A stretch of DNA of 64,000 nucleotides, from the NCBI RefSeq assembly GCF_055900595.2, contig NZ_CM148325.1. The stretch is one strand, 5' to 3'. Below are positions 1 to 64,000 of this stretch, piece after piece. Both the position numbers and the translations under genes were made by a program. A model generated the notes under the pieces. That model made no database searches and was not told the origin of the DNA. It was given only the letters and a program-made list of their open reading frames with translations. Numbering within the stretch: position 1 is the stretch's first letter; each line of letters opens with the position of its first letter.

Positions 1-1031
1 TGCTGGAGGGCTACTTTAGCTATACCGCTACGGAAGATCAGCTTGAGCAGGCGAAGTCCTGGTATAACCAGATGATGGATTCCGCAGAAAAGGGCAAAGC
101 GTTCGAGCAGGCGATTATGCCCGCGCAGATGCTCTCGCAAGTGCCGTACTTCTCGCGAGATGAACGGCGCAAAATTTTGCCTTCAATCACTTTGAAAGAG
201 GTGCTGGCCTATCGCGACGCCTTAAAATCAGGGGCTCGACCAGAGTTTATGGTTATTGGCAACATGACCGAAGACCAGGCAACAACGCTGGCACGCGATG
301 TGCAAAAACAGTTGGGCGCTGATGGTTCGGAGTGGTGTCGTAACAAAGATGTCGTGGTCGATAAAAAACAATCCGTCATCTTTGAAAAAGCCGGTAACAG
401 CACCGACTCCGCACTGGCAGCGGTATTTGTACCGACTGGCTACGATGAATACACCAGCTCAGCCTATAGCTCTCTGCTGGGGCAGATCGTACAGCCGTGG
501 TTCTACAATCAGTTGCGTACCGAAGAACAGTTGGGCTATGCCGTGTTTGCGTTTCCAATGAGCGTGGGACGTCAGTGGGGCATGGGCTTCCTGTTGCAAA
601 GCAATGATAAACAGCCTTCATTCTTGTGGGAGCGTTACAAGGCGTTTTTCCCAACCGCAGAGGCAAAATTGCGGACGATGAAGCCAGAAGAGTTTGCGCA
701 AATCCAGCAGGCGGTAATAACCCAGATGCTGCAGGCACCGCAAACGCTCGGCGAAGAAGCATCGAAGTTAAGTAAAGATTTCGATCGCGGCAATATGCGC
801 TTCGATTCGCGTGATAAAATCGTGGCCCAGATAAAACTGCTGACGCCGCAAAAACTTGCTGATTTCTTCCATCAGGCGGTGGTCGAGCCGCAAGGCATGG
901 CTATTCTGTCGCAGATTTCCGGCAGCCAGAACGGGAAAGCCGAATATGTGCATCCTGAAGGTTGGAAAGTGTGGGAGAACGTCAGCGCGTTACAGCAAAC
1001 AATGCCCCTGATGAGTGAAAAGAATGAGTGA
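1..1031 (+). CDS. ptrA: Protease III (pitrilysin), C-terminal portion; 5' end lies outside the window
   Basis: ORF 72..1031 in frame with window start; translation ends ...[12 protein letters not shown] and lies directly upstream of recB as in E. coli; overlaps recB start by 8 nt. Confidence 0.85.
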   Translation, partial: LEGYFSYTATEDQLEQAKSWYNQMMDSAEKGKAFEQAIMPAQMLSQVPYFSRDERRKILPSITLKEVLAYRDALKSGARPEFMVIGNMTEDQATTLARDVQKQLGADGSEWCRNKDVVVDKKQSVIFEKAGNSTDSALAAVFVPTGYDEYTSSAYSSLLGQIVQPWFYNQLRTEEQLGYAVFAFPMSVGRQWGMGFLLQSNDKQPSFLWERYKAFFPTAEAKLRTMKPEEFAQIQQAVITQMLQAPQTLGEEASKLSKDFDRGNMRFDSRDKIVAQIKLLTPQKLADFFHQAVVEPQGMAILSQISGSQNGKAEYVHPEGWKVWENVSALQQTMPLMSEKNE

Positions 1032-4000
1032 TGTCGCCGAGACACTAGATCCTTTGCGCTTGCCCTTACAGGGCGAGCGCCTGATTGAAGCCTCTGCCGG
1101 CACAGGCAAAACCTTTACGATTGCGGCGCTCTATTTGCGCCTGTTACTTGGACTAGGCGGTTCTGCCGCCTTTCCCCGCCCGCTGACCGTTGAAGAACTG
1201 CTGGTGGTGACCTTTACCGAGGCTGCCACGGCAGAATTGCGCGGTCGTATCCGTAGCAATATCCACGAGTTGCGCATCGCCTGTCTGCGTGAAACCACCG
1301 ACAATCCACTGTACGAACGCCTGCTGGAAGAGATCGACGATAAAGCGCAAGCCGCGCAGTGGTTGTTGTTAGCCGAACGGCAGATGGATGAAGCGGCAGT
1401 CTTTACTATTCACGGTTTTTGCCAGCGCATGCTCAACTTGAATGCCTTTGAATCCGGCATGCTGTTTGAGCAGCAGCTGATTGAAGATGAGTCTCTGCTA
1501 CGCTACCAGGCCTGCGCCGATTTCTGGCGTCGCCACTGCTACCCGCTGCCGCGTGAAATTGCCCAGGTGGTCTTTGAAACCTGGAAAGGGCCGCAGGCGT
1601 TGCTGCGCGATATTAATCGTTATCTGCAAGGCGAAGCACCGGTTATCAAAGCACCGCCGCCCGATGATGAAACGCTGGCTTCCCGCCACGCGCAAATTGT
1701 GGCGCGTATTGATACGGTAAAACAGCAGTGGCGCGACGCAGTGGGTGAACTGGATGCGCTGATCGAATCTTCTGGTATTGATCGACGCAAGTTTAACCGT
1801 AGCAATCAGGCTAAATGGATCGAGAAGATCAGTGCCTGGGCAGAAGAAGAGACCAACAGTTATCAGTTACCGGAGTCGCTGGAAAAATTCTCTCAGCGTT
1901 TCTTAGAAGATCGCACGAAAGCCGGGGGGGAAACCCCGCGACATCCACTGTTTGAGGCGATCGATCAACTGCTTGCAGAACCATTGTCGATCCGTGATCT
2001 GGTGATCACCCGCGCATTGGCTGAGATCCGCGAAACAGTAGCGCGTGAAAAACGCCGCCGTGGCGAATTGGGTTTTGATGACATGTTAAGTCGGCTCGAT
2101 TCCGCGCTGCGTAGCGAAAGCGGCGAGGTGTTGGCAGCGGCGATCCGTACGCGATTCCCGGTGGCAATGATTGATGAATTTCAGGATACCGACCCCCAGC
2201 AGTACCGAATTTTTCGCCGTATCTGGCACCATCAGCCGGAAACCGCATTGTTGCTGATTGGCGACCCGAAACAGGCCATATATGCATTCCGGGGTGCGGA
2301 TATCTTCACTTATATGAAGGCGCGTAGCGAAGTTCACGCCCACTACACCTTAGATACCAACTGGCGCTCCGCACCAGGAATGGTGAACAGCGTGAATAAG
2401 CTTTTCAGTCAGACTGATGACGCGTTCATGTTTCGCGAAATACCGTTTATTCCAGTGAAATCAGCCGGGAAAAATCAGGCGTTACGTTTTGTGTTTAAAG
2501 GTGAAACGCAGCCTGCGATGAAAATGTGGCTGATGGAAGGCGAAAGCTGCGGCGTTGGCGATTATCAAAGTACCATGGCGCAGGTATGTGCTGCGCAAAT
2601 CCGCGACTGGCTACAAGCCGGACAGCGGGGCGAAGCGTTGCTGATGAACGGCGACGACGCGCGTCCGGTGCGTGCTTCGGACATCAGTGTGCTGGTGCGC
2701 AGCCGCCAGGAGGCCGCTCAGGTGCGCGATGCCTTAACGCTGCTGGAAATCCCTTCCGTTTACCTTTCGAACCGCGACAGTGTTTTTGAAACTCTGGAAG
2801 CGCAGGAGATGCTTTGGCTGTTGCAGGCGGTGATGACACCAGAACGTGAGAACACCCTGCGCAGTGCGCTGGCAACGTCAATGATGGGGCTGAATGCGCT
2901 GGATATTGAAACGCTGAATAATGACGAACATGCGTGGGATGCGGTAGTCGAAGAGTTCGATGGTTATCGGCAAATCTGGCGCAAACGTGGCGTTATGCCG
3001 ATGCTGCGGGCGCTGATGTCGGCGCGTAACATTGCAGAAAACTTGCTGGCAACAGCAGGCGGTGAGCGGCGTCTTACCGATATCTTGCATATCAGCGAAT
3101 TGCTACAAGAAGCCGGAACGCAGCTGGAAAGTGAACATGCGCTGGTACGCTGGTTATCGCAACATATCCTCGAGCCAGACAGTAATGCCTCCAGCCAACA
3201 AATGCGTCTCGAAAGTGATAAACATCTGGTGCAGATTGTCACGATCCACAAATCGAAAGGGCTGGAATATCCATTGGTCTGGCTGCCGTTTATCACCAAT
3301 TTCCGCGTCCAGGATCAGGCGTTTTATCACGATCGCCACTCGTTTGAGGCTGTTCTGGATCTTAATGCTGCGCCAGAAAGCGTCGACCTCGCGGAGGCCG
3401 AACGTCTGGCGGAAGATCTGCGTTTGCTTTACGTTGCGCTGACGCGTTCGGTTTGGCATTGCAGTCTCGGCGTTGCACCGCTGGTGCGCCGTCGTGGCGA
3501 TAAAAAAGGTGACACCGACGTCCACCAAAGTGCGCTCGGGCGTTTGCTGCAAAAAGGGGAACCGCAAGATGCGGCAGGGCTTCGCACCTGTATTGAAGCG
3601 TTATGCGATGATGATATTGCCTGGCAAACGGCACAAACTGGTGATAACCAGCCCTGGCAGGTTAATGATGCTTTAACTGCAGAACTGAATGCGAGGACGC
3701 TACAACGATTGCCCGGCGATAACTGGCGTGTCACCAGCTACTCCGGTTTGCAGCAGCGTGGTCACGGTATCGCTCAGGATCTGATGCCACGGCTGGATGT
3801 TGATGCCGCAGGCGTGGTCAGCGTCGTTGAAGAACCGACGTTAACACCGCATCAGTTCCCGCGCGGTGCGTCACCAGGGACATTCTTGCACAGTTTGTTT
3901 GAAGACCTCGATTTTACCCAGCCGGTTGACCCGAACTGGGTACAGGAAAAACTGGAACTCGGCGGCTTTGAATCGCAGTGGGAACCAGTGTTGACCGAGT

Positions 4001-4566
4001 GGATCACGGCTGTCCTCCAGGCACCTCTCAATGAAACGGGTGTTAGCCTGAATCAGCTTTCCGACCGCGATAAACAGGTGGAGATGGAGTTTTACCTGCC
4101 GATTAGTGAACCGCTCATCGCCAGCCAGCTTGATGCACTAATTCGCCAGTTTGATCCGCTATCCGCTGGCTGCCCGCCGCTGGAGTTCATGCAGGTACGC
4201 GGCATGTTAAAAGGCTTTATCGACCTGGTATTCCGCCACGAAGGGCGTTATTACCTGCTCGACTATAAATCCAACTGGCTGGGTGAAGACAGTTCGGCTT
4301 ATACCCAACAGGCTATGGCAGCGGCGATGCAGGCACACCGCTATGATCTGCAATATCAGCTTTATACCCTGGCGCTGCATCGTTATCTGCGCCATCGCAT
4401 TGCTGATTACGACTATGATCGTCACTTTGGCGGCGTTATCTATCTGTTCCTGCGTGGCGTTGATAAAGAACATCCGCAACAAGGGATTTACACAACCCGA
4501 CCCAACGCCGGGTTGATTGACCTGATGGATGAGATGTTTGCCGGTATGACCCTGGAGGAGGCGTAA
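1024..4566 (+). CDS. recB: RecBCD exonuclease V subunit beta (helicase/nuclease)
   Basis: Translation [30 protein letters not shown] with Walker A; about 1180 aa; ORF track start MKRM trimmed to the MSDV start. Confidence 0.95.
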
Positions 4567-6392
4567 TGAAATTGCAAAAGCAATTACTGGAAGCTGTGGA
4601 GCACAAACAGCTACGCCCGCTGGATGTGCAATTTGCCCTGACCGTGGCGGGAGATGAACATCCTGCCGTCACCCTCGCGGCAGCCCTGTTAAGCCACGAC
4701 GCCGGGGAAGGGCATGTCTGTTTACCGCTCTCACGACTGGAAAATAACGAGGAGTCACATCCGCTGTTAGCAACCTGCGTCAGCGAAATCGGTGAGTTAC
4801 AAAATTGGGAAGAATGCTTGCTGGCTTCACAAGCGGTCAGCCGGGGAGATGAACCAACGCCGATGATCCTCTGTGGTGATCGTCTTTATTTGAATCGCAT
4901 GTGGTGTAACGAGCGCACAGTGGCACGCTTTTTCAACGAAGTGAATCATGCCATTGAGGTTGATGAAGCTCTACTGGCGCAAACCCTGGACAAACTTTTT
5001 CCAGTAAGCGATGAAATTAACTGGCAAAAAGTGGCGGCGGCAGTGGCGCTGACGCGGCGGATCTCGGTGATTTCCGGCGGCCCTGGCACCGGTAAAACGA
5101 CCACCGTAGCGAAGTTGCTGGCAGCGTTAATTCAAATGGCAGACGGCGAACGCTGCCGTATCCGTCTGGCTGCACCAACGGGTAAAGCTGCCGCGCGCTT
5201 AACCGAATCTCTCGGCAAGGCTTTGCGCCAGTTACCGCTGACCGATGAACAAAAGAAACGCATTCCGGAAGATGCCAGCACTTTGCACCGATTGCTGGGT
5301 GCGCAGCCGGGTAGCCAGCGTTTACGTCATCATGCCGGTAACCCGCTGCATCTTGATGTGCTGGTGGTAGATGAAGCGTCAATGATCGATCTGCCTATGA
5401 TGTCGAGACTGATCGACGCCTTGCCCGATCATGCGCGAGTGATCTTTCTCGGCGATCGTGATCAACTGGCCTCGGTTGAGGCTGGGGCTGTGCTGGGCGA
5501 TATCTGCGCTTATGCCAATGCGGGCTTTACCGCAGAGCGTGCCGGGCAGCTAAGCCGCCTGACGGGAAGCCACGTCCCGGCGGGAAGCGGTACGGAAGCG
5601 GCATCTTTGCGCGACAGTCTCTGCCTGCTGCAAAAAAGCTATCGTTTCGGCAGCGATTCTGGCATTGGTCAGTTAGCTGCGGCGATCAACCGTGGTGATA
5701 AAACGGCAGTGAAAACCGTTTTTCAGCAGGATTTTACTGATATCGAAAAACGGCTTTTACAGAGCGGCGAAGACTATATTGCGATGCTTGAGGAGGCTCT
5801 TGCGGGTTACGGGCGTTATCTGGATCTGCTTCAGGCACGTGCCGAGCCGGATTTAATCATTCAGGCGTTCAATGAGTACCAGCTTTTGTGCGCCCTGCGG
5901 GAAGGGCCGTTTGGCGTGGCTGGACTGAATGAGCGAATTGAGCAGTTTATGCAACAGAAGCGCAAAATTCATCGTCATCCGCACTCTCGTTGGTACGAAG
6001 GCCGACCAGTGATGATTGCCCGTAATGACAGCGCGCTTGGGTTGTTTAATGGCGATATCGGTATTGCGCTGGATCGCGGGCAGGGGACGCGCGTCTGGTT
6101 TGCGATGCCGGATGGCAATATTAAGTCTGTGCAACCGAGCCGCCTGCCAGAACACGAAACCACGTGGGCGATGACGGTACATAAATCGCAGGGATCGGAG
6201 TTTGACCATGCGGCGTTGATTTTACCGAGCCAACGCACGCCAGTTGTAACGCGAGAGCTGGTTTACACTGCGGTGACCCGCGCGCGTCGCCGTCTGTCGT
6301 TGTATGCCGATGAGCGCATATTAAGTGCGGCAATCGCCACTCGTACTGAGCGGCGCAGTGGTCTGGCGGCGTTGTTTAGTTCGCGGGAATAA
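4566..6392 (+). CDS. recD: RecBCD exonuclease V subunit alpha (helicase)
   Basis: 608 aa, GGPGTGKTT Walker A; ATG overlaps recB stop by 1 nt (TAATG). Confidence 0.95.
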
Positions 6393-6402
6393 ACGTGATT
6401 GC

Positions 6403-6660
<258 letters not shown>

Positions 6661-8191
6661 TTACGCTGGTAGTTGTACAACTGCTTTTTGCTCTCGGGCA
6701 GTAAATCAATATCCACCGGGGTAAATCCACGTTCCTGGAACCAGTGAATACTGCGCGTGGTCAGTACAAACAATTTGCTTAATCCGCTTTGCTTCGCCTG
6801 AGCGGCAATGCGCTCCAGCAAAACCTCGCCCCTTGATGAGCTGCGGTAATCCGGGTGAACGGCCACACAGGCCATTTCCCCAATCTTCTCTTCCGGGAAC
6901 GGATAGAGTGCTGCGCAGGCAATAGTCGTGTTATCGCGCTGAATAATAGTGAATTTGTCGATTTCCATCTCCAGTTGCTCGCGAGAACGGCGTACCAGAA
7001 TACCTTGCTGCTCCAGTGGGCGAATCAACTCCAGAATGCCGCCAATATCGTTGATTGTTGCGCGACGAATTTGCTCGGCGCTTTCCATCACAATCTGCGT
7101 ACCGATACCGTCACGTGAGAACAACTCTTGCAACAGCGCGCCATCTTCCTGGTAACTAATTAAATGACAGCGACGTACGCCGCTGCGGCAGGCTTTCACC
7201 GCACCACGCAAAAAGCGCACCGTACCGGAGTTGTAATCGCCTTTCTCTTCCTGAGCTTCTACCCGCGCTTGTGCTTCGTTAGGGAAAAGCTCGGAGACAA
7301 TATCGCCGTCGTCATTAGTGACGCCCTGTGAAGAGCAAAAACCAATCATCTTTTCAGCTTTCAGTTTGATGGCCAGTTGAGTGGCGATCTCTTCCGAGGT
7401 CAGATTAAAGCTCTCGCCAGTGACTGAAACCGCGACCGGCCCCAGCAGCACTATCGCACCGCTGTCCAGTTGACGATGAATCGCATCTTCGTCAATCCGC
7501 CGGATACGCCCGCTATGGCAGTAATCCACACCGTCATCCACGCCCAGCGGCTGGGCAATAATAAAATTGCCACTGACGACGTTGATATGCGCGCCCTGCA
7601 GCGGCGTGTTATTGAGACTCATCGACAGGCGAGCAGTAATGTCCAGTTGCAATGTTCCCGCAGCCTGCTTCACCAGTTCTAGTGTTTTGGCGTCGGTCAC
7701 GCGTATATTTTTGTGATATAGCGGTTCGTGGTGATGCGCTGCCAGATTCGCATCGATCTGCGGGCGCGCTCCATAGACCACGACCAGACGGATGCCGAGG
7801 CTGTGCAGCAACCCGATATCATTAACGATACTGGAGAAATTCTCATGCTCAATGGCTTCACCGCCGAGCATGATGACAAACGTTTTTCCCCGGTGGGTAT
7901 TGATATAAGGAACCGAATGGCGGAATCCCTCGACCAACTCGGTTTTACGTTCCTTCACCACGGCACACCTCTTTGCATGATTATTCGTAATTATTGTATT
8001 TTTATTCTGTTTTTTCACTGGGTGCAAGTGCAAATTTTACGCATGAGCAACTTTTTTATCAGTAATGCCGTGAATATAAAAAGAATGTTTACCGTTTATT
8101 AGATGACAGATTATGCGTCTTTCGCTAAAGTTTCCGGTCAAATTAGTCGTTTATTTGTTACACAGCTTAGATTTTTTTGCTCGGGAGATGC

Positions 8192-9445
8192 ATGTCGGGA
8201 TCCAACACAGCAATCAGCCGTCGTCGTTTACTGCAAGGCGCGGGTGCCATGTGGCTATTGAGCGTAAGTCAGGTCAGTCTGGCTGCGGTCAGCCAGGTCG
8301 TGGCGGTGCGCGTCTGGCCTGCGTCCAGCTACACCCGTGTGACGGTAGAATCTAATCGTCAGCTGAAATATAAGCAGTTCGCGTTGAGTAACCCTGAACG
8401 CGTGGTGGTGGATATCGAAGATGTAAACCTGAACTCAGTGCTCAAGGGGATGGCGGCACAAATTCGTGCTGATGACCCGTTCATCAAGTCGGCGCGCGTC
8501 GGGCAGTTTGACCCGCAAACCGTGCGGATGGTTTTTGAGTTAAAGCAAAACGTAAAACCGCAGCTGTTTGCCCTTGCTCCGGTCGCCGGGTTTAAAGAGC
8601 GTCTGGTGATGGATCTCTATCCTGCCAATGCTCAGGACATGCAGGACCCGCTGCTGGCGCTGCTGGAGGATTACAATAAAGGCGATCTCGAAAAGCAGGT
8701 GCCGCCTGCGCAGAGTGGCCCGCAGCCAGGCAAAGCAGGGCGCGATCGTCCGATTGTCATTATGCTTGACCCTGGCCATGGCGGCGAAGACTCCGGTGCG
8801 GTGGGGAAATACAAAACGCGTGAAAAAGATGTGGTATTGCAAATTGCCCGCCGTTTGCGCTCTCTGATTGAGAAAGAGGGCAATATGAAAGTTTACATGA
8901 CCCGTAATGAAGACATCTTCATTCCGTTGCAAGTGCGCGTAGCAAAAGCACAGAAACAGCGTGCTGACTTGTTTGTCTCTATTCATGCCGATGCCTTTAC
9001 CAGTCGCCAGCCGAGCGGTTCCTCTGTGTTTGCGCTCTCTACCAAAGGTGCAACCAGTACCGCGGCAAAATATCTGGCGCAAACTCAGAACGCCTCGGAC
9101 TTGATTGGTGGCGTGAGTAAGAGCGGCGACCGTTATGTCGACCATACTATGTTCGATATGGTGCAGTCGCTGACCATTGCCGACAGTCTGAAGTTTGGTA
9201 AAGCTGTGTTGAATAAGCTCGGTAAAATCAACAAGCTGCATAAAAATCAGGTTGAACAAGCCGGGTTTGCCGTGCTGAAAGCGCCTGATATACCCTCCAT
9301 TTTGGTCGAAACGGCGTTTATCAGTAACGTTGAGGAAGAACGTAAACTGAAAACGGCAACCTTCCAGCAGGAAGTTGCGGAATCAATCCTCGCAGGGATA
9401 AAAGCGTATTTTGCCGATGGGGCGACGCTGGCGAGAAGGGGATAA
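8192..9445 (+). CDS. amiC: N-acetylmuramoyl-L-alanine amidase AmiC (Tat-exported)
   Basis: [19 protein letters not shown] twin-arginine signal; amidase_3 domain; ORF track start trimmed to MSGS. Confidence 0.9.
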
Positions 9446-9615
9446 TGTTTTTATTTATTCAATGAATTTATATTTCGTTGAATAGATAATATTTACCTGA
9501 ATATTAGACGTTGGTTTTGTGACTGATGTCGAATATTTGAATGTCGGCTTGAAAAATAAGCCGACCATCTCTTTAATTAAGCACAATTCCGTGTAATGTA
9601 TATGCATTAGTTAAT

Positions 9616-9698
9616 CATCTTGTAACTGTTAAATCAGGCAAGGCAATGTTTGAAGTAATTATTACTTCTGACGTGCCTTGCCTTTTTTTTTGGAGCTA
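9616..9698 (+). promoter_or_regulatory. RAT-like antiterminator target overlapping a rho-independent terminator in the leader of the BglG-family gene
   Basis: ttgtaactgttaaatcaggcaaggca resembles RAT elements (bgl/sac type); stem ggcaaggca (9637-9645) pairs with tgccttgcc (9674-9682), followed by a T run of nine; inner palindrome gaagtaat/attacttc. Confidence 0.6.
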
Positions 9699-9702
9699 TG
9701 GA

Positions 9703-10527
9703 ATGATCATCGAAAAAGTCATGAACAATAATTGTGTACAGGCATCGATGAATGGACAGGAGGTTATCATTTCTGGGCCTGGCGTCGGTTACAACAAAAA
9801 ATATGGAATGTCGGTCCCTGAGCATCCGGCTAACCGGATTTTTTATGTCAGAAATGAACAAAAAAATAAACTCTACAAATTGATTGAACATGTGGATATT
9901 GAGTATGTTTTTGTTGCCGAAAAAATAGTGCAATATGCGGAGAACAATCTCGAAAAAAATCTCAATCCATCGCTACTATTGATTCTTGCTGATCATATTT
10001 CGAATGCAATATCCCGAGTCGCTTCAGGCATACAAATTAATAATGTTTTCCTTGATGAAATCAAAGCGTTGTACAAAGCAGAGTATGCGATAAGTCGCGA
10101 TGCATTAACTATCATTAATGAGCAATTCAGCGTTCAACTTCCTGATGATGAGATTGGTTTTATAGCATTGCATATTTTAAATAATTATGAAAATTCAGTT
10201 GATTATGAATCAGTACGGATTATTGAGTTGTCGCAAATAATCACGGGGCTTATTGAAGTTGTTTATAACAGAAAGGTGGACAGAAGTTCATTTAATTATT
10301 CCAGGTTCATGATACACCTTAAATATTTTTCAAGTCGCGTATTATGCAATGAAAAAATAAAACAGAAAGATATTGGTGATCTCTATGAACAGTTTCTTGA
10401 GAAAGACATTCTGTTACAGCGCGCAATTCATGAAATTGAAAGGTATTTGTACGCCACTTTTAAATATGAATTGATTTTGGAAGAAAAACTATATCTCTCT
10501 ATTCGCACCAAAGTATTAATGGACTGA
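9703..10527 (+). CDS. BglG/LicT-family transcriptional antiterminator (CAT RNA-binding domain plus two PRD domains)
   Basis: N-terminus MIIEKVMNNNCVQASMNGQEVIISGPGVGYNKKYG typical of the CAT domain; about 275 aa; start chosen downstream of the terminator, so ORF track start 9646 is rejected; AT-rich. Confidence 0.75.
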   Translation: MIIEKVMNNNCVQASMNGQEVIISGPGVGYNKKYGMSVPEHPANRIFYVRNEQKNKLYKLIEHVDIEYVFVAEKIVQYAENNLEKNLNPSLLLILADHISNAISRVASGIQINNVFLDEIKALYKAEYAISRDALTIINEQFSVQLPDDEIGFIALHILNNYENSVDYESVRIIELSQIITGLIEVVYNRKVDRSSFNYSRFMIHLKYFSSRVLCNEKIKQKDIGDLYEQFLEKDILLQRAIHEIERYLYATFKYELILEEKLYLSIRTKVLMD

Positions 10528-10558
10528 TTATATATAACATTTATATGAGATAACCCGC

Positions 10559-12139
10559 ATGAAACAAAAGAAAGCCTGGAGTTTTTTTCAGAGCCTGGGA
10601 AAGGCATTTATGTATCCCATCGCTCTGCTAAGTGTATGTGGCATGATGTTAGGGCTAGGAAGTGGTTTAGCCAGCGATGATATGGCAAAATTAATTCCAC
10701 TACTGGCTATTCCCGTAATTAAAACCATTCTTGATTTTATTGTTAGCCTTGGTTTGTTTGCCTTTGTCAATTTACCTGTATTGTTTGCGATAGCTATACC
10801 TCTGGGGTTATTAAAAGAGAAAGAGGATAAAGCCTATGGCGCTTTTTCTGGCTTAATTGGTTTCATGGCGATGCATCTGGGAACGAACTTTTATCTTAAA
10901 CAACATGACTTATTGGTCGCTGCTGATCAAATGTCGACACATGGGCAAACCATTATTCTGGGAATCCAGTCCTACAATACCAGTGTGTTGGGTGGGATTA
11001 TAGCAGGATTATTAGTCGCCAGTATGTATAAAAAGATCGTTAACTTACGTATTCCTGAATCATTAGGATTTTATAGTGGCCCACGCCTGGTGCCTATTAT
11101 TACACTGATTGTGATGAGCGGATTTGGTCTGATCATCCCTTTTATCTGGCCGCCATTTTTCAATCTTTTCATGCTCATTGGCCACTGGATTTCAACTTCC
11201 GGTCCTGTTGGCTATTTTTTCTATGCAGTCGCCGAACGCGTGACGATACCTTTTGGTTTAAATCACCTGGTGACGTCAGTTTTCCGCTTTACCCCCATCG
11301 GCGGATCGGCAGTGATCGGCGGAGAAGAGTATTATGGCACCCTGAACATGTTTATGGCGTACGTCAAAGAGAATGCGGTCATTCCGCTGGATTTGGCGGG
11401 GAAAATGGAACAGGGCAAACTGATGATTCAGTATGGTCTGGCTGGTGCCGCGCTGGCGATGTATCGCACTGCTCATGCTCAAAACAGAAAAGCTATCAAA
11501 GCATTGCTTATTTCCGGGGTGCTTACAGTCATTATTGGCGGCGTCAGCGAACCGATTGAGTTTCTGTTCTTATTTGTCAGTCCACTGCTATTTGTCTTCC
11601 ATGCTTTTATGAATGGATTCGCCAACATGGTCTTGCCATATATGGGCGTGAAGATGGGATTTACTGGCGATCTGATTCAATTTATTAGCTTTGGCGTATT
11701 GCGTGGCACAAGAACAGGTTGGCCAATAGCGGTGTGTGTCGAAGTGGCCTATTTCTTTATTTATTACTTTGTGTTCCGTTGGACTATTCTCAAATTTAAC
11801 CTGATGACGGTAGGCCGTGAAGAGTCCAGTCCTGTCACGCTGAACGCTCATGAGGATACGGCTATAGCGGATATCCCACCGCTTGATAAATCAGAGCTGC
11901 AAGCAGCGGAGCAGATGGTTAAGGCACTTGGTGGTAAAGAGAATATTAAATCCCTGGATAATTGCGTAACTCGTTTACGTTTAACAATCGCAGATATGGG
12001 ATTGATTGACGAGGCAGCAATAAAAAGAGCTGGCGGAATTGCGGTTGTTAAACTTGATCAAAATACCCTACAAGTCATTATCGGTACTAAAGTCATCGCC
12101 TTGCGTCGGGATATGGATAACTACATGGGGATATGCTGA
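10559..12139 (+). CDS. PTS glucose-family EIICB component (C-terminal EIIB with CxTRLR phosphocysteine motif)
   Basis: Polytopic membrane protein with GVSEPIEF motif and C-terminal NIKSLDNCVTRLRLT; 526 aa; no EIIA domain. Confidence 0.8.
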   Translation: MKQKKAWSFFQSLGKAFMYPIALLSVCGMMLGLGSGLASDDMAKLIPLLAIPVIKTILDFIVSLGLFAFVNLPVLFAIAIPLGLLKEKEDKAYGAFSGLIGFMAMHLGTNFYLKQHDLLVAADQMSTHGQTIILGIQSYNTSVLGGIIAGLLVASMYKKIVNLRIPESLGFYSGPRLVPIITLIVMSGFGLIIPFIWPPFFNLFMLIGHWISTSGPVGYFFYAVAERVTIPFGLNHLVTSVFRFTPIGGSAVIGGEEYYGTLNMFMAYVKENAVIPLDLAGKMEQGKLMIQYGLAGAALAMYRTAHAQNRKAIKALLISGVLTVIIGGVSEPIEFLFLFVSPLLFVFHAFMNGFANMVLPYMGVKMGFTGDLIQFISFGVLRGTRTGWPIAVCVEVAYFFIYYFVFRWTILKFNLMTVGREESSPVTLNAHEDTAIADIPPLDKSELQAAEQMVKALGGKENIKSLDNCVTRLRLTIADMGLIDEAAIKRAGGIAVVKLDQNTLQVIIGTKVIALRRDMDNYMGIC

Positions 12140-13314
12140 TGGATGTTTTTAATACTCCTATTTCCCGCAAAGGAACATATTGTACCCAATGGGACTTTTG
12201 CGAGGACAGATTTGGTGTAAAAGATGTATTACCATTCTCTATTTCAGATATGGATCTTCCGATACCGGAAGCTATCATCAGGGCATTAAAAAAACGTCTG
12301 GAACACCCGATTTTAGGGTACAGCCGTTGGCAGCATGATGACTATCTGAATGCGATAGTCAATTGGTATCATCAACAATATAAAACTGAAATCAAACCAG
12401 AATGGATCACCTATAGCCCAAGCGTGATGTACTCCATTGCTAAAGCAATAGAGTTATTGACATCGCATGGTGATAATATTCTCGTTTTTACACCTGTCTA
12501 TAATGCATTTTTTGATATAATTAAACATAGTGAGAGAAATATTCTGACAGCCTCTTTGATTATAAAAAATGAGGGGGGCTACGCTATCAATTGGCAAGAT
12601 TTTGATCTTAAGATTCAAAGCGCAAAGATGGTGTTATTATGTAATCCTCATAACCCGACAGGAACCGTCTGGTCGGAAGAAGATCTGCATAAAATCGCTG
12701 CAAGCTGTGCAAGACATAATGTCTGGTTATGTTCAGATGAAATTCACAGTGATTTTGTTTTTAATCGTAGCTTTACATCTGCGCTTAAAATAAAAAAAGA
12801 AAAAGTAGTGGTGTTTAATTCGATATCGAAGACATTTAATGTTCCCGCGCTAACAGGATCGTATATGATTTCAACTGACGATAATTTTAATCATAAGTTC
12901 AGAACGATATCAAGATATCGCGATTTTGTAAACTCCCCATCCGTACTGAATATAATTGCAACTATTATTGCCTATAACGAATGTGAGGGATGGTTAAAGT
13001 CATTAAAGGCACATATTGCCTCTAACATTCAATTCACCCAGCAGTATCTGAACGAAAATACTCCAGAATTGATCGTAAGGCCAGCTGATGGTTGCTATTT
13101 TTCGTGGATAGATTGCTCTGCTATTGGTTATCCATTTGATGAATTCTACAGTCGATTAATTCATGAAGGCAAAGTGGGCATTATGGCGGGGAATGTCTAT
13201 GGAACGGAGGGGGAGGGCTACCTTCGTCTGAACCTGGCCTGCGGTCGAGAAAAATTATATATGGGGCTTACGCGTCTTGCGAGTGTAATTAAAAATATTA
13301 ATCAAGGAAAATAA
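12133..13314 (+). CDS. PLP-dependent aminotransferase class I/II, MalY/PatB-like C-S lyase
   Basis: 393 aa; SISKTF lysine motif; length and organisation after a PTS EIICB resemble malX-malY; overlaps the PTS gene by 7 nt. Confidence 0.7.
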   Translation: MLMDVFNTPISRKGTYCTQWDFCEDRFGVKDVLPFSISDMDLPIPEAIIRALKKRLEHPILGYSRWQHDDYLNAIVNWYHQQYKTEIKPEWITYSPSVMYSIAKAIELLTSHGDNILVFTPVYNAFFDIIKHSERNILTASLIIKNEGGYAINWQDFDLKIQSAKMVLLCNPHNPTGTVWSEEDLHKIAASCARHNVWLCSDEIHSDFVFNRSFTSALKIKKEKVVVFNSISKTFNVPALTGSYMISTDDNFNHKFRTISRYRDFVNSPSVLNIIATIIAYNECEGWLKSLKAHIASNIQFTQQYLNENTPELIVRPADGCYFSWIDCSAIGYPFDEFYSRLIHEGKVGIMAGNVYGTEGEGYLRLNLACGREKLYMGLTRLASVIKNINQGK

Positions 13315-13316
13315 AA

Positions 13317-13913
13317 ATGAACAGCACGGATCTTATCCATCTCATTAAACATTTTATGCGTAACGAACATAAAGCAGTTGAAGAAGTTATTGATTCCCCC
13401 CTTTCGGAGGTTGCAAATTTAATTAAAGTATTACAGTCTTGTCAGGGGAAAGTTGTTTTTATTGGTGTCGGTAAGTCCGGTATTATTGCCCGAAAACTCG
13501 CCGCAACATTTGCCAGCACTGGAACTCCCTCGTTTTTTGTTCACGGTACTGAAGCCGTACACGGCGATCTTGGGATGGTGGCGAAAGATGATGTTGTTAT
13601 TCTTATTTCAAACAGTGGTGAGACGACAGAAATCCTGGCAACACTACCTAGTCTGAAAAAAATGGGTAATTATTTGATCTCCTTTACCCGCAGTCATCGC
13701 TCATCGCTTGCGATAAGTTGTGATTTATCCGTTGAAATTCCCGTAAAAAGTGAGGCGGATAATTTAGGTTTAGCGCCGTCATGCTCATCAACAGTCGTTC
13801 TGGTTGTTGGTGATGCGGTGGCGCTTGCGCTCTCCGAATTGAAAAAGTTTACTCGTGCTGATTTCGGCTTATATCATCCAGGAGGTGCGCTCGGTATTAA
13901 AGCAAACTCATAA
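13317..13913 (+). CDS. SIS-domain sugar-phosphate isomerase, KdsD/GutQ-like (arabinose-5-phosphate isomerase fold) lacking the CBS pair
   Basis: GVGKSGIIARKLAATFASTGTPSFFVHGTEAVHGDLGMV...ISNSGET...GLAPSCSSTVVLVVGDAVALAL closely parallels the KdsD SIS domain; only 198 aa. Confidence 0.7.
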   Translation: MNSTDLIHLIKHFMRNEHKAVEEVIDSPLSEVANLIKVLQSCQGKVVFIGVGKSGIIARKLAATFASTGTPSFFVHGTEAVHGDLGMVAKDDVVILISNSGETTEILATLPSLKKMGNYLISFTRSHRSSLAISCDLSVEIPVKSEADNLGLAPSCSSTVVLVVGDAVALALSELKKFTRADFGLYHPGGALGIKANS

Positions 13914-13974
13914 TTTTAGAATATAAAACAGTAACCGGTCACGCCATCTTTTGGGGTGGCGTTCATTGATGTGA

Positions 13975-14931
13975 GTGTCAGCTATGAAAAACGTTCTGGT
14001 CACCGTTCCCAGCTTTTCAGCGCGTTGTGTTTCTGCCAGCAAGCTGCTAAGAGAAAATCATTTTAACCTTATTATCAAGAATAATGTGGAGCATCTGGTT
14101 AAATCAGAATCCACAGTATTACGAGAATCTATTTGCGCAGTCATTGCCGGAAAAGATTGTTATCAAGCGGATACGTTATCGCGACTACCAGGAGTGAAAA
14201 TAATATCGAGATTCGGGACAGGGATTGATAATATTGATCTTCATACGGCTCGACAATCAGGTATTGTGGTCAATAATGCTGTTGGGATTAATTCAAATGC
14301 AGTCGCGGAATTTATCATTGGTCTTATTTTTGCGAGCATGAGAAATATCCCCGGTAGCTATCATGCGATGCAAAATGGTTATTGGGGCGAGTCGCATGGC
14401 TGCGAGTTACAAGGTAAACGTATTGGCCTGCTTGGCTACGGCAATATTGGCAAAACACTGGCGAAAAGGTTATCTGGTTTTGATGTTGAGCTTTTAGCTT
14501 TTGACAAACAACCCGATTTCCAGGCCGCAGGCAAAGATGGAGTTCAGTTCGTATCAATTGAAGATATCTTTATGCAGTCTCATGTCATCATCGTTCTTTT
14601 GCCATTTTCTCCTGAGCTGGAGAACTTCATTAGTCATAAATATTTGTCGATGATGCGCAATGGTGCTCTTATCATCAACGCCGCAAGGGGAAAGTTGCTG
14701 GATGAGGGGGCTTTACTTCAGGTAATTGAAGAACGAAATGTTTTTGCAGCACTGGATGTGTTTAGCTCTGAACCGCTAGCGCAATTTAGCCCATTGCTAC
14801 ATGCCAGGAATATCATTACAACGCCGCATATTGCGGCCGCCACCGTTGAGTCATACCAGCAAACCGGGATATACGTTGCCAGGTCGATAATAGATTTCTT
14901 TGCAGGAAGGGAGATAAAAAACGTGCTGTGA
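13975..14931 (+). CDS. D-isomer-specific 2-hydroxyacid dehydrogenase (NAD-binding)
   Basis: GLLGYGNIGKTLAKRL Rossmann motif; ...ITTPHIAAAT catalytic His region; 318 aa. Confidence 0.75.
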   Translation: MSAMKNVLVTVPSFSARCVSASKLLRENHFNLIIKNNVEHLVKSESTVLRESICAVIAGKDCYQADTLSRLPGVKIISRFGTGIDNIDLHTARQSGIVVNNAVGINSNAVAEFIIGLIFASMRNIPGSYHAMQNGYWGESHGCELQGKRIGLLGYGNIGKTLAKRLSGFDVELLAFDKQPDFQAAGKDGVQFVSIEDIFMQSHVIIVLLPFSPELENFISHKYLSMMRNGALIINAARGKLLDEGALLQVIEERNVFAALDVFSSEPLAQFSPLLHARNIITTPHIAAATVESYQQTGIYVARSIIDFFAGREIKNVL

Positions 14932-14956
14932 GTTCAGCTAAGGAAGATTTCAGGTA

Positions 14957-14991
14957 CAAAAAAACCGCAATCTGTGAAACACATTGCGGTT
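14957..14991 (-). terminator. Rho-independent terminator of the tRNA-fMet operon (possibly bidirectional)
   Basis: aaaaaaaccgcaatctgtgaaacacattgcggttt: stem accgcaat/attgcggt with T run on the minus strand immediately 3' of the last tRNA. Confidence 0.55.
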
Positions 14992-15009
14992 TATCAGCAT
15001 CATAAGTGT

Positions 15010-15086
<77 letters not shown>

Positions 15087-15119
15087 TCACCGTACTGCTT
15101 TACTTCATCAAATTTTGAT

Positions 15120-15196
<77 letters not shown>

Positions 15197-15229
15197 TCAC
15201 CGTACTGCTTTACTTCATCAAATTTTAAT

Positions 15230-15306
<77 letters not shown>

Positions 15307-15514
15307 TCCGTGGATGCGCACTATACTCCGCTCGCGTTTTCATGCAACCTTTTTTTTACCCAGATCACGGATTTGGTATGATTTTGAGCAAAAACAAATC
15401 ACTAAAGCCTGTTTTTTGTGCAAAATTTGCGTCAGGGAGAGGCTGCTCATTTCATTAAACGCGGCGGTTTGTTATCTTCATTGCGCCTTATTTTTTAAAC
15501 TGAAGAAGAGAACA

Positions 15515-16612
15515 ATGAAAGGACGTTGGGTAAAGTACCTTCTTATGGGCACGGTTGTGGCAATGCTTGCCGCCTGCTCTTCCAAACCAACCGATCGCGG
15601 ACAGCAATATAAAGACGGGAAATTTACCCAGCCTTTCTCTCTGGTAAACCAGCCAGATGCCGTTGGCGCGCCAATTAACGCCGGTGATTTTGCCGAGCAA
15701 ATTAACCATATCCGTACTTCGTCACCGCGTCTGTATGGCAACCAGAGTAATGTTTATAATGCGGTGCAGGAGTGGCTACGCGCAGGCGGTGATACCCGCA
15801 ATATGCGTCAGTTCGGCATTGACGCCTGGCAGATGGAAGGTGCCGACAACTATGGCAACGTGCAGTTTACGGGCTATTACACGCCTGTCATTCAGGCGCG
15901 CCATACCCGTCAGGGCGAGTTCCAGTATCCTATTTACCGTATGCCGCCAAAACGTGGTCGTCTGCCGTCTCGTGCGGAGATCTACGCGGGAGCATTGAGC
16001 GATAAATACATCCTCGCTTACAGCAACTCTCTGATGGATAACTTCATTATGGATGTGCAGGGTAGCGGGTATATCGATTTTGGTGATGGCAGTCCGCTTA
16101 ACTTCTTCAGCTATGCCGGAAAGAATGGTCATGCCTATCGCAGTATTGGTAAGGTGCTGATTGACCGTGGCGAAGTGAAAAAAGAAGATATGTCGATGCA
16201 GGCGATTCGTCACTGGGGTGAAACACACAGTGAAGCCGAGGTTCGCGAGCTGCTGGAACAGAACCCGTCTTTCGTCTTCTTTAAACCGCAATCTTTTGCT
16301 CCGGTGAAAGGGGCAAGTGCGGTGCCGCTGGTTGGTCGCGCTTCAGTTGCGTCCGATCGTTCCATTATCCCACCTGGTACAACCTTACTGGCAGAAGTGC
16401 CGCTGCTGGATAATAACGGCAAATTTAACGGTCAGTACGAACTACGGCTGATGGTGGCGCTGGATGTCGGTGGTGCAATCAAAGGCCAACACTTCGATAT
16501 TTATCAAGGTATCGGGCCGGAAGCCGGACACCGCGCAGGTTGGTACAACCACTATGGACGTGTTTGGGTGCTGAAAACCGCCCCGGGCGCAGGTAACGTC
16601 TTTAGCGGCTGA
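15515..16612 (+). CDS. mltA: Membrane-bound lytic murein transglycosylase A (lipoprotein)
   Basis: MKGRWVKYLLMGTVVAMLAACSS lipobox; start trimmed from ORF track (15233), whose N-terminal extension runs into the tRNA genes. Confidence 0.9.
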   Translation: MKGRWVKYLLMGTVVAMLAACSSKPTDRGQQYKDGKFTQPFSLVNQPDAVGAPINAGDFAEQINHIRTSSPRLYGNQSNVYNAVQEWLRAGGDTRNMRQFGIDAWQMEGADNYGNVQFTGYYTPVIQARHTRQGEFQYPIYRMPPKRGRLPSRAEIYAGALSDKYILAYSNSLMDNFIMDVQGSGYIDFGDGSPLNFFSYAGKNGHAYRSIGKVLIDRGEVKKEDMSMQAIRHWGETHSEAEVRELLEQNPSFVFFKPQSFAPVKGASAVPLVGRASVASDRSIIPPGTTLLAEVPLLDNNGKFNGQYELRLMVALDVGGAIKGQHFDIYQGIGPEAGHRAGWYNHYGRVWVLKTAPGAGNVFSG

Positions 16613-16688
16613 TGTGTTATTCTGTATACCGTTTTGACGGATACGACAGGGTGAGGGATAACCTCGCCCTTTTTAATTCTGAGGTGCT

Positions 16689-17495
16689 ATGTCTGTGGTA
16701 ATTAGTGATGCATGGCGTCAGCGTTTTGGTGGCACTGCGCGTCTGTATGGTGAAAAAGCGTTGCAACTGTTTGCTGATGCGCATATTTGTGTGGTCGGTA
16801 TCGGTGGCGTTGGTTCCTGGGCGGCGGAAGCGTTGGCGCGCACGGGTATTGGCGCAATCACACTTATCGATATGGATGATGTGTGCGTCACTAATACCAA
16901 TCGGCAAATTCACGCGCTGCGCGATAACGTCGGGCTGGCTAAAGCGGAAGTCATGGCCGAACGTATTCGCCAGATTAACCCAGAGTGCCGTGTAACGGTG
17001 GTGGATGACTTCGTAACGGTGGATAACGTAGCACAATATATGAGTGCCGGTTATTCGTACGTGATTGATGCCATTGATAGTGTGCGACCCAAGGCGGCGC
17101 TGATTGCTTATTGTCGTCGCAATAAAATCCCTCTGGTCACGACTGGTGGTGCTGGTGGGCAGATTGATCCGACGCAGATTCAGGTTACCGATCTGGCTAA
17201 AACGATTCAGGACCCGCTGGCGGCGAAGTTGCGCGAGCGCCTGAAAAGCGATTTTGGTGTAGTGAAAAACAGCAAAGGTAAGCTCGGCGTGGATTGCGTG
17301 TTCTCTACCGAAGCGCTGGTGTACCCGCAGTCAGACGGTACGGTGTGCGCGATGAAAGCCACGGCAGAAGGGCCGAAGCGGATGGATTGTGCATCTGGAT
17401 TTGGCGCGGCGACGATGGTGACCGCCACCTTTGGTTTTGTTGCGGTTTCTCATGCGTTGAAGAAGATGATGGCGAAAGCTGCGCGTCAGGGGTAA
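16689..17495 (+). CDS. tcdA: tRNA threonylcarbamoyladenosine dehydratase (E1-like, ThiF/MoeB fold)
   Basis: 268 aa; GIGGVGSW nucleotide-binding motif. Confidence 0.9.
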   Translation: MSVVISDAWRQRFGGTARLYGEKALQLFADAHICVVGIGGVGSWAAEALARTGIGAITLIDMDDVCVTNTNRQIHALRDNVGLAKAEVMAERIRQINPECRVTVVDDFVTVDNVAQYMSAGYSYVIDAIDSVRPKAALIAYCRRNKIPLVTTGGAGGQIDPTQIQVTDLAKTIQDPLAAKLRERLKSDFGVVKNSKGKLGVDCVFSTEALVYPQSDGTVCAMKATAEGPKRMDCASGFGAATMVTATFGFVAVSHALKKMMAKAARQG

Positions 17496-17504
17496 ACAAT
17501 CAGG

Positions 17505-17538
17505 TCGGATGCGACGTGAACGTCTTATCCGACCTGGT
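17505..17538. repeat. REP element between convergent tcdA and csdE
   Basis: aggtcggatgcgacgtgaacgtcttatccgacct palindrome. Confidence 0.5.
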
Positions 17539-17545
17539 TTTGCGC

Positions 17546-17989
17546 TTAACCCTGCTTCGCCGCCGCGATAATCGCCTCACTTAACGCATTCAACCCCTGG
17601 CTGCGTGAGGCGCTAAGCTGCGCACGCAATCCCAGCTCATCAAACAATGCCAGCGGCGACTGAGCCTGCAATTCGGCGGCGGTTTTCCCCTCAACGGCAG
17701 TCAACAACACTGCCAGCAGGCCGCGCACAATGCGTCCTTCGCTGTCGCCAAAGAAATGCATCGTGCCGTTTTCAGCCACGGTATACCCCAGCCAGACGCG
17801 GTTTTCGCATCCGGCAATCTCTTTAGCCTGCGCTTTTAACTCGTCTGGCAAAGCAGGAAGCTGTTTCCCCAACATAATCAGCTGGCGATATTTGTCTTCC
17901 CATTGCGTCAGTGGCGCGAAAGTATCGCGTAACGTCTCTATGGTAACGGTTGTGCCGAACGGATGTCCGGCGAATTGCGGGTTTGTCAT
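17546..17989 (-). CDS. csdE: Sulfur acceptor protein CsdE (SufE-like)
   Basis: 147 aa; start overlaps csdA stop by 1 nt. Confidence 0.9.
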
Positions 17990-19194
17990 TAATCCACCAA
18001 TAATTCCAGCGCGCGGTCAACGGCATTCACCAGCGCATCCACATCACTCTTTGTATTATATGGCGCAAAAGAGGCGCGCAGTGTGCCGGTTACGCCTAAT
18101 TCTGCCAATAGCGGCTGAGCGCAATGCTGCCCGGCCCGCAGGGCAATGCCGTACTCCGCCAGCAGCGTCACCATATCGCTTTGATGAACGCCAGCAAAAT
18201 CAAAGGCTAGCAGGCTGGAATCCTGGCTGCGGAATGAACGAAAGCCTGGACGTTTCGTCAGCGCATCTTCCGCCAGCGTTGCTAAGCTACGGCTCCAGCT
18301 TTCGGCCTGGTTGATATCGTAATCTGCCAGCCATTCCAGCGCCGCGCTTAATCCTATGACACCAGCGACATTTGGCGTTCCTGCTTCCAGTTTCCACGGC
18401 GCAGATTGAGTGATGAAGCCGTCAAAACTCACTTCGTGAACCATTTTGCCGCCGCCCAGCCAGGGCGACATTGCTTCCAGCAGTTCTGGTTTGCCGTAAA
18501 GTACGCCTATCCCTGTCGGGCCATACAGTTTGTGACCAGAGAAAGCGTAAAAATCAATATCCAGTTGCTGAACATCTGCGGGGAAATGCACCGCCCCCTG
18601 AGCACCATCAACCATCACCACCATCCCGGCTGAATGAGCAAAGGTAATCGCTCGTGCCAGATCCGGGCAACCGCCAGTGACGTTAGACATCTGGCCCAAC
18701 GCCAGAATCCGACTATGGGGAGTAATCAGTTCAGGCAACAAATCGATATCTGGCAACCGCTGCGCATTAAGCGGCAATTTCACCACTTTGGCTCCGGTTT
18801 GTTGGGCGACCATCAGCCAGGGGACGAGGTTGGCGTGATGCTCTGCCACACTGACAATAATTTCATCGCCCGGTTGCAGACGCGGACGGGCATAGCATTG
18901 CGCCACCATGTTGATGGATTCAGTGGTGCCGCGCGTCCAGACGATAGTTTTGTCATCTGGTGCATTCAGTAATAGCGCCACTTTTTCCCGTGCAGCTTCG
19001 TAACGCGCGGTCAGGCGTTGGGCCTCGGCAAACTGGCTACGATGGACGTTTCCGGCGCTCAGGCTGTAAAACTGTCGGGTTGCTTCAACCACGGCTTCAG
19101 GTTTAAGCGCGGTCGCGGCACTGTCGAGATAGACGCCCGCATCCTGTAGCGCGGGAAACTGGGCGCGAAATTGCGCGGGATTAAAAACGTTCAT
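17989..19194 (-). CDS. csdA: Cysteine sulfinate desulfinase / cysteine desulfurase CsdA
   Basis: [35 protein letters not shown]; PLP class V; start trimmed from ORF track (19230) to MNVF. Confidence 0.9.
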
Positions 19195-19385
19195 GGTACT
19201 CCTCGGCTTGATGCACCGATCGTGACGCAAAATTCACTTTGATACAAGGAGAGTGCTAACCATCAGAATTATCTGGATATCCTGGCGAAGCCGCGTAAGT
19301 AACATATGCTAAATAGTGTTAGGCGTTAATTTTAGCCTGTTAATCAATACTATTAAGATTTATTAATCGCTTTAAGGAGAAGATG

Positions 19386-19613
19386 ATGAAAAAGACTGCC
19401 GCAATTATTTCTGCCTGTATGCTGACTTTTGCCCTGAGCGCCTGTTCCGGTTCGAACTATGTGATGCACACCAATGACGGACGTACCATCGTCTCTGACG
19501 GCAAACCACAGACTGATAACGATACCGGTATGATTTCGTATAAAGACGCTAATGGCAACAAACAGCAGATCAACCGTACCGACGTGAAAGAGATGGTCGA
19601 ACTGGATCAGTAA
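19386..19613 (+). CDS. ygdI: Small lipoprotein YgdI (DUF903)
   Basis: [23 protein letters not shown] lipobox; 75 aa. Confidence 0.8.
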
Positions 19614-19629
19614 TTCGCGATCGCAAGGT

Positions 19630-19835
19630 AAAAAAAAGCACCGCAATTAGGCGGTGCTACATTAATCACTATGGACAGACAGGGTAAATGTACAGGAAGT
19701 GAAAAAAGGTAGCTTTGCTACCATGGTCTGAATCGCAGACCAATTGCAAACACAACAACACAACATCACAACCGTAAGCCAAAAGTTCACCAGAACACGC
19801 ATTCCGATAAAACTTTTCGTTCCGGCTCAGGAAGT
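19630..19835 (-). ncRNA. gcvB: GcvB small regulatory RNA, divergent from gcvA
   Basis: Reverse complement matches the remembered GcvB sequence (ACTTCCTGAGCCGGAACGAAAAGTTTTATCGGAATGCGTGTTCTGG...GCACCGCCTAATTGCGGTGCTTTTTTT) including the G/U-rich region and terminator. Confidence 0.85.
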
Positions 19836-19963
19836 GCCGCCACTATAGGTATTTGCTGGTAGAAGCTCAACGGACAATTTATAATGGCTCAGATTAAAAA
19901 AACTAATAGGTTACACAGAGTGATCTAATTGTTAAATTCATTTAACATCAAAGTTTAAAAGCC

Positions 19964-20881
19964 ATGTCTAAACGATTACCACCGCTAAATGCCTTACGAG
20001 TTTTTGATGCCGCAGCACGCCATTTAAGTTTCACTCGCGCAGCAGAAGAGCTTTTTGTGACTCAGGCCGCAGTAAGTCATCAAATCAAGTCTCTTGAGGA
20101 TTTTCTGGGGCTAAAACTGTTCCGCCGCCGTAATCGTTCACTCCTGCTGACCGAGGAAGGGCAAAGCTATTTCCTCGATATCAAAGAGATATTTTCGCAA
20201 TTAACCGAAGCGACACGTAAACTCCAGGCCCGTAGCGCCAAGGGGGCGTTGACGGTCAGTTTACTCCCCAGTTTCGCCATTCATTGGTTGGTTCCACGAC
20301 TTTCCAGCTTTAATTCAGCTTATCCGGGAATTGACGTTCGCATCCAGGCGGTTGATCGTCAGGAAGATAAGTTGGCGGATGATGTTGACGTGGCGATATT
20401 CTATGGTCGGGGCAACTGGCCGGGACTACGGGTGGAAAAACTTTACGCCGAATATTTATTGCCGGTGTGTTCGCCGCTACTGCTGACAGGCGATAAACCC
20501 TTGAAGACCCCGGAAGACTTGGCTAAACATACGTTATTACATGATGCGTCTCGCCGTGACTGGCAGACATATACTCGCCAATTGGGGTTAAATCATATCA
20601 ACGTTCAGCAAGGACCAATATTTAGTCATAGCGCCATGGTGCTGCAAGCGGCTATCCACGGGCAGGGAGTGGCGCTAGCGAATAACGTGATGGCGCAATC
20701 TGAAATTGAAGCCGGACGTCTTGTTTGCCCGTTTAATGATGTTCTGGTCAGTAAAAACGCTTTTTATCTGGTTTGTCATGACAGCCAGGCAGAACTGGGT
20801 AAAATAGCCGCCTTTCGCCAATGGATCCTGGCGAAAGCCGCTGCTGAACAAGAAAAATTCCGCTTTCGTTATGAACAATAA
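19964..20881 (+). CDS. gcvA: LysR-family regulator of the glycine cleavage system
   Basis: 305 aa; N-terminal HTH LRVFDAAARHLSFTRAAEELFVTQAAVSHQIK. Confidence 0.95.
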   Translation: MSKRLPPLNALRVFDAAARHLSFTRAAEELFVTQAAVSHQIKSLEDFLGLKLFRRRNRSLLLTEEGQSYFLDIKEIFSQLTEATRKLQARSAKGALTVSLLPSFAIHWLVPRLSSFNSAYPGIDVRIQAVDRQEDKLADDVDVAIFYGRGNWPGLRVEKLYAEYLLPVCSPLLLTGDKPLKTPEDLAKHTLLHDASRRDWQTYTRQLGLNHINVQQGPIFSHSAMVLQAAIHGQGVALANNVMAQSEIEAGRLVCPFNDVLVSKNAFYLVCHDSQAELGKIAAFRQWILAKAAAEQEKFRFRYEQ

Positions 20882-20899
20882 TTTACGTAGGGTACGACC

Positions 20900-21295
20900 A
20901 TGACCAGCCGTTTTATGCTGATTTTTGCCGCCATTAGCGGCTTCATTTTTGTGGCTCTGGGCGCTTTTGGCGCGCATGTGTTAAGTAAAACCATGGGGGC
21001 CGTTGAGATGGGCTGGATCCAGACCGGTCTCGAATACCAGGCGTTCCATACGCTGGCGATCTTAGGTCTGGCGGTGGCAATGCAGCGTCGCATCAGTATC
21101 TGGTTTTACTGGAGTAGCGTTTTCCTTGCGTTAGGCACGGTGCTGTTCAGCGGCAGCCTTTATTGCCTGGCGCTGTCCCATCTGCGTTTGTGGGCATTTG
21201 TCACACCGGTTGGCGGCGTGAGCTTCCTCGCGGGCTGGGCGTTAATGTTAGTTGGTGCTATCCGTTTAAAGCGCAAGGGCGTAAGTCATGAATAA
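20900..21295 (+). CDS. ygdD: DUF423 inner membrane protein
   Basis: 131 aa hydrophobic protein in conserved position. Confidence 0.85.
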
Positions 21296-22388
21296 GGTTG
21301 TATTGCTGTGCCGTCCGGGCTTTGAAAAAGAGTGCGCCGCAGAAATTACCGATAAAGCCGGCCAGCGGGAAATTTTCGGTTTTGCCCGCGTGAAAGAGAA
21401 TGCGGGTTATGTCATTTATGAATGTTATCAACCTGATGATGGCGATAAGTTAATCCGTGAGCTGCCGTTCAGTTCATTAATTTTTGCCCGCCAGTGGTTT
21501 GTGGTCGGGGAACTCCTGCAGCATTTGCCGCCAGAAGATCGTATTACCCCCATTGTCGGCATGTTACAGGGCGTAGTAGAGAAGGGCGGTGAACTGCGTG
21601 TTGAAGTTGCCGATACCAACGAAAGCAAAGAGTTGCTGAAATTCTGCCGTAAATTCACCGTGCCGCTACGCGCTGCCTTGCGCGATGCCGGGGTGCTGGC
21701 GAACTATGAAACGCCGAAGCGTCCGGTTGTGCATGTATTCTTTATTGCACCAGGTTGCTGCTATACCGGTTACTCATACAGCAACAATAATTCGCCGTTC
21801 TATATGGGCATTCCGCGCCTGAAATTTCCGGCAGATGCGCCGAGTCGTTCCACGCTCAAACTGGAAGAGGCATTTCATGTGTTTATTCCGGCGGATGAGT
21901 GGGATGAACGTCTGGCGAACGGGATGTGGGCGGTGGATTTAGGCGCTTGCCCAGGCGGCTGGACCTACCAACTGGTGAAGCGCAACATGTGGGTTTATTC
22001 CGTCGACAACGGCCCGATGGCGCAAAGTCTGATGGATACCGGACAGGTGACGTGGCTGCGGGAAGACGGTTTCAAATTCCGTCCGACACGCAGCAATATC
22101 TCCTGGATGGTATGCGATATGGTTGAAAAACCGGCGAAAGTTGCGGCATTGATGGCGCAGTGGCTGGTTAATGGCTGGTGCCGTGAAACCATTTTCAACC
22201 TCAAACTGCCGATGAAAAAACGCTACGAAGAAGTGTCACATAATCTGGCGTATATTCAGGCACAGCTTGATGAACATGGCATAAATGCTCAGATTCAGGC
22301 GCGACAGTTGTATCACGATCGTGAAGAAGTGACGGTGCATGTCCGCCGCATCTGGGCTGCGGTGGGAGGCCGTCGCGACGAGCGATAA
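21288..22388 (+). CDS. rlmM: 23S rRNA (cytidine2498-2'-O)-methyltransferase
   Basis: 366 aa; conserved position; overlaps ygdD by 8 nt. Confidence 0.9.
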
Positions 22389-22431
22389 CAGGCAAGGCCG
22401 GGGCGTCGTCTCCGGCCTGCTACCCTTTCCG

Positions 22432-23163
22432 TCAGGCTGTTACCAAAGAAGCCGCAACCTGGCGCTCATCAGAAATAATGTGCGTGACCTCATCCAGATG
22501 CCCGATGCGGGCTTCCCCTGAACGATTAAATTTACTTTTATCAATCAATAACAACGATTGCGCGGCACGTTTTAATAGCATCGATTTGTAATCAGCGTTG
22601 ATGGCATTGGAGTCCCACAGTGCACCGCTGCTATCGATCCCTTCACAAGAAAAAATAAACAGATCGATTTCCAGCGATTTAAGTTGGGAAATCAGCGAGG
22701 GATTGACGTAACAGCCATATTTGCGCTCAAGTGTGCCGCCGGAACTGATCAGTTGAATGCGTTCACGTTTACCGAGTTCATGGCAAATCGGATGGCTATT
22801 GGTGAAGACCTGAATGTCGATGTCAGGCAACTGGCGTGCCAGATACCAGCAAGTTGAACTGGCGTCTAAGGCTATCACCATCCCTTCTTCAATCCACGCG
22901 AGCGCTTCGCGCGCGATATCTGCTTTATGCGCATAATGGCTTTTCAGCCGGATGTGAAAGGGATCGCCACTGTCTTGATTTTGACGGTGGATATATTTAG
23001 CGCGCCCATGATTGCGCAGAATTTTACCCTGCGTCTGTAATTCATTGAGATCGCGACGAATGGTTTCTTTACTGACCTTTAGCTGTTCAGAGAGAGCTTC
23101 CGTGGTCAGGCTGGTATGGTTCAGCAGCAGGTCGACTATCGCTTGCTGGCGTGCCGCTTTCAT
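22432..23163 (-). CDS. fucR: DeoR-family activator of the fucose regulon
   Basis: MKAARQQAIVDLLLNHTSLTTEALSEQLKVSKETIRRDL; start trimmed from ORF track (23172). Confidence 0.9.
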   Translation of the reverse strand: MKAARQQAIVDLLLNHTSLTTEALSEQLKVSKETIRRDLNELQTQGKILRNHGRAKYIHRQNQDSGDPFHIRLKSHYAHKADIAREALAWIEEGMVIALDASSTCWYLARQLPDIDIQVFTNSHPICHELGKRERIQLISSGGTLERKYGCYVNPSLISQLKSLEIDLFIFSCEGIDSSGALWDSNAINADYKSMLLKRAAQSLLLIDKSKFNRSGEARIGHLDEVTHIISDERQVAASLVTA

Positions 23164-23220
23164 ATTTTTCACCCCATCATTCGATAACCGCCCGCGTCAT
23201 GCGGGCGTACCGGTATGAGA

Positions 23221-23643
23221 TTACGGTGTTACCCCTTTTTTTAAAAGAATATTCCCGTACTTCGCTCGTTCGCCTGTGATAACGATCGCAAAGGCTTTTT
23301 GCGCCCGCTCATAAAACGCAAAACGATTGATGCGGATGATGTCAGGACAGGGGGCTTGTAGTGAAAGCGCATTACGATAACGTCGTTCTACTTCAGGATC
23401 GAGAGTGTCACCTTCTACCGCCGCCATCATCACCAGCGGCGGTGCATAACTGTCCAGTTCAAATAACGGGATAATCGCCTGGAGTAAGTCGCTCACCAAC
23501 AGGCCATCAGCACGGATCACCTGCGGTCCCATCGAATGGGCGGGAAAGTGAGCATCGGAAAAAATAATTTCATCTCCATGTCCCATCTCTGCCAGCACTT
23601 TCAATAGTTCGGGAGAAATTAACGGCGAAATTGTTTTCAGCAT
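23221..23643 (-). CDS. fucU: L-fucose mutarotase
   Basis: 140 aa RbsD/FucU family. Confidence 0.9.
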
Positions 23644-23644
23644 T

Positions 23645-25093
23645 TCACACTTCCTCTATAAATTCAGGTTCAGTTTGTGGGTAGAAATAACGGTACTGAT
23701 AATGAATCTGCGCGCGAGCTTCTTCCGGGCTGTTAAATTCCCCTACGCCATACCAACCGAACAGCGCAGCTCCTGCGACGGTCGTTTCGGCGTCGTCGAG
23801 AACTTTTACCGGAATATCAAGCATATTGGCTTTAATCTGATTCCACAATGTGTTGCGACTTCCTCCACCTACTAACAATAATTCAGAGGCTTTAAAGTGC
23901 CCGATTTTTTCCAGCATCTGTAGATTGCGCTGTAATTGCGCGGTTAACCCTTCCAGCGCCGCGCGATAGAAATGTCCGCGCGTGGTATTGAGCGTCACTC
24001 CTTGCCAGCCAGCGTTCTGACACGACAATAAATCACACTGCATTTTCACGCCATCCGCGCCAGGCGCGATCAGACGAGCCTCTTCAATCAACATTTGCCA
24101 GGGCGTTTCAGCAGTCCAGAACAGTTTTCTCACCCATTCCAGCACGCCGGATGCCAGCCATTGCATACCTGGGTTATACAACCCTGCCTGACTATCCAGT
24201 TCGCAGGTCGAACCGGCGTACTGACTTAACAGCGAAGTATCAACCTGGGCGCTACGGACCATTAAAATTTCCCATGTACCGGAAGAGAGCACGGGTTCAT
24301 TTTGTTCGGCACCAGCGCCAAAAAGGGCGAACTGGGTATCGTGACCTGCGGAAATCACCGGTATGCCAACGGGTAAGCCGAGCATTGCTGCGGCGCTGTT
24401 CTGTAACGTACCAATCTGTTCACCCGCTTCCCCCAGACGAGGGAAGAGTCGGCGCGGAATACCGGTGGCTTGTAAAATTTGCGGACTGAAATCGCGTTGC
24501 TGGATATCCAGCATCTGGCTGGTTCCGGCCATCGTGATATCAGTAGTGAATTCGCCGGTTAAACGGTGGTTAATCAGCGACGAAATAAAGAGCCAGGCGT
24601 GCGCGCGTTCCAGCAGTTGTGGATGATTTTCTTTCAACCACACCAATTTATATAACGTATTGAAACTAAAGGCTCCGACGCCAGAAATAGCCTGCAACTG
24701 CTGTGCGGAGATCAACCGTTCAATATTGTCCATTACCGCTGCTGTTCGCGGACATTTCCAGCTAATGATCGGATAGAGCAGATTGCCTTGCTTATCTACC
24801 AGAGCGCCATCCACACCAAAGGTGGTGACGGCGATACCGCGGATGTGGCATTCAGTCAGTTCACTATTGATTTGCCGACAGCAATCAGCAAAGCGTTGCA
24901 AAATGGCGTCTAAAGACCACTGGTGCCAGGTGTTGTTTTCCATCGCGATATCGCTGGCATTAGGCGTTGAGGCGCGGGCAACAATTTTTCCCTGCCGATT
25001 AACCGCGATGGCCCTGACATTGGTCGCGCCACAGTCGAGTACCAGGATAACTTCTTGTTTCATAATCGCTCCTGCAATATAGCCGGATAACAT
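23645..25093 (-). CDS. fucK: L-fuculokinase
   Basis: 482 aa FGGY kinase. Confidence 0.9.
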
Positions 25094-25171
25094 TGCTTAT
25101 CCGGCTAACCACTCTTGCTTGTTCAGGCCCGGAAGCCGGGGCGACCGGGCATCACATCAGGGAGTAATGTA

Positions 25172-26947
25172 TTAACGCTTGTACAACGGGCCGTAGTTCT
25201 GGCAAGCGCGGTAATCCTGGCCTTCAATATCCATGCCGTGCGCGGCCCAGGCAGAAGGACGATACACTTTGGTCTCTTCAACGTTATGCATACATACCGG
25301 GATACGCAGCATGGAGGCGAGAGTGATAAAGTCAGCGCCAACGTGGCCGATGGTCAGAACCCCGTGGTTAGCGCCCCAGTTCGCCATTACCGAGTACACA
25401 TCCGTAAACGGCCCTTTACCGGTGAGGCGCGGTGCAAACCAGGTGGTTGGCCAGGTTGAGTTGGTGCGTTTGTTGAGGATGTCATGCACATCCTTCGGTA
25501 ACTCAACGCTCCAGCCTTCCGCGATTTGCAGTACCGGTCCCAGGCCTTTGATGATGTTGACACGGGTCATGGTGAACGGGACACCGCCTTCAGTAAGGAA
25601 GCGGGAAGAGTAACCACCGCCACGGAAATATTCGTGGATAGCCGGGCACCATTCGGTCGCGGCGAGGCAAGCGTCAGCCTCTTGCTGAGAGATTTCCCAG
25701 TGCGGCTTCATCGTCGGTTTACCTTCGCTGTCGCGTTGTTTACAGGATCCGTCCAGCGCAGCAGAACCGGAGTTGATCAAGTGGATGATGCCGTGTTCTG
25801 CCAGTCCGTCCAGTTTATGCCCCGTTACTCGCTCAATTGCTTCTGGTGACCAGTAGGTACGCACATCGGCAAATACCTGAGCGGTGCCGGTGAGTTGGTG
25901 ACCCATTAGCATTGCCACGCCGTTAAGACTGTCGTTTTCGGTCGCCACGACAAAGGGTTCGCGTACGCCATTCCAGTCAAATGAACTGTTGAGGATCGCT
26001 TCGGCGGTGTCGCCATTTGGATATTGATCGGTCCAGTGACGTTGCCCCTGGAAGCCCGCAGCGATGGCGTTGTAACCAAGAGATTCTTCCACGCGACCAA
26101 TATCGGCCAGTTTGCTGTTGCCTTGCATCATGTCGCGGATACACATCGTCATCAGTAAACTTTCGCGTAGAACTGCGCGGCTTTGCTCGGCATTGCGTTG
26201 ATACTGTTTGTTATTTTCATCTTCGCCATAGCGGAAGTTTTTATCAGCCCAGGCCAGCGCCATTTCCAGTTCTGCTTCGTCGTAAATCTTCTGATCAATA
26301 CGGCGACGCAGTTCGGTCATATCCACCGCCTGGACTTTCATTCCCAGCCAGGATTCAAAGAAGTTGTGGTCAACGATGGAACCGGCGATCCCCATCGAAA
26401 CGCCGCCCAGCGACAGATAGCTTTTACCTTTCATACTGGCGACTGCCAAACCGGCGCGGGCAAAGCGCAGCAGTTTTTCTTCAACGTCGGCAGGAATCGA
26501 TGTGTCATCGGCATCCTGAACGTCATGACCGTAAATGGAGAATGCCGGGATACCTTTCTGACTGTGAGCTGCCAGAGCTGCGGCGAGGTAAACAGCGCCT
26601 GGGCGTTCAGTGCCGTTAAAGCCCCAAATGGCTTTCGGGCGGGTAGGGTCCATGTCAATGGTTTCACTGCCATAGCACCAGCAAGGCGTTACCGTAATGG
26701 TGAGGCCTACATTCTGGCTGCTGAATTTTTCTTCGCAAGCAGCAGCTTCAGCCATACCCGCGATACAGGTATCGGAAATGACACACTCGACGGCAGCTCC
26801 GCAGGCATGGCGCAGTTTCTCGGTCAGCAGTGCGGCCGTAGCTTTCGCCATATTCATTGTTTGTTCTTCAAGCGACTCACGAACACCCATGCGACGACCG
26901 TCAATAACCGGGCGGATACCAATTTTCGGTAAGCTGATTTTTTTCAT
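25172..26947 (-). CDS. fucI: L-fucose isomerase
   Basis: 591 aa, [19 protein letters not shown]. Confidence 0.95.
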
Positions 26948-26979
26948 TACAGATTCCTCACTTTATTCGGAAAATATGT

Positions 26980-28296
26980 TCAGTTAGTTGCCGTTTGAGA
27001 ACGGAAACGGGCAAAGATAAAGATGACCGCGAAGCAGAGTGCGGGGATCAGTTCGGCTGTGGGGATGTTGCCCGCCGCGTCACTGACAAAACCCATGACC
27101 GGAGTGACAATACCGCCGCCAATAATGGTCATAACGATGAAGGACGAGCCGTATTTGGTGTCCTGGCCGAGATTCTTTATGCCCAGCGAGAAGATTGTTG
27201 GGTACTGAATCGACATAAAGGCGCTGCATAAAGTCAGGGCTATTAAACCCACATGACCGCCAGCGAAGGCTGAGATCAGGCACAGTGCCATAGCGATTAA
27301 TGCGTAGGCTGCCAGGACTTTGTGTGGTGCGAAGCGACTGATGAGCCAGGTGCCGGTGAAACGACCAATAAAGAAGCACACCATGGTTCCGGTTAAATAG
27401 TTAGCGGCAAAGCCTGCGGTCATACCTGGAATTTCTTCTACAGCGTAGCGAATCAAATAGCTCCAGCAGGCCGTTTGCGCGCCGACGTAGCAGAATTGCG
27501 CTAATACTGCCCAGCGCCAGTGGCGAATACGCGCCAGGCGAGAAAGCGATGCGGAGAACGATCCTTGTTTGGCGTCACTGTGATTATCACTCTGCAATGC
27601 CGGGAATTTCGTCAGCATGATCAGCAGGGCGACCAGTAACACGATAGCCACGATGATCATATAAGGTGTCTGTACCGATAATACCAGGCTGTGTTTATAC
27701 GCACTCAATTGCTCTGGTGACATTTTATCGAGAACGTCTTGCGATTGATGTGGCACGTTAGACAAAATAAGACTTTGCCCAAAGACAACCGCAATAATTG
27801 CGCCAAATGAGTTAAATGTTTGCGCAAGATTTAAGCGAAAGTGACCGCTGCTTTCTGGTCCTAATACCGTAACGAAAGGGTTTGCGGCAGTTTCCAGACA
27901 ACCTAATCCGGCTGCAATAATAAATAGGCCAATTAAAAATAAGGTGTAGTTCATTATTTCTGCGGCGGGCCAGAATAATGCAGCGCCGAAGGCATATAAA
28001 AACAATCCGGTAATAATCCCTGCTTTATAACTGAGTTTTTTCATCAATATCCCGGCAGGGATTGGGATAATGAAATAACCAAAGTAAAAGGCCGATTGGA
28101 TCAGACCTGCCTGAAAGTTTGTCAGCGTAAAAGCCTGCTGAAATTGAGGCAATAAAATGTCGTTAAGGTTATTGGCTACCGCCCAAAGAAAAAACAGTGA
28201 GCACAGCAGCGCGAATGGAATAATGTAACTTCTGCTTTGCCCTGCATCTTTATCTACCGCACGGTAACTCTGCGTTTGTATTGATGTGTTTCCCAT
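26980..28296 (-). CDS. fucP: L-fucose:H+ symporter (MFS)
   Basis: 438 aa polytopic membrane protein. Confidence 0.95.
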   Translation of the reverse strand: MGNTSIQTQSYRAVDKDAGQSRSYIIPFALLCSLFFLWAVANNLNDILLPQFQQAFTLTNFQAGLIQSAFYFGYFIIPIPAGILMKKLSYKAGIITGLFLYAFGAALFWPAAEIMNYTLFLIGLFIIAAGLGCLETAANPFVTVLGPESSGHFRLNLAQTFNSFGAIIAVVFGQSLILSNVPHQSQDVLDKMSPEQLSAYKHSLVLSVQTPYMIIVAIVLLVALLIMLTKFPALQSDNHSDAKQGSFSASLSRLARIRHWRWAVLAQFCYVGAQTACWSYLIRYAVEEIPGMTAGFAANYLTGTMVCFFIGRFTGTWLISRFAPHKVLAAYALIAMALCLISAFAGGHVGLIALTLCSAFMSIQYPTIFSLGIKNLGQDTKYGSSFIVMTIIGGGIVTPVMGFVSDAAGNIPTAELIPALCFAVIFIFARFRSQTATN

Positions 28297-28842
28297 AGCA
28301 TCCTCTTAGGTTCAGAAGCTTAAGCACGTAATCGGTTATGTTTTCAAAAGTGCAAAACCAGCGAGTTCGGGCTTCATATCAGTGAATATTTGCCTGTCTG
28401 AAATGAACTCATGGATTCATTTTCAAATAAAAAACGCTCTGTAATATGACGACGGTCACACTTATTAGCTGGGAGGTGACTTTATGTGACTACCATCACT
28501 TTAATAATCGAAATTTCATGCCCGTTTCAGAAAATAAATCATAAAAAACACAAACCAGATGACCGTATTAATTGTTTATGCCGAAAACGGGCATTTCTGG
28601 CGAGGGGAAATGGAAAAATGACCGTTTTGATAAATATTTTTAAGAGCGGTCATTTTTAACGGGGTTATAAAAAGAGAACTTGCAGTTATTTACTGTGATT
28701 AGTTGAGCCAGGTCACAAAATATAAGCTTGTGAATTTCTTTCCGGTTAATCAGGAAGAAGATGGTGGGTAATTAAACGGCTAATTCAATAGTGTGAAAGG
28801 AACAACATTATTGCCCTGTTTTGAATCAGAGAGAGGTAGCTA
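28297..28842. promoter_or_regulatory. Divergent fucPIKUR / fucAO control region
   Basis: 546 bp AT-rich intergenic region between divergent operons; contains several copies of a TGACCG(T) core in both orientations (for example atgaccgta, gacggtca, atgaccgtt, gcggtcat). Confidence 0.5.
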
Positions 28843-29490
28843 ATGGAACGAAATAAACTTGCTCGTCAGATTATTGACACTTGCCTGGAAATGACCCGCC
28901 TGGGACTGAATCAGGGAACAGCGGGTAACGTCAGTGTACGTTATCAGGATGGGATGCTGATTACGCCTACAGGCATTCCGTATGAAAAACTGACGGAGTC
29001 GCATATTGTCTTTATTGATGGCAACGGTAAACATGAGGAAGGAAAGCTTCCCTCAAGCGAATGGCGTTTCCATATGGCGGCCTATCAAAGCAGACCGGAT
29101 GCCAACGCGGTTGTTCACAATCATGCCGTTCATTGCACGGCAGTTTCCATTCTTAACCGACCTATCCCCGCTATTCACTACATGATTGCGGCGGCTGGCG
29201 GTAATTCTATTCCTTGCGCGCCTTATGCGACCTTTGGAACTCGGGAACTTTCTGAACATGTTGCGCTGGCTCTCAAAAACCGTAAGGCAACTTTGTTACA
29301 ACATCATGGGCTTATCGCTTGTGAGGTGAATCTGGAGAAAGCGTTATGGCTGGCGCATGAAGTTGAAGTGCTGGCGCAGCTTTACCTGACGACCCTGGCG
29401 ATTACGGACCCGGTGCCAGTGCTGAGCGATGAAGAGATTGCCGTAGTGCTGGAGAAATTCAAAACCTACGGGTTACGGATTGAAGAGTAA
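28843..29490 (+). CDS. fucA: L-fuculose-phosphate aldolase
   Basis: 215 aa class II aldolase. Confidence 0.95.
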   Translation: MERNKLARQIIDTCLEMTRLGLNQGTAGNVSVRYQDGMLITPTGIPYEKLTESHIVFIDGNGKHEEGKLPSSEWRFHMAAYQSRPDANAVVHNHAVHCTAVSILNRPIPAIHYMIAAAGGNSIPCAPYATFGTRELSEHVALALKNRKATLLQHHGLIACEVNLEKALWLAHEVEVLAQLYLTTLAITDPVPVLSDEEIAVVLEKFKTYGLRIEE

Positions 29491-29517
29491 TTTCGTAAAG
29501 CAAAAAGGAGCAGGATG

Positions 29518-30666
29518 ATGGCTAACAGAATGATTCTGAACGAAACGGCATGGTTTGGTCGGGGAGCTGTTGGGGCCTTAACTGAGGAGGTGAAACGCCG
29601 TGGTTATCAGAAGGCGCTGATCGTCACCGATAAAACGCTGGTGCAATGCGGCGTGGTGGCGAAAGTGACCGATAAGATGGATGCTGCAGGGCTGGCATGG
29701 GCGATTTACGATGGTGTAGTGCCCAACCCGACAATTACTGTCGTCAAAGAAGGGCTTGGTGTATTCCAGAGTAGCGGTGCGGATTACCTGATCGCTATTG
29801 GTGGTGGTTCTCCACAGGACACGTGTAAAGCGATTGGCATCATCAGCAACAACCCGGAATTCGCCGATGTGCGCAGTCTGGAAGGGCTTTCCCCGACCAA
29901 TAAACCCAGTGTACCGATTCTGGCAATCCCCACCACAGCAGGCACTGCGGCAGAAGTGACCATTAACTATGTGATCACTGACGAAGAAAAACGACGCAAG
30001 TTCGTTTGTGTTGATCCGCATGATATCCCGCAGGTGGCATTTATTGACGCTGACATGATGGATGGTATGCCGCCTGCGCTGAAAGCCGCGACGGGTGTCG
30101 ATGCGCTCACTCATGCTATTGAGGGGTATATTACTCGTGGTGCGTGGGCGCTAACCGATGCGCTGCACATTAAAGCGATTGAAATTATTGCTGGGGCGCT
30201 ACGAGGATCGGTTGCTGGTGATAAGGATGCCGGAGAAGAAATGGCGCTCGGGCAGTATGTTGCGGGTATGGGCTTCTCGAATGTTGGGTTAGGGCTGGTG
30301 CATGGTATGGCGCATCCGCTGGGCGCGTTTTACAACACGCCACACGGTGTTGCGAACGCCATCCTGTTACCGCATGTCATGCGCTATAACGCTGACTTTA
30401 CCGGTGAGAAGTACCGCGATATTGCGCGTGTAATGGGCGTAAAAGTGGAAGGTTTGAGCCTGGAAGACGCGCGTAATGCCGCTGTTGAAGCGGTATTTGC
30501 TCTCAACCGTGATGTCGGTATTCCGCCACATTTGCGTGATGTTGGTGTACGCAAGGAAGACATTCCGGCACTGGCGCAGGCGGCTCTGGACGATGTTTGT
30601 ACCGGTGGCAACCCGCGTGAAGCAACGCTTGAGGATATTGTAGCGCTTTACCATACCGCCTGGTAA
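29518..30666 (+). CDS. fucO: L-1,2-propanediol oxidoreductase (lactaldehyde reductase)
   Basis: MANRMILNETAWFGRGAVGAL; iron-type alcohol dehydrogenase. Confidence 0.95.
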   Translation: MANRMILNETAWFGRGAVGALTEEVKRRGYQKALIVTDKTLVQCGVVAKVTDKMDAAGLAWAIYDGVVPNPTITVVKEGLGVFQSSGADYLIAIGGGSPQDTCKAIGIISNNPEFADVRSLEGLSPTNKPSVPILAIPTTAGTAAEVTINYVITDEEKRRKFVCVDPHDIPQVAFIDADMMDGMPPALKAATGVDALTHAIEGYITRGAWALTDALHIKAIEIIAGALRGSVAGDKDAGEEMALGQYVAGMGFSNVGLGLVHGMAHPLGAFYNTPHGVANAILLPHVMRYNADFTGEKYRDIARVMGVKVEGLSLEDARNAAVEAVFALNRDVGIPPHLRDVGVRKEDIPALAQAALDDVCTGGNPREATLEDIVALYHTAW

Positions 30667-30682
30667 TTGCGCTGATGTGACG

Positions 30683-30713
30683 ATGCCGGATGCGACGTTT
30701 GCGCCGTATCCGG
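30683..30713. repeat. REP-like palindrome downstream of fucO and xni
   Basis: gccggatgcgacgtttgcgccgtatccggc. Confidence 0.45.
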
Positions 30714-30720
30714 CACGCCG

Positions 30721-31587
<867 letters not shown>

Positions 31588-32955
31588 TTAATCGCAGGCA
31601 ACAATCTTCATCGCCAGGCCACCACGAGAGGTTTCGCGGTACTTGGCATTCATATCTTTACCTGTTTCGTACATGGTTTCGATAACTTTATCGAGGCAGA
31701 CACGTGGTTCGCTGGTACGGCGTAGCGCCATACGTGCAGCGTTCACCGCTTTTACTGCCGCAATGGCGTTACGCTCAATGCACGGTACCTGAACTTGTCC
31801 AGCAACCGGGTCACAAGTCAGACCGAGGTTGTGTTCCATGGCGATTTCCGCCGCGATGCACACCTGCGCCGGGCTTGCGCCTAACAATTCTGCCAGACCA
31901 GCTGCCGCCATAGAGCACGCCACGCCAACTTCACCCTGGCAACCCACTTCGGCACCAGAAATCGAGGCGTTCATCTTATAAAGAGAACCAATCGCGCTGG
32001 CAACCAGCAGGTAACGAGCCAGTGAGTTAGCGTTCACTTCGCGGATAAACTTGTCGTAGTACGCCAGCACTGCCGGGATAATCCCGCACGCACCGTTAGT
32101 CGGCGCAGTCACCACGCGACCGCCCGCAGCGTTCTCTTCGTTCACTGCCAGCGCAAACATGTTGATCCAGTCAACAACTGCCATCGGATCAGTGGTGGTT
32201 TTATCCTGGCTAACCAGCATCCGGCGCAGTGCCGCAGCGCGGCGTGGAACGCGCAGTTTGCCTGGCAAAACGCCTTCGGTGACAATACCGCGCTCAATAC
32301 CGCCACGCATTACTTCCCAGACATTCGCCAGGTGCTGTTCCAGTTCTTCTTTGCTGTGCAGCGCCAGCTCGTTTTTCATCATCAGACCAGAGAGTGACAG
32401 CCCGGTCTCCTGACAATGTTTTTGAAGATCGGCAGCGGAACTGTACGGATAAGGAACTTCAACCGGTGCGCTATCCTGCTGACCAAAATGTTCTTCATCA
32501 ACGATAAAGCCACCGCCGATAGAGTAGTAAGTCTGACTGTAAACGACTTTATCGCCCGCCAGCGCGGTAATGCGCATGCCGTTTTCATGTAGAGAAAGGT
32601 TATCGGCATGGAAGTTCATGCACTGATCAACCGGGAACTCCACTTCGTGCTGACCGTTTGCCAACATCAGGCGACCATGAGTATTCACATCCTGAATAAA
32701 ACCAGGGATGGAATCGATATCCACGGTATCCGGCAGGTTACCCGCCAGACCCATAATTATGGCGATATCTGTGTGGTGGCCTTTACCGGTCAGAGAGAGC
32801 GAGCCGTACACGTCAACCACCACGCGGGTCACGTCTTTAAGCAGGTTACGGGCAATCAGATCGTCGGTAAATTGCTTACCCGCTTTCATTGGTCCAACGG
32901 TATGAGAACTGGAAGGGCCAATGCCGATTTTGAAAATATCGAATACGCTAATCAT
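31588..32955 (-). CDS. sdaB: L-serine dehydratase 2
   Basis: 455 aa, MISVFDIFKIGIGPSSSHTVGPM. Confidence 0.95.
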   Translation of the reverse strand: MISVFDIFKIGIGPSSSHTVGPMKAGKQFTDDLIARNLLKDVTRVVVDVYGSLSLTGKGHHTDIAIIMGLAGNLPDTVDIDSIPGFIQDVNTHGRLMLANGQHEVEFPVDQCMNFHADNLSLHENGMRITALAGDKVVYSQTYYSIGGGFIVDEEHFGQQDSAPVEVPYPYSSAADLQKHCQETGLSLSGLMMKNELALHSKEELEQHLANVWEVMRGGIERGIVTEGVLPGKLRVPRRAAALRRMLVSQDKTTTDPMAVVDWINMFALAVNEENAAGGRVVTAPTNGACGIIPAVLAYYDKFIREVNANSLARYLLVASAIGSLYKMNASISGAEVGCQGEVGVACSMAAAGLAELLGASPAQVCIAAEIAMEHNLGLTCDPVAGQVQVPCIERNAIAAVKAVNAARMALRRTSEPRVCLDKVIETMYETGKDMNAKYRETSRGGLAMKIVACD

Positions 32956-33012
32956 AGGAAATACATCGCGTTAAAACGGAGGAAGCGCCGCCCGAAAGCG
33001 GCGCGAAAGGAC

Positions 33013-34302
33013 TTAGCTGAACAGAGAGTAGAAGATTGCGGAGATTGCAATCAGACCCATCACGACAACGAATACGTTGCTGATGTGACCGCTGTATTTA
33101 CGCATTGCCGGTACTTTCTGAATTGCGTACATCGGCATCAGGAACAGGATCATCGCGATGATTGGGCCGCCCAGGGTTTCAATCATACCCAGGATGCTCG
33201 GGTTCAGGGTGGCAACAATCCAGGTCGTTACCAGCATGAACAGCGCAGTGATACGGTTCAGCTTGTTGATTTCGATAGACTTACCTTTACCACGCAGAGA
33301 TTTAATCACCATACCGTTGAAGCCTTCACGTGCGCCCAGGTAGTGGCCGAGGAAGGATTTGGTGATAGCGATAATCGCGATAATCGGAGCCATCCACGCG
33401 ATGATCGGCGCGTTAAAGTGGTTAGCCAGGTAAGACAGAATCGAGATGTTCTGCTCTTTAGCCGCAGCCAGGTCTGCCGGAGTCAGGCTCAGTACGCAGC
33501 TGAAGACGAAGAACATTACGGTCAGCACCATCATGATGTGTGCGAATGCCAGGATCTTCGAGCATTTCTGTTCTGCCATATCGCCGTACTCTTCACGCTT
33601 CGCAACGGCGAAAGAAGAGATGATCGGAGAGTGGTTGAACGAGAACACCATGACCGGAATCGCCAGCCACAGGGTCATCCACAGACCGTTGCCGGTTGCC
33701 GATGCAGTGTCCAGAGACAGCGTTTCCAGTGCTGCGCCGTTCCACTGCGGGATCAGGTACAGAGCCAGCAGCATCAGTACACCAACAAACGGGAATACCA
33801 GAATACTCATCGCCTTCACGATCATCTGCTCACCGAAGCGAACAATGGTCATCATACCCACAATCAGGATCAGAGACAGAATCGCACGCGGCGGCGGCGT
33901 CATACCCAGCTGGTGAGACATGAAGCTTTCAACCGTGTTGGTGATTGCCACACTGTAAACCAGCAGGATCGGGTAGATAGCAAAGAAGTAGAGCAGGGTA
34001 ATCAGTTTACCTGCACCAATACCAAAGTGTTCTTCTACAACCTCGGTGATGTCTTCGCCTGGGTTTTTACCAGACAGTACGAAGCGAGTCAGGCCGCGGT
34101 GAGCAAAAAACGTCATCGGGAACGCAAGGATAGCCATGATGATCAGCGGGATCATACCGCCAACACCGGCGTTGATTGGCAGGAACAGCACGCCCGCGCC
34201 GATTGCCGTGCCGTAAAGGCCCAGCATCCACATGGTGTCTGTCTTGCGCCATGCACTACGTGAGTCTTTCGACACAATCGTGCTGGTTTGAGTCGTTTCC
34301 AT
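33013..34302 (-). CDS. sdaC: Serine:H+ symporter
   Basis: [31 protein letters not shown]; 429 aa. Confidence 0.9.
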
Positions 34303-34858
34303 CAATTTCTCCTGGAGGAATGCAAATAATTCAGCTTTTAGCCAGTTCAGCCCGGGAAGGTGCCTGACCGTAAAAATGAAATCTGTCTATCGGCGATGGC
34401 TTAATCATTTTCCGCCGTAATAATTTGAGGGCGGAAAGATACACACAAGTTATGTATCTATCAGTGATCTTGATCTCAAATACAATAATCTACTTGGAAG
34501 ATAGATAATCTCAACGCTTTACTCTGTAAATCAAAAGTAAAAGAGAATTTAAGGGCAATATTTGCCCATTAAACGACATCTGACCTCTTCCGGGGCGCGC
34601 AATATATGTAGGTTGAGCTGAAAAAATCAATACTTTTAGTGAATAATGGGGATAATTTATTTTTCATAGCGATAAAATGTGGTTTGTGAAAACAGGGAAA
34701 CGTTTGCGTTGTAATATAAATTGTATGACATATTAACTGTGATGATGTTTATCGCGTGAGGACGGTAAGAAACATTTATATAACAAATGAAATGAATTGA
34801 TGGGTAAGTAACCAAAAACGAGAAAACCCGGCAACTAATGTCACCGGGGAAGGGGAGA

Positions 34859-36223
34859 TTACGTGCAGATTTCGTAGCAAGGGATGTACGCTGAGCCTGG
34901 CAACTTCATACGATGCTGGGCAACAAAACCCTGTAGCAGGTCGTCCATACGACGCATAATCTCTTTATCGCCGTTGATTTTGTAAGGACCAAACTCTTCA
35001 ATGGCGCGAATACCGACTTCTTTTACGTTACCCGCCACAATACCGGAGAAGGCACGACGCAGATCAGCGGCCAAAACTTCTACTGGCTGATCCGGGTACA
35101 GTTTCAGATTAGCCATGTTCTCGTGAGACGGCTCAAACGGCATTTGCAGATCGGGCGCAATACGCATTGACCAGTTAAAGCTGTAGGCATCGCCCGTATC
35201 GCGACGGTTTTCTTTCACCAGCGGCATCGATTTTTTCATCTGACGAGCGACTTCAGCGGCGTCATCAATGATGATGCGATAATGGCGTCGCGCGTTTTCT
35301 CCCAGCGTATGCACGACAAACTCGTCCAGTACGCGGAAATAGTCGGCGCTCTCTTTTGGCCCGGTGAGGATCAATGGTAAAACCTGATCTTTGTTGGCCG
35401 GATTCATTAAAATTCCCAGCAAATACAGCAACTCTTCTGCCGTACCCACACCGCCAGGGAAGATAATGATGCCGTGAGCGATACGAACAAAAGCTTCCAG
35501 ACGTTTTTCGATATCCGGCATGATGATCAATTCGTTGACCAGCGGGTTAGGCGGTTCAGCGGCGATAATCGACGGCTCTGTCATACCAATAAAACGACTG
35601 TCTTTGTAACGCTGCTGTGCGTGTCCGACCGCAGCACCTTTCATCGGCGCTTCCATCGCTCCCGGACCACAGCCGGTGCAGATATTCAGCTCACGCAGGC
35701 CCAGCTGATTCCCGACGCGACGGGCATACAAATACTCGTTTTCGTTAATTGAGTGCCCGCCCCAGCAGACCACCATATTTGGCGCTTCACCGACATGCAG
35801 CGCACGAGCGTTACGCAAGATGGAAAAGACCAGGTTAGTGATGTGGACGGAGTTGTCGAGATTCAGGTTGGGAAAACGAACGGTGTTATGGATTTGCCCG
35901 TAAACGAAGAGAATGTCACGCAGAACCGCGAACAAGTTGGCCTGCAAAGCGCGGATAATACGCCCATCGACAAAAGCATCTTCCGGTGGATTAATCAGTT
36001 CCAGCTTTACGCCGCGTTCACGGCGCAGGACGTTAATATCGAAATTTTCAAAACGAGACAGCAATTCTTTGCTGTTATCGGTCAAACTACCGGAGTTCAG
36101 TACGGCAAGTGAACAGTTGCGAAACAGTTGATAGAGGTCGCTGCTGGCGGTGCGTTTAAGCATATCCACTTCCAGCTGCGACAACATATCCATGGAGCCA
36201 AGCGGGCTAATATGTGTAATCAA
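34859..36223 (-). CDS. ppnN: Pyrimidine/purine nucleotide 5'-monophosphate nucleosidase (LOG family)
   Basis: 454 aa; conserved position between sdaC and queF. Confidence 0.9.
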
Positions 36224-36334
36224 GAAAAACTCCTTATGGGACGAATATCGTCATTCCCTTTGATTACAATAGCCCTGCCTGATGACCTTTCACAACCTTC
36301 TGCGTGAATCCAGCACGCAAAATTGAGAAAAAAT

Positions 36335-37183
36335 TTATTGCCGAACCAGTCTTGTGGTCGATGGGACAAAATCGCTATTACTGCGCCACGGGTTAATGTC
36401 CAGACCGCCACGACGGGTATAACGTGCGTAAACGCTCAATTTCTCTGGCTGGCAGAAGCGTAACAGGTCATTAAAGATGCGTTCCACGCACTGTTCGTGG
36501 AACTCGTTGTGATGACGGAATGAGACCAGGTAACGCAGCAGTTTTTCTCTGTCAATTTGGCGTCCACGATACTGAATTTGGATCGAACCCCAATCTGGTT
36601 GATGGGTGATCAGGCAGTTTGATTTCAGCAGGTGGCTGACGAGCGTCTCTTCTACTACTTTTTCACCACTGGTGGCATTCTCAAGATAGTCAGTAGTGAA
36701 TTCATAGTTATCGATAGTGATATCCTGGTCATCAATGCAGGTGCCATTGAAATGACCTATCGGCTGGCCTTCCAGTTCATCAAGACGATATAACGCCACG
36801 CTAACCTTACCCTGAGCGCAAGTGCTTAAGTCGCGCTCCAGCGTCTGGCGCACCTCATCCCAGTTATTAAAACGCGTCTGGTTAAAACTGTTGAGATAAA
36901 GCTTAAAACTCTTCGACTCAATCAGATTTACGCTGGTGTAATCAAGTTCAACATGACCGACAGCGACCTGCGGCAAACCTTTCGCATTCAGCCAGGAAAG
37001 TTCATACAGCGTCCAGATATCCGTACCGTGAAAAGGCAGGTTATCCGCTTTCAGACCCAGCGGGTCGCGATTCAGGCTGCGTGGAACGCCTTGCAGTAGG
37101 CTGGCGTCATAGGTATCCCGGTAATCGGTTGATTTTCCAAGAGTCAGGCCCGCAAGTGCCTGATGGTTTGCATAAGAAGACAT
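36335..37183 (-). CDS. queF: NADPH-dependent 7-cyano-7-deazaguanine reductase
   Basis: 282 aa; conserved position. Confidence 0.9.
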
Positions 37184-37250
37184 GTTTCACCGTCATAAAC
37201 CAGATAAACTAAACGACAAGTGTATCTGGTTTAAGTGAAGAGAGAAATTA

Positions 37251-37796
37251 GTGGACGATTTGACCGCACAAGCCCTGAAAGATTTTACTGCACGCTACTG
37301 CGATGCGTGGCATGAAGAGCATAAAAGCTGGCCGTTAAGTGAGGAACTGTACGGCGTTCCTTCACCGTGCATTATTTCAACCACCGAAGACGCTGTATAC
37401 TGGCAACCCCAGCCGTTTACCGGTGAACAAAATGTAAACGCGGTTGAACGTGCTTTTGATATTGTGATACAACCCACGGTTCATACTTTTTACACGACCC
37501 AGTTTGCCGGGGATATGCACGCGCAGTTTGGCGATATCAAACTGACATTGCTGCAAACCTGGAGTGAAGACGACTTCCGTCGGGTGCAGGAAAATCTGAT
37601 TGGTCATCTGGTGACTCAGAAAAGGCTAAAACTGCCGCCCACGCTATTTATCGCGACGCTGGAAGAAGAGTTAGAGGTCATCTCGGTGTGTAATCTCTCC
37701 GGTGAAGTGTGCAAAGAGACGCTGGGAACACGTAAACGGACGCATTTAGCCTCAAATCTTGCGGAATTCCTTAATCAACTTAAGCCTCTTCTGTAA
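37251..37796 (+). CDS. syd: SecY-interacting protein Syd
   Basis: 181 aa; conserved position upstream of csrB. Confidence 0.9.
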
Positions 37797-38006
37797 TCCA
37801 AATACCCCATCTTGTTGTGAGAGATCTCTTACAGACTCTGTAGGAGATCGCCAGGAAATAAGCGAATACTTAAAAAGATAAGAATCGTTATTTTCATTTA
37901 AAATCAATATATTGCTTGTTAATTCCTAACTTTCATATGAAATTTTCCTTAAGGCATTGTCTGTAAGCGCCTTGTAAGACTTCGCGAAAAAGACGATTCT
38001 ATCTTC

Positions 38007-38370
38007 GTCGACAGGGAGTCAGACAACGAAGTGAACATCAGGATGATGACACTTCTGCAGGACACACCAGGAGGGTGTTTCAGGGAAAGGCTTCTGGATG
38101 AAGCGAAGAGGATGACGCAGGACGCGTTAAAGGACACCTCCAGGATGGAGAATGAGAACCGGTCAGGATGATTCGGTGGGTCAGGAAGGCCAGGGACACT
38201 TCAGGATGAAGTATCACATCGGGGTGGTGTGAGCAGGAAGCAATAGTTCAGGATGAACGATTGGCCGCAAGGCCAGAGGAAAAGTTGTCAAGGATGAGCA
38301 GGGAGCAACAAAAGTAGCTGGAATGCTGCGAAACGAACCGGGAGCACTGTGAATACAGTGCTCCCTTTTT
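38007..38370 (+). ncRNA. csrB: CsrB regulatory RNA (CsrA-sequestering)
   Basis: Begins gtcgacagggagtcagacaacgaag; more than 15 CAGGA(U/A)G-type GGA motifs; ends with hairpin ccgggagcactgtgaatacagtgctccc plus T run. Confidence 0.85.
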
Positions 38371-38379
38371 GTGCACAGA

Positions 38380-39090
38380 AAACCCCCAGCTAGGCTGGGG
38401 GTTCCGGAAAGCTTTCAGCTTTGAGCCAGTTATTAAAACCCCTTTTGATTTGTTAAAACACCTTGCGGTCTGGCAACTGCAAGTGTCAAACAAGAAATCA
38501 AAAGGGGGTCCCAATGGGGGACGAAAAGAGCTTAGCGCACACCCGCTGGAACTGTAAATATCACATAGTTTTTGCGCCGAAATACCGAAGACTGGCGTTT
38601 TACGGAGAGAAGCGTAGGGCGATAGGCAGTATTTTGAGAAAGCTGTGTGAGTGGAAAAGCGTACGGATTCTGGAAGCAGAGTGCTGCGCAGATCATATCC
38701 ATATGCTTGTGGAAATCCCACCCAAAATGAGCGTATCCGGCTTTATGGGATATCTGAAAGGGAAAAGCAGTCTGATGCTTTACGAGCAGTTTGGGGATTT
38801 GAAATTCAAATACAGAAACAGGGAGTTCTGGTGCCGAGGGTACTATGTCGATACGGTGGGTAAGAACACGGCGAAGATACAGGACTACATAAAGCACCAG
38901 CTTGAAGAGGATAAAATGGGGGAGCAGTTATCGATTCCATATCCGGGCAGCCCGTTTACGGGCCGTAAGTAACGAAGTTGAATGCAAATGTCAGATCGTA
39001 TGCGCCTGTTAGGGCGCGGCTGGTAACAGAGCCTTACAGGCGCATTTGAAAAACCTCCGGCTATGCCGGAGGATATTTATTTTTATTCCT
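38380..39090 (+). mobile_element. IS200-type insertion sequence (IS200/IS605 family), about 0.7 kb
   Basis: Left-end hairpin acccccagctaggctgggggtt, Y1 transposase gene, right-end hairpins (cctgtaaggctc..., cctccggctatgccggagg); boundaries approximate. Confidence 0.7.
38514..38972 (+). CDS. tnpA: IS200 transposase TnpA (HUH/Y1 family)
   Basis: MGDEKSLAHTRWNCKYHIVFAPKYRR...CCADHIHMLVEIPPK...RNREFWCRGYYVDTVG; 152 aa; start trimmed from ORF track (38463). Confidence 0.85.
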   Translation: MGDEKSLAHTRWNCKYHIVFAPKYRRLAFYGEKRRAIGSILRKLCEWKSVRILEAECCADHIHMLVEIPPKMSVSGFMGYLKGKSSLMLYEQFGDLKFKYRNREFWCRGYYVDTVGKNTAKIQDYIKHQLEEDKMGEQLSIPYPGSPFTGRK

Positions 39091-39129
39091 GCTATCCTTC
39101 GCGGCAGTTTTTCTTATTGAGGTTGCTTT

Positions 39130-39459
39130 ATGACCACTCATGACCGCGTTCGTCTCCAGTTGCAGGCGCTTGAAGCATTACTGCGTGAACATCAGCACTG
39201 GCGAAACGATGATCCTCAGCCGCATCAATTTAACAGTACCCAACCGTTCTTTATGGACACCATGGAACCACTGGAGTGGTTGCAATGGGTGCTGATCCCG
39301 CGAATGCACGATTTGTTAGATAATAACCAGCCATTACCGGGCGCTTTTGCTGTTGCACCCTATTATGAAATGGCGCTGGCGACGGACCATCCGCAACGCG
39401 CGCTTATTCTGGCTGAGCTGGAAAAACTGGATGCTCTTTTTGCGGATGATGCGAGCTGA
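39130..39459 (+). CDS. yqcC: DUF446 protein YqcC
   Basis: 109 aa; upstream of truC with overlapping stop/start. Confidence 0.85.
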   Translation: MTTHDRVRLQLQALEALLREHQHWRNDDPQPHQFNSTQPFFMDTMEPLEWLQWVLIPRMHDLLDNNQPLPGAFAVAPYYEMALATDHPQRALILAELEKLDALFADDAS

Positions 39460-40241
39460 TGCTGGAAATAATCTACCAGGATGAATGGCTGGTTGCGGTA
39501 AATAAACCCTCCGGCTGGCTGGTTCACCGCAGCTGGCTGGATCGCGACGAGAAAGTGGTGGTTATGCAAACCGTGCGTGACCAGATTGGTCAGCATGTAT
39601 TTACCGCGCATCGGCTGGATCGACCGACGTCCGGCGTATTGCTGATGGGACTATCCAGCGAGGCCGGACGGCTGCTGGCACAACAGTTTGAACAGCACCA
39701 AATCCAGAAACGTTACCATGCGATTGTGCGCGGCTGGCTGATGGAAGAGGCTGTGCTGGATTATCCGCTGGTGGAAGAACTGGACAAAATCGCTGATAAA
39801 TTCGTCCGCGAAGATAAAGGTCCACAGCCAGCGGTGACACATTATCGCGGTCTGGCGACCGTAGAAATGCCTGTAGCGACCGGACGTTACCCGACTACGC
39901 GCTACGGTCTGGTGGAACTGGAGCCGAAAACAGGACGCAAGCATCAGCTCCGTCGCCATCTTGCCCACTTGCGCCATCCGATTATTGGCGACAGCAAACA
40001 TGGTGATTTACGTCAAAATCGTAGCGGTGCTGAACATTTTGGCCTTCAGCGGTTAATGCTGCATGCCAGTCAGTTGTCATTGACACATCCTTTTACTGGC
40101 GAGCCGTTGACTATTCACGCGGGCCTGGACGGCACCTGGATGCAGGCGTTATCACAATTTGGCTGGCGGGGTCTGCTTCCTGAAAATGAAAGGGTTGAGT
40201 TCAGTGCGCCATCGGGTCAGGATGGAGAGATAAGTTCCTAA
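39459..40241 (+). CDS. truC: tRNA pseudouridine(65) synthase
   Basis: 260 aa RluA family, [12 protein letters not shown] motif. Confidence 0.9.
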
Positions 40242-40258
40242 TCCAGGGAGAAAACGGT

Positions 40259-40708
40259 ATGGCGGAAATTGGTATTTTTGTGGGCACAATGTACGGAAAT
40301 TCGCTGTTAGTGGCGGAAGAAGCGGAAGCAATTCTGACCGCGCAGGGCCACAAAGCAACGGTATTTGAAGATCCTGAATTAAGCGACTGGCTGCCCTATC
40401 AGGATAAGTATGTTCTGGTGGTTACGTCCACGACCGGGCAGGGCGACCTTCCTGATAGCATTGTGCCGCTCTTTCAGGGAATTAAAGATACCCTGGGCTT
40501 CCAGCCGAATCTGCGTTATGGCGTGATTGCGCTCGGCGACAGTAGTTATGTGAATTTCTGCAATGGCGGCAAACAGTTCGATGCCTTGTTGCAGGAACAG
40601 AGTGCGCAGCGGATAGGGGAAATGCTGCTGATTGACGCCAGTGATAACCCGGAACCGGAAACGGAATCAAATCCGTGGGTCGAACAGTGGGGCACGCTGT
40701 TGTCCTGA
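40259..40708 (+). CDS. yqcA: Flavodoxin-like protein YqcA
   Basis: 149 aa, [15 protein letters not shown] flavodoxin signature. Confidence 0.9.
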
Positions 40709-41127
40709 AAAATTGCCGTTTTAAGCAAACTGAATCGAATCTTTTCAGGCAAATGCCAGTAAAAACTGCTTCATAGCGCGGATTTTTACTGGCGTTTGCC
40801 TGGAGTCAAGCGATCCATTTCATACTCTTCTTTATTTCTTCGTTTTAACCCTTCCTTTCTTGTTCTTGTTTTCATTTCCGTGAAGTGGATTCCACCGTCC
40901 AGGGCTAATGCCAAAATCGGGCCTCATTGAACGCATTAATGTTGTGTTGTTGCACGGTGAGCCGCTATGGCGCGCTTTTTATACTGTTATTGCCAGATAT
41001 AAACACGCGCCGTATTCGGCGAACGACCTATAAAAACGGCAAAAAATACCCTACGTCACCTCTGATTTCCTGGCGATGTCGCAGTCCAGAGTGAGCGTGG
41101 CTAACGCGAATTTTCAGGAGTGCAACA

Positions 41128-42480
41128 ATGAGTTCTTTAAGTCAGGCTGCGAGCAGTGTGGAAAAACGCACGAATGCTCGTTACTGGATAGTGGTGATGT
41201 TGTTTATCGTCACATCCTTCAACTACGGCGACCGCGCTACGCTCTCTATCGCCGGTTCGGAAATGGCCAAAGATATCGGCCTTGATCCTGTGGGAATGGG
41301 CTATGTGTTCTCTGCCTTCTCATGGGCTTATGTTATCGGGCAGATCCCTGGTGGCTGGTTGCTGGATCGTTTTGGTTCAAAACGCGTCTACTTTTGGTCG
41401 ATCTTTATCTGGTCGATGTTTACCTTGCTGCAAGGCTTCGTCGATATCTTTAGTGGATTCGGCATTATCGTTGCCCTGTTTACGCTGCGCTTCCTGGTCG
41501 GGCTTGCTGAAGCGCCATCTTTCCCTGGCAACAGCCGCATTGTTGCGGCCTGGTTTCCGGCGCAGGAAAGGGGAACGGCGGTGTCGATTTTTAACTCCGC
41601 CCAATACTTCGCAACGGTGATCTTCGCGCCGATTATGGGCTGGCTGACTCATGAAGTGGGTTGGTCACATGTCTTCTTCTTCATGGGCGGTCTGGGCATT
41701 GTCATCAGCTTTATCTGGTTGAAAGTCATCCATGAGCCAAATCAACATCCGGGCGTAAATCAGAAAGAGCTGGAGTACATCGCCGCGGGTGGTGCGCTGA
41801 TCAATATGGATCAGCAAAATACCAAAGTTAAAGTGTCGTTCAGCGTGAAGTGGGGGCAGATCAAACAGCTGCTCGGGTCACGGATGATGATCGGCGTTTA
41901 TATCGGTCAGTACTGTATCAACGCCCTGACTTACTTCTTCATTACCTGGTTTCCGGTTTATCTGGTGCAGGCACGCGGGATGTCGATTCTGAAAGCGGGC
42001 TTTGTGGCTTCCGTACCGGCGGTTTGCGGTTTTATCGGCGGCGTGTTGGGGGGGATTATTTCAGACTGGCTGATGCGCCGCACAGGTTCGCTGAACATTG
42101 CGCGTAAAACACCGATCGTGATGGGCATGTTGCTATCAATGGTGATGGTGTTCTGTAACTACGTCAACGTTGAGTGGATGATCATCGGCTTTATGGCGCT
42201 GGCCTTCTTCGGTAAGGGCATTGGGGCGCTGGGTTGGGCAGTAATGGCAGATACCGCGCCAAAAGAGATCAGCGGTCTTTCCGGTGGCCTGTTCAATATG
42301 TTTGGTAACATTTCCGGTATCGTCACGCCAATCGCAATTGGTTATATCGTTGGCACGACTGGCTCCTTTAATGGGGCGCTGATTTATGTTGGTGTTCATG
42401 CCCTAATCGCGGTACTGAGCTACCTGGTGCTGGTGGGCGATATCAAGCGTATCGAGTTGAAACCTGTTGCGGGGCAATAA
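41128..42480 (+). CDS. gudP: Glucarate/galactarate MFS transporter
   Basis: 450 aa MFS transporter upstream of gudX/gudD. Confidence 0.9.
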
Positions 42481-42481
42481 G

Positions 42482-43822
42482 ATGGCGACACAATCCAGTC
42501 CTGTTATTACTGATATGAAAGTCATTCCGGTGGCCGGGCATGACAGCATGTTGCTTAATATTGGTGGGGCACATAACGCATATTTCACCCGCAATATTGT
42601 GGTACTCACCGATAACGCCGGGCATACCGGTATTGGTGAAGCGCCCGGCGGAGAGGTGATTTATCAGACACTGGTCGATGCTATTCCGATGGTGCTGGGC
42701 CAGGAGGTCGCACGCCTGAATAAAGTGGTTCAGCAGGTGCATAAAGGTAATCAGGCAGCCGATTTTGATACCTTCGGCAAAGGTGCCTGGACTTTTGAAT
42801 TGCGCGTTAATGCCGTGGCGGCGCTGGAAGCCGCCTTGCTTGACCTGCTAGGTAAGGCGCTGAATGTTCCGGTCTGCGAACTGTTAGGGCCAGGCAAGCA
42901 ACGCGATGCTATTACTGTCCTCGGTTATCTGTTTTATATCGGTGATCGGACTAAAACCGATCTTCCTTATCTGGAAAATACGCCGGGCAACCATGAGTGG
43001 TATCAATTGCGGCATCAGAAAGCGATGAACAGCGAAGCCGTTGTGCGTCTGGCGGAAGCCTCACAGGATCGCTACGGCTTTAAAGATTTCAAACTTAAGG
43101 GCGGAGTGTTACCTGGCGAGCAAGAAATCGACACTGTTCGTGCATTGAAGAAACGCTTCCCGGATGCGCGGATTACCGTTGATCCCAACGGTGCATGGCT
43201 GCTTGATGAAGCCATTTCTCTGTGCAAAGGGCTGAATGATGTTCTTACCTATGCCGAAGATCCATGCGGAGCAGAACAGGGCTTCTCCGGACGTGAAGTG
43301 ATGGCGGAGTTTCGGCGGGCGACCGGCTTGCCCGTCGCGACTAATATGATCGCCACCAATTGGCGCGAAATGGGCCATGCGGTGATGCTCAATGCGGTAG
43401 ATATTCCACTTGCCGATCCGCACTTCTGGACGCTTTCCGGTGCAGTCCGCGTGGCGCAGCTTTGCGACGACTGGGGGCTGACCTGGGGCTGCCATTCCAA
43501 CAACCATTTCGATATCTCTCTGGCGATGTTTACCCATGTGGGTGCGGCGGCACCGGGTAATCCTACCGCTATCGATACCCACTGGATTTGGCAGGAGGGA
43601 GATTGTCGCCTGACCAAAAATCCGCTGGAGATTAAAAACGGAAAAATTGCCGTTCCTGATGCGCCCGGTCTGGGCGTGGAACTGGACTGGGAGCAGGTAC
43701 AAAAGGCGCATGAGGCCTATAAACGTCTGCCTGGCGGTGCGCGTAACGACGCAGGCCCGATGCAGTACCTGATCCCCGGCTGGACCTTTGACCGTAAACG
43801 TCCCGTTTTCGGCCGTCATTGA
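42482..43822 (+). CDS. gudX: Glucarate dehydratase-related protein (enolase superfamily)
   Basis: [24 protein letters not shown]; paralog of the downstream gene. Confidence 0.9.
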
Positions 43823-43842
43823 TTTTGAAAAAGGACATAAAG

Positions 43843-45183
43843 ATGAGTTCTCAATTTACGACGCCTGTTGTTACTGAAATGCAGGTCATCCCGGTGGCGG
43901 GCCATGACAGTATGCTGATGAATCTGAGTGGTGCACACGCACCGTTCTTCACGCGTAATATTGTGATTATCAAAGATAATTCTGGTCACACTGGCGTAGG
44001 GGAAATTCCCGGCGGCGAGAAAATCCGTAAAACGCTGGAAGATGCAATTCCGCTGGTGGTGGGTAAAACGCTGGGTGAATACAAAAACGTTCTGACGCTG
44101 GTGCGTAATACATTTGCCGATCGTGATGCCGGCGGGCGCGGTTTGCAGACATTTGATTTGCGGACCACTATTCATGTGGTTACCGGGATAGAAGCGGCAA
44201 TGCTGGATCTGCTGGGGCAGCATCTGGGGGTTAACGTGGCATCGCTGCTGGGCGATGGTCAACAGCGTAGCGAAGTCGAAATGCTCGGTTATCTGTTCTT
44301 CGTCGGTAATCGCAAAGCCACACCGCTGCCGTATCAAAGCCAGCCGGATGACTCATGCGACTGGTATCGCCTGCGTCACGAAGAAGCGATGACGCCGGAT
44401 GCGGTGGTGCGCCTGGCGGAAGCGGCATATGAAAAATATGGCTTCAACGATTTCAAACTGAAGGGCGGTGTACTGGCCGGAGAAGAAGAAGCCGAATCTA
44501 TTGTGGCACTGGCGCAACGCTTCCCGCAGGCGCGTATTACCCTCGATCCTAACGGTGCCTGGTCGCTGAACGAAGCGATTAAAATCGGTAAATACCTGAA
44601 AGGTTCGCTGGCTTATGCAGAAGATCCGTGTGGTGCGGAGCAAGGTTTCTCCGGGCGTGAAGTGATGGCAGAGTTCCGTCGCGCGACTGGCCTGCCGACC
44701 GCAACCAATATGATCGCCACCGACTGGCGGCAGATGGGCCATACGCTCTCGTTACAATCCGTTGATATCCCGCTGGCGGATCCGCATTTCTGGACGATGC
44801 AAGGTTCGGTACGTGTGGCGCAAATGTGCCATGAATTTGGCCTGACCTGGGGTTCACACTCTAACAACCACTTCGATATTTCCCTGGCGATGTTTACCCA
44901 TGTAGCCGCTGCTGCACCGGGTAAAATTACTGCTATTGATACGCACTGGATCTGGCAGGAAGGCAATCAGCGTCTGACCAAAGAACCGTTTGAGATCAAA
45001 GGCGGGCTGGTACAGGTGCCGCAAAAACCAGGATTGGGCATAGAAATCGATATGGATCAGGTGATGAAAGCCCACGAGCTGTATCAGAAACACGGGCTTG
45101 GCGCGCGTGACGATGCAATGGGAATGCAGTATCTGATTCCTGGCTGGACGTTCGATAACAAGCGTCCGTGCATGGTGCGTTAA
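43843..45183 (+). CDS. gudD: D-glucarate dehydratase
   Basis: [30 protein letters not shown]; start trimmed from ORF track (43819). Confidence 0.9.
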
Positions 45184-45198
45184 GACAGAAAACCAAAA

Positions 45199-45225
45199 CC
45201 GGCTCTGTCAGGAGCCGGTTTTTAC
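45199..45225. terminator. Bidirectional rho-independent terminator between gudD and barA
   Basis: aaccggctctgtcaggagccggttttt hairpin with flanking A and T runs. Confidence 0.5.
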
Positions 45226-45240
45226 TGGATAACATATTTA

Positions 45241-47997
45241 TTACCCAAGAATTTTGCTGGCTTCGCGCGCTACATTATCCATCTCGTCCAACAGTTCCAG
45301 CAGCTCCGGCTCCAAATCTTCTTCTTTAGTACCGCTGCGTAGCTGTTGTTCGATCAGTTGGCAGAGATTCTTCATACGCGGCACACCGCTATAGCCGCAA
45401 CTGCCATGCAGTTTATGAATCAAATCAACCAGGCCTTCCGGGTTTTCTCCAACCAGCTGTTCCTCAACTTTGTTGCGAACTTCAGGCAGGAAATCGAGTA
45501 ACATTTGCAGCATATCGCGCGCTAAATCGGTTTTTCCTGCTGCCTGGCGTAGTGCCAGTTGCCAGTCGAGGGTCGCATTCGGGTTCACCACAATTTCATT
45601 GACTTCGGGGGTCACGACGCGAGAGGAAATACCGCTGCCAGGCTTGTAGCGCAACAGCAAATTATGCAATCGTTCTTCTTCAATCGGTTTCGCCAGATAA
45701 TCGCTCATCCCTGCGCCAAGCAGCTTCTCTTTTTGCCCGGCCATTGCATGCGCCGTTACCGCGATAACCGGCGTTTGTTGCTGATGTGGGAGCTGGTGGA
45801 TGAGTTCGCAGGCCCGAATTCCGTCCATGTCCGGCATTTGAATATCCATTAAGATCAGATCGAACGGCATCTGTTTCGCCCGTTCAACGGCCTGATGCCC
45901 GCTATCGCAAAGTTCCACATGTTGCACCATATCTTCCAGCAATGCGCCGATAAGTTTCAGGTTAGCGGGGTTGTCATCAACCGCCATGACTGTCATTGCC
46001 AGCTTACTTTCATCGGTTACAGGCAAAAGCGTGTTTTGTTTGTGATGACAAAATTCCGTCAGGGCAGGGAACAGGCGTGTAGGTGTTAATGGTTTCAGCA
46101 GACACGCGCCGATACCATCTTGCTTAAGTTTTTCAGCATTGACTTGTGCATGGCAAGGAAGTGCCAGCATCAGAAAATCGGTCATCGATACCGCTTTCGC
46201 TAATCGCTCATGTTGCATTGTTAGCGGCTCGCGGAAGGTCACCGCAATGCCTAATAACATCATGTCGTAATGCGCGGGAGGCAGCGCGGAGAACGTTGGG
46301 CTATAAACCACTTCCAGCGGCGTTTCACTTAAAATATCCAGCGTGCATTGCGCTGCTGCGGAGTTTGGTTCGACATAGGCCAGGCGCTTGCCGGCGAGGC
46401 ACTGGGTGGATGGCCCTTCGATAATAATGTTCGGATTCAGATCGAGATTAATGTGGAACCAGAAAGTTGAACCGCGATTCGGCTGGCTATGGAACGAAAT
46501 ATCGCCGCCCATTTCATTAACCAGTTTCTGTGTGATCACCAGCCCCAGCCCGGTGCCACCATGACGGCGGGAAATACTGGCATCAGCCTGTCGGAAGGCC
46601 TGGAATAAGCGCGATTGATCGCGTTCCGGAATACCAATGCCGGTATCCCGAATCTGCACTTCAATCTGCACTTTGGTATTACTCAGCGCACGTTTTTCTA
46701 CCAGAATATCAATGTTGCCATTCTCGGTGAATTTAATTGCATTCCCTACCAGGTTAGTGATGATTTGCTGTAATCGCAGTGGGTCGCCAATTACATTATC
46801 GGGCACGTCGCTCTTAATATTGAGCGTCAGTTCCAGCCCTTTATCGTGAGAAGAATGTGCCAGCAGGGTAACGACTTCATCCAGCGTGCTGCGTAGTGGG
46901 AATGGAATACTTTCCAGAATCAGCTTACCTGCTTCCAGTTTCGAGAAGTCGAGAACATCATTAATAATTGCCAGCAAATTATTTGCCGAACGTTCAATCG
47001 TATTCAGGTGATCGCGCTGCGTTGGTGTTAATTCTGTTTTCAGCGTCAGGCGGGTAAAGCCAATAACGCCATTGAGCGGAGTTCGCAGCTCGTGGGACAT
47101 ATTTGCCAGAAACTCAGACTTAATCCGCGCCGCTTCCTGGGCACGTTTTTTCGCCAGATCCAACTCAACGTTCTGAATTTCCATCTGCTCCAGCGTTTCA
47201 CGTAGATCGGACGTCGCCTGGTCGATATTGTGCTGCATCTCTTCGTGATAAGCTGCCAGCGACATTGCCATCGAGTTGATGCCATTTTTCAGCATATCCA
47301 GCTCGCCGAGCATAAATCCTTCCACTCGGCTGTCGAGTTGTCCGCGACGGATACGGTCGACGGTATTCACCATGTTGCGAATTGGACCGGTTACATCACG
47401 CATGAGTCGCCAGCCAAAAATAAGCGCAATACCGATACAAAACAGCATCATCACGCTGGAAATAAAGATCTCTTTATATTGCTGCAAGCGAACCGATTTT
47501 AGATCCAGTTCAAGCGCGATATATCCCAGCATATTTTGACTATTTTTGGCATCACTACTGGGCGATTCGTCGGGGGAATAACTCTCGGAAATAATTGGTG
47601 TGCGTAAGATCATAATATCACCGTCACGTGTGACAGTGAGCTGGCGAGGAAACGGCACGTTGCTGCCGAGCTGCATTGATGAGGGATCAAGATGAAAATT
47701 GGAGGTGACAAAGAGTCGGTTATTTTCATCATAAACCGAAATCGCGCGAACAATATCGGAATGGCGACGATGCAGTACGCTTATTAACTGACCGATAGAT
47801 TCGCGATTTTGCAGGCTCATGCCATATTCAGTAGAAACTGCAAGCGGCTCAATAATGCTGGCTCCGGCATCTTCCAGTTGACGCTGCAAGTCGTTATAGC
47901 GATGCACAACGAAAAAGATACTCAGCAATAAACCAATAAGGACGGTCGGTGCCAGGATCAGAATCATCATGCGTGCGCGCAGGCTGTAGTTGGTCAT
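45241..47997 (-). CDS. barA: Hybrid sensor histidine kinase BarA
   Basis: 918 aa; HAMP, HisKA (SHELRTPLN), REC and HPt domains. Confidence 0.95.
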
Positions 47998-48053
47998 GGA
48001 GTTCCGTTATGGGACAATTAAGGTCACACTGTTAAATTGAGAAAGTCTCGCCA

Positions 48054-49355
48054 ATGGCGCAATTCTACTCTGCAAAACGACGCACGACGACGCGTCAGAT
48101 CATAACTGTTTCAGTCAACGACCTCGACTCTTTTGGTCAGGGCGTGGCACGACATAACGGCAAAGCGTTATTTATTCCTGGATTATTGCCACAGGAAAAC
48201 GCGGAAGTTACTGTTACTGAAGATAAAAAACAGTACGCCCGCGCTAAAGTCGTGCGCCGGTTAAGCGATAGCCCGGAACGCGAAACGCCACGCTGCCCTC
48301 ATTTTGGCGTATGCGGTGGCTGTCAGCAACAACACGCCAGCGAGGATTTACAGCAGCGAAGCAAAAGTGCGGCACTTGCCCGATTAATGAAACACGAAGT
48401 CTCTGAAGTGATCGCCGATGTTCCCTGGGGCTATCGCCGTCGCGCGCGTTTAAGTTTGAACTACTTACCGAAAACACAGCAACTTCAGATGGGGTTTCGC
48501 AAAGCGGGCTCCAGTGACATTGTCGACGTTAAACAATGCCCCATTTTAGTGCCCCAACTTGAAGCATTGCTGCCCAAAGTCAGGGCATGCCTGGGCAGCT
48601 TACAAGCTATGCGCCATCTTGGTCATGTTGAACTGGTACAGGCAACCAGCGGCAAGCTGATGATTTTGCGCCATACCGCACCGCTAAGTTCGGCAGATCG
48701 CGAAAAACTGGAACGCTTTTCGCATTCTGAAGGCCTGGATCTGTATCTCGCCCCCGATAGTGAGATACTCGAAACCGTCTCTGGTGAGATGCCCTGGTAT
48801 GACTCAAACGGGTTGCGCTTAACTTTTAGCCCGCGCGATTTTATTCAGGTCAATGCGGGTGTGAACCAAAAAATGGTAGCGCGTGCGTTGGAATGGCTGG
48901 ATGTACAACCTGAAGATCGCGTACTGGATCTGTTCTGCGGTATGGGCAACTTTACACTGCCATTGGCGACACAAGCTGCCAGTGTGGTGGGTGTAGAAGG
49001 CGTTCCGGCGCTGGTTGAAAAAGGCCAGCAGAATGCGCGTCTTAATGGCTTACACAATGTGACGTTTTATCACGAAAATCTTGAAGAAGATGTCACAAAG
49101 CAGCCGTGGGCGAAAAACGGCTTCGATAAAGTGTTGCTGGACCCGGCGCGAGCAGGTGCCGCAGGTGTTATGCAGCAAATTATAAAACTGGAACCTATTC
49201 GTATAGTTTATGTATCCTGTAATCCTGCAACGCTGGCTCGGGATAGCGAAGCGTTATTAAAAGCAGGATATACCATTGCGCGACTGGCGATGCTGGATAT
49301 GTTCCCACACACGGGACATCTGGAATCGATGGTACTTTTCTCGCGCGTTAAATAG
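48054..49355 (+). CDS. rlmD: 23S rRNA (uracil1939-C5)-methyltransferase
   Basis: [19 protein letters not shown]; [14 protein letters not shown] Fe-S motif; 433 aa. Confidence 0.9.
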
Positions 49356-49402
49356 TTACGATTTGCCGATTTCGGCAGGTCTGGTCCCTAAAGGAGAGGA
49401 CG

Positions 49403-51637
49403 ATGGTTGCGGTAAGAAGTGCACATATCAATAAGGCTGGTGAATTTGATCCGGAAAAATGGATCGCAAGTCTGGGTATTACCAGCCAGAAGTCGTGTGA
49501 GTGCTTAGCCGAAACCTGGGCGTATTGTCTGCAACAGACGCAGGGGCATCCGGATGCCAGTCTGTTATTGTGGCGTGGTGTTGAGATGGTGGAGATCCTC
49601 TCGACATTAAGTATGGACATTGACACGCTGCGGGCGGCGCTGCTGTTCCCTCTGGCGGATGCCAACGTAGTTAGCGAAGATGTGCTGCGTGAGAGCGTCG
49701 GTAAGTCGGTCGTTAACCTTATTCACGGCGTGCGTGATATGGCGGCGATCCGCCAGCTGAAAGCGACGCATACCGATTCTGTTTCCTCCGAACAGGTCGA
49801 TAACGTTCGCCGGATGTTATTGGCGATGGTCGATGATTTCCGCTGCGTGGTCATCAAACTGGCAGAGCGTATTGCTCATCTGCGCGAAGTAAAAGACGCG
49901 CCGGAAGATGAACGCGTACTGGCGGCAAAAGAGTGCACCAATATCTACGCGCCGTTGGCGAACCGTCTTGGGATTGGACAACTGAAATGGGAGCTGGAAG
50001 ATTACTGCTTCCGTTATCTCCACCCGACCGAATACAAACGCATCGCAAAACTGCTGCATGAACGCCGTCTCGACCGCGAACACTATATCGAAGAGTTTGT
50101 CGGTCATCTGCGCGCTGAGATGAAAGCTGAAGGCGTTAAAGCTGAAGTGTATGGTCGTCCGAAACACATCTACAGTATCTGGCGCAAAATGCAGAAAAAG
50201 AACCTCGCCTTCGATGAGCTGTTTGATGTGCGTGCGGTACGTATTGTCGCCGAGCGTTTACAGGATTGTTATGCCGCACTGGGGATAGTGCACACTCACT
50301 ATCGCCACCTGCCGGATGAGTTTGATGATTACGTTGCTAACCCGAAACCAAACGGTTATCAGTCTATTCATACCGTGGTTCTGGGGCCGGGTGGCAAAAC
50401 CGTTGAGATCCAAATCCGCACCAAACAGATGCATGAAGATGCAGAGTTGGGTGTTGCTGCGCACTGGAAATATAAAGAGGGCGCGGCTGCTGGCGGCGCA
50501 CGTTCGGGACATGAAGACCGAATTGCCTGGCTGCGTAAACTGATTGCGTGGCAGGAAGAGATGGCTGATTCCGGCGAAATGCTCGACGAAGTACGCAGCC
50601 AGGTCTTTGACGACCGGGTGTATGTCTTTACGCCGAAAGGTGATGTCGTTGATTTGCCTGCGGGATCAACGCCGCTGGACTTCGCTTACCACATCCACAG
50701 TGATGTCGGACACCGCTGCATCGGGGCAAAAATAGGCGGGCGCATTGTGCCGTTCACCTACCAGTTGCAGATGGGCGACCAGATTGAAATTATCACCCAG
50801 AAACAGCCGAACCCCAGCCGTGACTGGTTAAACCCAAACCTCGGTTACGTCACAACCAGCCGTGGGCGTTCGAAAATTCACGCCTGGTTCCGTAAACAGG
50901 ACCGTGACAAAAACATTCTGGCAGGGCGGCAAATCCTTGACGACGAGCTGGAACATCTGGGGATCAGCCTGAAAGAAGCAGAAAAACATCTGCTGCCGCG
51001 TTACAACTTCAATGATGTCGACGAGTTGTTGGCAGCGATTGGTGGCGGGGATATCCGTCTCAATCAGATGGTGAACTTCCTGCAATCACAATTTAATAAA
51101 CCGAGTGCCGAAGAGCAGGATGCCGCCGCGCTGAAGCAACTTCAGCAAAAAAGCTATACGCCACAAAACCGCAGTAAAGATAACGGTCGGGTGGTGGTTG
51201 AAGGTGTCGGCAACCTGATGCACCACATCGCGCGCTGCTGCCAGCCGATTCCTGGAGATGAGATTGTCGGCTTCATTACCCAGGGGCGCGGTATTTCAGT
51301 ACACCGCGCCGATTGCGAACAACTGGCGGAACTGCGCTCCCATGCGCCAGAACGCATTGTTGACGCGGTATGGGGTGAGAGCTACTCCGCCGGATATTCG
51401 CTGGTGGTCCGCGTGGTGGCTAATGATCGTAGTGGGTTGTTACGTGATATCACGACCATTCTCGCCAACGAGAAAGTGAACGTGCTTGGCGTTGCCAGCC
51501 GTAGCGACACCAAACAGCAACTGGCAACCATCGACATGACTATTGAGATTTACAACCTGCAAGTGCTGGGCCGCGTGCTGGGTAAACTCAACCAGGTGCC
51601 GGATGTTATCGACGCGCGTCGGTTGCACGGGAGTTAG
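49403..51637 (+). CDS. relA: GTP pyrophosphokinase ((p)ppGpp synthetase I)
   Basis: 744 aa, MVAVRSAHINKAGEFDPEKWIASLGI. Confidence 0.95.
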   Translation: MVAVRSAHINKAGEFDPEKWIASLGITSQKSCECLAETWAYCLQQTQGHPDASLLLWRGVEMVEILSTLSMDIDTLRAALLFPLADANVVSEDVLRESVGKSVVNLIHGVRDMAAIRQLKATHTDSVSSEQVDNVRRMLLAMVDDFRCVVIKLAERIAHLREVKDAPEDERVLAAKECTNIYAPLANRLGIGQLKWELEDYCFRYLHPTEYKRIAKLLHERRLDREHYIEEFVGHLRAEMKAEGVKAEVYGRPKHIYSIWRKMQKKNLAFDELFDVRAVRIVAERLQDCYAALGIVHTHYRHLPDEFDDYVANPKPNGYQSIHTVVLGPGGKTVEIQIRTKQMHEDAELGVAAHWKYKEGAAAGGARSGHEDRIAWLRKLIAWQEEMADSGEMLDEVRSQVFDDRVYVFTPKGDVVDLPAGSTPLDFAYHIHSDVGHRCIGAKIGGRIVPFTYQLQMGDQIEIITQKQPNPSRDWLNPNLGYVTTSRGRSKIHAWFRKQDRDKNILAGRQILDDELEHLGISLKEAEKHLLPRYNFNDVDELLAAIGGGDIRLNQMVNFLQSQFNKPSAEEQDAAALKQLQQKSYTPQNRSKDNGRVVVEGVGNLMHHIARCCQPIPGDEIVGFITQGRGISVHRADCEQLAELRSHAPERIVDAVWGESYSAGYSLVVRVVANDRSGLLRDITTILANEKVNVLGVASRSDTKQQLATIDMTIEIYNLQVLGRVLGKLNQVPDVIDARRLHGS

Positions 51638-51651
51638 GCCGAAATTAGCTC

Positions 51652-51700
51652 GTATCTACAATGTAGATTGATATATACTGTATCTACATATGATAGCGGT
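51652..51700 (+). promoter_or_regulatory. mazEF promoter region with alternating palindrome (autoregulatory operator)
   Basis: tatctacaatgtagattgatatatactgtatctacatatgatagc immediately upstream of mazE. Confidence 0.5.
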
Positions 51701-51714
51701 TTGAGGAAAGGGTT

Positions 51715-51963
51715 ATGATCCACAGTAGCGTAAAGCGTTGGGGAAATTCACCGGCGGTGCGGATCCCGGCTACGTTAATGCAGGCGCTCAATCTGAATAT
51801 TGATGATGAAGTGAAGATTGACCTAGTGGATGGCAAATTAATTATTGAGCCAGTGCGTAAAGAGCCCGTATTTACGCTTGCTGAACTGGTCAACGACATC
51901 ACGCCGGAAAACCTCCACGAGAATATCGACTGGGGGGAGCCGAAAGATAAGGAAGTCTGGTAA
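51715..51963 (+). CDS. mazE: Antitoxin MazE
   Basis: [37 protein letters not shown]; 82 aa. Confidence 0.9.
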
Positions 51964-52298
51964 TGGTAAGCCGATACGTACCCGATACGGGCGATCTGAT
52001 TTGGGTTGATTTTGACCCGACAAAAGGTAGCGAGCAAGCCGGACATCGTCCGGCTGTTGTCCTGAGTCCGTTCATGTACAACAACAAAACAGGTATGTGT
52101 CTGTGTGTTCCTTGTACAACGCAATCAAAAGGATATCCGTTCGAAGTTGTTTTATCCGGTCAGGAACGTGATGGTGTAGCGTTAGCTGATCAGGTAAAAA
52201 GTATCGCCTGGCGGGCAAGAGGAGCAACGAAGAAAGGAACGGTTGCCCCAGAGGAATTACAACTCATTAAAGCCAAAATTAACGTACTGATTGGGTAG
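51963..52298 (+). CDS. mazF: Toxin MazF (ACA-specific mRNA interferase)
   Basis: [36 protein letters not shown]; 111 aa; start overlaps mazE stop. Confidence 0.9.
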   Translation: MVSRYVPDTGDLIWVDFDPTKGSEQAGHRPAVVLSPFMYNNKTGMCLCVPCTTQSKGYPFEVVLSGQERDGVALADQVKSIAWRARGATKKGTVAPEELQLIKAKINVLIG

Positions 52299-52368
52299 TG
52301 TTACTAACTCACTTCTATTCTGGTCACAGGTTTCCACCTGACAGACCCGCAATTTTCAGGACAATTCA

Positions 52369-53160
52369 ATGAATCAAATCGACCGTTTGCTCACTATTAT
52401 GCAGCGCCTGCGCGACCCGGAAAACGGCTGCCCGTGGGATAAAGAGCAGACATTTGCCACCATTGCACCTTACACCCTTGAAGAAACCTACGAAGTGCTG
52501 GACGCCATCGCCCGTGAAGATTTTGACGATCTGCGCGGTGAGCTCGGCGATCTATTGTTTCAGGTGGTGTTTTACGCGCAAATGGCTCAGGAAGAAGGGC
52601 GCTTTGATTTTAATGATATCTGCGCCGCGATTAGCGATAAGCTAGAACGTCGCCATCCACATGTTTTTGCAGGCAGTTCTGCCGAAAACAGTAATGAAGT
52701 GCTTGCCCGTTGGGAGCAAATCAAAACCGAAGAGCGCGCGCAGAAAGCGCAGCATTCGGCGCTAGACGATATTCCTCGTAGTTTACCGGCTTTAATGCGT
52801 GCGCAAAAAATCCAGAAACGTTGCGCCAACGTTGGCTTCGATTGGACGACGCTTGGTCCGGTAGTCGATAAAGTCTACGAAGAGATCGACGAGGTGATGT
52901 ACGAGGCGCGGCAGGCTGTTGTCGACCAGGCTAAACTGGAGGAGGAAATGGGTGACCTGCTGTTTGCCACGGTCAACATGGCCCGCCATTTAGGGACAAA
53001 AGCAGAGATTGCACTACAAAAAGCCAATGAAAAATTCGAGCGCCGTTTTCGCGAAGTGGAGCGTATTGTTGCCGCGCGTGGACTGGAAATGACAGGTGTT
53101 GACCTCGAAACAATGGAAGAAGTCTGGCAACAGGTAAAACGGCAGGAAATTGATCTCTAA
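52369..53160 (+). CDS. mazG: Nucleoside triphosphate pyrophosphohydrolase MazG
   Basis: 263 aa; tandem MazG domains. Confidence 0.9.
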   Translation: MNQIDRLLTIMQRLRDPENGCPWDKEQTFATIAPYTLEETYEVLDAIAREDFDDLRGELGDLLFQVVFYAQMAQEEGRFDFNDICAAISDKLERRHPHVFAGSSAENSNEVLARWEQIKTEERAQKAQHSALDDIPRSLPALMRAQKIQKRCANVGFDWTTLGPVVDKVYEEIDEVMYEARQAVVDQAKLEEEMGDLLFATVNMARHLGTKAEIALQKANEKFERRFREVERIVAARGLEMTGVDLETMEEVWQQVKRQEIDL

Positions 53161-53372
53161 GGGAATTACGTGGTCAAGCGCGATTTGTGTCATTTTTTAA
53201 ATGACAAGCGCTTGATTTGCGTCAAAAACATTTACCCCAAAGGGGCTATTTTCTCACTCCTGATTTCAATAGTGCGCTGGCGAAGAGGAGGGATAATGAA
53301 AGTTTGTGGCACAGGTCATGTTCGGGTATACTGCTTTCCCGTCCTGGTTATTCCATCGTCTTTTCAACCTAA

Positions 53373-55025
<1,653 letters not shown>

Positions 55026-55096
55026 GAAAAAAGTTAGAACGGCAACGCGTACCCTGGGTACGCGTTGTTTGTCTGGAGTTTCAGTTTAACTAGTGA

Positions 55097-56410
<1,314 letters not shown>

Positions 56411-56430
56411 GCCTGACTTTATCTGATTTA

Positions 56431-56460
56431 AAAATGCCAGCCTTCGGGCTGGCATTTTTT
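56431..56460. terminator. Bidirectional rho-independent terminator between eno and the ygcG-like gene
   Basis: aaaaatgccagccttcgggctggcatttttt. Confidence 0.6.
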
Positions 56461-56469
56461 ATGGCTGAG

Positions 56470-57363
56470 TTACCAGCGGCCAGACGCGCCGCCACCGCCA
56501 GAAGAACCGCCACCTCCGCTAAATCCGCCGCCACTTGAGCCGCCACCGGAAGAGGATGAAGAAGAACCTTTTCTTGAAGCTCTTTCTTTACCGAGCGTCT
56601 TGTATTTGGCTCGTAGCTTTTTATTAACGATAAGCCAAAAGATAAGCAGCGCTACGATCGCAAAAGGCGTTAACATACCGCAGGCAACGATTAAATTCGT
56701 CCATGGTCCTGGCTCGGCAACATAGAGGAATACCATCCCGTAAATTGCGGCAGTGAGAGTTATCCAGGGTAGATTCGACGGATCGGTAAAAACAATAAAA
56801 TATGAAAGCACTGCCAGCAATATAAGTACAGCAAGCGAAAATGGGATAGGGGGATTGATACTGTAATAATTCCCCCTGCCTTCCGGTAATTCACCATTCA
56901 TCAGAAGTGCGCCGATATTTTCGCTTGCCAGTGTTACCCCCCCCATCAGGTCATCACTTTTGAAAGCAGGGATTAATATATCACGGATAATCTTTGCCGC
57001 TTGCAGGTCGGTAACCACCCCTTCCAGCCCATAGCCGACTTCTATACGAACAGCATGATCTTCCCAGGCAACCAGAAGTAAAATGCCATCGTTTCGCTGC
57101 TTATCTCCCAGTTTCCAGCTATCAAAAACGCGTGTTGCATATTGTTCAATGGTATCGTCTCCGGTGGATGGCACTATTAATACGGCAACCTGTGCCCGTG
57201 TTTTTTGTGTAATATCCTGCAGCTGTTGTGTCAGTGATTGTTGTTCAGACGTGCTTAAGGTACCAGTAATATCGGTCACATGTTGGCGCAGCTCCGGCAC
57301 AGCAATTTGCTGGGCAAGCACAGGAAGGCACCATAAAGTGAGTAGAAAAAGGATTATACGCAT
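56470..57363 (-). CDS. ygcG: TPM-domain membrane protein (YgcG-like) with Gly/Ser-rich C-terminal tail
   Basis: Signal peptide MRIILFLLTLWCLPVLA, TPM domain, two or more transmembrane segments, tail ...GGGGSSGGGGASGRW; ATG chosen at the fifth codon of the ORF track reading, since the track start codon is TTG. Confidence 0.8.
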   Translation of the reverse strand: MRIILFLLTLWCLPVLAQQIAVPELRQHVTDITGTLSTSEQQSLTQQLQDITQKTRAQVAVLIVPSTGDDTIEQYATRVFDSWKLGDKQRNDGILLLVAWEDHAVRIEVGYGLEGVVTDLQAAKIIRDILIPAFKSDDLMGGVTLASENIGALLMNGELPEGRGNYYSINPPIPFSLAVLILLAVLSYFIVFTDPSNLPWITLTAAIYGMVFLYVAEPGPWTNLIVACGMLTPFAIVALLIFWLIVNKKLRAKYKTLGKERASRKGSSSSSSGGGSSGGGFSGGGGSSGGGGASGRW

Positions 57364-57368
57364 AACGA

Positions 57369-58517
57369 TCACCAACGGCCGGATGAACCGCCACCGCCAG
57401 AAGAACCGCCGCCACCGCGGAAAGAGTTTTTCGACGAAGAGCGAGAATGAGCATTACGATTCCCCATTTTCCTGTTGATTTTATGTCCTGATCCCAGTTT
57501 AAGATTGCCAGTAAATTTGGCCACAATGATCAGCAGAACGATGCCAGCAATGGTTATTGGGCCGATAAAATGATCAATTAGCCCAATAATTGTTGAGATG
57601 AACGCAATATCTTTATTACTGGCAAATACCAGGCACCATCCCACAACAATTATCAGCAGCACGACAAACAATGAATTTCGTCCTGATTCACGAACCTGCG
57701 GAGCCTTCTTTTGTTTTTTCACTTTAGCGTTTTTATTTTGGGGGGCCAGCATCATAGGAAATGCGCGGCATATATTAAAAACTACCGCGAGACGCTGCCA
57801 GTAGATTGCTGCGAAAAATAAACTAAAACAAACGACCGATACCCGTCGAATGATGACATCGTTCTGAAAGCAGAAAAACCAGACCATAGGGGTAATCATC
57901 GATATCATCCATATGCCAGGCCCTGGATGGGTGGTAAATCGCCAGAGGACAACGATGGCAACGATCATCAGCAGTGTCCAGGCAAGACATGGCAGAGAGC
58001 GTTGCGGATTAGCAAACAGATGATTGGCTAAAGCATCCAAAGGGCTAAGATTCGCTTTTATATAGGTAAACTGTGCAATGCCTTCAATTCCCTGCGTTAA
58101 CCCGGAGAAGAGATTATTTTTTTTGAATTCCGGTTGCATATGGTAATGAACAATTTGCGCAGCTTGTTCCGGTGGCAGCATCTCTTCCAGTCCATGCCCA
58201 ATCTTCATTGACGCCAGCCCTTCCGGCCAAACGACGAGAATTAAGATACCTTCGCCGTACCGCTTCTCTCCAACAGGTTTCCAGTGATATAACCCGTAGC
58301 TTTGCGAGGCTGCAAGTTTAATGTCTTTACCCCCAGTGGTCGGCGTTACCAACACGGCAACCTGAAAGTGGTTTTGCTGCTCGAGAGTCTGTAATTGTTG
58401 AGTTAAAGCAGTTTGTTCTTCTGTCGTTAATGTCCCGGTTAAGTCAGTTACTGAAGGCAATTGTTCAGCGAATGCCTGGAAACCACATAGCATCAGAAGT
58501 AAGAGAAAAATACGCAT
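57369..58517 (-). CDS. TPM-domain membrane protein paralog (382 aa) with Lys-rich segment and Gly/Ser tail
   Basis: MRIFLLLLMLCGFQAFA signal peptide; divergent TPM domain; KNAKVKKQKK stretch; tail GGGGSSGGGGSSGRW; 5 bp from downstream ygcG start. Confidence 0.7.
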   Translation of the reverse strand: MRIFLLLLMLCGFQAFAEQLPSVTDLTGTLTTEEQTALTQQLQTLEQQNHFQVAVLVTPTTGGKDIKLAASQSYGLYHWKPVGEKRYGEGILILVVWPEGLASMKIGHGLEEMLPPEQAAQIVHYHMQPEFKKNNLFSGLTQGIEGIAQFTYIKANLSPLDALANHLFANPQRSLPCLAWTLLMIVAIVVLWRFTTHPGPGIWMISMITPMVWFFCFQNDVIIRRVSVVCFSLFFAAIYWQRLAVVFNICRAFPMMLAPQNKNAKVKKQKKAPQVRESGRNSLFVVLLIIVVGWCLVFASNKDIAFISTIIGLIDHFIGPITIAGIVLLIIVAKFTGNLKLGSGHKINRKMGNRNAHSRSSSKNSFRGGGGSSGGGGSSGRW

Positions 58518-58531
58518 TTCAATTCCTTTTG

Positions 58532-59464
58532 TTACCAGCGCCCGGAGGCGCCACCGCCGCCAGATGAACCGCCGCCGCCGCTGAAATTATCATTGTCAAA
58601 AGAGGATGAAGAGGAAGATGACGACGATGATGAAGAACGCCTGGAGGCCGAGTTACTTCTTTCGTAATGTGACGGTCGGTTGGCACTGCGCATCGAATCC
58701 CGAACCTTTTTGCCGAAGGGGGTAAAAGCGATGGCGACAGCCAGGAACGGTGTGGCGAAGCAGAGTAATGTTGCGAGTACTCCCCAGCTTCCGCTGAAAC
58801 CTGCTATAGGTAAAACAAAGGCCAGTACAATAGCTGTGAAGCAAATTAGTCCCAGCGTTTTGACATATCCTCTGGCGGAAATAAAGGTCAGTACTATTGC
58901 CCAGACTAACAAAGCCCACCAACCGTTAAAGGGCAAAGGGTGATCGGTCGGTGTTATCGTTGCTAAATTATTCCCCGTCAGACGATTATCAATATCGCTT
59001 ATTCCCTTTTGCAAGCCGCCAGCCAGGTCGCCATTTTTAAATGCCGGAATAATACTGTTGCGAATAATTTTCCCGGACTGCGCATCCGTAATAACGCCTT
59101 CCAGTCCGTAACCGACTTCAATACGCACGGTATGATCCTGCCAGGCGACTAACAGTAGAACGCCATCATCGCGGTCTTTATCACCCGGTTTCCAGCTATC
59201 GAATACCCGCGTAGCGTACTGCTCGATGGTTTCATCGCCCGTTGTTTCAACCACTAACACGACCAGTTGTGCGTGGCTTTTTTGCGTCAGCTCTTTAATC
59301 TGATTGGTCAACGTATTTACTTCATCGTTCGTCAATTTGCCGGTTAAGTCATTCACATACCTGGGTGATTCAGGTACTGGAATTTGTATGGCAAACACAG
59401 ATGAACAAAAGAAAGCCATAAGGAAGATAAAATTTCGCACAGGACTTCCTCGCTTAATGAGCAT
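58532..59464 (-). CDS. TPM-domain membrane protein paralog (310 aa) with poly-Ser and Gly/Ser tail
   Basis: TPM domain closely similar to the ygcG-like gene (…TIEQYATRVFDSWK…VRIEVGYGLEGV…); SSSSSSSSSSSS run; tail GGGGSSGGGGASGRW; overlaps lemA stop by 11 nt. Confidence 0.75.
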   Translation of the reverse strand: MLIKRGSPVRNFIFLMAFFCSSVFAIQIPVPESPRYVNDLTGKLTNDEVNTLTNQIKELTQKSHAQLVVLVVETTGDETIEQYATRVFDSWKPGDKDRDDGVLLLVAWQDHTVRIEVGYGLEGVITDAQSGKIIRNSIIPAFKNGDLAGGLQKGISDIDNRLTGNNLATITPTDHPLPFNGWWALLVWAIVLTFISARGYVKTLGLICFTAIVLAFVLPIAGFSGSWGVLATLLCFATPFLAVAIAFTPFGKKVRDSMRSANRPSHYERSNSASRRSSSSSSSSSSSSFDNDNFSGGGGSSGGGGASGRW

Positions 59465-60056
59465 TAGTATTCTGGCTAAAATCTATTGTCGGGGCTTTAC
59501 TCACAGCGGCGACATCATCCGGCAAATAATTTTTCTTTGGTGTGTAATCCATAACCTTTGCGGTTAACACTGCGGGGAATTTGCGGATAGTGACATTATA
59601 TTGTTCAATAGCTTTAATATATCTTCCTCGCGCAACGGCAATTCGATTTTCACTTCCTTCGAGCTGTACCATCAAATTTTGATAGAGTTCCTGGGCCTTT
59701 AGCTCAGGGTAACGTTCACTAATTATCGTTAACTGACCGAGAGTGCGAGACACCTGCGCCTGAGCTTGTTGCCAGGTTTGTAATTTTTGTTCATCTCCCG
59801 GAGTTTGCTGAAGAGCACTACTGGCGCGATTAGCCTGACTACGTGCCAATGTTACGGCTTCCAGTACCTCTTGTTCATGGCTGGAATAACCTTTAATACT
59901 GGCGACAAGATTAGGAATAAGATCGGCGCGACGTTGATATTGATTTAATACCTCAGACCAGGAAGCGTTAACCTGCTCATCATAGGTTTGAATATCGTTA
60001 TATCCACAGCCTGATAAATTGAAAATAAATATAATTACGATGAATGTTCTGAGCAT
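59454..60056 (-). CDS. lemA: LemA-family lipoprotein
   Basis: MLRTFIVIIFIFNLSGC lipobox; 200 aa; first gene of the lemA/TPM operon. Confidence 0.8.
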   Translation of the reverse strand: MLRTFIVIIFIFNLSGCGYNDIQTYDEQVNASWSEVLNQYQRRADLIPNLVASIKGYSSHEQEVLEAVTLARSQANRASSALQQTPGDEQKLQTWQQAQAQVSRTLGQLTIISERYPELKAQELYQNLMVQLEGSENRIAVARGRYIKAIEQYNVTIRKFPAVLTAKVMDYTPKKNYLPDDVAAVSKAPTIDFSQNTNAH

Positions 60057-60137
60057 GGTTAAATCCCTTTTAATTAATTCCTTAAAACATAATACGCCAC
60101 TTCATTTTATTCTTTATGATCTAATCCACTTTTTGCC

Positions 60138-61466
60138 CTGAGAGATCCCCTCATAATTTCCCCAAAACGTAACCATGTGTGAATAGATTTTGAGTAAGCA
60201 GGGTTGCAGCCACGAGTGAGTCTTCCCTTGTTATTGTGTAGCCAGAATGCCGCAAAACTTCCATGCCTAAGCGAACTGTTGAGAGTACGTTTCGATTTCT
60301 GACTGTGTTAGCCTGGAAGTGCTTGTCCCAACCTTGTTTCTGAGCATGAACGCCCGCAAGCCAACATGTTAGTTGAAGCATCAGGGCGATTAGCAGCATG
60401 ATATCAAAACGCTCTGAGCTGCTCGTTCGGCTATGGCGTAGGCCTAGTCCGTAGGCAGGACTTTTCAAGTCTCGGAAGGTTTCTTCAATCTGCATTCGCT
60501 TCGAATAGATATTAACAAGTTGTTTGGGTGTTCGAATTTCAACAGGTAAGTTAGTTGCTAGAATCCATGGCTCCTTTGCCGACGCTGAGTAGATTTTAGG
60601 TGACGGGTGGTGACAATGAGTCCGTGTCGAGCGCTGATTTTTTCGGCCTTTAGAGCGAGATTTATACAATAGAATTTGGCATGAGATTGGATTGCTTTTA
60701 GTCAGCCTCTTATAGCCTAAAGTCTTTGAGTGACTAGATGACATATCATGTAAGTTGCTGATAGGTTTCCAGTTTTCCGCTCCTAGGTCTGCATATTGTA
60801 CTTTTCCTCTTACTCGACTTAACCAGTACCAACCCAGCTTCTCAACGGATTTATACCATGGCACTTTAAAGCCAGCATCACTGACAATGAGCGGTGTGGT
60901 GTTACTCGGTAGAATGCTCGCAAGGTCGGCTAGAAATTGGTCATGAGCTTTCTTTGAACATTGCTCTGAAAGCGGGAACGCTTTCTCATAAAGAGTAACA
61001 GAACGACCGTGTAGTGCGACTGAAGCTCGCAATACCATAAGCCGTTTTTGCTCACGGATATCAGACCAGTCAACAAGTACAATGGGCATCGTATTGCCCG
61101 AACAGATAAAGCTAGCATGCCAACGGTATACAGCGAGTCGCTCTTTGTGGAGGTGACGATTACCTAACAATCGGTCGATTCGTTTGATGTTATGTTTTGT
61201 TCTCGCTTTGGTTGGCAGGTTACGGCCAAGTTCGGTAAGAGTGAGAGTTTTACAGTCAAGTAAGGCGTGGCAAGCCAACGTTAAGCTGTTGAGTCGTTTT
61301 AAGTGTAATTCGGGGCAGAATTGGTAAAGAGAGTCGTGTAAAATATCGAGTTCGCACATTTTGTTGTCTGATTATTGATTTTTGGCGAAACCATTTGATC
61401 ATATGACAAGATGTGTATCCACCTTAACTTAATGATTTTTACCAAAATCATTAGGGGATTCATCAG
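60138..61466 (-). mobile_element. IS10 (IS4 family), complete 1329 bp copy flanked by 9 bp target site duplication CTTTTTGCC
   Basis: Inside end ctgagagatcccctcataatttccccaaaacg at 60138; outside end (reverse complement ctgatgaatcccctaatgattttggtaaaaatcatt) at 61466; identical 9-mers at 60129-60137 and 61467-61475. Confidence 0.9.
60151..61359 (-). CDS. IS10 transposase
   Basis: 402 aa starting MCELDILHDSLYQFCPELHLKRLNSLTLACHALLDCKTLTLTELGRNLPTKARTKH, full length with no frameshift. Confidence 0.9.
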   Translation of the reverse strand: MCELDILHDSLYQFCPELHLKRLNSLTLACHALLDCKTLTLTELGRNLPTKARTKHNIKRIDRLLGNRHLHKERLAVYRWHASFICSGNTMPIVLVDWSDIREQKRLMVLRASVALHGRSVTLYEKAFPLSEQCSKKAHDQFLADLASILPSNTTPLIVSDAGFKVPWYKSVEKLGWYWLSRVRGKVQYADLGAENWKPISNLHDMSSSHSKTLGYKRLTKSNPISCQILLYKSRSKGRKNQRSTRTHCHHPSPKIYSASAKEPWILATNLPVEIRTPKQLVNIYSKRMQIEETFRDLKSPAYGLGLRHSRTSSSERFDIMLLIALMLQLTCWLAGVHAQKQGWDKHFQANTVRNRNVLSTVRLGMEVLRHSGYTITREDSLVAATLLTQNLFTHGYVLGKL

Positions 61467-61566
61467 CTTTTTGCCTTAAACCTGCCTGTAACAGAATGTT
61501 AATAAGACATGATTGTTGTGGCAGGATCTGCAATAATTAACAATTATCCACTTCACAGAGAATGCT

Positions 61567-62238
61567 ATGCAGTACCCGATTAACGAGATGTTCCAGACCC
61601 TGCAAGGTGAGGGTTACTTTACCGGCGTCCCCGCCATTTTTATTCGTTTACAGGGATGCCCGGTCGGCTGTGCCTGGTGCGACACCAAACACACCTGGGA
61701 AAAGCTTGAGGATCGGGAAGTCTCCCTTTTCAGCATTCTGGCGAAGACCAAAGAGAGTGATAAGTGGGGGGCGGCGAGCAGTGAAGATTTGCTGGCTGTC
61801 ATTGGTCGTCAGGGATACACCGCGCGGCATGTGGTGATTACGGGTGGTGAGCCTTGCATTCATGATTTGCTGCCACTGACTGACCTGCTCGAAAAGAACG
61901 GTTTTAGCTGCCAGATCGAAACCAGCGGTACTCATGAAGTACGCTGCACGCCGAATACCTGGGTTACCGTATCGCCAAAGCTGAACATGCGCGGCGGCTA
62001 TGAAGTGTTGTCACAGGCACTGGAACGAGCCAACGAAATCAAGCATCCAGTGGGACGCGTACGTGATATTGAAGCACTGGATGAACTACTGGCAACGCTG
62101 ACCGATGATAAACCACGAGTCATTGCACTGCAGCCAATTAGCCAGAAGGACGATGCCACACGTTTGTGCATTGAAACCTGTATTGCGCGTAACTGGCGTT
62201 TATCGATGCAAACACATAAATATTTAAATATTGCCTGA
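61567..62238 (+). CDS. queE: 7-carboxy-7-deazaguanine synthase (radical SAM)
   Basis: MQYPINEMFQTLQGEGYFTGVPAIFIRLQGCPVGCAWCDTKHTW; 223 aa. Confidence 0.9.
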   Translation: MQYPINEMFQTLQGEGYFTGVPAIFIRLQGCPVGCAWCDTKHTWEKLEDREVSLFSILAKTKESDKWGAASSEDLLAVIGRQGYTARHVVITGGEPCIHDLLPLTDLLEKNGFSCQIETSGTHEVRCTPNTWVTVSPKLNMRGGYEVLSQALERANEIKHPVGRVRDIEALDELLATLTDDKPRVIALQPISQKDDATRLCIETCIARNWRLSMQTHKYLNIA

Positions 62239-62399
62239 TTAAACATTTATAAGCGTTATAAATGGGTGGAACCTGTAAAGACTTCCACTCATTTATATTC
62301 TTTGTCGCCTCTGAAAAAACTCCATTTTGCCCATCCTGGACTAATCATTATCATTCTCTACAAATTCTCTGGCGTTAATTTTTCGTTGGAGTGAAAATT

Positions 62400-62576
62400 A
62401 TTGCGGTAAAGTTTGGTAGATTTTAGTGGGTATAGAGTTATTTTAAATATTTACTTTTTTAATCAATGGATTAAGTGTTCTTTAACATAATGGATGTGTT
62501 GTTTGTGTGATCCTGTAAAGTTGGTAGATTGTGACTGGCTTAAAAAATCATTAATTAATAATAGGTTATGTTTAGA
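62400..62576 (+). promoter_or_regulatory. CRISPR leader (AT-rich) for the type I-E array
   Basis: AT-rich sequence ending ...tggtagattgtgactggcttaaaaaatcattaattaataataggttatgtttaga directly 5' of the first repeat; partial internal duplication of cctgtaaagtt(t)ggtagatt. Confidence 0.55.
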
Positions 62577-63154
62577 GAGTTCCCCACGTCAGCGGGGATA
62601 AACCTTGCTCGATGCGGGCGTTAACTTTTTTATAGGCGAGTTCCCCGCGCCAGCGGGGATAAACCGCGTAATTTTGTACGCTCAACACGTAACTAAATGA
62701 GTTCCCCGCGCCAGCGGGGATAAACCGATCACCAGTGCGGATTGTTCAAATAGTGCCTGGAGTTCCCCGCGCCAGCGGGGATAAACCGAGAGCTATATCG
62801 CAGCGTTTAACTGGATGACAGAGTTCCCCGCGCCAGCGGGGATAAACCGGTGTTTTTTGCCATCTGAACTGTGGCACGCCGGAGTTCCCCGCGCCAGCGG
62901 GGATAAACCGTCTATAATGTCTCATCCGGGGTTAATTCAATCGAGTTCCCCGCGCCAGCGGGGATAAACCGATCAGCCCCACATCCGGTTTTGCCAGCAA
63001 CGTGAGTTCCCCGCGCCAGCGGGGATAAACCGTAAGATGATCTCACGGAATTGAACGAACTACGGAGTTCCCCGCGCTAGCGGGGATAAACCGGACACAG
63101 AGCGCCGCTATAGCGCCTATGCCAAGAGTTCCCCGCACCAGCGGGAATAAACCA
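62577..63154 (+). CRISPR. Type I-E CRISPR array, 10 repeats and 9 spacers of 32 nt (61 bp period)
   Basis: Repeat GAGTTCCCCGCGCCAGCGGGGATAAACCG at 62638, 62699, 62760, 62821, 62882, 62943, 63004; degenerate copies at 62577, 63065 and 63126. Confidence 0.9.
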
Positions 63155-63608
63155 CCATATAACCCGTTATCTCTTTCTCAAGTTTTTATATTAGCAGTAC
63201 TCGTATTAAGCAACATATCCACGTAACACCTCATGTTCAAAATAGCTCTCCATATATGAGAAGTTCACAATTATCGATACAAAAAATCAAATTTAATTAA
63301 AGTGTTAGTTGTATAATACTTAAATCATTAAGAAATTATCATATATTATTTTTTTAATATTGAATTGATGTTTGTTAATTTTTTCTTTAGGATAATAGTT
63401 TGTTTTTTAAGCTTATTATTCATTGATTAAGTAATAAATCTGGAAATTTGTCTTTGTTTTGAGGCTAATGAGTGATTTTACATAATCGCCTCTATAGGCT
63501 GTTGATGAATAGTTCTTATGAATAAAGATATCCAGTTCATACTTTAAGTGAAAATTGATAAAGTGCGATTCGTATTGTCTTTTATTCTAATGACATCGAG
63601 TGTAGTTA

Positions 63609-63746
63609 ATATTCCTTGTAAAAACAGGGATAAACCGAACTAGTTAAAGTTTTTATTATGTTCCCTGCATCAGCGGGGATAAACCGGACTTGTTATCATT
63701 TTTTAAGTTGTCGAACTTATGTTCCCCGCGCCAGCGGGGATAACCA
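63609..63746 (+). CRISPR. Second, degenerate mini-array (3 repeat-like units) preceded by its own AT-rich leader
   Basis: ...cagggataaaccg / atgttccctgcatcagcggggataaaccg / 32 nt spacer / atgttccccgcgccagcggggataacc; AT-rich 63160-63600 upstream. Confidence 0.6.
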
Positions 63747-63792
63747 TTCAGGTATGTTCAGGCCGGGCAGTTTCCCGCCCGGCCTTCCTCAC

Positions 63793-64000
63793 TTACGCAT
63801 TCGACCAGCTCTGGATCGAATCTTCATTCCCCAGCTCACCATGCATCACTTCATACGATTTTTTCAGGATCACATCAGTGTGCTTGGTTAGGTCTTTGAA
63901 AATGCCTTTATTCATCGCGTCGTAGCGTTTGGCGTTGCTCTCAACAGGCATAAAGATATCTTTCACGCGAACCATTTTGTCGACAGCCGTTGCGTAATCC
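63793..64000 (-). CDS. ygcE: C-terminal end of a gene running off the window edge (probably FGGY-type sugar kinase YgcE)
   Basis: Open minus-strand frame from the window end to the stop at 63793; hairpin ggccgggcagtttcccgcccggcc downstream; identity inferred from synteny only. Confidence 0.45.
   Translation of the reverse strand, partial: DYATAVDKMVRVKDIFMPVESNAKRYDAMNKGIFKDLTKHTDVILKKSYEVMHGELGNEDSIQSWSNA

Follow-up and report, generated by a model that had tools for sequence, protein, structure and literature searches.

A four-gene lemA/TPM operon between eno and queE of Escherichia coli: a lineage-specific expansion of a widespread two-gene module

Between eno and queE, the DNA stretch of 64,000 nucleotides analysed here (contig NZ_CM148325.1, hereafter the window) carries four intact, closely packed open reading frames on the minus strand, lemA and three genes encoding TPM-domain proteins, which raises the question of what kind of system they form and what it may do in the cell. 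An initial annotation of the sequence had described the same four genes and had noted that LemA/TPM proteins lack an established function in Enterobacteria. Our full-text literature searches concur, as they returned no functional study of LemA/TPM in Enterobacteria and no experiment on this operon.

The profile search proposed with that annotation bore out the gene content: lemA (59454-60056, minus strand; 200 aa) matched Pfam LemA (PF04011, E 2.1e-48), and TPM-310 (58532-59464), TPM-382 (57369-58517) and TPM-301 (56470-57375), all on the minus strand, matched Pfam TPM (PF04536) with E values of 7.1e-41, 2.2e-22 and 1.3e-38, respectively. The concern that some paralogs might be misread pseudogenes was dispelled, as neither frameshifts nor internal stops were found in the window's copies of the four genes. 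The spacing given earlier, an 11-nt overlap followed by gaps of 15 and 5 nt, needs some adjustment. Read from the sequence, the first junction is an 11-nt overlap if TPM-310 starts at the ATG at 59464 and a 13-nt gap if it starts at the GTG at 59440; the latter start, giving a product of 302 aa, is more likely because it is preceded by the Shine-Dalgarno sequence GAGGAAG and was chosen by PGAP in a 99.9%-identical strain. The gap between TPM-310 and TPM-382 is 14 nt rather than 15, whereas TPM-382 and TPM-301 share a GTGA start/stop overlap (GTG at 57372) or are separated by 5 nt if TPM-301 starts at the ATG at 57363. The tight coupling of the four genes holds whichever starts are used. A strong bidirectional intrinsic terminator (56430-56459), common to eno and the operon, lies 10 nt past the TPM-301 stop codon and consists of a GC-rich 13-bp stem between an A-run and a U-run; its RNA fold has an energy of -23.4 kcal/mol (z = -6.3), with none of 200 shuffled sequences folding equally well. 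At the other end, the native sequence upstream of lemA extends, on reading, over 81 bp (60057-60137, minus strand) with a Shine-Dalgarno sequence AAGGGA and a -10-like TATTAT at 60089-60094 lacking a good -35 element; a search of this region found no consensus sigma-70 promoter.

What separates these 81 bp from the remaining sequence between lemA and queE is an IS10 element (ISVsa5-type, 1,329 bp; 60138-61466, minus strand) that encodes an IS4-family transposase (NF033591, E 1.5e-120), contains RNA-OUT (RF00240; 61352-61421, plus strand) and is flanked by a 9-bp target duplication, CTTTTTGCC, at 60129-60137 and 61467-61475. Its inside end faces lemA and its outside end queE. The insertion is missing in the otherwise 99.9%-identical strain L003; it is a single, strain-specific event upstream of the operon and outside the system, at a locus that IS1 and IS10 have entered repeatedly. 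Apart from it, the cluster shows none of the hallmarks of a mobile element. Past queE, a CRISPR array follows after 340 bp; this adjacency, common to all haplotypes, K-12 included, is ancestral, conserved synteny. The significance that the initial annotation attached to the proximity of these two elements thus needs correction. Of the flanking genes, eno, queE and pyrG, none is related to the cluster, and no client complex is encoded nearby.

Among 5,426 complete E. coli genomes, three haplotypes of the eno-queE interval were found, confirming the suspected presence/absence polymorphism: a K-12 type in 3,926, the four-gene type in 1,104 and a type with lemA, TPM and an ORF in 340. The operon in the window is, with high confidence, the "long" haplotype of this interval, which is common, being present in about one complete genome in five, O157:H7 and IHE3034 among them, and is routinely annotated. 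The four-gene arrangement is thus neither universal nor functionally characterised. TPM-382 occurs in 1,104 of the 5,426 genomes (full length in 1,102) and lemA in 1,454, leaving 73% without it. The system is dispensable: in most E. coli it is reduced to a single TPM protein, LemA being absent. In O157:H7 TW14359, TPM-310 is interrupted by a nonsense codon.

The earlier view that K-12 holds only ygcG, the other genes being accessory, is right insofar as they are accessory relative to K-12; the K-12 locus, however, is not a subset of the operon. YgcG is only 41% identical to TPM-301, 38% to TPM-310 and 32% to TPM-382, which marks the K-12 allele as deeply diverged. TPM-301 is both its positional counterpart and its closest paralog, with 57% identity within the TPM domain. 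K-12 also has yqcG, whose start region shares 78% identity over 99 nt with the sequence spanning the lemA start codon and what lies upstream of it, and which, judged by this similarity, is a remnant of lemA. The K-12 intergenic region homologous to the lemA upstream sequence binds PhoP-P (PMC4974570) and carries an RpoS ChIP peak (PMC4447067).

To place the operon in a wider context, we compared about 80 proteobacterial species, in which 72 lemA loci had enough downstream sequence. A TPM gene follows lemA immediately in 65 of the 72, often with a 4-nt overlap, in contexts as different as the vicinity of nuo and gyrB (Bartonella) or of dsbB (Pseudomonas). Exactly one tailed TPM protein is encoded in 60 of the 72 loci; at least two were found only in Escherichia and Klebsiella, and three only in Escherichia. 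In 17 of the 65 loci, a third gene encodes a cytoplasmic TPM protein. The nearest relatives of each paralog are enterobacterial TPM proteins at the same locus. All three have orthologs in E. albertii, the TPM-382 ortholog of strain NBRC 107761 lacking the terminal Trp codon, and are therefore older than the split of E. coli and E. albertii. We conclude with high confidence that the operon is an Escherichia-lineage expansion of a widespread module of two genes, lemA and a TPM gene of the "YgcG family", rather than a new kind of system, and, with equal confidence, that tandem duplication within Enterobacteriaceae gave rise to the three tail-bearing paralogs, of which TPM-382 diverged strongly. 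The dN/dS values in deeper comparisons lie at 0.08-0.10 for lemA and at 0.15-0.28 for the TPM genes (about 0.2-0.3 for TPM-382) and indicate that the genes are functional.

The product of lemA has an N-terminal lipoprotein signal with the lipobox L-S-G-C, of which Gly16 and Cys17 are invariant among 16 proteobacterial LemA sequences. It resembles the LemA structure 2ETD in sequence (E 7.5e-33) and in its structural model (TM 0.80), and is predicted to form a four-helix bundle and to reside in the periplasm as a lipoprotein; in this form, its helical bundle would lie against a membrane. The residues following the lipidated Cys are G-Y-N, and as the Lol-avoidance Asp is absent, the E. coli rule would send LemA to the outer membrane, apart from the inner-membrane TPM proteins. 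AlphaFold prediction of a LemA-linker-TPM-310 fusion from 34 paired sequences, aimed at a direct contact between LemA and TPM, gave a pTM of 0.62 and mean pLDDT values of 64-78 over five models. A further match of LemA is to a PHROG whose annotation is virion structural protein.

The architecture first proposed for all three TPM proteins, a signal peptide, a TPM domain, membrane segments and a Gly/Ser tail, agrees with hydropathy analysis and with the model of TPM-382. By hydropathy, TPM-310 and TPM-301 have three transmembrane helices, followed by a tail rich in Ser (TPM-310) or Gly/Ser (TPM-301). TPM-382, the TPM domain of which is degenerate, has five transmembrane helices and a K/R-rich cytoplasmic loop at residues ~252-279; its AlphaFold model shows a confident TPM domain, five helices and a disordered tail. 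The C-terminal tails of all three are rich in K/R and in Gly/Ser. Hydropathy and the positive-inside rule, and for TPM-382 also AlphaFold, support a periplasmic TPM domain and a cytoplasmic, disordered, basic tail. The TPM-310 domain matches BA41 (5ANP) with E 2.9e-19 and a model TM of 0.88-0.90; other PDB relatives are 7TBR and 2KW7. Of 29 family-conserved, mostly charged positions, TPM-310 and TPM-301 each keep 25 and TPM-382 only 16, against a minimum of 22 among 60 reference proteins, and several acidic and basic residues are among the 13 lost. TPM-382, full-length relatives of which occur only in Escherichia, is thus a degenerate, strongly diverged paralog.

All three proteins end in about 17 residues of the form F(R/S)GGGGSSGGGG(A/S)SGRW-COOH, the terminal sequence being GGGGSSGGGGASGRW in TPM-310 and TPM-301 and GGGGSSGGGGSSGRW in TPM-382. 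The last 15 codons and the stop codon occupy 56470-56517 (TPM-301), 57369-57416 (TPM-382) and 58532-58579 (TPM-310) on the minus strand. These 3' ends had been called near-identical; they are indeed similar, but only to 81-85% in pairwise comparison over 48-54 nt. A C-terminus F(R/S)GGGGxxGGGGASGxW is also found in Pseudomonas, Burkholderia, Bordetella, Bartonella, Bradyrhizobium, Xanthomonas and others, and the tail is accordingly a family-wide C-terminal motif of alpha-, beta- and gamma-proteobacteria, whose conserved amino acids account for the DNA similarity. Sharing it is therefore no sign of homogenisation among the paralogs or of a special repeat.

From these results, a hypothesis regarding function may be put forward: the operon would encode a membrane-associated LemA/TPM scaffold for envelope maintenance, a reading whose mechanism we infer and to which we give about even chances of being right. 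An envelope-associated role, as assumed initially, remains the most reasonable reading. The four genes would be co-transcribed and translationally coupled, yielding products in fixed proportions. The TPM proteins, exported by a signal peptide that is cleaved off and anchored by their transmembrane helices with the TPM domain on the periplasmic side, would join LemA in a complex at the inner membrane. Under envelope stress, this complex would act as a non-enzymatic scaffold or chaperone in the assembly or repair of membrane-embedded complexes or of the membrane as such; LemA would supply a helical bundle apposed to the membrane, and the TPM domains would offer surfaces for binding clients or partners. 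TPM-310 and TPM-301 would be canonical subunits, TPM-382 a specialised, probably non-ligand-binding one, and the tail peptide may dock a putative cytoplasmic partner. Against the scaffold speak the outer-membrane location predicted for LemA by the Lol rule, the lack of a nearby client, the loss in 73% of genomes together with the nonsense codon in O157:H7, and the weak phosphatase or ATPase activity that purified TPM domains of BA41, BA42 and AtTLP18.3 reportedly have in vitro. Solved structures most like the TPM model include Psb32 (8C7I), an assembly factor of photosystem II (PSII), AtTLP18.3 and the TPM subunit of the mycobacterial CIII2CIV2 supercomplex (6ADQ_J, 8OVC_V). CcoZ, a TPM protein of Campylobacter, is required for normal cbb3 oxidase activity (PMC8267372), and comparative genomics has argued against a phosphatase and for a chaperone-like domain with a role in assembly (PMC11237479; PMC12419801). 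For LemA-like domains, a membrane-apposed scaffolding or remodelling role has been described for MamQ (PMC3905215) and modelled for M. leprae ML0451c (bioRxiv 10.64898/2026.07.15.738315), and an F. columnare sppA mutant under membrane stress shows induction of lemA and of a TPM gene (PMC13236525). In K-12, the lemA remnant YqcG bears the name of a cell-envelope-stress protein, and PhoP-P and RpoS-RNAP bind the promoter region that the two loci share, which also supports an envelope role.

The TPM domains might instead be phosphatases or ATP/ADPases that require a metal and act on a phospho-substrate in the periplasm, with paralogs differing in substrate and LemA as an accessory anchor. The family name TPM_phosphatase in Pfam, the reported weak phosphatase activity of BA42 and AtTLP18.3 and the 25 of 29 conserved positions kept in TPM-310 and TPM-301 speak for such enzymes, yet we think them unlikely: TPM-382 lost 13 positions and is still under purifying selection, which fits binding or scaffolding better than catalysis, TPM proteins of known biology serve membrane complexes as stoichiometric subunits or help to assemble them, and the two comparative analyses cited above judged the assignment improbable. 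Catalysis would also leave the invariant cytoplasmic tail without a role, which it would have if LemA/TPM read the periplasm or the membrane and the C-terminal peptide signalled to a cytoplasmic partner, comparably to RcsF-IgaA or NlpE-CpxA. With a lipoprotein, a periplasmic domain and transmembrane helices that lead through a disordered linker to an invariant terminal peptide, the module has parts that such a trans-membrane sensor could use; in K-12, the promoter region has links to the stress regulons of PhoP and RpoS, and the cytoplasmic TPM protein of 17 of the 65 loci could be the partner. We nevertheless hold a sensor to be of low probability, as E. coli lacks this partner gene, the loci examined showed no transcription factor, kinase or sigma/anti-sigma factor linked to the module, and the tail offers only ~17 conserved residues of low complexity.

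That the cluster is an accessory island excluding phages or toxins at the envelope seems very improbable to us, even though it exists in three haplotypes, is more divergent than eno (89-95% against 98.6-98.8% nucleotide identity), lies near a CRISPR array and encodes a LemA with a match to a virion-structural PHROG. None of the four proteins matched a PADLOC defence-system profile, the CRISPR array is next to every haplotype, in other genera lemA-TPM pairs stand among unrelated housekeeping genes, and the IS10 came in later, as a strain-specific insertion. At 0.17-0.32, the dS of the operon resembles the 0.14-0.22 of its neighbour queE, and with dN/dS well below 1 there is no sign of diversifying selection. 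Decay, finally, would make the cluster a neutral duplication contributing nothing beyond a single YgcG. The frequent absence of lemA and its remnant in K-12, the premature stop in TW14359, the missing Trp codon in E. albertii, the degenerate TPM-382 and the recurrent IS1/IS10 insertions are compatible with it; however, all four frames are intact here, TPM-382 is full length in 1,102 genomes, and the paralogs have stayed under purifying selection since before the E. coli/E. albertii split with the tail invariant in all three, so that we consider a mere leftover quite unlikely.

The proposed scaffold can be set beside several known systems. Bizionia argentinensis BA41 (5ANP) is the best structural match of the TPM-310 domain model, with 34% identity; BA41 and BA42 (PDB 5ANP, 4OA3, 2LT2) belong to another phylum, and the ATPase/ADPase or phosphatase activity reported for them is in vitro only. 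Psb32/TLP18.3 of PSII and the mycobacterial supercomplex subunit share the fold (Foldseek probability 1.0; target-normalised TM of 0.67-0.72 for TLP18.3 and for the mycobacterial subunit; E 4e-5 for Psb32 8C7I) and, like CcoZ, have an extracytoplasmic TPM domain tethered to an energy-transducing membrane. Sequence identity to these TPM proteins, however, is only 13-15%, and NCBIfam Psb32 scores 34 bits against a cutoff of 160; together with CcoZ, they differ in having known client complexes and, as far as examined, neither a LemA partner nor a Gly-rich terminal peptide. MamQ has a homologous LemA domain (NCBIfam MamQ E 6e-26, LemA residues 5-192) and, as in LemA-like scaffolds, an N-terminal membrane anchor with a helical bundle on the non-cytoplasmic side (PMC3905215), but the window LemA reaches 91 bits against the equivalog cutoff of 250, and MamQ has a transmembrane anchor instead of a lipobox, lies in a magnetosome island and is not paired with TPM in the sources. 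In B. subtilis, the TPM protein YdjH is linked to PspA in ydjFGHI-type operons, whereas the window lacks pspA, band-7 and zinc-ribbon neighbours and the partner is LemA. K-12 yqcG-ygcG shares the eno-queE slot, the terminator and the distance to the CRISPR array, and YgcG has the signal peptide, TPM domain, three transmembrane helices and the tail GGGGSSGGGGASGRW; the differences are one TPM gene instead of three and, in place of a functional lemA, the 46-aa YqcG, named "cell envelope stress response protein". The canonical proteobacterial pair of lemA and a YgcG-family TPM gene, as in P. aeruginosa and Bartonella, has the same LemA lipoprotein with the invariant lipobox and, directly after lemA, often with overlapping stop and start codons, a tailed TPM protein with transmembrane helices and a GGGGxxGGGGASGxW end. 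Where the canonical pair has one tailed TPM protein (60 of 72 loci), supplemented in 17 of 65 by one of ~165 aa without a signal peptide and ending in NELPDxPVLL, the window has no short type and three tailed TPM proteins, one of which has five transmembrane helices and a degenerate domain.

The operon between eno and queE proved to be genuine and correctly delimited. As a haplotype of a known locus it is ordinary and widely annotated, and it represents a lineage-specific variant, with three paralogs, of the lemA-ygcG module, which is conserved. The gene order in the window is pyrG (53388-55025, plus strand), eno (55112-56410, plus strand), four minus-strand ORFs, an IS4-family transposase gene and queE (61567-62238, plus strand). 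The four ORFs are lemA (59454-60056, 200 amino acids), TPM-310 (58532-59464), TPM-382 (57369-58517) and TPM-301 (56470-57375), the last three being TPM-domain paralogs named after their length in amino acids. A profile search, proposed as a check in the initial annotation, found LemA in one protein (PF04011, E 2.1e-48, model positions 1-149 of 149) and TPM in all three others (PF04536, model positions 1-124 of 125 in each, with E 7.1e-41 for TPM-310, 2.2e-22 for TPM-382 and 1.3e-38 for TPM-301). The identity and architecture of the operon products are well supported.

The same annotation had described four translationally coupled genes. There are no internal stops in the four ORFs, and both the 11-nt overlap of lemA with the long TPM-310 ORF and the 5-nt distance from the TPM-382 stop to an ATG of TPM-301 were confirmed; the gap between TPM-310 and TPM-382, however, is 14 nt rather than 15 nt and contains an AAGGAA Shine-Dalgarno sequence, and starts had to be revised. 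For TPM-310, a start at the GTG at 59440, which follows GAGGAAG and was chosen by PGAP in strain Z0117EC0005 (99.9% identical), is more plausible judging by the sequence, and a GTG start of TPM-301 overlaps the TPM-382 stop (GTGA). A hairpin at 56430-56459, lying 10 nt past the TPM-301 stop and consisting of a 13-bp GC-rich stem between A- and U-runs (-23.4 kcal/mol, z = -6.3), is the predicted bidirectional terminator for eno and the operon.

In each TPM paralog, the TPM domain comes after a signal peptide of the cleavable type, and the modelled domain of TPM-310 matches 5ANP, 7TBR and 2KW7 with TM scores of 0.75-0.90. According to hydropathy, three transmembrane (TM) segments are present in TPM-310, TPM-301 and the K-12 TPM protein YgcG, whose C-terminal tails are 45-63 residues long, with 4-9 Lys/Arg, 10-17 Gly and 11-22 Ser. 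Since the TPM domain lies outside and the number of TM segments is odd, the tail is predicted by the positive-inside rule to be cytoplasmic. As a working definition of the long TPM proteins of the 'YgcG family' we used the combination of a signal peptide, a TPM domain, TM segments and the peptide GGGGxxGGGGASGxW at the C-terminus, and all three paralogs have this set of features. In the AlphaFold model of TPM-382, the confidently modelled domain (pLDDT 80-90) has the same order of secondary-structure elements as the TPM fold, and the membrane part, modelled with low confidence (pLDDT 50-70), comprises five helices (171-194, 200-216, 221-251, 280-299 and 306-335); both a K/R-rich loop (252-279) and the tail (336-382) are disordered. 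The modelled protein would amount to the canonical three-TM module to which a loop in the cytoplasm and one more TM hairpin are added.

Both TPM-310 and TPM-301 terminate in the 15 residues GGGGSSGGGGASGRW, and TPM-382 in GGGGSSGGGGSSGRW. The initial annotation had pointed to near-identical 3' ends of the three genes, which holds for the peptide but not for the DNA, where identity is only 81-85% over 48-54 nt. The C-terminus F(R/S)GGGGSSGGGGASG(R/S/G)W recurs in distant homologs found with TPM-382 in Pseudomonas, Burkholderia, Bordetella, Bartonella, Methylocaldum, Dyella, Inquilinus and Advenella; the motif is common to 60 reference proteins from other proteobacteria, and in a LemA-profile scan with one genome for each species, nearly all TPM genes that follow lemA have a GGGGxxGGGGASGxW end. 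That the three 3' ends are alike is explained by the family-conserved peptide and the Gly codons it needs, and gene conversion or a recent repeat was rejected because the same peptide is found in distant proteobacteria and the DNA identity is so modest. The tail can be regarded as a family hallmark rather than a local repeat. In E. albertii NBRC 107761 the TPM-382 ortholog (L008 3844-4983) ends in GGGGASGR followed by a stop, so that the invariant terminal Trp has been lost naturally. Residues 238-295 of TPM-301 (56470-56640), covering the last TM helix and the Gly-rich tail, weakly match PF25184 ('YxzE-like putative bacteriocin', E 3.8e-4); a bacteriocin relationship was set aside as the match is probably compositional, and it could hint at the occurrence of the TM-plus-Gly-tail module as stand-alone small proteins.

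The paralogs differ in how well they preserve the domain. Among 29 columns conserved in at least 90% of the 60 reference proteins, each of which keeps 22-29, TPM-310 and TPM-301 retain 25 each and K-12 YgcG 26. TPM-382 retains 16, fewer than any reference, with many conserved charged residues replaced, and its full-length relatives were found in Escherichia only. In a nearest-neighbour identity table over the TPM domain, TPM-310, TPM-301, K-12 YgcG and Klebsiella TPM294 are 57-65% identical to one another and 48-55% identical to any other proteobacterial sequence; for TPM-382 the corresponding values are 41-43% to the enterobacterial TPMs of the same locus and 38% elsewhere. As each paralog is thus closest to enterobacterial TPMs at the same locus, these identities point to an origin by local duplication. 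Orthologs of all three are present in E. albertii (domain identity 85%, 76% and 92%), and the expansion would therefore be older than the split between E. coli and E. albertii.

To place the operon in a wider context, we analysed 80 species scanned with the LemA profile (one genome each) and three loci obtained through protein look-ups; 72 loci had at least 1.2 kb of sequence downstream of lemA. A TPM gene lies immediately 3' of lemA in 65 of these 72, often with a 4-nt overlap, and exactly one tail-bearing TPM is encoded in 60. More than one was seen only in E. albertii (three) and Klebsiella spallanzanii (two), and the three tailed paralogs can be read as an Escherichia-lineage expansion of a conserved two-gene module. 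The cluster of K. spallanzanii (L006 4537-8400), located in the same eno-queE slot, consists of lemA, one TPM gene and a gene for the 285-aa protein P0033, which resembles TPM-382 in its signal peptide, membrane part and tail and lacks a TPM domain. A third gene is present in 17 of the 65 loci (L016, L020, L023, L027, L031, L032, L041, L043, L045 and others); it encodes a TPM protein of about 165 amino acids with a conserved NELPDxPVLL end and no signal peptide, probably cytoplasmic, and is absent from E. coli. The neighbourhoods of the module are unrelated: it follows dsbB in P. aeruginosa and lies between nuo genes and gyrB in Bartonella.

LemA matches the sequence of PDB 2ETD (E 7.5e-33), and its all-helical model superposes on this Thermotoga LemA with a TM score of 0.80. 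Its N-terminus, MLRTFIVIIFIFNLSGC, is hydrophobic and carries the lipobox L-S-G-C, a lipoprotein-type signal whose Gly and Cys are invariant across 16 aligned proteobacterial LemA proteins (42-82% identical). LemA is accordingly a putative lipid-anchored protein, and the signal places its whole helical domain, by prediction, in the periplasm. The helix begins at mature residue 3, and Cys17, the residue to be lipidated (codon region 60003-60005), is followed by G-Y-N with no Asp at position +2. In E. coli, a lipoprotein without the Lol-avoidance Asp at +2 is sorted to the outer membrane. This rule predicts outer-membrane sorting of LemA, which is at odds with the predicted inner-membrane location of its partners. 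LemA also matches PHROG 1383, a 'virion structural protein' family (E 4e-22), the sole PHROGs match among the four proteins; LemA-like proteins therefore occur in phage genomes.

The occupancy of the eno-queE interval, which the initial annotation had proposed to compare across E. coli, turned out to be polymorphic when 5,426 complete E. coli genomes were surveyed. The K-12 type (yqcG and ygcG, at least 80% coverage) was found in 3,926 genomes, the four-gene type (TPM-382 present) in 1,104, and a type combining lemA and a single TPM gene with an unrelated membrane ORF of 120 aa in 340; together, the three haplotypes account for about 99% of genomes. The lemA gene is present in 1,454 of the 5,426, including CFT073, and the four-gene form occurs in O157:H7 and IHE3034. 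The earlier view of K-12 as carrying ygcG alone of the same four genes was not borne out, as YgcG is only 41% identical to its nearest counterpart, TPM-301 (38% to TPM-310 and 32% to TPM-382). At the DNA level, homology between K-12 and the window returns only in the final ~80 nt of ygcG and downstream (94.8% over 252 nt), with a second homologous stretch at the start of lemA and yqcG (78% over 99 nt; L001 2557-2727 against window 60022-60120). Judged from these alignments, the K-12 locus is not a subset of the four genes. At the second stretch, VKTFTKIIFIF of YqcG, a 46-aa protein named 'cell envelope stress response protein' in RefSeq, corresponds to LRTFIVIIFIF of LemA, and because of this match in both DNA and peptide YqcG appears to be a decayed remnant of the lemA 5' end.

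Selection was assessed by comparing the window allele with those of O157:H7, IHE3034 and E. albertii. The dN/dS ratio was 0.04-0.10 for lemA and 0.15-0.28 for the TPM genes; the O157-IHE3034 pair is very close and gave noisier values from few substitutions. By this measure all four genes appear functional, with TPM-382 the least constrained. Pseudogenes or frameshifts, which the initial annotation had considered as a possible misreading, are excluded in the window operon by the intact ORFs and by dN/dS well below 1 in the deeper comparisons. Within E. coli, the operon had a dS of 0.17-0.32, queE one of 0.14-0.22 and eno one of 0.05-0.06. An origin of the allele divergence in positive or diversifying selection is not supported, since dS resembles that of queE and dN/dS is 0.08-0.28 in the deeper comparisons; the high nucleotide divergence is apparently due to old alleles in a deeply coalescing region. 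In several genomes, intact TPM-310 orthologs are marked by PGAP as 'incomplete, missing C-terminus'. Their ORFs are complete, and the 'partial' flags are an artefact. The TPM-310 ortholog of O157:H7 TW14359 has a genuine nonsense codon in TM3, and this truncated protein may be the reference behind the artefact (TPM-310 orthologs considered: L003 3970-4641, L089 4935-5606 and L088 4713-5630).

The divergent control region between lemA and queE is split by an IS10 element of the ISVsa5 type (60138-61466; IS4-family transposase, 9-bp target duplication CTTTTTGCC), which is upstream of both genes, 81 bp from the lemA ATG and 100 bp from queE. The element is missing from the otherwise 99.9%-identical strain and is therefore strain-specific. 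As RNA-OUT was located on the plus strand (61352-61421; Rfam, 97 bits), the outward promoter pOUT of IS10 faces queE and the transposase gene reads toward lemA. No consensus sigma-70 promoter was detected by a simple scan of the 81 bp between lemA and the element. The K-12 counterpart of the intergenic region is bound by phosphorylated PhoP, deletion of K-12 yqcG raises queE expression, and over-expression of queE blocks cell division (PMC4974570); an RpoS-RNAP ChIP peak was also reported in this region (PMC4447067). Given the direction of pOUT and the regulatory binding in K-12, the regulation of both the lemA and queE units is probably altered in the window strain. In E. coli HS, AR_0061, TF5 and other K-12-type strains (H91-H95), IS1 is located in or beside ygcG; together with the IS10 of the window, these insertions suggest that the eno-queE interval is a recurrent IS target.

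Beyond queE, here as in other haplotypes, lies a type I-E CRISPR array (62579-63745) whose 12 repeat matches, spaced by 61 bp, form two blocks. Proximity to CRISPR and an IS had been taken as a sign of a special system; apart from IS10 being confined to this strain, an array beyond queE is also present in K-12 and in two other IS-free strains where annotated, so that the adjacency is uninformative about the operon. In K. spallanzanii, a type I-E-like array is situated between the cluster and eno.

No functional study came to light in literature searches on LemA with TPM, ygcG, yqcG, the O157 genes and the tail peptide, in agreement with the earlier statement that the pair has no established function in Enterobacteria, and the full text searched contained no mention of the tail peptide. 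The operon may still be called an uncharacterised envelope-associated system on this account, but as a widely annotated haplotype of a known locus rather than a new one. Among the structural neighbours of the TPM model, one group consists of domains for which only in-vitro studies exist (BA41 and BA42, for example), and the other of stoichiometric partners of membrane complexes, namely the PSII assembly factor Psb32, TLP18.3, Chlamydomonas LMTP1 and a subunit of the mycobacterial CIII2CIV2 supercomplex. A Campylobacter TPM protein is required for normal cbb3 oxidase activity (PMC8267372), and two comparative-genomics studies regard TPM as a chaperone-like assembly domain, not a phosphatase (PMC11237479, PMC12419801). 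The LemA-like bundle of MamQ has been described as a membrane-apposed scaffold or remodelling factor (PMC3905215), and such a bundle also takes part in a predicted PimA-ML0451c-EphE complex (bioRxiv 10.64898/2026.07.15.738315). In a Flavobacterium mutant under membrane stress, lemA and a TPM gene rise together (PMC13236525).

From these neighbours and studies, and from the strict pairing and coupling of the genes, we infer as the preferred explanation that LemA and the TPM proteins would form a complex at the inner membrane, acting as a scaffold when components of the membrane are assembled or repaired during envelope stress. Its canonical subunits would be TPM-310 and TPM-301, with TPM-382 as a specialised and probably non-ligand-binding one and the invariant cytoplasmic peptide as a docking site for a partner. 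A fused-chain AlphaFold run of LemA and TPM on a 34-row paired alignment, the single direct test of contact between the two, gave a pTM of 0.62 with five discordant models. The TPM proteins might instead be a set of periplasmic phosphatases, given the in-vitro activities reported for relatives, but TPM-382 is degenerate yet constrained, the cytoplasmic tail would be left unexplained, and the two comparative studies argue against such a role (PMC11237479, PMC12419801). The architecture would also suit a trans-membrane stress sensor, to which, however, no signalling partner is linked.

The frequent losses would be expected under neutral decay, yet conservation of the paralogs reaches back beyond the E. 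coli/E. albertii split. Purifying selection speaks against a defence or conflict island, as do the housekeeping contexts of the module elsewhere; with no match of the four proteins to PADLOC-DB 2.0 profiles at E <= 0.01, and a PHROGs match for LemA alone, to a virion structural family, a defence system was rejected. A bolder extension of the scaffold proposal, which we consider improbable, is that the invariant tail F(R/S)GGGGxxGGGGASGxW-COOH, found from alpha- to gamma-proteobacteria, could serve to dock LemA/TPM, as a sensor or scaffold of the periplasm, onto a machine in the cytoplasm; lemA-ygcG would then be an unrecognised trans-membrane module of envelope surveillance or repair, hetero-oligomeric in Escherichia, with three paralogs including a pseudo-domain subunit.

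LemA and TPM ('YgcG') are among the most widespread conserved bacterial gene pairs without an assigned function. The natural alleles of E. coli (no LemA with one TPM in the K-12 type, one LemA with one TPM, and one LemA with three TPMs) make the module genetically tractable in the best-studied organism, and isogenic haplotype swaps could reveal the contribution of LemA, the redundancy of the paralogs and the role of the tail. The analysis also offers an origin for the small K-12 protein YqcG and corrects a recurring RefSeq annotation error. The finding would be ordinary if the module just fine-tunes envelope homeostasis, and weightier should the tail turn out to represent a new motif for signalling or docking.

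With respect to known systems, LemA is a homolog but not an equivalog of MamQ, as it scores 91.2 bits against the NF040966 cutoff of 250. Against the Psb32 equivalog NF047379 (cutoff 160 bits), TPM-310 and TPM-301 reach 34-35 bits and TPM-382 gives no match. PspA-associated TPM modules of the YdjH type are linked to pspA, band-7 or zinc-ribbon genes, none of which neighbours the window operon; it lies between eno and, across IS10, queE, as it does in IS-free strains. As measured by fold and sequence, the window TPMs resemble BA41, BA42 and AtTLP18.3, which represent the TPM phosphatase/ATPase type, a type defined by metal-dependent phosphatase or nucleotidase activity.

Follow-up and report, generated by a model that had tools for sequence, protein, structure and literature searches.

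A single intact IS10, apparently a recent arrival, in the lemA–queE spacer with its outside end facing queE

The spacer between lemA and queE in the window analysed here (one stretch of DNA of 64,000 nucleotides, in whose coordinates all positions are given) holds a single, structurally intact IS10. Very probably this element entered the 172-bp spacer recently, by cut-and-paste DDE transposition and only in the present strain, from where IS-derived transcription into its surroundings is possible. Both the element and its mechanism are already known.

Read directly from the sequence, IS10 occupies positions 60138–61466 (1329 bp, transposase on the minus strand), with the inside end, CTGAGAGATCCCC..., beginning at 60138 and the outside end, ...GGGGATTCATCAG, closing at 61466. 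The terminal inverted repeats are imperfect, CTGATGAATCCCCTAATGATTTT at the outside end and CTGAGAGATCCCCTCATAATTTC at the inside end, and match the ends of both IS10 copies of Tn10 in R100. The 23-nt terminal sequences of the inside end (60138–60160, plus strand) and of the outside end (61444–61466, minus strand, IS10-Right type) each gave a unique match with 0 mismatches in the 64-kb window, where shuffled sequences are expected to give 0. Both Dam (GATC) sites are present, at nt 67–70 in the pIN region (window 61397) and at nt 1320–1323 in the inside end (window 60144). Identical copies of a 9-bp target duplication, CTTTTTGCC, flank the element at 60129–60137 and 61467–61475, as found by reading the sequence and, in agreement, by a repeat search; relatives have the 9-mer just once at their empty site. 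Excision in silico of IS10 together with one 9-mer left a 172-bp lemA–queE spacer that is base for base the empty site of NZ_CP098223, so that the duplication is real and not a coincidence; because it is perfect, the copy has moved once. Re-inspection thus bore out the initial annotation, which had described an IS10 of exactly 1329 bp with canonical ends, identical flanking 9-mers and an origin by simple transposition. The length, ends, duplication, DDE transposase, RNA-OUT and Dam sites all fit IS10 of the IS4 family, whose DDE cut-and-paste reaction would have generated the duplication CTTTTTGCC. This target agrees with the IS10 consensus, NGCTNAGCN, at 3/6 specified bases and in one half-site only; IS10 does use non-consensus targets, though less often (PMC2744996; PMC4574204), so that this partial match counts neither way for the element's identity.

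The distribution of the insertion was assessed among 5,426 complete E. coli genomes, a carrier being defined as a genome in which one place covers at least 80% of a query made of the IS plus its flanks. By this measure 0/5,426 genomes carry IS10 between lemA and queE. Eight of the complete genomes are ~100% identical to the window over positions 36000–60128, i.e., the 24 kb to the left of the insertion, and the site is empty in all eight; these near-isogenic genomes include NZ_CM128600.1 and NZ_CP098223.1. In 7/8 of them the IS10-containing query found a single place, which indicates that these seven have no chromosomal IS10. The exact junction of IS10 with the queE side had no match in GTDB species-representative genomes or in JGI metagenome contigs, and there is in these collections no independent record of the insertion. 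Given its absence from 5,426 genomes, the eight near-identical relatives among them, the insertion appears to be recent and strain-specific, in line with the recent origin that had first been proposed for it. IS10 as such is not rare in the species, since 1,967/5,426 complete genomes, about a third, contain it.

To type the isoform we used the 15 positions at which IS10-Right and IS10-Left of R100 differ. The copy in the window is IS10-Right-like at 4/15 (nt 24, 25, 27 and 47) and IS10-Left-like at 11/15, with a clean crossover pattern between nt 47 and 83, and is identical with neither arm. In comparison with IS10-Left of R100 (NC_002134.1, 36132–37460), there are 0 differences over nt 83–1329, a stretch that takes in the inside end, the complete transposase gene and two variants (nt 83 and nt 107) where RNA-IN and RNA-OUT overlap; the 4 differences all fall within the outermost 47 bp, where the window has the bases of IS10-Right. 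In comparison with IS10-Right (R100, 43950–45278), the reference active IS10, the length, the 23-bp ends, the outer 47 bp and the pOUT region are the same, and the 9-bp duplication, the DDE triad and both Dam sites are shared, whereas 11 nucleotide differences lead to 4 amino-acid changes (V266I, L381S, A389T and A398V) and include G-to-C at RNA-IN position +3, in the RNA-OUT loop, and G-to-A at position –1 of the start codon. This copy thus reads as a hybrid, with the body and transposase of IS10-Left and the outermost 47 bp of IS10-Right, and not as a canonical IS10-Right. The NCBI annotation pipeline PGAP labels the IS10-Right group as 'ISVsa5 family'. IS10-Left is reportedly, from the work of Foster et al. 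in 1981, classically much less active than IS10-Right. Transposition of IS10-Left copies has been observed in NEB5alpha (PMC11481808).

A hybrid of this kind implies that the two arms of Tn10 recombined, or underwent gene conversion, at some time in the past, and this is what could suggest that the copy is an arm or remnant of Tn10 or of another composite element, or that a recombination event between IS10 copies brought it here. However, the window contains one IS10 end of each type and no further ones in its 64 kb, the perfect duplication directly flanks the lone copy, and removing the element in silico gives back the exact empty site. Unlike IS10-Left in Tn10, the copy is solitary. Moreover, the same hybrid exists elsewhere and had therefore formed before the present insertion: E. 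coli 55989, which is absent from the near-identical matches to the left flank (window 36000–60128), carries at another chromosomal location an IS10 (NC_011748.1, 230607–231935) that is 100% identical over all 1329 bp. We consider an origin as a composite transposon or Tn10 remnant to be contradicted by the lone ends in these 64 kb and the exact restoration of the empty site, and arrival by recombination to have practically no chance of being correct.

The hybrid sequence also bears on whether the element belongs to the isolate at all, the alternative being that IS10 jumped into cloned DNA while this was propagated in a laboratory E. coli host, or that the assembly is at fault. IS10 of cloning strains jumps readily into plasmids (PMC4574204; PMC11481808), the exact outer-end isoform occurs in the laboratory strain BM28 lysU, and the junction was unmatched in the other public genomes and metagenome contigs searched. 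Against such an artefact, the same isoform is found in wild isolates (55989 as well as swine and chicken strains), IS10 is common in complete E. coli genomes at the frequency given above, and the window bears no sign of clone-based assembly. Exact full-length copies of the hybrid were found in 55989 and NZ_OZ546963, and its exact outer 130 bp in 11 records, multi-copy genomes among them. An artefact is therefore very improbable, and a genuine insertion in the isolate remains our reading.

The catalytic residues, Dam sites and RNA-OUT are all intact in this copy. The transposase (60151–61359, minus strand) is an uninterrupted open reading frame of 402 aa, as had been noted at the outset, with a Pfam DDE_Tnp_1 match (E = 1.5e-24) and the catalytic triad D97, D161 and E292; the protein is that of IS10-Left, WP_001352368.1, and is 99–100% identical to Tn10 transposases. 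The antisense RNA gene RNA-OUT (61352–61421, plus strand) was detected at full length by Rfam model RF00240, scoring 97.3 bits where the gathering threshold is 41. It overlaps the start of the transposase gene, reads toward the outside end and queE, and has kept its stem-loop (–21.3 kcal/mol, compared with –23.9 for the IS10-Right version). Within the region mapped from the coordinates of PMC5006887 (61357–61386, minus strand), differences were taken from the comparison with the IS10 arms. The pOUT promoter region would lie at 61310–61351 on the plus strand, directly before IS10 nt 115, where RNA-OUT starts; it falls within nt 108–202, an interval without differences from IS10-Right. A generic sigma-70 scan flagged neither pOUT nor pIN and, in the spacer, no promoter for queE or lemA; for promoter positions we therefore relied on published work and on the RNA-OUT start given by Rfam.

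On either side of IS10 the original spacer is accounted for. The gene lemA (59454–60056, minus strand) is an open reading frame for a LemA family protein of 200 aa (Pfam LemA, E = 1.7e-48), annotated as such in relatives, and heads a cluster of lemA and a TPM-domain gene that is transcribed away from IS10. On the other side, queE (61567–62238, plus strand) encodes a 7-carboxy-7-deazaguanine synthase of 223 aa, with a Radical_SAM match and annotation as queE in relatives. Counting the duplicates, 81 bp separate the lemA ATG (60056) from IS10, of which 60057–60128 is the lemA-proximal remnant of the spacer, and 100 bp separate the end of IS10 from the queE ATG (61567); the first estimates of about 80 and about 100 bp were accurate. 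Downstream of queE, a terminator-like hairpin followed by a U-rich stretch is predicted at 62257–62297 on the plus strand (RNA fold –19.3 kcal/mol, z = –3.6); its loop exceeds the length that the consensus terminator scan allows. A type I-E CRISPR array of 10 repeats (62577–63154, plus strand) follows, with its leader located between queE and the first repeat and with transcription running the same way as that of queE. The distance from the end of IS10 to that repeat is 1,111 bp, in agreement with the figure of about 1.1 kb to the CRISPR leader in the initial annotation.

That the lemA–queE spacer acts as a divergent promoter region, as the initial annotation has it, is an assumption. The 91 bp next to queE (61476–61566, plus strand) are intact by sequence comparison and presumably contain the native queE promoter and leader, so that this promoter has probably been retained. 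In this segment we read a putative PhoP-box-like direct repeat, TGTTAC-N5-GGTTTA (61477–61493, minus strand), which matches at 10/12 positions and is the best-scoring one in the region. In K-12, the 300 bp that precede queE are a binding target of PhoP-P (PMC4974570). Our literature search turned up neither a published transcription start for queE nor a PhoP box mapped there, and, on ygcF/yqcG with PhoP and on queE with IS10, nothing beyond PMC4974570.

Since RNA-OUT lies on the plus strand, pOUT points at queE, which is on the same strand, and the orientation first proposed, with the outside end and pOUT facing queE, was thereby substantiated. A scan of the interval from RNA-OUT to queE (61352–61567) found no terminator-like site, so the outward promoter faces its neighbor gene with no terminator detected in between. 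Because lemA and queE both point away from IS10, both can receive IS-derived transcription. On the queE side, the strength of pOUT has been reviewed as ~10% of PlacUV5 (PMC9330008), and its read-out into neighboring genes is documented for otsBA (PMC2744996). RNA-OUT is reported to end for the most part within the element, at nt 47 (PMC5006887), and just a fraction of pOUT transcripts can therefore reach queE. Some pOUT transcripts may nevertheless pass this 3' end and run the 215 nt into queE, where such read-out would add a constitutive, PhoP-independent part to queE expression. It is plausible that read-through of this kind could alter queE expression; with the native promoter probably working, the change in queE level would likely be modest. 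On the lemA side, the outward promoters pIII and OUTIIp, located by PMC11481808 within IS10 nt 1000–1230 (60237–60467, minus strand), are reported there to read out through the inside end of IS10 and would here point at lemA. In this interval the window copy is identical to both IS10-Right and IS10-Left, and transcripts from pIII/OUTIIp, together with transposase read-through, could enter lemA.

Two known cases resemble this arrangement, namely otsBA in rpoS-null E. coli after experimental evolution (Stoebel et al., 2009; PMC2744996) and acrEF in Salmonella (Olliver et al., 2005, as cited in PMC9330008), in which IS10 likewise lies upstream of a gene at a non-optimal target with pOUT directed into that gene. 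In both cases the native promoter was separated from the gene or insufficient, and effects on expression and fitness were measured, whereas here the native promoter-proximal DNA is retained. The insertion could accordingly be real and yet regulatorily neutral, a tolerated hitchhiker in a non-essential spacer with queE and lemA at normal levels from their own promoters. Consistent with this, the queE-adjacent 91 bp are untouched, and the last ~88 bp before queE are identical between the lemA-type and yqcG-type upstream haplotypes; the predominant termination of RNA-OUT at nt 47 points in the same direction, and an IS1 in the same spacer of another strain suggests that the spacer tolerates insertions. 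Conversely, there are several documented cases of neighbor genes activated by pOUT read-out, and in K-12 PhoP-P also binds further upstream of queE and deletion of the upstream gene raises queE expression (PMC4974570), which indicates that upstream context matters for queE. We regard neutrality as a serious contender, falling only a little short of an even prospect.

Other IS10 insertions at queE were compared with the one in the window. In E. coli F5 (NZ_CP195955.1) and EC2202095 (NZ_CP196099.1), IS10 lies 4 bp from the queE ATG with a target duplication, TGCTATGCA, that overlaps the ATG. The gene is the same as in the window and so is the orientation, in which queE is faced by the outside end and pOUT, but in F5 and EC2202095 queE is cut off from its own promoter and ribosome-binding site, and the upstream haplotype is yqcG/ygcG, not lemA. 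A single inherited event in F5 and EC2202095 was rejected, as their flanks are 4–6% divergent, they share no CRISPR spacers, and their IS10 isoforms differ, one being of IS10-Right type and the other of IS10-Left type. In a further strain, 23CRST012, IS10 lies inside queE in the opposite orientation and disrupts the gene.

These insertions raise the question of positive selection, i.e., that the insertion in the window raises or de-regulates QueE, for queuosine synthesis or for the QueE-dependent division block, and is one case of recurrent IS10 rewiring. The independent insertions at the queE ATG with pOUT toward the gene, the orientation shared by 3/3 promoter-proximal insertions (window, F5 and EC2202095) and the control of filamentation by QueE level (PMC4974570) would be in keeping with this. 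However, three identical orientations have a chance probability of 0.125 to 0.25, and uniform orientation is weakened as evidence of selection by the small numbers and by the disrupting, opposite-orientation insertion of 23CRST012. TGCTATGCA, with 5/6 of the specified bases of the IS10 target consensus, may be a favored target, so that recurrence there needs no selection, and purifying selection could explain the orientation bias because the reverse orientation at TGCTATGCA would silence queE. Such events are found in only 3/5,426 genomes, and a gapped-pattern search of metagenome contigs gave no IS10 outside end 0–30 nt upstream of the queE ATG. We therefore think positive selection on the insertion in the window unlikely, and it is equally doubtful that IS10 has landed repeatedly at the 5' end of queE, in three unrelated lineages (at –100 in the window and at –4 in F5 and EC2202095), and been retained by selection for constitutive, PhoQ/PhoP-independent QueE. 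If this were so, the retained insertions would shift either the supply of queuosine or the block of division that depends on QueE and goes with antimicrobial-peptide stress.

For annotation, the locus provides a bona fide and apparently recent IS10 insertion whose exact isoform is known and for which NZ_CM128600.1 and NZ_CP098223.1 can serve as near-isogenic empty-site controls. The sole point of wider interest is whether outward transcription from IS10 uncouples queE from PhoQ/PhoP, given that cell division under antimicrobial-peptide stress depends on the dosage of QueE (PMC4974570). If it does, the insertions in F5 and EC2202095 would be natural pOUT–queE fusions. The uncoupling of queE is thus a small, testable question and not a new kind of system.

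The IS10 copy lies between lemA (59454-60056, – strand) and queE (61567-62238, + strand), both assigned from Pfam and the annotation of relatives, and direct reading of the sequence at 60129-61475 bore out its initial annotation. The inside end, CTGAGAGATCCCCTCATAATTTC, starts at 60138 and the outside end, the reverse complement of CTGATGAATCCCCTAATGATTTT, has its last base at 61466, so that the element is 1329 bp long, as claimed. Within the 64-kb window, each of the two terminal 23-mers has one match, free of mismatches (0 expected from shuffles), and therefore the window holds one IS10 only. The perfect 9-bp target duplication, CTTTTTGCC, is present on either flank (60129-60137 and 61467-61475). 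The 402-aa transposase ORF (60151-61359, – strand) is indeed uninterrupted, matches Pfam DDE_Tnp_1 (E=1.5e-24) and has D97, D161 and E292; the element shows all of the structural features of IS10. Distances also agreed with the earlier estimates: the lemA ATG is 81 bp and the queE ATG 100 bp away, and 1,111 bp separates the element from the first CRISPR repeat (62577).

The description as an intact IS10 was fair, whereas a label of canonical IS10-Right would not hold, because the copy is identical to neither arm of Tn10. The isoform was typed against both Tn10 arms of plasmid R100 at the 15 positions where the arms differ. From nt 83 to nt 1329, numbered from the outside end, the window copy matches IS10-Left throughout, and it has the IS10-Right bases at nt 24, 25, 27 and 47 (4 differences from IS10-Left, 11 from IS10-Right); it is thus a clean hybrid of the two arms, the crossover falling between nt 47 and nt 83. 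It encodes the IS10-Left transposase, WP_001352368.1, which carries four substitutions relative to the IS10-Right protein (V266I, L381S, A389T and A398V). Two IS10-Left-type bases fall within the overlap of RNA-IN and RNA-OUT: nt 83, which is RNA-IN position +3 and lies within the RNA-OUT loop, and nt 107, at position –1 of the start codon. RNA-OUT keeps its hairpin, with one G-C pair changed to G-U (–21.3 versus –23.9 kcal/mol by computed folding). Transposition of chromosomal IS10-Left copies has been reported in NEB5alpha (PMC11481808). The hybrid isoform has been sequenced before: full-length copies with 100% identity are found in E. coli 55989 and NZ_OZ546963, and 11 records match its outer 130 bp exactly, among them a laboratory strain and genomes in which IS10 has as many as 29 places. 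Taking all IS10 types together, 1,967 of 5,426 genomes and over 3,000 plasmids have a copy.

Comparison with a related genome lacking the insertion, which the initial annotation had suggested, was possible with E. coli Z0117EC0005 (NZ_CP098223.1; dog, South Korea, according to the genome record). Removal of IS10 and one 9-mer in silico gave a 172-bp lemA-queE spacer that matches the empty site of this strain base for base, with CTTTTTGCC present there as a single copy. Across 24 kb leftward of the insertion, identity is ~100% in eight genomes (E400634, from human stool in Kenya according to its record, Z0117EC0005, E500002, E200086, 100117, 100248, AST85 and E600003), and the lemA-queE site is empty in all of them. 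In seven of the eight, the IS10-containing query found a single place, and these therefore have no chromosomal IS10. The insertion thus postdates the clade's divergence, itself very shallow. None of the 5,426 complete E. coli genomes had a place covering at least 80% of the query of IS10 plus flanks, and the exact junction was not found in GTDB species representatives or in JGI metagenome contigs. Thus, the proposed recent simple insertion is well supported, and the insertion site alone is new to the searched collections.

Beyond queE lie a type I-E CRISPR array (62577-63154; 10 repeats, the first and last degenerate) and, past the AT-rich stretch that follows it, a 2-repeat mini-array (63658-63747). 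Three internal spacers kept in the window are missing from the near-identical relatives, and one relative has a spacer missing from the window, a pattern that indicates loss of internal spacers rather than acquisition at the leader end. The first spacer contains, right after the degenerate first repeat, a terminator-like hairpin with its T-run (62606-62630). Downstream of lemA, two TPM-domain ORFs (57369-58517 and 58532-59464) have nearly the same Gly/Ser-rich C-terminal tail, GGGGSSGGGG[AS]SGRW; the lemA-proximal one is called a partial pseudogene in the pipeline annotation of relatives, yet its 310-aa ORF is open in the window. Elsewhere, an IS200-type element (38381-39100) directly follows the terminator of csrB (38016-38375, Rfam); it includes STnc490, the IS200 5' RNA (38381-38504, Rfam), and an ORF (38463-38972), and the annotation of relatives has an IS200/IS605 tnpA at this place. 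Rfam gathering-level matches further identified three tRNA genes in tandem with 110-bp spacing (15013-15306, – strand) and a full-length copy of the sRNA GcvB (19630-19835, – strand).

The outside end and pOUT had been said to face queE, and RNA-OUT was accordingly located on the + strand at 61352-61421 (Rfam RF00240, 97.3 bits, full length), that is, IS10 nt 115 to 46, running toward the outside end and queE. The window copy and IS10-Right have the same pOUT sequence, and a sequence scan found no terminator-like sites between RNA-OUT and the queE ATG. Transcripts from pOUT enter adjoining DNA at ~10% of PlacUV5 strength (PMC9330008), and in evolved E. coli they drive otsBA (PMC2744996). Termination of the 69-nt RNA-OUT has, however, been reported at nt 47, within IS10 (PMC5006887), and only a fraction of pOUT transcripts would leave the element. 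The inside end, which the initial annotation had passed over, matters too. PMC11481808 places pIII and OUTIIp at IS10 nt 1000-1230 (60237-60467 here) and reports them reading out via the inside end, and the transposase gene and lemA have the same direction, so that the lemA/TPM-domain cluster may also receive IS10-derived transcription. Outward transcription from pOUT, the proposed regulatory mechanism, is textbook; both element and mechanism are already known.

Most of the native control region of queE is spared: the 91 bp adjoining the gene is intact, and its last ~88 bp does not differ between the two upstream haplotypes, lemA-type and K-12-like yqcG-type. The region's best PhoP-box-like repeat, TGTTAC-N5-GGTTTA (61477-61493, – strand), falls within this stretch, 10 bp from the IS10 end, and we read it as a putative PhoP box rather than a mapped site. 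In K-12, PhoP-P binds to both the first and the second 300 bp upstream of queE, and queE expression rises on deletion of the upstream gene (PMC4974570). Most likely, queE retains its native promoter and would gain a modest constitutive share from pOUT; any regulatory effect of the insertion, we infer, would be modest. Because a terminator-like hairpin lies 3' of queE (62257-62297), transcripts are unlikely to run on to any substantial degree into the CRISPR leader and array, which have the same orientation.

IS elements are present at or near queE in other strains as well (positions below are local to each extracted locus). In F5 (Panama; NZ_CP195955.1; locus L001, 4095-5441) an IS10-Right-type copy, and in EC2202095 (Ireland; NZ_CP196099.1; L002, 4095-5441) an IS10-Left-type copy, share the site and orientation, with the duplication TGCTATGCA overlapping the queE ATG and both the outside end and pOUT toward queE. 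In each, the element comes between queE and its native promoter and ribosome-binding site, so that queE would have to depend on IS-derived signals. Their flanks are 4-6% divergent and no CRISPR spacers are in common, and the two insertions, in unrelated strains, are independent events. In 23CRST012 (Ecuador; NZ_AP045771.1; L007, 2643-3973) an IS10-Right-type copy with the duplication TGCAAGGTG disrupts queE near codon 13 in the opposite orientation, and the pipeline annotation has a shortened queE downstream. FDAARGOS_943 (NZ_CP065615.1; L005, 2208-2975) carries IS1 in the lemA-queE spacer, ~50 bp from the lemA ATG, with the duplication TGCTTCATT; an ISEc60 fragment lies just beyond its CRISPR array, and this neighbourhood attracts IS elements. 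All three promoter-proximal IS10 insertions identified here (window, F5 and EC2202095) direct pOUT toward queE, which is suggestive but weak, with a chance probability of 0.125 to 0.25. The TGCTATGCA site agrees with the IS10 target consensus at 5 of its 6 specified bases, and, because the reverse orientation there would silence queE, purifying selection could account for the bias. Such IS10 events are rare (3/5,426 genomes). Taken together, the original observation is confirmed and its interpretation supported, with these caveats, and the recurrent association of IS10 with queE is the sole thread that merits a small follow-up.

Follow-up and report, generated by a model that had tools for sequence, protein, structure and literature searches.

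The CRISPR array at 62577-63154 of the window (the whole 64,000-nucleotide stretch of DNA analysed) is CRISPR2.3 of the E. coli CRISPR-II locus. Its variant first repeat is best read as a circulating repeat allele, which we term Rv, placed beside the leader probably by recombination, with no spacer acquired since. We put the probability of this reading at roughly 0.8.

An ordinary CRISPR-II array

The array comprises ten type I-E repeats (R1-R10) and nine 32-nt spacers (S1-S9) on the + strand at 62577-63154. A search with a 28-nt repeat query, in which up to three mismatches were tolerated and 100 shuffles served as the chance control, placed copies on the + strand at 62577, 62638 and so on to 63126. 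The 61-nt spacing recurs unchanged nine times, the copies differ from the 28-nt repeat by 0-2 mismatches, and the chance expectation was 0.00 copies against the ten observed. All ten copies belong to type I-E by their match to the 28/29-nt repeat GWGTTCCCCGCGCCAGCGGGGATAAACCG, which is given as the E. coli type 2 repeat consensus in Table 1 of PMC4524480 and is seen in K-12 too. The feature is a type I-E CRISPR array with E. coli type 2 repeats. Its start is fixed at 62577 by the preceding leader end, ...AATAGGTTATGTTTAGA, which is the same as in K-12.

Scored against the 29-nt consensus GAGTTCCCCGCGCCAGCGGGGATAAACCG, 7 of the 10 repeats are perfect. The original prediction of a type I-E array with its leader on the 62577 side is borne out by the repeats, the spacers and the K-12-like leader, and the nine 32-nt spacers that it listed are exact. 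We also confirm its seven perfect internal repeats, with one substitution in the penultimate repeat (C14T) and three in the last (G12A, G21A, G29A). The same terminal repeat is found in strain 2013C-4282. The features of the region are as follows.

61567..62238, + strand: queE (ygcF), a 223-aa open reading frame; queE is annotated at the same place in relatives and in K-12
62239..62576, + strand: AT-rich leader (leader 2.3), which aligns with the K-12 leader
62577..62605, + strand: repeat 1, allele Rv, with G10A and C13T; the T of G29T (62605) is PAM-derived and belongs to spacer 1
62606..62637, + strand: spacer 1, the newest; no target found
62638..63064, + strand: repeats 2-8 and spacers 2-8; each of these repeats is canonical and matches the consensus perfectly
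62728..62759, + strand: spacer 3, matching a prophage ParB/Srx-domain gene
62789..62820, + strand: spacer 4, matching rha (Rha family regulator) of temperate phages
63065..63093, + strand: repeat 9, with C14T at a loop position
63094..63125, + strand: spacer 9, the oldest, common to most of the 48 genomes with any window spacer
63126..63154, + strand: repeat 10, terminal, with G12A, G21A and G29A
63609..63746, + strand: CRISPR2.2 remnant, three degenerate repeats without a leader, about 0.45 kb past the main array
63793..64000, - strand: 3' end of ygcE, which exits the window; mapped from the ygcE annotation in the locus of a relative (L001)

The order of elements in the window is queE, leader, CRISPR2.3 array, CRISPR2.2 remnant and ygcE, with 0.45 kb of AT-rich DNA separating the array from the remnant. 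In the published layout and nomenclature of CRISPR-II, CRISPR2.3 lies between ygcF (queE) and ygcE with its leader on the queE side and CRISPR2.2 about 0.5 kb off (PMC3903273); the name CRISPR2.1 refers to the array that adjoins the cas-E genes in the iap-cysH interval (PMC3903273, PMC3737337). Of the 5,426 complete E. coli genomes searched, 5,420 match the CRISPR-II region, and the annotations under the match include queE, CRISPR and ygcE. This is an ordinary E. coli CRISPR-II array, already annotated by RefSeq in close relatives. An Rfam scan of 62200-63800 returned no CRISPR family, although the release may hold no model for this repeat; its sole result was a sub-threshold nadA match of 18.4 bits, where the gathering score is 37.5.

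CRISPR-II of K-12 MG1655 is collinear with the window, sharing the flanking genes, the last 61 leader nt, the 61-nt period and the CRISPR2.2 remnant, and the terminal junction of ...ATAAACCA with CCATATAACCC is identical in the two. In contrast, all nine spacers differ, and the window repeats are 'A-type' (GAG...) whereas those of K-12 are mostly 'T-type' (GTG...). The window is also unlike K-12 in having Rv as R1 and TCCTGT in place of TACTAT at -66 to -61 of the leader.

Acquisition requires the 60 bp of leader adjoining the repeat (PMC3384332). The final 61 nt of the window's leader are those of K-12, the nearest differences lying at -62 and -65, and repeat positions 1-9 are unaltered; the leader-repeat junction is therefore intact. 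Further upstream, the leader hexamer at -66 to -61 (within 62508-62516) reads TCCTGT, where K-12 has TGaTACTAT, an extended -10-like element. Positions -61 to -66 of the leader are the -10 box needed for array transcription (PMC3384332). The window hexamer lacks the A at the second position and occurs also in loci L005, L008, L009, L018 and L020; as judged from its sequence, transcription of the array may be weak. Promoter and terminator scans of the region gave counts not above those of shuffles, and one flagged terminator-like element, a short GC hairpin followed by a T run, lies in spacer 1 (62606-62630) on the transcribed strand.

Two further observations concern the flanks. The CRISPR2.2 repeats are spaced 49 and 61 nt apart, the K-12 copy is nearly base-for-base identical, and the sole 32-nt spacer of the remnant has identical copies in other E. 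coli chromosomes. Upstream, a 1,329-bp IS10 copy (60138-61466) begins with CTGAGAGATCCCC... and ends with ...GGGGATTCATCAG, is flanked by a 9-bp target duplication, CTTTTTGCC, and has a - strand gene for a 402-aa IS4-family transposase. The insertion lies 100 bp upstream of the queE start codon; relatives that are 99.96% identical lack it.

The first repeat is a circulating allele

The original prediction counted three substitutions in R1. The unit duplicated at acquisition is 28 nt long, and the 29th base is the last PAM base, inserted with the spacer (PMC3737337). Because position 29 arrives with the spacer, the true substitutions in R1 are two: G10A and C13T stand as predicted, and G29T is instead the PAM-derived base that entered with S1. 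K-12 behaves likewise, its second repeat ending in T and its terminal repeat having A29. A crRNA handle with G-1T keeps full interference (PMC3764190).

Among 5,426 complete E. coli genomes, 118 contain the exact 28-mer of Rv, in 417 copies altogether, every one of them chromosomal (median 4 per genome). Most of these 118 genomes belong to one clonal array family, so that the independent evidence amounts to four families. Among GTDB species-representative genomes there were 0 matches, and among metagenome contigs a single one, with the same array as strain MDR_56. Across the databases searched, GTDB representatives included, matches to Rv are thus confined to E. coli genomes and that one metagenome contig. 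A full-text literature search found no mention of the variant sequence.

The leader haplotypes that carry Rv number three or more, and arrays change from Rv to canonical repeats at five different spacers. Rv stands directly before S9 in strains 042, ECA64 and VCSW5, whose newer repeats are canonical; the terminal repeat of L005 also has A10 and T13. Judged from this distribution among genomes, Rv is an allele that was already circulating in E. coli, not a product of local decay. Template switching at a quasi-palindrome was considered as a recurrent source of Rv and rejected, as A10 worsens the palindrome and T13 lies in the loop.

Placement of Rv next to the leader

It is implausible that the same double substitution arose independently five times, and we therefore infer that the junction between Rv and S1 is a recombination product. 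Rv most likely reached the R1 position by recombination within repeats, and two routes may be envisaged. A deletion would join the first repeat of an Rv array to the canonical repeat before S1, with the crossover 3' of position 13; alternatively, the segment from leader to Rv would have been imported from another strain. The data are compatible with both deletion and import. The loci L008 and L009 carry the window's leader haplotype (3-4 differences per 330 nt), yet their downstream flank differs (30-32 of 58 variable sites). Strain 2013C-4282 combines the terminal repeat of the window with a leader of the window type, S8 and an S9 that differs by one base, but has only canonical repeats. Vertical descent with deletion alone can explain the evolution of E. 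coli arrays (PMC4524480), a result that fits the deletion route and not the import route; exchange at these loci has, however, been argued for (PMC3903273).

A related array deserves mention in its own right. The 15-spacer array of 2013C-4282 contains as an internal spacer (at L018 1106-1166) the first spacer of K-12 CRISPR2.3, GCAAAAACCGGGCAATCGCAAAAAGGCGTAAT; the remainder of the two arrays differs.

A variant of the recombination reading places the crossover one repeat further on. S1 would have been acquired in an Rv array, as Rv-S1-Rv, and a later crossover within the 5' portion of the second repeat would have transferred this unit onto a canonical S2-S9 array. S1 is indeed seen behind Rv only, with a canonical repeat before S1 in no genome, and the mosaic flanks show that exchange takes place at the locus. 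However, an Rv-S1-Rv array is absent from the 5,426 genomes and from the metagenome contigs, and the scheme requires one event more than a crossover inside R1. We therefore consider it unlikely, though the least unlikely of the alternatives, and prefer a crossover within R1 itself.

No acquisition since the junction formed

During acquisition the new repeat is copied from repeat 1 (PMC3384332), and this is the basis for reading the age of the junction from the array. R2 is canonical; therefore no spacer has been acquired since the Rv-S1 junction formed. The segment from leader through Rv to S1 is found at 100% identity in eight complete RefSeq genomes (E200086, E400634, E500002, E600003, 100117, 100248, AST85 and Z0117EC0005), which come from Mali, India, Japan and Korea, with S1 first in every one. 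A canonical repeat followed by S1 is absent among the 5,426 complete E. coli genomes. The comparison of R1 with other strains that the original prediction had proposed thus found R1 unchanged in all eight relatives. Its conclusion that there has been no recent acquisition holds, since R2 is canonical and S1 is first in the relatives, but its reasoning does not.

The eight relatives are otherwise close to the window. E200086 is 99.96% identical across 19.2 kb, and in all eight the CRISPR2.3 leader, Rv as R1, S1, S2, S3, S7, S8, S9 and the terminal repeat are identical to those of the window. They lack the IS10 upstream of queE. Within the array, S2, S3, S7 and S8 are thus common to the window and all eight genomes, and the only differences are the lack of S4-S6, which occur in no complete E. 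coli genome, and one extra spacer unique to Z0117EC0005, between S1 and S2. By these comparisons, the lineage has changed only by spacer loss since the junction formed.

The window contains no cas genes, by tblastn at E<=1e-3 with seven intact Cas proteins and a cas3 fragment of a close relative. The original prediction was right on this point, but the absence merely reflects where the window ends: the window stops 850 nt after the array, and the operon lies about 17.5 kb further on in relatives. In E200086 a distance of about 18.4 kb separates the array end from the start of the cas3 remnant, which puts the remnant some 17.5 kb outside the window, and the cas operon of close relatives lies between cysH and iap. 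In Z0117EC0005, the only operon fully inspected, cas1, cas2, cas6e, cas5, cas7, casB and casA are annotated as intact. In 3 of the 3 relatives examined, cas3 is a frameshifted 1.2-kb remnant adjoining IS421. By analogy with these relatives, the array of the window genome would be inactive at present. The IS421 copies beside the cas3 remnant of AST85 (L014 37358-38470) and Z0117EC0005 (L004 37583-38695) have opposite annotated orientations and slightly different offsets, and may reflect an inversion or independent events.

In operation, the array would be served in trans by the cas-E operon. Transcription would be driven from the leader, Cas6e would cut at the base of each repeat hairpin, and Cas1-Cas2 would insert new spacers at the junction of leader and R1, duplicating R1 each time. 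A decaying orphan array was considered as a description and rejected: the proximal leader is intact, 7 of the 10 repeats are perfect, and the relatives retain cas1, cas2 and the Cascade genes.

Rv as a template for acquisition

To see how Rv behaves in the first position, we read Rv blocks from parsed arrays (the L-numbered loci of complete genomes and one metagenome contig). Rv usually occurs in contiguous blocks adjoining the leader, with a different spacer behind each copy and older, canonical repeats beyond. The blocks hold 2 copies in L008, 3 in L009, 3-6 in one widespread family (L003, L006, L010, L022-L026) and 11 in L005 (strain 2020CK-00188). The five newest Rv copies of L005 bear an extra C28T in nested layers, as expected from serial copying of R1. 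A second comparison bears directly on the window: L027 has one Rv followed by canonical repeats, and L008 is the same array with two Rv copies and one added spacer at the leader end. As read from the two arrays, they are a before/after pair that starts from the window's configuration. Altogether we infer that Rv served as the template in at least 17 acquisitions, spread over four array families that are unrelated to one another. Rv has been duplicated across many acquisitions and therefore does not block acquisition.

The original prediction had called the first repeat degenerate and pointed to the dependence of acquisition on the leader-repeat junction. A reading of the variant repeat as decay, or as a disabled integration site, is not supported: Rv has been copied through those acquisitions in four families, and the leader-repeat junction is intact. 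The broader proposal would be that R1 mutated randomly in an unused array and that the damaged first repeat itself blocks acquisition. Some features of the window agree with it, namely that R1 alone is variant and R2 canonical, that G10A weakens the hairpin (-15.1 to -9.7 kcal/mol) and falls in the IR1 anchor motif (PMC5039180), and that cas3 of the relatives is broken. Yet 118 genomes have the identical two-base change, which occurs at several array positions and with three or more leader haplotypes. Such a double substitution is very unlikely to have arisen independently, arrays elsewhere have duplicated Rv in at least 17 acquisitions, and T29, the third 'mutation', is part of the spacer (PMC3737337). 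Local decay is accordingly improbable. As for an artefact in repeat 1, whether a sequencing error or the off-register alignment against which the original prediction cautioned, nothing speaks for it beyond that caveat, and it is exceedingly improbable, as the register is that of the K-12 leader/repeat junction and the same R1 occurs in eight independently sequenced genomes.

A circulating allele may nonetheless affect the rate of acquisition. Multi-base mutation or replacement of the IR1 motif CCCCGCG brings adaptation down about 100-fold, and alterations between the inverted repeats reduce it by no more than 3-fold (PMC5039180). G10A falls inside this motif, and C13 lies between the inverted repeats. 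Rv could slow acquisition through G10A in IR1, but the population record of Rv blocks points to tolerance, and any effect would be modest at most. For the biochemistry of adaptation, the population data suggest that the IR1 anchor tolerates G10A.

The experimental basis for repeat-1 copying and for the 60-bp leader requirement is provided by assays in BL21-AI (PMC3384332, PMC3737337). The 'array I' of that strain (CRISPR2.3; the Yosef and Goren adaptation assays) is like the window's array in its locus and its A-type repeat. The assays differ from the situation here in that Cas1-Cas2 were plasmid-borne and the first repeat was canonical or engineered, not G10A/C13T (PMC5039180).

Rv stands before the oldest spacer in some strains and is the first repeat in others. 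A wider proposal, which we hold only tentatively and think rather doubtful, is that a single change in the IR1 "molecular ruler" anchor is tolerated by Cas1-Cas2 over many acquisitions with normal 28-nt repeats, and that recombination between repeats, by placing an old repeat at the leader, would "reset" arrays time and again, each reset being followed by re-expansion. More generally, the succession of repeat alleles in an array preserves the state of R1 at each acquisition and so dates the last acquisition relative to the arrival of the allele. As a lesson in method, a leader-proximal variant repeat should be checked against the repeat-allele pool of the species before decay is called.

Two other arrays are of note here. 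The CRISPR2.1 array of Z0117EC0005 (L011 7687-8387, beside cas2) has C14T in its nine leader-nearest repeats and not in its three oldest, and by this gradient is a second example of a first-repeat mutation spread by acquisition; R9 of the window has the same C14T as an isolated copy. The L005 array (1375-2195, 2020CK-00188; also L016) contains a tandemly duplicated spacer, TGACCAAACTTGTG..., and the 2020CK-00188 genome has lost its cas operon except for a partial cas3.

Repeat folding and crRNA processing

The cleavage site of Cas6e is the base of the repeat hairpin. R2-R9 have a predicted fold of -15.1 kcal/mol, with the 7-bp stem and tetraloop of Cas6e recognition; C14T in R9 leaves this value at -15.1 kcal/mol, and the hairpin of R10 is predicted to be weakened. 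As the original prediction had proposed, one R1 substitution disrupts the stem: G10A creates an A.C mismatch, and the predicted energy of R1 changes from -15.1 to -9.7 kcal/mol, with the lower five base pairs of the hairpin retained in the predicted fold. R1 contributes to the S1 crRNA at its 5' end only, and the modelled fold suggests that Rv may affect processing at that end.

Spacer targets

The search of spacers against phage, plasmid and host genomes, also proposed with the original prediction, matched S3 and S4 to prophage and phage genes and found no self-target in the window, where no off-array match occurred at up to 8 mismatches. For the other seven spacers, phages, plasmids, viral contigs and the non-array parts of E. 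coli genomes gave no match; the viral-contig scans used the 21-nt PAM-proximal part of S1, S2, S5, S6, S7, S8 and S9 and gave 0 matches for each, and S1 likewise had 0 matches in metagenome contigs.

S3 matches at 32/33, with an ATG PAM, a ParB/Srx-domain gene beside terminase genes in a prophage of STEC384 and STEC379. S4 matches at 30/33, with an AGG PAM, the rha gene of the temperate Escherichia phage 2B8; by BLAST it also matches phiv205-1 and PhiR70_1 at 32/35, and prophage Rha genes in more than 200 E. coli genomes. The interference-proficient PAMs are AAG, ATG, AGG and GAG (PMC3764190), and those of S3 and S4 are both within these four. At least one window spacer is contained in 48 genomes, most of which have S9.

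Follow-up and report, generated by a model that had tools for sequence, protein, structure and literature searches.

The stretch between queE and ygcE analyzed here holds, next to a regular CRISPR array, an AT-rich block followed by three repeat-like units, and the question it raises is whether these are the remnant of a second array with its own leader, as a first-pass annotation made from the letters alone had proposed. Our combined findings indicate that the feature is very likely CRISPR2.2, the vestigial leader-distal tail of the Escherichia coli type I-E CRISPR-II locus (queE/ygcF-ygcE), made up of three decayed repeats and two frozen spacers and separated by the block from the active CRISPR2.3 array. 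CRISPR2.2 already has a name in the literature and is not a new locus. The decayed mini-array of the proposal thus stands, whereas the leader assigned to it is not supported, as judged by homology, junction, promoter, evolutionary rate and spacer turnover.

Within the window (the whole stretch of DNA analyzed, 64,000 nt), the ORF listing places queE at 61567-62238 on the plus strand, with its stop at 62238. Between this stop and the first repeat lies leader2.3, the AT-rich, 338-nt leader of the main array (62239-62576, plus strand). A pattern search then delimited the CRISPR2.3 array of 10 type I-E repeats and 9 spacers (62577-63154, plus strand), with 10 matches at 61-nt spacing versus 0 expected; the homologous stretch is annotated as CRISPR by the NCBI pipeline (PGAP) in other genomes. 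The AT-rich, non-coding block begins directly behind it. The block had been described as about 450 bp long and as setting the units about 450 bp apart from the main array, and both estimates were accurate: it spans 454 nt (63155-63608) at a GC content of 0.262, compared with 0.305 in leader2.3 and 0.496 in the whole window. Beyond the mini-array, a GC-rich hairpin with a 9-bp stem in the minimum-free-energy fold (63760-63785) sits between the last repeat and the stop codon of ygcE. This hairpin is kept in every Escherichia locus read and probably functions as a bidirectional terminator. The 3' end of ygcE, which codes for a FGGY-family kinase, occupies 63793-64000 on the minus strand, as identified from the ORF listing and the annotation of homologous records, and is cut by the window end.

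Three repeat-like units are indeed present, all on the plus strand. We scored them against the 29-nt I-E (type 2) repeat consensus, GAGTTCCCCGCGCCAGCGGGGATAAACCG. The second unit, U2 (63658-63686; ATGTTCCCTGCATCAGCGGGGATAAACCG), is full length but mutated, as had been noted, and the third, U3 (63719-63745; ATGTTCCCCGCGCCAGCGGGGATAACC), is a terminal repeat in which the reported deletion amounts to 1 nt and changes the 3' end to ATAACC (GGGGATAACC). Each matches the consensus at 24/29 positions without gaps, while the best background 29-mer among 128,000 positions on both strands of the 64-kb window reached 19/29. The match of U2 and U3 to the I-E repeat is therefore far beyond chance, and the formal alignment upholds their identification as repeats. 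The unit that had been read as truncated, cagggataaaccg (63625-63637), is in fact no fragment: it forms the 3' end of U1 (63609-63637; ATATTCCTTGTAAAAACAGGGATAAACCG), a degenerate repeat of full length. U1 matches the consensus at 18/29 positions, a score which alone falls in the tail of the background, with 10 such 29-mers within the window. That it is a genuine repeat follows from its register, with a start 49 nt upstream of U2, from its 22/29 match to U2, from a perfect 11-nt 3' end and from its hairpin: U1 folds as the consensus does, into a 7-bp stem with a tetraloop, by way of two C-G to U-A changes and one G.U pair. The hairpin of U2 is also kept, with one G.U pair, and the stem of U3 is perfect; all three units share the dot-bracket structure of the consensus repeat, and their hairpins also form in a 301-nt context. 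The 3' ATAAACCG, which makes up the 5' handle of a crRNA, is intact in U1 and U2, with ATAACC in its place in U3.

Two spacers separate these repeats. The second, S2 (63687-63718, plus strand), is exactly 32 nt long and intact, as reported, giving the canonical 61-nt spacing between U2 and U3. U1 and U2 are only 49 nt apart because the first 'spacer', S1 (63638-63657, plus strand), has only 20 nt. S1 has no second copy within the window. We considered whether it is a decayed duplicate of S2, and this is weakly supported: 12/20 positions are identical to the start of S2, with P = 0.02 at the natural offset and P = 0.24 over all offsets. The BLAST search suggested for the spacer returned S2 at its own locus only, with no protospacer in phages, in plasmids or elsewhere in complete E. 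coli genomes; the remaining matches had E >= 0.02 and are at chance level. The spacer sequence used as a text query in the literature likewise gave no match.

These features agree with what is known of the locus. The CRISPR-II locus of E. coli comprises up to three type I-E arrays, with CRISPR2.1 adjoining the cas genes and CRISPR2.3 and CRISPR2.2 located between ygcE and ygcF (queE), and leaders are given in the literature to CRISPR2.1 and CRISPR2.3 only (PMC4489801, PMC3903273, PMC3737337). Published CRISPR2.2 has 3 repeats and 2 invariable spacers and lies 0.5 kb from CRISPR2.3 (PMC4489801, PMC3903273, PMC10910852). Under the Diez-Villasenor/Almendros/Mojica nomenclature (PMC3903273, PMC4489801, PMC3737337), the locus, the distance of ~0.5 kb, the three type-2 repeats and the two invariable spacers are all as found here. 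The mini-arrays of K-12, O157:H7 and BL21 are nearly identical to that of the window (99.3% over the 150-nt stretch from the block end to S2), and the allele of the window differs from published CRISPR2.2 by point polymorphisms only, such as a C for T in the U3 loop. CRISPR2.2 also resembles the leader-distal ends of ordinary arrays, in which terminal repeats degenerate with distance from the active leader and the oldest spacers have no known target. Unlike such ends, it lies behind an intervening 454-nt non-repeat block, and its most degenerate unit, U1, faces the block rather than the array end.

To see how general this arrangement is, we turned to complete E. coli genomes. A comparison with the ygcE-queE loci of other E. 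coli had been proposed, and it revealed the same mini-array in most genomes: block and mini-array together (646-nt query, >= 80% coverage) were present in 4123 of 5426 complete genomes, and the block alone in 4164 (77%), where its median copy number is one, it matches no more than two places per genome and it is absent from the plasmids. Of the 4062 genomes with S2, 4048 have a 100% identical copy, and in 4038 of 4157 genomes nothing interrupts the 150-nt stretch from the end of the block through U1-S1-U2-S2. Where loci are interrupted, every variant inspected was a deletion: U2 and S2 are lost in NCTC86, the block together with U1 and S1 in EC-1639, and S1 and U2 in the divergent lineage E69. 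No spacer gain was seen among the interrupted loci inspected. CRISPR2.2 is thus not adapting independently, and its spacer content is fixed across the species.

We then asked whether the AT-rich block could nonetheless be a leader. Like the leaders of E. coli I-E arrays (leader2.1 types A and T, and leader2.3), it is AT-rich, non-coding, a few hundred nucleotides long and located upstream of a first repeat; it carries no conserved ORF and abuts U1 on the upstream side. Unlike them, it shows no homology to a known leader, no ...TTTAGA|G junction, mostly neutral evolution and no spacer turnover. An nhmmer profile of leader2.3 built from E. coli, E. albertii, E. whittamii and E69 recovered leader2.1 of both type A (E = 3e-5) and type T (E = 6e-3), which are genuine if distant relatives, yet none of 12 alleles of the block did better than E >= 3, all at negative bit scores, and searching in the opposite direction found nothing either. 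Pairwise local alignment of the block with leader2.3 was marginal, with 8 of 300 shuffles scoring as well. In the two leader families the first repeat is preceded by ...TTTAGA or ...CTTAGT, while the block ends in ...GTGTAGTTA, and no TTTAGA|G-type junction precedes U1 or U2. Promoter-like sites in the block number 5, versus 5.0 +/- 2.0 in shuffled sequences, and the one plus-strand candidate, at 63459-63486 (TTGAGG-16-CATAAT) reads CATAAC in K-12 and E69. A scan for the IHF consensus (<= 1 mismatch) gave 0 matches within 80 nt of U1, but lacks power, since the last 80 nt of the true leader2.3 also gave 0.

The rate at which the block evolves points in the same direction. We examined 12 alleles of the block and one block-carrying outgroup base by base, and took the rates from K-12 versus this outgroup, 'E. 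coli E69', a divergent Escherichia lineage whose ygcE is 92% identical to that of K-12. Positions 63155-63504 differ from E69 by 20-34% and contain several indels, compared with 29% at the four-fold sites of ygcE, so that the left ~350 nt of the block appear to drift at the neutral rate. Leader2.3 differs from that of E69 by 6%, and is 94% identical in E. albertii and E69. Since neither homology nor junction, promoter-like sites, rate or turnover speaks for it, the block is unlikely to serve as an I-E leader at present. That it once was one is not demonstrable, but an old leader eroded in full, which would be left with just such AT content, length and orientation, is a possible source.

How, then, did the split arrangement arise? 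A ygcE motif, scanned against a single genome of each species, yielded six Escherichia loci. In E. albertii and E. whittamii, leader2.3 is followed by one array or only one repeat, which closes with the ATAACC end and the U3 flank, and the block is missing; MOD1-EC7003 has a similar undivided array without the block; two Escherichia lineages lack CRISPR-II altogether, and E69 carries the block. The same terminal repeat and flank also close the fused arrays found in some E. coli genomes, and U3, a terminal repeat common to all Escherichia CRISPR-II arrays, is the ancestral end of the CRISPR-II locus. Among E. coli genomes there are no intermediate alleles resembling the block of E69, the best identity being 76%. 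Together with the neutral-level divergence from E69, this indicates that the block is older than the split of E. coli and E69. Judged from these comparisons, the block is not a recent insertion in 'some strains', and the split state is both common and old in E. coli.

Fused arrays nevertheless occur, and at least one of them is derived. In EC-1639 the order is leader2.3-R-S-R-S2-U3, with a consensus repeat followed by S2 as the last spacer and then U3. Because it is a consensus repeat that precedes S2-U3, the fused CRISPR2.2-3 array of this genome is, judging from the order of its units, demonstrably a secondary deletion from the split form by repeat-repeat recombination. The terminal repeats of the fused arrays in strains 7CC and C25 combine a 5' end of the 2.3 type (GAG) with a 3' end of the U3 type (ATAACC), consistent with the same deletion origin. 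Since undivided arrays can arise secondarily in this manner, those of the outgroups are not decisive, and the ones in E. albertii and E. whittamii may be either ancestral or secondary.

The block may thus be what is left of a leader, or it may go back to an old insertion into a single spacer slot, and the two readings have to be weighed against each other. On the second reading, an insertion of ~420 nt of AT-rich DNA into one spacer would have divided an ancestral single array, after which the distal units decayed. This is the origin favored by the wording in PMC10910852, and it accounts for a block that fills exactly one inter-repeat slot and has no leader homology, as well as for undivided arrays with the same ATAACC repeat and flank in E. 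albertii, E. whittamii and MOD1-EC7003. The evidence from EC-1639 weakens the last of these points, and the presence of the block in 77% of complete genomes, together with its age, sits poorly with an insertion confined to 'some strains'. Nor does the block bear the signature of a mobile element. Considered as a MITE, an insertion sequence or another mobile element, it is present as a single copy, has no terminal inverted repeats and has no homologs in 50,697 phage and 72,556 plasmid records, so that with neither inverted ends nor a second copy a transposable-element origin is unsupported. Strong matches to the block in the plasmid collection were mislabelled E. coli chromosomes only. We regard an insertion as a tenable origin, held at somewhat below even confidence.

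The alternative put forward at the outset, that the block was the leader of a once independent second array and that both have since decayed, draws on the low GC content of the block and its length of 454 nt relative to the 338 nt of leader2.3, directly upstream of U1 in the direction of repeat transcription. The repeats themselves lend it some support: U1, U2 and U3 share an AT 5' end, unlike the GA of the CRISPR2.3 repeats, which suggests a separate repeat lineage, and CRISPR2.3 closes with a repeat ending in ...ACCA, as a true array end does. A conserved island in the block (63497-63567, 71 nt), recognized by comparison with E69, lies 42-112 nt upstream of U1, and an IHF-like patch on the minus strand (AATCAATGAATAA, 63416-63428) is similar to a perfect consensus site in leader2.3 (62461-62473) and belongs to a short segment conserved in E69. 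Set against these are a profile that links leader2.3 to leader2.1 and detects no homology in the block, the missing junction motif, a promoter signal no higher than chance, the neutral drift of ~350 nt, the absence of spacer turnover across >4000 genomes, and the single leader and single array, with the same terminal repeat and no block, in E. albertii and E. whittamii. On balance, an own leader for CRISPR2.2 seems doubtful to us.

The tail of CRISPR-II is, however, more conserved than a pure fossil would be expected to be. The island shows 3 differences from E69 in 72 aligned positions (P = 6e-8 at the 29% four-fold rate), and U1, S2 and U3 together show 4 in 88 versus 29% expected (P = 4e-9 at the four-fold rate), with U1 identical at 29/29 positions and S2 at 30/32. 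The 41 nt between the island and U1 are not so conserved, with 8 differences in 38 positions, and neither are the left 350 nt of the block; this heterogeneity of rates is significant (Fisher's test, P = 0.002). Within E. coli, nucleotide diversity (pi) is 0.012 in the island and 0.08 in the block centre, and among 11 diverse genomes 2 of 110 columns are variable in U1-S1-U2-S2, none of them in S1, compared with 37 of 181 in the block centre (63250-63430); no other part of the intergenic region is as little polymorphic as the island and the mini-array. Such conservation could reflect a promoter or leader core or a functional crRNA-like unit, while mosaic recombination is also a possible source, given that the comparison involves one outgroup.

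One function that would fit a conserved mini-array is that of the CreA/CreR-type regulators, crRNA-like RNAs that guide Cascade to a partly matching promoter; the island would then be the promoter of a domesticated element. As in the CreA/CreR mini-CRISPRs (PMC9458426, PMC8501985, bioRxiv 10.1101/2023.03.10.532045), which have 2-3 degenerate repeats, the handle and hairpin are kept in CRISPR2.2 and a conserved spacer without a phage target does not turn over. Salmonella enterica provides a type I-E precedent (bioRxiv 10.1101/2023.03.10.532045), the spacers are fixed species-wide, and U1, S2 and the island differ from E69 far less than expected under neutrality. The targets of such regulators are defined by PAM-flanked, seed-proximal, partial complementarity of about 11-15 nt to a cas or toxin promoter. 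No PAM-flanked match of seed plus extension to S1 or S2 was found in the block, in leader2.3, in the 64-kb window or in the cas region (iap to cysI) of K-12 and of the nearest genome, Z0117EC0005, and 7-nt seed matches were at or below chance (~5 found versus ~8 expected). CRISPR2.2 has no adjacent toxin candidate and, unlike CreA/CreR, is not located between cas genes, being roughly 15-25 kb from the cas operon as gauged in K-12 J53 (cas operon, 3313675-3322325; ygcE, with CRISPR2.2 beside it, 3337002-3338480). It is kept in BL21(DE3), a lineage that lacks the cas genes and the 2.1 leader according to the literature, and natural deletions of S1 or S2 occur. The U1 hairpin, whose base changes might be taken as compensatory evolution and hence as proof of selection, cannot serve in this way: all of its pairs survive in 16% of random GC-to-AT transition paths. 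We therefore consider a CreA/CreR-type regulator improbable.

Least probable of all is that the island belongs to a gene for a small protein or an sRNA unrelated to CRISPR. An ORF of 31 aa with a GTG start (63548-63643) overlaps both the island and U1, its product would have a hydrophobic core, and the region folds better than shuffled sequences (z = -4.2), largely owing to the repeat and terminator hairpins. As a conserved small protein this ORF was rejected, given 7 non-synonymous versus 1 synonymous codon changes between K-12 and E69; its stop is read through in E69, no Shine-Dalgarno sequence is visible, and conservation starts ~50 nt upstream of it. For an sRNA, a search of 62200-64000 against Rfam found nothing relevant, with no family at E <= 1. 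There is likewise only a slight chance that the island and U1-S1-U2-S2 are under purifying selection across Escherichia lineages as a small transcription unit, yielding a fixed crRNA-like RNA with S2 and possibly the 20-nt S1 as guides in a non-defence role, either regulatory or in cis at the array end. Were the conservation due to selection, a fixed crRNA-like element would be part of the E. coli genome.

Returning to CRISPR2.2 as a vestigial tail, we considered how it might be expressed. No terminator-like site is predicted from 62621, in the first CRISPR2.3 spacer, to the hairpin at 63760-63785, and transcripts from leader2.3 may for this reason run through the block into the mini-array. 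Any transcription of the mini-array would then stem mainly from the leader2.3 promoter by read-through, with U2 supplying the ATAAACCG 5' handle and U3 an intact 3' hairpin. Given the Cas6e-type hairpins in U1-U3 and the handle from U2, S2 could mature into a canonical 61-nt crRNA in cas-positive, derepressed cells. As this crRNA would have no detectable target, CRISPR2.2 is presumably inert immunologically. The genome closest to the window (100% identity over the region) has a type I-E cas operon in which cas3 is frameshifted.

The significance of a named, species-wide remnant is small overall. Recognizing CRISPR2.2 can nonetheless prevent miscounted arrays or the mistaken report of a new locus: it is typically missed by array callers, and in the homologous records that we opened, PGAP had marked the main array alone as CRISPR. 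For E. coli CRISPR typing and evolution it is of modest use that the 0.5-kb block is not detectably homologous to a leader, that the split is the majority and old state, and that at least one fused array, that of EC-1639, is derived from it. As a minor observation, the sole Rfam match in this region was a sub-threshold one to nadA, and it lies inside the main array.

At least one fused array of the kind designated CRISPR2.2-3, in which CRISPR2.3 and the mini-array CRISPR2.2 are not separated by the AT-rich block, provides direct evidence of an origin by deletion between repeats. In E. coli EC-1639 (NZ_LR025101.1; positions 1239-1386 of the extracted locus), the fused array runs leader2.3-repeat-spacer-repeat-S2-U3. 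Because S2, the invariant 32-nt mini-array spacer, is retained there as the last spacer and is preceded by a consensus repeat, while the block, the degenerate repeat U1 and the 20-nt spacer S1 are all absent, a repeat-repeat deletion accounts for this arrangement.

An orthologous block and a mini-array are present in CP089930.1 (positions 675-1223 of the extracted locus), a sequence deposited under the name E. coli strain E69 that represents a divergent Escherichia lineage, with a ygcE 92% identical to that of K-12. Its block is ~76% identical, its mini-array has the order U1-S2-U3, and its U3 carries an undeleted ATAAACC. Other Escherichia genomes lack the CRISPR-II array: E. coli RMDEC465 and loci L018 and L020. 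In RMDEC465, the place of the array (1804-2530 of the locus) is taken by a leader2.3-like remnant (…CTTAAAAAATCAATATAAACAATAGGTTATGATTGG), an ORF of 87 amino acids, for which a Pfam search gave no match, and other AT-rich DNA, and in L018 the gap from queE to ygcE is only ~100 nt.

Among 11 E. coli genomes, polymorphism between ygcE and queE is highest in the centre of the block (63250-63430), which has a pi of 0.08 and 37 variable columns out of 181. Two deep haplotypes are seen here, with quiet flanks on either side. A short palindromic motif in leader2.3, AATCAATGGATTA (62461-62473), agrees with the IHF consensus, and a near copy, TTATTCATTGATT, is found on the plus strand of the block at 63416-63434. 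The near copy falls within a small patch that is kept in the E69 lineage; it could also be a chance occurrence in AT-rich DNA.

Both terminal repeats of the main array carry three mismatches. Those of the first repeat (62577-62605) include a stem mutation (CCCCACG), and its final base is T; the last repeat (63126-63154) reads GCACCAGCGGGAATAAACCA. Spacer acquisition might be affected by the mutated leader-proximal repeat. Interference may be defective in the lineage of E. coli Z0117EC0005, the genome nearest to the window, as judged from the annotation of its cas region (2346-4934 of the locus; a region outside the window itself), since cas3 is annotated as frameshifted. The neighbours of cas3 there are IS421 and a hok/gef gene.

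A complete insertion sequence lies ~100 nt upstream of queE (60139-61467), bounded on both sides by a 9-bp direct duplication, CTTTTTGCC (60130-60138 and 61468-61476). On the basis of its end sequences, rather than of a database match, we take this element to be IS10-like. Its transposase ORF (60151-61359, minus strand) matches the Pfam family DDE_Tnp_1 (E = 1.5e-24).
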